DNA from: an uncultured virus (IMG/VR IMGVR_UViG_3300029319_000023)
Lineage: Duplodnaviria > Heunggongvirae > Uroviricota > Caudoviricetes
DNA: 20,000 nucleotides
IMG/VR virus record: IMGVR_UViG_3300029319_000023
Reading direction: 5' to 3' (one strand)
The notes under the pieces are model-generated. The model searched no databases, had not been told where the DNA came from, and saw nothing but the letters and a program-made list of their open reading frames with translations. The position numbers were made by a program, and so were the translations under genes. This document shows, piece by piece, positions 1 through 20,000 of this stretch; position 1 is the stretch's first letter, and the number at the start of each line of letters is the position of its first letter.

Positions 1-1
1 T

Positions 2-2326
2 GCATCTGCAGGTAATGAAACTTATAAGACTACATTTAACTTTAAGTCTCCTGTATTCTGTGCTCCAAACACTGAATTCTGTGTCGTTCTCTTGTCTGAG
101 TCTGATTCTTATGAAGTCTTCCTTGCAAGGATGGGTTCTAAGACACTCAACTTTAAGGCATTAGGATTAGGTCAGAACTCTCAGCATAGTAAACAGTGGG
201 GTGCTGGTTCTCTATTCAAGTCTCAGAACGGTTCTATTTGGACTCCAACTCAGGAAGAAGATTTAACATTCAGACTTAAGAGAGCGAAATTTACAGCTAC
301 CTCTGGTACTGTTTATATGCACAACCCAGATCTTGATGTAAGTAACAACTACATCAGAAGATTAGATCCTGATTCATTCCAAGTCATTTCTAGATCTGTA
401 ACCGTTGGTATTGATACAGTCACAAATGGAACTGTGATGGCAGGTATTCTTACTACTGGTAGGAAGATTGGTGAAGCAACTGCTGCTGAAGGTGGTAGTT
501 CTGGTAGTTCCTATAAGTTTGGTACTATTGAAAGTACAGGTGGTCCTATCGACCTAACATTTGGTTCTTACGCAGGTATTTCTACAGTTGCTATTGGTGG
601 TACTGATTACATCGATGGTCAATATAATAATGTTGATCTATTCGCTGTTACTGGTAATGGAGTTGGTGCAAAAGCAAACATCTTTGTTGAAAATGGAAAC
701 GTAACTGCTGCTGGTGCAACTATTGTAACTGCAGGACATGGTTATGCTGTAGGTGACATTATCGGTATTACAACAGCAGACGCTGGTGGTGCTGGTTCTC
801 AAGCACAGTTGTCAATTGAAGCAACTAGTGGTGTTGATAGATTATTCTTAGAAGATGTACGTGGTAACACCTTTGTTACTAGCGAAAAACTTGTTTACTA
901 CAATGACTCTGGAACAAGAATAGCACTTGGAACTACGACAATTACATTGTCCGCAAGAACTGGTCCTACCTCTAACGAAGGTGACATGATAATTGTTTAT
1001 CTTCCAAACCACGGAATGTATAGTGGATCTAACAAGATTACTATTAGTGGATGTAAGGATCTTGCTGATGCAACACAACTATCTGCAGATGTTACTTCTA
1101 CTAGCACGGTAATTTCGGTTGCTTCTACTGCTGGATATGATACATTTGAAGGAATGCCAGTAACTGCAACAAACCCAGGTTATGTTTTGGTTGACCAAGA
1201 ACTTATTTCTTACACTGGTGTTGGTGCAGGAACATTAACTATCGGCACTAGAGGTGTTGATGGTACAGTTTCTACCCCACATACTCTTGGAGAAGAAGTT
1301 GACTTGTATGAACTACAAGGTGTATCTCTCAGAAGAATTAACACAACTCATGACATTGACCCTTATGAGTTTGATATTGATAACTTCTATATCAGAATTC
1401 AAAGAGATCAAAATGGTACAGACAGAACTGATGATGGATCATTGGTTAACGCTCCACTCCTAAGTTTCGCTGATAGCGGTGCTGCTGGTGGTGATGAAAT
1501 CGATACTACAACTAACTTGTTGTACTCTAGCATCAAACCTAACTACAGAGTTATTAAACCTACTGGTAAGACTTCTGTTACTGCACAAGCTAGAACGATC
1601 ACAGGTACAAGTCCAAGTGGAAATGAAGTCTCTTATGTAGATAAGGGTTATGTGAATATTGATCTTGGTAATGTTAATGAATTTAGTGATGTAAGAATGA
1701 TTGCATCCAAAGTTAACGAAGACGCATATAACACTGAATTATTCAGGAATAAGTCTTTCACAACTGCAATCACATTACAAACAACAGATGAAAATGTATC
1801 TCCAACTATTGACTCTACTGTTGGTGCAACTGAATTTGAATTCTTTAGAATTAATGATCCAGTCAGCAATTACGCACTAGACGGTCGTGTTAACATTAGT
1901 GGAGAAGATCCACACGCATCTGCTTACGTAAGTAAGAATGTTTCTCTTGAAAATGAATCAGTTGCTTTAAAAGTTATTATTGAAGCATACAGAAGTGAAA
2001 CATCTGATTTCCGTGTTGCATATCAACTTCAAACAAGTGCTGAAGGTGGTGCTGCTCCATGGCGTCTCTTCCCTGGCTATGATAACTTGAAAGACACTGA
2101 TGGTAACGGATTAGGTGATCAAGTAATTACTCAATTGAATAATAATGGTCGCCCAGATAGAAAGATCAGACCATCTGCTCCTCTATCCGATGAATTCATC
2201 CAGTATGAGTTTAATGCTCAAGACCTAACTGAATTCACAGGATTTAGAATCAAGATTATGATGTCTGGTACAAATGCTGCTGATCCTCCTAAGTTCAGAT
2301 CAATCAGAGCGATTGCATATACATAA
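2..2326 (+). CDS. Large virion structural protein, C-terminal part (VrlC-like tail/baseplate-associated protein of T4-like cyanophages); 5'-truncated by the window edge
   Basis: The frame of ORF 92..2326 is open back to position 2 (ASAGNETYKTTFNFKSPVF...), so the TTG start at 92 is an artefact. Motifs TTFNFKSPVF, GSLFKSQNGSIWT..QEEDLTFRLKRAKF and C-terminal F.GFRIKIMMSGTN...PP.F..IRAIA are typical of this family. G/T/S-rich beta-repeat segments. Position upstream of g13. Confidence 0.7.
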   Translation, partial: ASAGNETYKTTFNFKSPVFCAPNTEFCVVLLSESDSYEVFLARMGSKTLNFKALGLGQNSQHSKQWGAGSLFKSQNGSIWTPTQEEDLTFRLKRAKFTATSGTVYMHNPDLDVSNNYIRRLDPDSFQVISRSVTVGIDTVTNGTVMAGILTTGRKIGEATAAEGGSSGSSYKFGTIESTGGPIDLTFGSYAGISTVAIGGTDYIDGQYNNVDLFAVTGNGVGAKANIFVENGNVTAAGATIVTAGHGYAVGDIIGITTADAGGAGSQAQLSIEATSGVDRLFLEDVRGNTFVTSEKLVYYNDSGTRIALGTTTITLSARTGPTSNEGDMIIVYLPNHGMYSGSNKITISGCKDLADATQLSADVTSTSTVISVASTAGYDTFEGMPVTATNPGYVLVDQELISYTGVGAGTLTIGTRGVDGTVSTPHTLGEEVDLYELQGVSLRRINTTHDIDPYEFDIDNFYIRIQRDQNGTDRTDDGSLVNAPLLSFADSGAAGGDEIDTTTNLLYSSIKPNYRVIKPTGKTSVTAQARTITGTSPSGNEVSYVDKGYVNIDLGNVNEFSDVRMIASKVNEDAYNTELFRNKSFTTAITLQTTDENVSPTIDSTVGATEFEFFRINDPVSNYALDGRVNISGEDPHASAYVSKNVSLENESVALKVIIEAYRSETSDFRVAYQLQTSAEGGAAPWRLFPGYDNLKDTDGNGLGDQVITQLNNNGRPDRKIRPSAPLSDEFIQYEFNAQDLTEFTGFRIKIMMSGTNAADPPKFRSIRAIAYT

Positions 2327-2331
2327 ACTAT

Positions 2332-2361
2332 AAAAGACACCTAAATATAGGTGTCTTTTTT
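2332..2361 (+). terminator. Intrinsic (probably bidirectional) terminator hairpin
   Basis: Perfect 12-bp inverted repeat AAAAGACACCTA (2332-2343) / TAGGTGTCTTTT (2348-2359), 4-nt loop, T-tract to 2361, 6 nt after the stop codon at 2326. Confidence 0.8.
2341..2347 (+). promoter_or_regulatory. T4-type late promoter-like motif CTAAATA inside the terminator hairpin
   Basis: Same TAAATA core as the motifs found upstream of other genes in the window; 23 nt before ATG 2371. Confidence 0.6.
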
Positions 2362-2370
2362 AATAATAAA

Positions 2371-2826
2371 ATGTCTGATCCTGATTTGTCAGTTTTCAAT
2401 GAATTTGCCTTCCAAACTAAATTGGATGAATACTCTGAAAAAGAAATTTGGAAGATGTATAAAGATCAGCAAAAACTTGATGAGCAATTAAAAGAAGAAG
2501 AAAAAAATATTGAATACATTGAAGATGCAAGAGAAAAGGATGAAGAATTCTCTTTAATGAATTTTGGTGATGATCTTGATATTAGACCAGTAAAAGATAA
2601 TCCAGGTCTCTTTAAAGACATGAGCACTGGTGCAGTTTTGAATATGGATAATACTTCTTACAAAATCTATCAGCAGCAGAAAAAAAGGTCTGAGGCAATC
2701 CAGAAGAAACAAGACGAGCAAACTGCTAAGGTTGACAAAATGGATCTTGAAGTTGAAGAAATCAAGGGAGATCTTAAAGAATTGAAAGGTTTAATTAGAG
2801 ATTTAATAAAAGGACTAAATAACTAA
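2371..2826 (+). CDS. Hypothetical protein with acidic N-terminus and C-terminal coiled coil
   Basis: 151-aa ORF. C-terminal half (PVKDNPGLFKDMSTGAVLNMD..Y..Y...EIKGDLKELKGLIRDL) resembles the small conserved ORF that follows the VrlC-like gene in T4-like cyanophages. Confidence 0.75.
   Translation: MSDPDLSVFNEFAFQTKLDEYSEKEIWKMYKDQQKLDEQLKEEEKNIEYIEDAREKDEEFSLMNFGDDLDIRPVKDNPGLFKDMSTGAVLNMDNTSYKIYQQQKKRSEAIQKKQDEQTAKVDKMDLEVEEIKGDLKELKGLIRDLIKGLNN
2815..2821 (+). promoter_or_regulatory. Late promoter-like motif CTAAATA
   Basis: Lies in the last codons of ORF 2371..2826, 24 nt before ATG 2846. Confidence 0.6.
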
Positions 2827-2845
2827 ACGGTATATATTTTTTCTG

Positions 2846-3184
2846 ATGGCAGCAGTTTACAATAAAAATATTGTTATTAATACTGGTTCAACTTTCAATG
2901 AAACCTATAACTTAAGAAATCCAGATGAGACTTCTTACAGTTTAGTTGGTGCTGGAATGAGTGCTATTTTGAAAAAACATCCTGGTGCTAGTTCTGGAGT
3001 AGGGTTTGCAATGACTTCTACTGATCTTGCAGGTGGTGAATTAAAATTGACAATGACCGCAACAGATACTAACAAATTAAAAGAAGGTCGTTACAGATAT
3101 GATGTTTTGGTTACAGAATCTGGTGGAGATAAAGTCCATATTATAGAAGGTTCTGCAATGGTAAGAGCAGGAGTAACCACATGA
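2846..3184 (+). CDS. Small beta-rich virion protein (BppU-N/Ig-like pattern), conserved phage hypothetical
   Basis: 112 aa with pattern N.VIN.G.TF...Y.L...G.L.L..TAT.T..LK.GRY.YDV.......IIEG...V..GVT, commonly adjacent to neck genes in T4-like marine phages. Confidence 0.65.
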   Translation: MAAVYNKNIVINTGSTFNETYNLRNPDETSYSLVGAGMSAILKKHPGASSGVGFAMTSTDLAGGELKLTMTATDTNKLKEGRYRYDVLVTESGGDKVHIIEGSAMVRAGVTT

Positions 3185-3318
3185 CTTATACTCAAAAAAT
3201 AACTGTTCCTAAATCTGCAGAGGTAGATACTAAGTTAATTAAAACCTCTACTGCCCAGAAGGTAACCGTTCTAAATAATAACGACAATGAAAATGTTGAC
3301 ATTACTGTAAGCGGGTAA
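3181..3318 (+). CDS. Small 45-aa hypothetical protein (not in ORF track)
   Basis: ATGA overlap with the upstream stop. Translates MTYTQKITVPKSAEVDTKLIKTSTAQKVTVLNNNDNENVDITVSG*. Ends 2 nt before the g13 ATG, filling the gap exactly. Confidence 0.6.
   Translation: MTYTQKITVPKSAEVDTKLIKTSTAQKVTVLNNNDNENVDITVSG
3271..3277 (+). promoter_or_regulatory. Late promoter-like motif CTAAATA upstream of g13
   Basis: TAAATA core 43 nt before ATG 3321. Confidence 0.55.
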
Positions 3319-3320
3319 AT

Positions 3321-4163
3321 ATGGCAAAACCATCTACCAGAGAAGGATTTAAAGACTATTGCCTAAGGCAATTAGGTGCTCCTGTACTAGAAATCAATGT
3401 TGATGATGACCAACTTGATGATCTAGTCGATGATGCTTTGCAGTTTTGGCAAGAGAGACATTTTGATGGGACAGAGAGCCAATACTTAAAATATAAGATT
3501 ACACAAGATGATATTGATAGAGGAAAGGCAAGAGTTGGAAATCAAGGTGCAGGTATTACTACAACAACAGATAGTGCTACTATTACTGGAAGTAGTGTTG
3601 CTTTTAACTTTGAGGAAAATAGCAATTTCTTAAAACTTCCAGATGATATCATTGGAGTAAATAAAGTATTCAGATTTGATAGTAGTAGCATTTCTAGTGG
3701 AATGTTTAGTGTTAAATATCAATTATTCTTAAATGACATTTATTGGTTAGGTGCTAGTGAGTTATTAAGTTACTCTATGGTAAAGAGTCATTTAGAGACT
3801 ATTGATAGATTACTTACAACTGATAAGCAAATAAGATTCAATAAAACTCAAGGAAAACTTTATATCGACATTGAGTGGAATAACGCAACTGTGGATGATT
3901 ATATTATTATTGATTGTTACAGAGCGATTGATCCATCAACTAATCAGTTAGTTTGGAATAATTCTTTCTTAAAACGATATACCACCGCATTGATTAAAAG
4001 ACAATGGGGTCAAAACTTAATTAAGTTCCAAGGTGTAAAACTTCCTGGTGGTATTGAATTAAATGGTAGACCAATATATGACGATGCTGAAAGAGAACTT
4101 GCCGAATTGAGACAGGCAATGATTAGCGAATACGAACTTCCACCTTTTGATCTTATTGGATAA
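3321..4163 (+). CDS. g13: Neck protein gp13
   Basis: N-terminal MAKPSTR..FKDYCLRQLGAPVLEINVDDDQ and C-terminal LIKRQWGQNLIKF.GVKLPGGIELNG are T4 gp13 motifs; first gene of the g13-g16 synteny block. Confidence 0.93.
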   Translation: MAKPSTREGFKDYCLRQLGAPVLEINVDDDQLDDLVDDALQFWQERHFDGTESQYLKYKITQDDIDRGKARVGNQGAGITTTTDSATITGSSVAFNFEENSNFLKLPDDIIGVNKVFRFDSSSISSGMFSVKYQLFLNDIYWLGASELLSYSMVKSHLETIDRLLTTDKQIRFNKTQGKLYIDIEWNNATVDDYIIIDCYRAIDPSTNQLVWNNSFLKRYTTALIKRQWGQNLIKFQGVKLPGGIELNGRPIYDDAERELAELRQAMISEYELPPFDLIG

Positions 4164-5548
4164 TGGCACTTAATCCTTTTTTTATACAAGGTTCCACTGG
4201 AGAACAGAACCTCGTACAAGATTTGATCAACGAACAGTTGAGGATGTATGGTATCGATGTAACATACATTCCAAGGAAGTTTGTAAATAAAAAATCAATT
4301 ATAGAAGAAGTGCAATCATCAAAGTTTGATGATAATTTTACTATTGAAGCCTATTTGCAAAACTATGATGGGTTCCAAGGTAATGGAGATATAATGACAA
4401 AATTTGGAATCACTCTAAAAGATGAAGTATCTTTGATCATTTCTAAAGAGAGATTTACAGATTTTATCCGTCCATTTATGGATCAGATGGATGATGATGA
4501 AGTTGAATTCTTTGATACCCCTAGAGAGGGTGATTTAGTATACTTCCCACTTGGGAAAAAGTTATTTGAGATCAAGTATGTAGAAGTAGAAAAACCTTTC
4601 TTCATGCTTCGTAAAAACTACGTTTTTGAACTTAGATGTGAATTATTTGAGTACGAGGATGAGGTACTTGATACTGGTATTGATAGTATTGATAAGACAG
4701 TTCTTGATGAAGGATTCATCACTACATTAAACATTGTAGGAAATGGAACTACTGCTCTAGGAACTGCAAGTACAACTACTGGTTATGTTGGTCAAGTATT
4801 CTTACAAAATGATGGATATGGATATACCAGTACTCCTCTAGTAACATTCACTTCTCCTCCAGTTGGATTTACGACTGCTACTGCTGTTGCAATCACAACT
4901 GCTATGGGACAATTACAGGCAGTAGAAGCAATTAGATTGACAAATGCAGGTTATGGATATAGTGAAAAACCAACCATTTACATTACAGGTGGTGGAGGAT
5001 CTGGTGCTATTGCAACCTGTACTTTTGTAGTTGGATCTGGAACTTCCTTCGGTGTTGGAGAAATTACTGTTGGAACAGCAGGAACTCAATATGCTGCTGC
5101 ACCAACTGTTGCTATCGGAACTGCACCAGCTGGTGGAATTGATGCAACTGCATTTGCAACTCTTAATTCTAGAGGTCAGGTTACTAATGTATACATTACT
5201 AATGCAGGTGCTGGATATACAGAGGCACCTTCTGTAACCTTCTCTGGTGCCCCTCAGAACGGAACTGGCACTTATGTGTACAATGAACTAATTACTGGGC
5301 AATCAAGCAGTACAACAGCAAGAGTTAGGGAATGGGATGCAACTAAGGGTGTTCTTAAGGTTGGTATTGTTACTGGAACCTTCTATGACGGAGAAACAGT
5401 TGTTGGTTCTACATCATCTGCTACATATACTGTGAGGACGTATAATTTTGAAGATACTTATGATGCCTTCAATGAAGGAGATGTCTTTGAAACAGAGGCA
5501 GATTTAATCTTAGATTTTTCTGAGAAAAACCCATTTGGTGAATTCTAA
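4163..5548 (+). CDS. g14: Neck protein gp14 with long C-terminal repeat insertion
   Basis: MALNPFF..G...EQNLVQDLINEQLRMYG.DV.YIPR and PREGDLVYFPL...LFEIKYVE match gp14; ends DFSEKNPFGEF; TAATG coupling to g13. Confidence 0.9.
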   Translation: MALNPFFIQGSTGEQNLVQDLINEQLRMYGIDVTYIPRKFVNKKSIIEEVQSSKFDDNFTIEAYLQNYDGFQGNGDIMTKFGITLKDEVSLIISKERFTDFIRPFMDQMDDDEVEFFDTPREGDLVYFPLGKKLFEIKYVEVEKPFFMLRKNYVFELRCELFEYEDEVLDTGIDSIDKTVLDEGFITTLNIVGNGTTALGTASTTTGYVGQVFLQNDGYGYTSTPLVTFTSPPVGFTTATAVAITTAMGQLQAVEAIRLTNAGYGYSEKPTIYITGGGGSGAIATCTFVVGSGTSFGVGEITVGTAGTQYAAAPTVAIGTAPAGGIDATAFATLNSRGQVTNVYITNAGAGYTEAPSVTFSGAPQNGTGTYVYNELITGQSSSTTARVREWDATKGVLKVGIVTGTFYDGETVVGSTSSATYTVRTYNFEDTYDAFNEGDVFETEADLILDFSEKNPFGEF

Positions 5549-6402
5549 TGTTAGGACAGTATTACTATCACGAAATCCTAAGAAAAACAATTATTGGTTT
5601 CGGAACCTTATTTAATAATATTCAACTACGCCATCAAGATGCTGCTGGTAAGGATATTAGTGCGATTAAAGTACCCCTAGCATATGGTCCTATGCAAAAA
5701 TTCTTGGCAAGAATTGAGCAAGGTAAAACAAATGAGAGAGACATTGCAATTACTTTACCAAGAATGTCATTTGAAATGACTGGTATTGAGTATGATGCAA
5801 CAAGAAAAACAGGAATTACTCAAACATTCAAAACCACTATAAAACCTAGTGGTTCTTTGAAAAAGGTATTCATGCCTGTTCCTTATAATCTTAATTTTGA
5901 ATTAAATATTTTTACAAAATTAAATGATGATGCTTTACAAATTATTGAACAGATATTACCATATTTCCAACCAAGTTTTAATGTTACAATAGACCTAGTA
6001 AGTTCTATTGGAGAGAAAAGAGATGTTCCTATTACACTAAACAATATTAGTTTTTCTGACGAATATGAGGGAGACTTTACGACTCGTAGAGCACTCATTT
6101 ACACATTATCTTTTTCTGCAAAAACTCAACTCTTCGGTGCAATCGCAGATTCTCCAGATGGAATCATCAAGAAGGTTATGGTCGATATCTACCAAGATAC
6201 AAATACAAGAACCGCAAGAAAGAGTGTCAGATATACAACTACACCAAAAGCAAAGAAAGATTACAACGACGACGGAGCGATTACTGCTGCCGATGATCCG
6301 TTAATTGTAGAAGGTGATGATTTTGGATTCAATGAAACTACATCAATATATTTGACTCCAACTAAATATAGTCCAAGTGAAGGAAAGGATGTTGACGGAT
6401 GA
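5548..6402 (+). CDS. g15: Tail sheath stabilizer / tail terminator gp15
   Basis: YYYHEILRKTIIGFGTLFNNI, KVPLAYGP..KFLAR, LPRMSFE, MPVPYNL.FEL, QIIEQILPYFQP are gp15 motifs; TAATG coupling to g14. Confidence 0.93.
   Translation: MLGQYYYHEILRKTIIGFGTLFNNIQLRHQDAAGKDISAIKVPLAYGPMQKFLARIEQGKTNERDIAITLPRMSFEMTGIEYDATRKTGITQTFKTTIKPSGSLKKVFMPVPYNLNFELNIFTKLNDDALQIIEQILPYFQPSFNVTIDLVSSIGEKRDVPITLNNISFSDEYEGDFTTRRALIYTLSFSAKTQLFGAIADSPDGIIKKVMVDIYQDTNTRTARKSVRYTTTPKAKKDYNDDGAITAADDPLIVEGDDFGFNETTSIYLTPTKYSPSEGKDVDG
6362..6368 (+). promoter_or_regulatory. Late promoter-like motif CTAAATA upstream of g16
   Basis: TAAATA core 30 nt before ATG 6399, inside the 3' end of g15. Confidence 0.55.
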
Positions 6403-6827
6403 TGAAAGACAACAAATTCGACCAAATTAATGAAGCACTAGACACGTCAATCGAGTCTAGTATTACTGAGATTAAGAAGGATGCTGTGCCAATTCCTAAA
6501 CAAGAGACAGATGATGTAACTAAAGATTATGAATATACTAGAGGTAACTTGTATTCCTTAATTGAAAAGGGACAAGAAGCACTCAATGGAATCATGGAAC
6601 TAGCAGCAGAAAGTGACAGTCCTAGAGCATATGAAGTTGCTGGACAAATTTTAAAAAGTGTTGGTGACAATACAGATAAACTTTTAGATTTACAAAAGAA
6701 ACTAAAAGATCTTGAGGAAGATAGTGGAAAACCAGTAGGTGGTAATGTGACTAATAATGCAGTTTTTGTTGGGTCAACTTCAGAATTGCAAAAGTTACTA
6801 AAACAAGGAATACTAAATAATAAGTAA
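6399..6827 (+). CDS. g16: Terminase small subunit gp16
   Basis: DYEYTRGNLYSLIEKGQEA, SDSPRAYEVAGQ, NNAVFVGSTSELQK are gp16 motifs; synteny after g15. Start could be 6399 or 6402. Confidence 0.92.
   Translation: MMKDNKFDQINEALDTSIESSITEIKKDAVPIPKQETDDVTKDYEYTRGNLYSLIEKGQEALNGIMELAAESDSPRAYEVAGQILKSVGDNTDKLLDLQKKLKDLEEDSGKPVGGNVTNNAVFVGSTSELQKLLKQGILNNK
6813..6819 (+). promoter_or_regulatory. Late promoter-like motif CTAAATA
   Basis: In the last codons of g16, 25 nt before ATG 6845. Confidence 0.6.
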
Positions 6828-6844
6828 TTGTTCCTTCATTTACG

Positions 6845-7654
6845 ATGAATTGGAGATTAGATGAAAACAAAAGTGGTGATAGTTCTTTGCGCGACTGGTT
6901 TAGCAAGAGTCGCTCTTCTGATGGTACCCCTGGTTGGGTTCAACTGGGCGGTAAATACTCAGGAAAGCCCTGTGCTAAACAACCAGGTCAAACAACTAAA
7001 CCAAAATGTGGATCTTCAAAAATGAAACGTGCTCTCTCTAAAGATGAAGAGGAGTCAGCATTTCGTCGTAAGAATCGTCAAGACCCAAACCCAGATAAAA
7101 AGGGGAAGGCGAAGAATGTTGCAACAATGAAAGAAGGCAAAAAAGATGCCTGCTATAAAAAAGTAAAATCTCGCTATTCAGTTTGGCCAAGTGCTTATGC
7201 AAGCGGTGCACTTGTCAAATGCCGTAAAGTTGGTGCTAATAATTGGGGAAACAAAAGTAAAAAAGAAGAATTTGAAGGTAAAATGTCTTTCCAAGATTTC
7301 ATGAATGAAGGAAAGAAGTGTTGGAAGGGATATAAAAAAACGGGAACCCAAAAACTATTCGGCAAAACGTACAACCGCTGTGTAAAGGCAAACGAAGAAC
7401 ATGGACTCGAAGAAGGAGCAGCATGGACAAAAAAGTCAGGACAGAGTAAGTCAGGCGGACTTAACGAAAAAGGCAGAAGAAGTTACGAACGCGAAAATCC
7501 TGGATCTGACCTTAAAGCACCTAGCAAGAAAGTTGGAAACCCCCGCAGGGCATCATTCTGCGCTAGAATGAAAGGAATGAGAAAGAGACAGAAACCATCT
7601 AATAATACAGGTGATGATAGATTGTCTAAGTCACTCAGAGCATGGAATTGTTAA
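6845..7654 (+). CDS. Basic multi-module protein; putative internal head polyprotein processed by gp21
   Basis: 269 aa, very K/R-rich. Four modules, each with two Cys, separated by hydrophobic-x-E sites. Preceded by a late promoter motif. The ORF is well supported; the function is inferred. Confidence 0.65.
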   Translation: MNWRLDENKSGDSSLRDWFSKSRSSDGTPGWVQLGGKYSGKPCAKQPGQTTKPKCGSSKMKRALSKDEEESAFRRKNRQDPNPDKKGKAKNVATMKEGKKDACYKKVKSRYSVWPSAYASGALVKCRKVGANNWGNKSKKEEFEGKMSFQDFMNEGKKCWKGYKKTGTQKLFGKTYNRCVKANEEHGLEEGAAWTKKSGQSKSGGLNEKGRRSYERENPGSDLKAPSKKVGNPRRASFCARMKGMRKRQKPSNNTGDDRLSKSLRAWNC

Positions 7655-7655
7655 G

Positions 7656-8165
7656 ATGAAAAGTTTTAAACAGTTTATGTTAGAGGGTAACCCCACTACC
7701 CGTATGATGACAAAGGCAAAGACACAGCAGACTGGTAACATTGCTGCTGATCGTGGAACTGATGAAAAGAAAAATAGAGAAAGTAGAAAGTCTCTTGAAA
7801 AAGATTTAAAAAAGAAAGGGATTGGGTACAAAAAAGGAGTTGGTGAATATAAGTATTCATCAGGTGAAGGAACAGGACGTGAGGTTTCATACCAAACAAG
7901 TCCTGGTAAAGGAATGTCTAAGAGACGTTTTGGTAAGGTAATGCGTCGTCTTGGTAGAAAACATGGTCAAGAGACTGTAATTACAAAGGATAAAAACAAA
8001 CCTGCAAGATTACATGACACTGAATCTAAGAAACCAAAACCCTCTGGAAATCTAGGTAAGACAACACCTGGTAAGCATCCTAAAGGTTATGGTGAAACTT
8101 CTGGTACAAAAGTAAGAAGTGGAAAACTAGGTAAGACTAACAAACCTACATATCATTATAGTTAA
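7656..8165 (+). CDS. Basic protein with N-terminal capsid-targeting-like sequence; putative internal head protein
   Basis: Likely start is ATG 7656, 1 nt after the upstream stop, rather than 7611. N-terminus MKSFKQFMLE resembles the T4 internal-protein capsid targeting sequence MKTYQEFIAE. 169 aa, K/G-rich. Confidence 0.65.
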   Translation: MKSFKQFMLEGNPTTRMMTKAKTQQTGNIAADRGTDEKKNRESRKSLEKDLKKKGIGYKKGVGEYKYSSGEGTGREVSYQTSPGKGMSKRRFGKVMRRLGRKHGQETVITKDKNKPARLHDTESKKPKPSGNLGKTTPGKHPKGYGETSGTKVRSGKLGKTNKPTYHYS

Positions 8166-8174
8166 AAAATAAAA

Positions 8175-8252
8175 ATGCCAGCTGTTGTTATTATTGTTGT
8201 TGTGCTCATCGTCGCTACAGGAGCACTTATAAGGTATTACGATCCACATTAA
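8175..8252 (+). CDS. 25-aa single-pass membrane micro-protein (not in ORF track)
   Basis: MPAVVIIVVVLIVATGALIRYYDPH*; about 17 consecutive uncharged, mostly hydrophobic residues; fills the gap and ends 3 nt before the g17 ATG. Confidence 0.55.
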   Translation: MPAVVIIVVVLIVATGALIRYYDPH

Positions 8253-8255
8253 ATT

Positions 8256-9908
8256 ATGAGTGATAATGTATATCTTGGCAATCCGAATCTAAAAAGAGCA
8301 AATACTCAAATTCAATTTACAGAGGATCAAGTTATTGAGTTCCTCAAATGTAAAGATGATCCTGTATATTTTGCCAGAAATCATGTAAAGATCGTTTCTC
8401 TTGATGAAGGAGAAGTTCCTTTTAAATTATATCCTTTCCAAGAGAAGTTAGTAAGAAGATTTCATGAGAACAGATTTAATATCTGTAAGATGCCACGACA
8501 GACAGGTAAGTCTACAACCTGTGTATCGTATCTCTTACACTATGCTATTTTTAATGCTAATGTCAATATTGCTATTCTAGCAAACAAAGCATCAACTGCT
8601 AGAGATCTTTTAAACAGATTACAATTTGCATACGAAAAACTGCCCAAATGGATGCAGCAAGGAATCTTGGTGTATAATAAGGGTTCAATGGAATTAGAAA
8701 ATGGATCTAAAATTATCGCCGCCAGCACGTCTGCATCTGCTGTCCGTGGCGGCTCCTATAATATCATCTTTCTTGACGAATTCGCGTTCATCCCGAATCA
8801 CATTGCTGATCAATTCTTTGCCTCTGTTTACCCTACTATATCTTCTGGTAAAAACACAAAAGTCATAATGGTTTCTACCCCTCACGGGATGAATCATTTT
8901 TACAGATATTGGCATGATGCCGAGAGAGGAGAAAATGAATATGTACCTACAGAAGTTCATTGGTCAGAAGTACCAGGTAGAGATGATAAGTGGAGAGCAC
9001 AAACAATCAAGAACACTTCTGAAGCACAGTTCAGAGTTGAGTTTGAATGTGAGTTCTTAGGATCTGTTGATACTTTAATTGCACCATCAAAACTGAAAGC
9101 GATGGTCTATCAAAATCCAACCACACGAAATGCTGGTTTGGACGTATACGAACAACCTATAGACAAACATGATTACATGATTACGGTTGACGTTGCAAGA
9201 GGGGTTGGTTTTGACTACTCTGCATTTGTTGTAGTTGATATCACTGAGTTTCCACATCGTCTTGTGGCAAAGTATAGAAATAATGAAATCAAACCTATGT
9301 TGTTCCCGAATATTATTTGGGAAGTAGCAAGAAATTATAATAATGCATTCATATTATGTGAGGTAAATGATATTGGAGATCAAGTTGCATCTATTCTAAA
9401 CTATGATCTTGAATACTCTAACCTTCTTATGTGTTCTATGAGAGGACGTGCAGGTCAAATAGTTGGTCAAGGATTCTCTGGTAAGAAGACACAATTAGGT
9501 GTCAAGATGTCCAAGACAGTAAAGAAGGTTGGATCATTGAACCTTAAGACAATGATTGAGGGTGATAAAGTTATCATTAATGATTATGATATTATCTCAG
9601 AACTTACTACATTCATATCTAAAAGTAATTCATTTGAGGCAGAAGAAGGATGTAATGATGACCTTGCTATGTGTCTTGTAATATATGCATGGTTAGTTGC
9701 TCAAGATTATTTTAAAGAACTTACAGATCAAGACGTTCGTAAGAGGTTATATGAAGAACAGAAAAATCAAATTGAACAAGACATGGCACCATTTGGTTTC
9801 ATAGATGACGGTTTAGATCAGGATACATTTGTAGATACAGAGGGAGACCGATGGAATAAGGTTGACGAATATGGTGACAGATCTTATATGTGGGACTACC
9901 AATCTTAA
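8256..9908 (+). CDS. g17: Terminase large subunit gp17
   Basis: YLGNPNLK N-terminus, Walker A PRQTGKST, Walker B IIFLDEFAF, STPHG coupling motif, nuclease motifs VDVARG.G.DYS and NDDLAM. Confidence 0.97.
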   Translation: MSDNVYLGNPNLKRANTQIQFTEDQVIEFLKCKDDPVYFARNHVKIVSLDEGEVPFKLYPFQEKLVRRFHENRFNICKMPRQTGKSTTCVSYLLHYAIFNANVNIAILANKASTARDLLNRLQFAYEKLPKWMQQGILVYNKGSMELENGSKIIAASTSASAVRGGSYNIIFLDEFAFIPNHIADQFFASVYPTISSGKNTKVIMVSTPHGMNHFYRYWHDAERGENEYVPTEVHWSEVPGRDDKWRAQTIKNTSEAQFRVEFECEFLGSVDTLIAPSKLKAMVYQNPTTRNAGLDVYEQPIDKHDYMITVDVARGVGFDYSAFVVVDITEFPHRLVAKYRNNEIKPMLFPNIIWEVARNYNNAFILCEVNDIGDQVASILNYDLEYSNLLMCSMRGRAGQIVGQGFSGKKTQLGVKMSKTVKKVGSLNLKTMIEGDKVIINDYDIISELTTFISKSNSFEAEEGCNDDLAMCLVIYAWLVAQDYFKELTDQDVRKRLYEEQKNQIEQDMAPFGFIDDGLDQDTFVDTEGDRWNKVDEYGDRSYMWDYQS

Positions 9909-10138
9909 TGGAAATTGATTTAGATGAGAACCTGTCATTAGGTCATTTGTTACTTTCTGATAGGGAGTGTAGGACTTGTAGAGAGACAAAGAATTTAGTT
10001 GATGGGTTTTATCGTACCAGAAAAGATAGAGGACCAGTAGCATCATCATACTCATATGAATGTAAAAAGTGCACTATCAAAAGGGTGAAAAGTAAAAAAT
10101 TTGAAAGTATTGAAAGGTGGCAATATCCTGACTGGTAG
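9908..10138 (+). CDS. Small CxxC...CxxC zinc-finger protein
   Basis: Probable start ATG 9908 (TAATG overlap with g17). CRTC...FY..RK...YSYECKKC, ends YPDW. Resembles the Zn-ribbon found N-terminally in some phage endonucleases, but no nuclease domain follows. Confidence 0.7.
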   Translation: MEIDLDENLSLGHLLLSDRECRTCRETKNLVDGFYRTRKDRGPVASSYSYECKKCTIKRVKSKKFESIERWQYPDW

Positions 10139-10179
10139 TAAGTTCACGCTAAGTTTCCCCTGTGTAAAGGTTCAAAACA

Positions 10180-10186
10180 ATAAATA
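10180..10186 (+). promoter_or_regulatory. Late promoter ATAAATA upstream of g18
   Basis: Intergenic TAAATA core 37 nt before ATG 10224; SD-like AAGGAG follows just upstream of the start. Confidence 0.7.
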
Positions 10187-10223
10187 TTTTTAGACTATTT
10201 CTGAGTACGCCAAGGAGTAACAA

Positions 10224-12479
10224 ATGGGCTATTTAAACTTAGCATCTCCAGGTATTCTGGTTAGAGAAGTTGACTTAACCACTGGTAGAGTGGATGCAAC
10301 TTCTGATAGTATCGGAGCGCTATGTTCGCCATTTGCAAAGGGTCCTGTAGGCCAACCAACATTGATCGAAAGTGAGCAAGATTTGCTTAACGTTTTCGGA
10401 ACTGCATACAGTGCAGATAGACATTATGAACATTGGATTTCGGCTTCTTCATACCTTGCATATGGAGGTGCATTACGTGTTGTCAGAGCTGATGGCACTG
10501 CACTGAAAAATGCATGTGCTGACGATACACCAGGTATTGCCTTCACGGGGACTGCTATAAAAATTAAAAATGATCTGGATTTTGAATCCACTGGATATCT
10601 AGAAAACGGTATCAGTGGCGTTTCTTTCGTTGCACAAACACCAGGTACATGGGCAAATAATGTAACAATCTGCGTTATTGACGGTCAAGCAGACCAACAA
10701 ATGACTGGTATTAATACAACACAGTTTGCATCTGTTGTTGGTGTTGGTACTACACAAAGTGTAAGAGTAACACATTCACTACAAGTAGGTTACGGTGTAA
10801 CACAAGCAGTTCCTGCTAACACTGTTCTTGCTGGTGCAGGTGCTACAACACTATTAGATGGATACTTTAAAGGTATTATTACTGGTATCAGTAGTGCTAA
10901 AAACGGTACTATCGATGTTAAGTTCCACTCTCATGTTTCTACAGCGGGTACTGAAACCGAAGTAGATTACACACCAACTGGTATTTACAGATTTGCAGAC
11001 TCTGGTTCACTTGCTTTCCATACTGTTGACGGTGTAACAATCGGTGTTACTACGTTAACTAATTCGGATGTTGCTTATGGTACTACTTCTTACTCTGGCG
11101 AGAACGATTGGTTTGATAACCAATACGTAGGTATCGATAATAATAACTTTAAGTGGAACGCTGTAGCAGATCGTCCTGGTACTTCTCAGTATTGTTCTGA
11201 GAGAAACTCCAGACATGACGAAATGCATATCCTTGTCATTGACGACAAAGGTACAATCACAGGAGTTCCTGGTCAAATATTAGAGAAGCACTTTAATCTT
11301 TCTAAAGCAAAGGATGCAACTTCTTCTGTTGCAACACCTTCATGGTATAGAAAGTATCTTGTAGAAGATTCAGATTACATCTTCGGTGGTAACGAACCTG
11401 TTGGTGTTACTACTTCTAGTTTCCAGAAAGATAAGTTTGAACAAGACAGTGACATTGGATGGAACCAAGATGCACAAGACATCAGTTTTGGTGGTAGAGG
11501 TGCTTGGAAAGTTGTAATGTCTAAGGGCGTTAACTACGCTGCTTCTGGTTTAACTGGTGAATATGCTGCTTCAGTTGGCAACATATATGCTGGTTACGAA
11601 TTGTTTGAGAATCCTGAGGAGATTGAAATTAACTTCCTCATCATGGGTTCTGCAAACTACAGCAAAGAAGGTGCTGCTGCAATTGCAAACAAACTAATTG
11701 AAGTTGCAGAATTGAGAAAAGATGCAGTTGCATTCATTTCTCCTTATAGAGGTGCATTCCTTACAGACGATGCCCTCAACCCAACATCCGAGATCTTAGA
11801 TAAGATCACAGGATACTTTGCTCCTGTTACATCCTCATCATTCGCTGTGTTTGATTCTGGTTACAAGTACACCTTTGACCGTTTCAACAAAGAGTTTAGA
11901 TGGGTTCCAATGAACGCTGATATCGCTGGTCTTTGTGCTAGAACTGATATCAATAACTTCCCATGGTACTCACCTGCTGGTACTTCCAGAGGTGCTATCC
12001 TGAATGCTGTTAAACTTGCGTTCAATCCTGGTAAGAGAGCAAGAGACGAACTCTATTCCAATAGAATTAACCCAATCACCTTTAATCCAGGTGGCGGTAT
12101 CATTCTATTTGGTGATAAGACTGGTCTTGCAAAAGCATCTGCATTCGACAGAATCAACGTCCGTCGTTTGTTCATCTTCCTAGAGAAGGCGATATCTGCT
12201 GCAGCAAGAGATCAGTTATTCGAGTTCAACGATGATATTACAAGAACAAACTTTGTAAATATCATTGAACCATTCTTACGTGATGTTCAGGCAAAGAGAG
12301 GTATTAGTGACTTCTTAGTTGTCTGTGACGAAACCAATAACACTCCTGACGTTATTGATCGTAACGAATTTATCGCAGACATATTCATTAAGCCTGCACG
12401 TTCCATCAACTTCATCGGTCTTACATTCGTTGCTACTAGAACTGGCATCTCGTTTGAAGAAGTCGTTGGTAGAGTTTAA
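10224..12479 (+). CDS. g18: Tail sheath protein gp18
   Basis: LASPGILVREVDLT, FAKGPV, YLAYGG.LRVVR, PWYSPAG..RG, GDKT....SAFDRINVRRLF, FEFNDDITR, IKPARSINFI.L.FVATRTG. Confidence 0.97.
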   Translation: MGYLNLASPGILVREVDLTTGRVDATSDSIGALCSPFAKGPVGQPTLIESEQDLLNVFGTAYSADRHYEHWISASSYLAYGGALRVVRADGTALKNACADDTPGIAFTGTAIKIKNDLDFESTGYLENGISGVSFVAQTPGTWANNVTICVIDGQADQQMTGINTTQFASVVGVGTTQSVRVTHSLQVGYGVTQAVPANTVLAGAGATTLLDGYFKGIITGISSAKNGTIDVKFHSHVSTAGTETEVDYTPTGIYRFADSGSLAFHTVDGVTIGVTTLTNSDVAYGTTSYSGENDWFDNQYVGIDNNNFKWNAVADRPGTSQYCSERNSRHDEMHILVIDDKGTITGVPGQILEKHFNLSKAKDATSSVATPSWYRKYLVEDSDYIFGGNEPVGVTTSSFQKDKFEQDSDIGWNQDAQDISFGGRGAWKVVMSKGVNYAASGLTGEYAASVGNIYAGYELFENPEEIEINFLIMGSANYSKEGAAAIANKLIEVAELRKDAVAFISPYRGAFLTDDALNPTSEILDKITGYFAPVTSSSFAVFDSGYKYTFDRFNKEFRWVPMNADIAGLCARTDINNFPWYSPAGTSRGAILNAVKLAFNPGKRARDELYSNRINPITFNPGGGIILFGDKTGLAKASAFDRINVRRLFIFLEKAISAAARDQLFEFNDDITRTNFVNIIEPFLRDVQAKRGISDFLVVCDETNNTPDVIDRNEFIADIFIKPARSINFIGLTFVATRTGISFEEVVGRV

Positions 12480-12501
12480 TTTTAATCCTAGGTAAACAAC
12501 A

Positions 12502-13128
12502 ATGGCACACAGAGGGCAACAAAATTCGATTGCTACCAAAACTAGGACAATCGATGATTTCAAACAAAGACTAATTGGGGGCGGTGCAAGAAGCAACCTA
12601 TTCGAGGTTGTTATGAACTTCCCTGAAGGAGTTGTAGGAGCTGATGTTACGGATATCGAACTTAAGTCTCGTTTCCTTATCAAAGCAGCACAACTTCCTG
12701 CATCTAATGTCACACCAATCGAAGTACCTTTCAGAGGAAGAACTCTGAAAGTTGCTGGTGACAGAACATTTGATGCATGGACAGTCACAGTTATCAACGA
12801 TACTGATTTCGCAATTCGTTCTTCTTTTGAAAGATGGATGAACTTTATTAATAAGGTATCTGATGCTTCAGGTAGAACAAGTCCTGAAGATTACCAAGTA
12901 GATGCTTGGATTCATCAACTTGGCAGAGCAGATGTTTCACCTAATGGTGAGCAACCAAGTGGTGACAAGTTACCTATTCTAAGAACGTATCACTTCTATA
13001 ATATCTTCCCAACTCAGGTCGCACCGATCGAAGTTTCTTACGAAACAACCGACACTATCGAAGAGTTTACTGTTGAACTACAAGTTCAGTGGTGGGAAGC
13101 AGGTGGAAATGGCGGATCTGTAGAGTGA
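12502..13128 (+). CDS. g19: Tail tube protein gp19
   Basis: GGGARSNLFEV, KAAQLPAS....IEVPFRGR.LKVAGDRTFD.WTVTVIND..F..R..FE.W; synteny between g18 and g20. Confidence 0.95.
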   Translation: MAHRGQQNSIATKTRTIDDFKQRLIGGGARSNLFEVVMNFPEGVVGADVTDIELKSRFLIKAAQLPASNVTPIEVPFRGRTLKVAGDRTFDAWTVTVINDTDFAIRSSFERWMNFINKVSDASGRTSPEDYQVDAWIHQLGRADVSPNGEQPSGDKLPILRTYHFYNIFPTQVAPIEVSYETTDTIEEFTVELQVQWWEAGGNGGSVE

Positions 13129-13134
13129 TAAATA
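13128..13134 (+). promoter_or_regulatory. Late promoter ATAAATA upstream of g20
   Basis: Overlaps the g19 stop; 30 nt before ATG 13165. Confidence 0.7.
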
Positions 13135-13164
13135 GTTAAACAGTAAAAAAAGTTTAACTATACA

Positions 13165-14769
13165 ATGGCGAAACTGTTTGGATTTTCAATTGATGATGGC
13201 GATAAAAAGCCAAAGGGTGTAGTCTCCCCCGTACCTCAGAACAATGAGGACGGGGTTGACTATTATTTGAGCAGCGGTTTTTACGGTCAGTACGTAGATA
13301 TCGAAGGTGTTTTTAAAAGCGAACACGACTTAATGCGTAGATATCGTGAGATGGCATTACATCCCGAAGTGGATAATGCGATTGAAGATGTTGTAAACGA
13401 AGCAATAGTATCAGATTTAAATGATTCACCAGTTGAGATTGAGTTATCTAACCTCAATGCTAGTGAACCATTAAAGAAAATTATTAGAGAAGAGTTCAAA
13501 TATATTAAAGATCTTTTACAATTTGATAAGAAATGTCATGAGATATTCCGTAATTGGTATGTTGACGGAAGAGTTTATTATCATAAGGTAATTGATTTAG
13601 ATAAACCTTCAGAAGGAATTAAAGAAGTCAGGCACATGGATGCCATGAAAGTGAAGTATATGAGGGTTCTTAAAAAAGAAAAGGGCACTGATTTACAAAT
13701 TGCACAAAATTATGTACCTGGTAGAAATAATACAATAAGTTTAAAAGATCCTGAGATCGATGAATTTTTTGCGTTTAGTCCTGATAAGAAATCAATACAT
13801 TCAAACGCACAAAAAACAATCAAAATTGCACCCGATGCTGTAACCTATATTACATCAGGATTAGTAGATAGAAATAAACATCTAACATTATCATATCTTC
13901 ATAAGGCAATCAAGGGTCTCAATCAACTTCGTATGATTGAAGATGCACTTGTTATCTACAGATTATCAAGAGCACCAGAAAGAAGAATATTCTACATTGA
14001 TGTTGGTAATCTTCCAAAAGTAAAATCTGAGCAATACCTCAGAGATGTCATGAATCGTTATCGTAACAAATTAGTTTACGATGCAAACACTGGTGAGATT
14101 CGTGATGACCGCAAGCACATGAGTATGCTTGAAGATTTCTGGTTACCTAGAAGAGAAGGTGGTAGAGGAACTGAAATCTCTACACTTCCTGGTGGACAGA
14201 ATCTTGGAGAACTTGCTGACATTGAATATTTCCAGAAGAAATTATATCGTGCACTTAACGTTCCTGAGTCTAGAATTGCAGGAAGTGGTGATGGATTTAA
14301 TCTTGGTAGAACTGCTGAAATTCAAAGAGATGAATTAAAATTCAACAAATTTGTTGGTCGTTTAAGAAAGAGATTTAGTAATGTATTCCTTGATCTTTTA
14401 AAGACACAACTAATTCTTAAGAACGTTGTTACTCCAGAAGATTGGGAAGTTCTAGCTGAGCATATCCAATTTGATTACTTAAAGGATAATCATTTCTCTG
14501 AACTAAAAGAGAATGAGATGATTACTTCTAGAGTAACATTGGCATCTCAAGTAGAACCATATTTGGGTAAGTACTATTCTGTTGAATATGTAAGACGCCA
14601 TGTTCTTCGTCAGACTGATGAAGAGATTAGAGAGATCGACAAACAGATTGATCAAGAAATAGAAACTGGAGTTCTTCCTGATCCAAATGCACCTGTGGAT
14701 GAGATGGGTAATCCTATCCCACAGGAAGGAGGAGGGGAAGAAATTAACCCCGAAGGTGGGGAAATATAA
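13165..14769 (+). CDS. g20: Portal vertex protein gp20
   Basis: YREMALHPEVD.AIEDVVNEAI, NQLRMIEDALVIYRLSRAPERRIFYIDVGNLPK, MLEDFWLPRREGGRGTEISTLPGGQNLGE. Confidence 0.97.
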   Translation: MAKLFGFSIDDGDKKPKGVVSPVPQNNEDGVDYYLSSGFYGQYVDIEGVFKSEHDLMRRYREMALHPEVDNAIEDVVNEAIVSDLNDSPVEIELSNLNASEPLKKIIREEFKYIKDLLQFDKKCHEIFRNWYVDGRVYYHKVIDLDKPSEGIKEVRHMDAMKVKYMRVLKKEKGTDLQIAQNYVPGRNNTISLKDPEIDEFFAFSPDKKSIHSNAQKTIKIAPDAVTYITSGLVDRNKHLTLSYLHKAIKGLNQLRMIEDALVIYRLSRAPERRIFYIDVGNLPKVKSEQYLRDVMNRYRNKLVYDANTGEIRDDRKHMSMLEDFWLPRREGGRGTEISTLPGGQNLGELADIEYFQKKLYRALNVPESRIAGSGDGFNLGRTAEIQRDELKFNKFVGRLRKRFSNVFLDLLKTQLILKNVVTPEDWEVLAEHIQFDYLKDNHFSELKENEMITSRVTLASQVEPYLGKYYSVEYVRRHVLRQTDEEIREIDKQIDQEIETGVLPDPNAPVDEMGNPIPQEGGGEEINPEGGEI

Positions 14770-14776
14770 ATAAATA
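14765..14776 (+). promoter_or_regulatory. Tandem overlapping late promoter motifs TATAAATA/ATAAATA
   Basis: TATAAATAAATA includes a perfect T4 late consensus TATAAATA; overlaps the g20 stop, upstream of ATG 14801. Confidence 0.75.
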
Positions 14777-14800
14777 TTAGGATTATAATTTTTACATACT

Positions 14801-15097
14801 ATGAAACCTACTGCTGAATTAACAGATATGTTGACAGGCGGTTCCTCTAACACAGAGGTTGCCGACAAGATCAAAGAGCTTTTGTTCGCAAAAGCAGCTG
14901 AAAAAATTGATGCTTTCAGACCTCAAGTTGCCGATACTTTATTTGGTGAACCTGAGCAAGAGGAAGAAGGTGAAGCAAGTGCTGAGGTGGAAACTGAAGT
15001 TGGCGATGAAGAATCCGAAACTCAAGTAGATGTCGAAGCAAGTGCCGAAGCAGATACTGAGGAAACCGTATCCAATGATGAGGAAGAAGAGGAATGA
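14801..15097 (+). CDS. Small acidic prohead core protein (gp67-like)
   Basis: 98 aa, helical N-terminus (DKIKELLFAKAAEKID..RP.VA..LF) and a very Glu-rich tail; position between g20 and g21 like T4 g67. Confidence 0.65.
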   Translation: MKPTAELTDMLTGGSSNTEVADKIKELLFAKAAEKIDAFRPQVADTLFGEPEQEEEGEASAEVETEVGDEESETQVDVEASAEADTEETVSNDEEEEE

Positions 15098-15363
15098 CTC
15101 AACGAGTTAACATAATTGCAACTGAACAAGCAACGCCAACAACAGCAGGTACTGCAAGCAGTATCAGTAAAGCAACTTGTGTAAGACTTTATAACCAAAC
15201 TGGTGCTGATGTTGTAGTTAATGTTAGTGCAACTGTTGGTGCAGCAAGCACAAATCAATTTACTATGGCAGCAGGTAGAACTGAATTTTTAGAAAAATTA
15301 TCTACTGATGTTATTTTCACAAGTGGTGGAATTAAAGCAGCAAAAGTAGGATTTACAAACTAA
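15094..15363 (+). CDS. Conserved small hypothetical protein, probably head-associated
   Basis: 89 aa, ATGA coupling to the upstream ORF, A/T/V-rich beta pattern (ATCVRLYN...EFLEK...D...KVGFTN), immediately upstream of g21. Confidence 0.7.
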   Translation: MTQRVNIIATEQATPTTAGTASSISKATCVRLYNQTGADVVVNVSATVGAASTNQFTMAAGRTEFLEKLSTDVIFTSGGIKAAKVGFTN

Positions 15364-15368
15364 GAACC

Positions 15369-16016
15369 ATGAAACTAATTAGAGAAGAAATCGAAAATGT
15401 AGAAGTCGTAACTGAAGAGGTTAACGGCAAGAAAAAACTGCATATCGAAGGTGTTTTCCTACAGGGCGAAATCAAGAATCGCAATGGACGCATGTATCCA
15501 ATGAATGTTCTTGATAAAGAAGTATCACGTTATAACGAAGGTTTCGTATCAAAAGGTCGTGCACTTGGAGAGTTGGGACATCCCGATGGTCCTGTTGTAA
15601 ACCTTGATCGTGTTTCCCATAAGATTACTTCTCTTGTAAAAGAGGGTACAAACTATGTTGGAAAGGCAAGAATCCTTGATACTCCTATGGGAAAAATCGC
15701 TTCTTCTCTTTTAGATGAAGGAGTAAAACTAGGTGTTTCATCTCGTGGTATTGGTTCTTTAGTTAAACAAGAAAGTTGCAGTGTAGTCGGTGACGACTTC
15801 ATCCTTGCAACTGCTGCTGATATAGTGGCAGATCCTTCTGCTCCTGATGCCTTTGTTAATGGAGTAATGGAAGGAAAAGAGTGGGTTTGGGAAGGCGGTT
15901 CCATTCGCGAAGCGGCTGCTGAACAAGCAAGAATCGAGATCGAGAATGCAGTAACCCGTCGAGAATTAGAAGAACAGAAACTCTCAATGTTCAATAATTT
16001 TCTCTTAAATCTATAA
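15369..16016 (+). CDS. g21: Prohead protease gp21
   Basis: MKLIREEIE, IEGVFLQ..IKNRNGR.YP, ALGELGHP, NLDRVSH, LGVSSRG.GS, ADIVADPSAPDAFV. Confidence 0.96.
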   Translation: MKLIREEIENVEVVTEEVNGKKKLHIEGVFLQGEIKNRNGRMYPMNVLDKEVSRYNEGFVSKGRALGELGHPDGPVVNLDRVSHKITSLVKEGTNYVGKARILDTPMGKIASSLLDEGVKLGVSSRGIGSLVKQESCSVVGDDFILATAADIVADPSAPDAFVNGVMEGKEWVWEGGSIREAAAEQARIEIENAVTRRELEEQKLSMFNNFLLNL

Positions 16017-16020
16017 ACTC

Positions 16021-16028
16021 TATAAATA
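16021..16028 (+). promoter_or_regulatory. Late promoter TATAAATA (perfect T4 consensus) upstream of g22/g23
   Basis: Exact TATAAATA 4 nt after the g21 stop and 52 nt before ATG 16081. Confidence 0.8.
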
Positions 16029-16080
16029 AGTATAGATTAAAACAATTTGTAACTATTTTGTTTTTGTCGGAGAGTAAACA

Positions 16081-17178
16081 ATGTCCGTTGGTAACCAATT
16101 AAAAGAAATGGCAGAAAGCGTAGTAACCAAAGGGGCAAAATCTGCAGAACCAATGCAGAAGACCCCCGATTATGTACCTGGTCAAGCATCTTACGAAGAT
16201 CTTGGCGGTCCATCCCCCGAAAATTACAAACCAGATGACGATTCAGCAAAGCTGAAGACACCATCTGCTGTTGCAGCAAAGCCTCCTGGTAAACCAGGTG
16301 CTAAGGCAGATGCAATGAACAAAGCTCCAGACTATGCACCTGGTAAAGGTGGCGCTGAAACTTACAGCACTGGAAGCGGTAAAGCAAAGACTAAGGTTGA
16401 AGAGACCGAAGTTGAAGGTGATGTAGTTGAGGAAGAAACAATCGACTCTACTGGAGATATTAATATCGACGTCACTGACGACATTAATGCAATGTTTAAT
16501 GGTGAAGAACTCTCCGAGGAATTCAAAGGAAAGGCAGCAACAATTTTTGAAGCTGCTGTTAAAGCAAAAGTTAACGAACTTGCAGAGTCTATCGAAAAGC
16601 AGTATGCAGAAGCAGCTGCTGAAGAAGTCACTGAGTTCAAAACAGAACTAACAGAAAGAATCGACAACTACCTTGAGTACGTTGCCGATGAGTGGTTCAA
16701 GTCTAATCAACTTGCAGTTGAAAACGGACTCAAAACAGAAATGACTGAATCATTCCTATCTGGAATGAAAGGTCTATTTGAAGATCATTATGTATCCATA
16801 CCTGAAGATAAATATGATGTACTTGAGGCTATGAGCGTCAAGTTAGATGAAATGGAAACAAAACTCAACGAGCAGATTGAAGCTAACGTCACACTTCACT
16901 CAAAACTATCTGAGTCTACTAAGGCTGAGATCGTAAGTGAACTATCCCGTGGTTTAGCTGAGTCTCAAAAAGATAAACTCGCCTCTCTTGCAGAAGGTGT
17001 TGAGTTTGAGAGTGAAGAACAATTTACAGAGAAGTTAACTACTATTAAAGAATCTTATTTCTCTAACGGTACAACTACTCAAATTAGTGAGCAGGCAGAA
17101 GAACCTAATATGGATAAAGGTGCTTCAGATACAATGTCAGCTTATATCAGAGCACTTGGTAAGTATTCTGGAAAGTGA
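16081..17178 (+). CDS. g22: Prohead core scaffold protein gp22
   Basis: EDLGGP.PENYKPDDDSAKLK, LSEEFK.KAATIFEAAV, YLEYVADEW...N..AVE.GLK.E..ESF..G.K.LFE.HY; acidic coiled coil; synteny g21-g22-g23. Confidence 0.93.
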   Translation: MSVGNQLKEMAESVVTKGAKSAEPMQKTPDYVPGQASYEDLGGPSPENYKPDDDSAKLKTPSAVAAKPPGKPGAKADAMNKAPDYAPGKGGAETYSTGSGKAKTKVEETEVEGDVVEEETIDSTGDINIDVTDDINAMFNGEELSEEFKGKAATIFEAAVKAKVNELAESIEKQYAEAAAEEVTEFKTELTERIDNYLEYVADEWFKSNQLAVENGLKTEMTESFLSGMKGLFEDHYVSIPEDKYDVLEAMSVKLDEMETKLNEQIEANVTLHSKLSESTKAEIVSELSRGLAESQKDKLASLAEGVEFESEEQFTEKLTTIKESYFSNGTTTQISEQAEEPNMDKGASDTMSAYIRALGKYSGK

Positions 17179-17226
17179 TTTTAATATCATTAAAAACTCA
17201 AACATCTCACGCAAAACTCTACTAAA

Positions 17227-18657
17227 ATGTTAGGCAATGCAAATTATCTAGAGGAGAAGTGGGCTCCTCTACTCGACGCAGAAGGCGTTGAGAAAATCTC
17301 AGACCCACATAGAAGAGCAGTTACTGCTGCTATTCTAGAGAACCAAGAGAAAGCACTTAAAGAAGAAGCAGGTTTACTTCAGGAAGCACCTACTTCTGGT
17401 TTTGGCGGTGCTCTTTCAGGTGGTGCAGACTTTAAAGGTGGTGCACTCACTTCTACTGGTTCACCCACCGCAGGTTTCGACCCAGTTTTAATTTCATTGA
17501 TCAGAAGATCAATGCCAAACTTGGTTGCTTATGACCTTGCTGGTGTTCAACCAATGAACGGTCCTACAGGACTTATCTTCGCAATGAGATCTAAGTTCGT
17601 CAATGACGACGGTTCACTTGGTAACGAAGCATTATTCAATGAGCCAGATACAACTTTCTCTGGTTTATCAACTGCTGCGAACCAATCACTTGGTGCAGAC
17701 TACACTGGTGCTACTGATGGTGGCGCTGCTGTTGGTTTCGGTACTACCGAGCAACAAGGAGCTAATCCTGGTCTTCTTACTCTTAACGCTGATGGCAAGA
17801 GCTACAACGTAGGTCAAGCAATGAGCACTGCTGAGGCAGAAGCACTTGGTGATGCAGGTAACGCTTTCCGCGAAATGTCATTCAGCATCGAGAAGGTTGC
17901 TGTTCAGGCACGTTCAAGAGCGTTAAAGGCAGAGTACAGTTTGGAACTAGCACAGGATCTCCGCGCTATTCATGGTTTAGATGCTGAGGCTGAATTAGCA
18001 AATATTCTCTCAACAGAGATACTTGCTGAAATCAACCGCGAAGTCATCAGAACCATCTATAAGTCTGCTGAGGCAGGTGCTCAGAACAACGTTGCAACCG
18101 CAGGTGCGTTTGACTTAGACGTTGACTCCAATGGTAGATGGTCAGTTGAGAAGTTCAAAGGTTTACTTTTCCAAATCGAGAGAGATGCTAACGCAATCGC
18201 ACAAAGAACTCGTAGAGGAAAGGGTAACATAATCCTATGTTCTTCTGACGTTGCTTCTGCATTAACAATGGCTGGTGTTCTAGATTACACCCCTGCACTT
18301 AATGCTAACCTTAACGTTGATGACACTGGTAATACATTTGCTGGTACAATCAATGGTAAGTACAAAGTATACATCGACCCATTCTCAGGTGGTCAGAACG
18401 CTTCTGGCGCTCAGTACTACGTTGTTGGTTACAAAGGTACTTCACCTTATGATGCTGGACTTTTCTATTGCCCTTACGTTCCACTACAGATGGTAAGAGC
18501 AGTTGGAGAAAACACATTCCAACCAAAAATCGGGTTTAAGACTCGTTACGGTATGGTTTCTAACCCATTCTCTGAAGGAGACTCTGCTGGTGCAGGTCGT
18601 ATCTTCGCTGGTGTTAACAGATACTATAGACGTGTACGTGTTGACAACCTAATGTAA
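17227..18657 (+). CDS. g23: Major capsid protein gp23
   Basis: KWAPLL, AVTAAILENQE, FDPVLISLIRRSMP, GVQPMNGPTGLIFAMRS, SRALKAEYSLELAQDL.AIHGLDAE.EL, YCPYVPLQM, FQPKIGFKTRYG. Probable gp21 maturation site LQE53|A54. Confidence 0.98.
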   Translation: MLGNANYLEEKWAPLLDAEGVEKISDPHRRAVTAAILENQEKALKEEAGLLQEAPTSGFGGALSGGADFKGGALTSTGSPTAGFDPVLISLIRRSMPNLVAYDLAGVQPMNGPTGLIFAMRSKFVNDDGSLGNEALFNEPDTTFSGLSTAANQSLGADYTGATDGGAAVGFGTTEQQGANPGLLTLNADGKSYNVGQAMSTAEAEALGDAGNAFREMSFSIEKVAVQARSRALKAEYSLELAQDLRAIHGLDAEAELANILSTEILAEINREVIRTIYKSAEAGAQNNVATAGAFDLDVDSNGRWSVEKFKGLLFQIERDANAIAQRTRRGKGNIILCSSDVASALTMAGVLDYTPALNANLNVDDTGNTFAGTINGKYKVYIDPFSGGQNASGAQYYVVGYKGTSPYDAGLFYCPYVPLQMVRAVGENTFQPKIGFKTRYGMVSNPFSEGDSAGAGRIFAGVNRYYRRVRVDNLM

Positions 18658-18684
18658 GCGAGATGCTTATATTACTTTTTTCCG

Positions 18685-18711
18685 AGAGGGTGCTTGACAC
18701 CCTCTTTTTTT
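18685..18711 (+). terminator. Intrinsic terminator after g23
   Basis: Stem AGAGGGTG (18685-18692) / CACCCTCT (18698-18705), loop CTTGA, T-tract to 18711. Confidence 0.85.
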
Positions 18712-18721
18712 ATGTTATACT
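18694..18721 (+). promoter_or_regulatory. Sigma70-type (early) promoter overlapping the terminator
   Basis: TTGACA (18694-18699), 16-nt spacer, extended -10 TG-T-TATACT (18713-18721). Confidence 0.75.
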
Positions 18722-18724
18722 ATA
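18694..18724 (+). repeat. Direct repeat copy 1 (terminator/promoter unit)
   Basis: TTGACACCCTCTTTTTTTATGTTATACTATA; 29/31 identical to 19947-19977. Confidence 0.85.
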
Positions 18725-18804
18725 GGAGTCGTAAGTTTTTCGCTACCTATGACTGCTGCATATCCCTTTGATGGTTTCAGATATGGAGGCGATAGGAAAC
18801 CATC
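18724..18804 (+). ncRNA. Candidate structured RNA (two hairpins with possible double pseudoknot)
   Basis: Hand-identified pairings: 18727-18733/18748-18754; 18770-18778/18796-18804 (perfect 9 bp); 18759-18764/18780-18785 (perfect 6 bp); 18740-18744/18788-18792. Begins near the expected start site of the upstream promoter. Confidence 0.4.
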
Positions 18805-18867
18805 TTCTATATAATATGTTCACACCGCTTCGGCACTCTGGACAAACAAACGCTAACGCAAATTAAA

Positions 18868-19932
18868 ATGGATTACACTATTAAACTACAGGACATTGTA
18901 GGTCCTAAAAAACTACCAGGTTTTAATGGGGTTGGAGAAATAGACCTCGTAAAGTATGTAAATACAAAAGTAGATATACCAGAAGGATATTCCTTCAGCA
19001 GTCTAGGTTCACTTGACTTAGATGAAGAAGTAGATGAATTAGATGATGTATGGTCTAATGATGGTGTCAGAGAAGAAGGTAACGCTGACGACAGAATTGA
19101 TTCACTACAAAACAGTTACTCCGTAAATGGTTATAAGACAAAAGATGAACCAGGTATGGGATCAAAAGATCCCAATGGAAAAGAACTACCTGTAGAGGGT
19201 AGGGGTCGAGCAATAGCAGGAAAACGAAACAAGGAAAAACGAATACCTTGGATCAATCTAAAAAAAGATGAACCTGGTGAACTTGCAAGAATTAGTGCGG
19301 GTGTTTTAGCAAACCTTAAACATGACCCTGCTACTAAAGCAACAAGAGAAGACGTTATCACAGCGGGTTTAAAACTAATAGGTGATGGAGAACTAAATCC
19401 AAATGCTGTTGACATAAACACATGGTTAAAGGATAGATTACATATCACCAAGTTCTTTACTCAAAGAAATATCACTCTCATTGTAGATGGTATCATAAAA
19501 AGACACCAAGAAGGTGAGAATGCAGTTCGTATAAAGGAAAGAGCAGCTTGGATGGAAGTCTTAAAGAAAGACTTTAAGATTGAAGTTGATAACAAAACAA
19601 CTTTCTTATTCTCTATGGATTCTGATACGTATTCATGTCGTGCTTTTTGTGAAGCAGTATTAGAACATGGACTATCACATCCAGTAGAAATCATACCTTA
19701 CACAAAAAGAAAATTGCCATCAGAGGCAAGAAAGAAACTGAAAAAGTTCATAACAGATCTTAATACATATGTAAGACTCATGTATAAGACAGTTGGTGAC
19801 AGAAAAGACTGCACATTTAAGAAAATCAATCCATCAGATCATTTCATAATCAAAGGTTGTGTTCCACAGTTTATTGTAGATCATGCGGATGAATGGGATT
19901 CTAAAGTATTGATAGACGTAGAAAACTACTAA
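18868..19932 (+). CDS. Hypothetical protein with divergent ParB/Srx-like N-terminal domain
   Basis: 354 aa. Segment VREEGNADDRIDSLQNSYSVNGY....EP.........LPVEGRGRAIAGKR.....IPW followed by helix..N..H.......EDV follows the ParB-N pattern R...I..L..S....G....P...(D/E)GxxR..A......IP. Recognised by eye only. Confidence 0.55.
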   Translation: MDYTIKLQDIVGPKKLPGFNGVGEIDLVKYVNTKVDIPEGYSFSSLGSLDLDEEVDELDDVWSNDGVREEGNADDRIDSLQNSYSVNGYKTKDEPGMGSKDPNGKELPVEGRGRAIAGKRNKEKRIPWINLKKDEPGELARISAGVLANLKHDPATKATREDVITAGLKLIGDGELNPNAVDINTWLKDRLHITKFFTQRNITLIVDGIIKRHQEGENAVRIKERAAWMEVLKKDFKIEVDNKTTFLFSMDSDTYSCRAFCEAVLEHGLSHPVEIIPYTKRKLPSEARKKLKKFITDLNTYVRLMYKTVGDRKDCTFKKINPSDHFIIKGCVPQFIVDHADEWDSKVLIDVENY

Positions 19933-19936
19933 TTTT

Positions 19937-19964
19937 AAAAAGGGGGTTGACACCCTCTTTTTTT
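19937..19964 (+). terminator. Intrinsic terminator after the ParB-like ORF
   Basis: AAAAAGGGGGT (19937-19947), loop TGAC, ACCCTCTTTTT (one G-U pair), then T-tract; 4 nt after the stop at 19932. Confidence 0.8.
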
Positions 19965-19974
19965 ATGCTATAAT
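19947..19974 (+). promoter_or_regulatory. Sigma70-type (early) promoter overlapping the terminator
   Basis: Perfect TTGACA (19947-19952), 16-nt spacer, extended -10 TG-C-TATAAT (19966-19974). Confidence 0.8.
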
Positions 19975-19977
19975 ATA
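19947..19977 (+). repeat. Direct repeat copy 2 (terminator/promoter unit)
   Basis: TTGACACCCTCTTTTTTTATGCTATAATATA; 29/31 identical to 18694-18724. Confidence 0.85.
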
Positions 19978-20000
19978 TTTGTTGGACGCAACAATGGGTG

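Follow-up and report, generated by a model that had tools for sequence, protein, structure and literature searches.

Structured RNAs in Phages and the Present Locus

T4-like cyanophages infect abundant marine cyanobacteria. The RNA motifs manA (RF01745) and wcaG (RF01761) were described from these phages (Weinberg et al. 2010, PMC2864571), and the RNAs other than tRNAs that are named in the accessible sections of cyanophage genome papers are CfrI, PhotoRC-II, wcaG, manA, glnA, and abiF. The element described here is absent from those sections. It lies in a 20,000-nt stretch of DNA (the window) taken from the contig of a T4-like cyanophage, and comparative sequence data indicate that it is a conserved structured RNA with a genuine fold, made up of a 5' helix (P1) and an H-type pseudoknot of two stems, S1 and S2 (Table 1). 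In common with manA and wcaG, it is an orphan structured RNA of the same phages, and it shares with them its promoter cassettes and tRNA clusters; manA starts equally far from the -10 box and has a similar 5' hairpin, GUUG...CAAC. It differs in that neither model matches it, in that the motifs occur as its separate neighbors, and in that manA can sit inside its P1 loop.

Pseudo-ToxI of phage PhiTE is a pseudoknot RNA that neutralizes a host toxin in trans (PMC3475682). The cyanophage RNA resembles ToxI and pseudo-ToxI as a small pseudoknot with triplex contacts, predicted in its case, whereas ToxI consists of 36-nt units in tandem that its toxin cleaves (PMC3475682) and the cyanophage RNA has a core of about 50 nt, is single, carries a 5' helix, and has no evident cognate toxin. 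Tandem repeats beside a toxin gene, the arrangement of type III antitoxins, were not found; the copies in six complete genomes and in the contig of the window are single, and the downstream genes vary. The putL RNA of HK022, ∼70 nt long and just behind an early promoter, contains a triplex (PMC9378689), and the cyanophage RNA is comparable in length, in its position directly behind a phage promoter for host polymerase (predicted here), and in its predicted triplex. The put RNAs consist of two stem-loops in a V shape with no H-type pseudoknot and are fixed to two early operons; the present RNA does sit right behind a promoter of early type, but its covariation is that of an H-type pseudoknot and not of two V-shaped stem-loops. 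Finally, theta (minimal HDV-like) ribozymes are small pseudoknotted phage RNAs adjoining tRNA genes, with a nested double pseudoknot on the tRNA 3' side (PMC10879173), whereas the cyanophage RNA has a simple H-type knot and lies 2-7 nt to the 5' side of the tRNA in the 141 tRNA-adjacent loci listed. A single nucleotide separates the 5' strand of S2 from the 3' strand of S1 (A in 197 of 198 cores), too short a gap to accommodate the hairpin that is nested in the HDV-like fold.

The g23 Locus and Its Promoter Cassette

The RNA follows g23, whose product shares 69-73% identity with the gp23 proteins of those cyanophages that match it best. The promoter that the first-pass annotation had placed here is indeed present: it matches the consensus at 11 of 12 positions, has an extended -10 box, and has its -35 box embedded in the loop and stem of the g23 terminator. 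Among the family loci listed, the -35 box matches at five or six of six positions in 197 of 270. A terminator with an embedded σ70 promoter recalls the promoter/stem-loop (PeSL) cassettes that shuffle genes in T4-type phages; the likeness concerns the carrier cassette, not the RNA cargo (PMC2839356). A carrier of this type would explain the movement of the RNA between sites. The terminator/promoter cassette is repeated in the window at 19942-19974.

Downstream lies a 354-aa ORF with no significant Pfam or PHROG match. A weak ParB_N lead comes from its third Atlas cluster, 12% of whose members carry PF02195. The second -10-like hexamer, 3' of the RNA, may give this ORF its own transcription start; a similar hexamer is present in P-SSM3.

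Table 1. Features of the window, with the positions of the RNA in two cultured phages
Feature	Position	Strand	Remarks
g23	17227-18657		Pfam Gp23
g23 intrinsic terminator	18684..18711	+	Stem 18684-18706, T run to 18711
σ70-type promoter	18694..18721	+	TTGACA 18694-99, TG 18713-14, TATACT 18716-21
P1 hairpin	18728-36/18745-53 (18728..18753)	+	6 bp, A.C mismatch, 2 bp
P1 loop	18737..18744	+	Variable slot; carries subfamily word UCGCU, possible partner 18788-92 (unproven)
Conserved UGC	18754..18756	+	P1/S1 junction, near predicted 5' end
Stem S1 of H-type pseudoknot	18756-64/18780-88	+	G18758.G18786 mismatch
Loop L1	18765..18769	+	CCUUU
Stem S2	18770-78/18796-804	+	
Loop L2	A18779	+	
Loop L3	18789-95	+	GCGAUAG
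Second -10-like hexamer	18810..18815	+	TATAAT, 3' of RNA; from sequence
354-aa ORF	18868..19932	+	Weak ParB_N lead; neighbor, no fixed partner
Pseudoknot RNA in P-SSM2	144047-144104		
Pseudoknot RNA in S-SM2	142157-142211		

Covariation of the Pseudoknot Core

Folding against shuffled controls, one of the checks that had been suggested, gives a modest, borderline signal for the window sequence alone: z is -1.72, 12 of 200 shuffled sequences fold equally well, and an H-type knot of at least 6 + 9 bp is present in 188 of 2000 shuffles. The comparative data decide. Homologues were gathered by exact and degenerate pattern scans of IMG/VR and metagenome contigs, and loci with fewer than six of seven S1 pairs or four of five S2 pairs were dropped. 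In an unedited MAFFT alignment of 76 distinct cores, 92.4% of cells pair (75.2% when shuffled) and 240 cells have changed on both sides, compared with 88 ± 11 in shuffled alignments and at most 43 with slid partners; kinship can inflate these counts, and the S2 bases are partly fixed by the search pattern. A search pattern that leaves both stems free provides the cleaner test. With this pattern, the full seven S1 pairs are formed in 75 of 78 distinct viral cores and the full five S2 pairs, again, in 75 of 78; seven of seven S1 pairs are also found in 83 of 101 metagenome cores, the remainder of which resemble chance matches. In 198 filtered cores, the pairs with the highest mutual information are the stem pairs, and up to six pair types occur at one stem position, G-U being frequent, which points to an RNA on the + strand.

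Hairpin 2 of the first-pass annotation, which is S2, is thereby confirmed. The helix that it drew between the linker CATATC and the loop word GATATG is also real, only longer than claimed: it extends to the whole of S1 and includes a G.G mismatch. The broader proposal, that a compact non-coding RNA with a pseudoknot heads the transcript of the cassette, holds well, the fold being supported by covariation and the start being predicted.

The UGC at the P1/S1 junction is invariant in the alignment and is present in nearly all of the scan matches listed, the pattern having left it free. CUU in L1 and UUC in S2 are invariant where no pattern fixed either of them, and the distance between the two is 5 nt in 139 of the listed loci, 7 nt in 163, and 6 nt in 2, a spacing compatible with joint growth of L1 and S2. 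Near-invariant positions outside the pattern, counted in the 198 cores, are C18765 (195), A18779 (197), G18786 (197), A18794 (198), and G18795 (196). By analogy with known pseudoknots, CUU is predicted to form three major-groove triples with GAA/UUC, in the core of the window C.G-C, U.A-U, and U.A-U, made by C18766, U18767, and U18768 with 18796-98/18776-78. An extension of S1 by pairing of UGC with GCG was also considered; 3-4 nt would have to span 11-13 bp, which we judge unlikely on geometry.

The same annotation had drawn four helices and regarded a double pseudoknot as the defining feature of the fold. All four can be drawn, but what is conserved is one pseudoknot and a 5' helix, and the second pseudoknot (UCGCU/GGCGA) is limited to one subfamily and finds no support in covariation. 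The loop word UCGCUACC is the mark of that subfamily, occurring in 71 of the 325 loci listed and missing in 254. In the 59 distinct RNAs with this word, the UCGC/GCGA match is intact in 56 and broken on one side in 3, with compensation in none; GCGA or GCUA is retained in the 254 listed loci that lack the loop word, these bases being partly fixed by the patterns. The second pseudoknot is an optional contact at best. It is more plausible in the short-S1 subtype, in which every complete copy carries the loop word (24 of 25 distinct RNAs, the 25th ending at a contig edge). In the subtype of the window, its formation together with S1 and S2 is likewise judged unlikely on geometry, as 3-4 nt would again have to cross 11-13 bp.

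P1 and the Predicted Start of the Transcript

Promoters were chosen blind to pairing, and a strong one lies within 60 nt in 247 of the 314 usable loci listed. In 226 of these 247, at least three pairs form between the strand that starts at the seventh base after the -10 box (spacer 6) and a strand that ends just before UGC; other spacers give such pairing in 0-13 of the 247. The terminal triplets of the two strands covary (GUU/AAC 86, GUC/GAC 71, GUG/CAC 42), and of 66 further loci, 33 pair from the best promoter within 400 nt. On the strength of this fixed spacer, the first base of P1 is most likely also the first base of the transcript, which in the window is the predicted +1, G18728, paired with C18753. 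This agrees with the earlier suggestion of an RNA starting near the predicted +1. Hairpin 1, drawn at 18727-33/18748-54, is real too, although the most likely start at G18728 would leave the pair A18727-U18754 outside the RNA.

The P1 loop is variable across the family: at its shortest it is a tetraloop of 4 nt, and at its longest it comprises modular sequence of about 300 nt. P1 brackets about 300 nt of other sequence in one locus (L501), and in another (L559) a complete manA RNA (186 bits; 351-536, minus strand) lies between the P1 G and the pseudoknot. Nesting of this kind argues that cyanophage motifs regarded as "cis-regulatory" may be free RNAs.

The start of P1 at the predicted +1, the clustering of conserved bases at the P1/S1 junction, the capacity of P1 to enclose manA or a long foreign segment, and the beginning of ORFs about 21 nt downstream, outside the fold, would all suit a cis-acting RNA cap. 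The fold would then bury the 5'-triphosphate end of the transcript and stabilize whatever RNA it heads, be it an mRNA, a tRNA precursor, or an RNA inside P1. We consider such a role doubtful while taking it seriously: there is one copy per genome despite many similar promoters, a plain 5' hairpin like the one of manA, identically placed relative to the promoter, would be expected to suffice, most copies have a short loop, and a terminator or new promoter stands immediately behind the RNA in 12 of the loci listed. If correct, it would represent a new way of RNA stabilization in bacteria and provide a usable scaffold. A more speculative variant, to which we attach little probability, is that the fold docks its own 5'-triphosphate G on the invariant bases, acting as an RNA-encoded cap, possibly an end-modifying ribozyme, that seals the RNA in the P1 loop (manA included) as a long-lived molecule.

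Distribution of the Family

The pseudoknot RNA is carried by at least 325 loci with distinct flanks, in a pattern-driven and non-random sample, and the family is one of structured RNAs of T4-like marine cyanophages. BLAST and covariance-model searches find a single strong copy in each of six complete genomes, P-SSM2, S-SKS1, ACG-2014f, S-B05, SynMITS9220M01, and S-SM2, the first five of which had been chosen for their BLAST matches. A model search of 16 other T4-like marine phage genomes found no copy, so that 1 of the 17 genomes not chosen for a prior match carries the RNA (S-SM2) and it is missing from 16 of the 22 tested. BLAST matches were also obtained in P-SSM5, Bellamy, S-SCSM2R, S-B43, RB11-B, and S-H68. 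The contig of the window has one copy, and one contig has two, 1.2 kb apart (L494, L495).

No convincing bacterial copy was found. In bacterial genomes, 48 exact matches to a 16-nt subfamily word lacked the 3' half without exception, and among 151 genomes from one cyanobacterial class, the model gave four matches of at most 29.3 bits, none of which shows the fold; the search at family level covered one genome, so coverage of the Prochlorococcus and marine Synechococcus hosts is not established. One match of 24.6 bits lies within a long ORF.

Patchy, accessory occurrence would fit an early counter-defense function. It is less easily reconciled with a put-like antiterminator, in which the nascent RNA would bind host RNA polymerase and bring about read-through of cassette terminators. 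The length of HK022 putL, its place behind an early promoter, and its triplex (PMC9378689), together with the terminators that bound cyanophage cassettes, lend this idea some appeal; it is nevertheless improbable, as the fold differs from the two stem-loops of put, as putR works 270 nt from the start, so that pairing from +1 is unneeded for put, and as the cyanophage RNA is mobile among unrelated sites and absent from most of the genomes tested.

Absence from RNA Catalogs

The first-pass annotation could match the element to no hammerhead, HDV, or tRNA consensus, and Rfam gives no match over the element. A search of the window at E ≤ 5 gave three weak, unrelated matches, and the 241-nt region at E ≤ 10 three weak matches centered on the terminator. 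Three sets of homologous loci (20 + 10 + 20) yielded tRNA, manA, wcaG, and one subthreshold match over a tRNA, and nothing else. The wcaG model has no match over the element, its matches being limited to separate sites in three loci (L229, L411, L437), and the riboswitch models for SAM-II/V, preQ1-II, guanidine-III, and NAD-II give no match. We also considered that the long variants might be manA and rejected this: RF01745 does not match over the element and gives nothing above cut-off in five carrier records, whereas true manA copies elsewhere score 82-186 bits. In the literature searched, no description of the RNA was found. The supplements of Weinberg 2010 contain no exact word match to the motif, though gapped alignments can hide words; the searchable supplementary files of Fremin 2023 contain nothing, and two further files might hold the motif; and it is not mentioned in the main text of Weinberg 2017, whose supplement might hold it. 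Without a match in Rfam 15, the pseudoknot RNA is, by sequence comparison, an uncatalogued family among the orphan structured RNAs of cyanophages, and adds to these a widespread family with very strong covariation.

A ribozyme that either cleaves itself or works on the 5' triphosphate it carries might be suspected from the roughly 20 near-invariant bases and a variable helix that tolerates large inserts. In L3, the last strand is preceded by a fixed C and a fixed A with one variable base between them, a pattern reminiscent of the J4/2 strand of HDV. There are also tRNA neighbors, as in the case of theta ribozymes (PMC10879173). Catalysis is nonetheless improbable: no Rfam ribozyme matches, the nested hairpin of HDV is absent, a lone A separating the strands of S2 and S1, and the RNA lies 5' of tRNAs at a variable distance of 2-7 nt, whereas theta ribozymes are described as acting on the 3' trailer.

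Independence from the Downstream Gene

Of the 325 loci listed, 140 have a tRNA as the feature that follows the RNA and 125 have an ORF, these ORFs being unrelated; 9 have a new promoter, 3 have a terminator, 31 have something else, and 17 are too short to tell. The tRNAs, 2-7 nt from the RNA, are mostly Arg (94) and Pro (39) among 141 calls, and a tRNA stands directly behind 109 of 130 short cores and 25 of 155 long cores among the loci listed. Where an ORF follows, the median distance from RNA to start codon is 21 nt.

The clearest comparisons come from close relatives of the window. Two loci (L002, L003) are 97-99.9% identical to it through the end of S2 and then continue into a different gene, and in L003 the order is promoter, RNA, terminator, promoter, gene; in L342, a terminator lies 3 nt 3' of the RNA. 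P-SSM3 agrees with the window in the g23 terminator, the promoter, and the beginning of the ORF, whose N-terminal 111 residues are 85% identical, and lacks the RNA, so that the two represent a clean presence and absence at one site. In P-HM1, that site is held by manA. The gene swaps, the absence of the RNA from P-SSM3, and the tRNA neighbors show the RNA to be independent of the gene downstream, including the ParB-like gene of the window. As one possibility, it had been proposed that the RNA partners or regulates the ParB-like protein encoded downstream. RNA and ORF are adjacent in the window and in L001, but the RNA occurs with that gene in just 2 of 139 loci listed, the ParB identity is itself a lead alone, and the gene without RNA in P-SSM3 largely refutes the idea, which we regard as scarcely tenable.

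The other proposal, a riboswitch-like leader that senses a ligand and controls the next gene, fares little better. H-type pseudoknots with triple helices are the ligand pockets of the SAM-II, preQ1-II, and guanidine-III riboswitches, and the present RNA shares this architecture, its triple helix being predicted. In addition, purM, purH, and pstS-like genes recur downstream, some of these names having been read from protein starts. No expression platform is apparent, however: a Shine-Dalgarno-like word in the 3' strand of S2 was found in none of the 325 loci listed and a terminator within 45 nt in just 3. With a tRNA behind it in 140 of the 325 and downstream genes that share no common pathway, ligand-dependent control is unlikely.

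A Trans-acting Decoy RNA as the Favored Explanation

A single, mobile, accessory copy, a strong early-type promoter, locked ends, and the lack of a fixed neighbor are best accommodated by a stable free RNA, and the tRNA and terminator contexts lead us to prefer a free RNA over a cis leader. The explanation that we tentatively favor, with a probability of about 0.45, is a stable and abundant small RNA that acts in trans by binding a host protein as a decoy. Its target would most likely be an RNA-recognizing enzyme of defense or decay. The neutralization of a host toxin by the phage pseudoknot RNA pseudo-ToxI provides the precedent (PMC3475682).

Host RNA polymerase would start at G18728 early in infection, and the RNA would run from there to about 18804. 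Folding of its first bases into P1 would deprive decay enzymes of a free 5' end; cyanobacterial RNA decay favors 5'-monophosphate ends (PMC10939160). The pseudoknot with its three-layer triple helix would resist trimming from the 3' end. An RNA of 60-80 nt could be freed by an RNase P cut at the following tRNA, by a terminator, or by cleavage in an AU-rich spacer, the last being the route envisaged for the window. About 20 conserved bases would form the protein-binding surface, and the P1 loop would be a tolerant slot for passenger RNA domains.

Some observations sit uneasily with a decoy. The 125 of 325 listed loci in which an ORF follows have the RNA where a cis leader would be, the strict +1 register and the enclosure of passenger RNAs are just as compatible with a cis 5' cap, and two copies occur on one contig. 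In metatranscriptomes, four runs were examined as contigs, one of which has a depth of 17 in bin 18704-97 and none beyond, a signal that may come from the shared promoter/terminator repeat; none of the 24 RNA runs listed contains half of the sequence words of the element. The presence of the RNA in the cultured model phages P-SSM2 and S-SM2 makes its ends, abundance, and partners directly testable. A decoy would point to an unknown RNA-sensing defense or decay step in Prochlorococcus and Synechococcus.

Further Observations

A structured module of ∼120 nt occupies the P1 loop of long variants (L284, L246, L268, L298, L501) and also stands alone, without the pseudoknot core, in P-SSM2 (L415, 56700-56817). 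It has no Rfam match and is probably a second uncatalogued RNA family. Short modules of the P1-loop type are found directly 3' of S2 in five loci (L227, L241, L258, L275, L290), and their occurrence behind the pseudoknot suggests shuffled RNA domains. L610 resembles the locus with manA in P1 (L559) and is cut at its 5' end. In several Synechococcus phages (L437 1420-1555, L413 1330-1550, L443, L446), promoter and P1 are embedded in the 3'-terminal part of the upstream ORF, which places P1 under coding constraint as well. The order pseudoknot RNA, tRNA-Arg, manA, tRNA occurs at L412 1501-1915 and L413 1501-1913 (ACG-2014f, S-H68), and none of the four is annotated in the records of these phages. 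The subfamily loop word is complementary, over 7 nt, to the GGUAGCG stretch of some tRNA D-loops.

In the near-identical phages represented by the window, L002, and L003, the slot after g23 holds three different ORFs of 341-370 aa. At the other end of this slot in the window (19942-20000), the second terminator/promoter cassette is followed at G19981 by a match to the first 20 nt of manA, near-identical to the start of manA in P-HM1 and ending at the contig edge. A small hairpin with the loop GAGAU covers the g23 stop codon of the window (18655-18669). Among the 314 family loci listed, a hairpin with a GAGAUG loop lies ahead of the terminator in ∼20, and the word itself occurs in 30; the hairpin is sometimes preceded by TAAATA, which resembles a late promoter.
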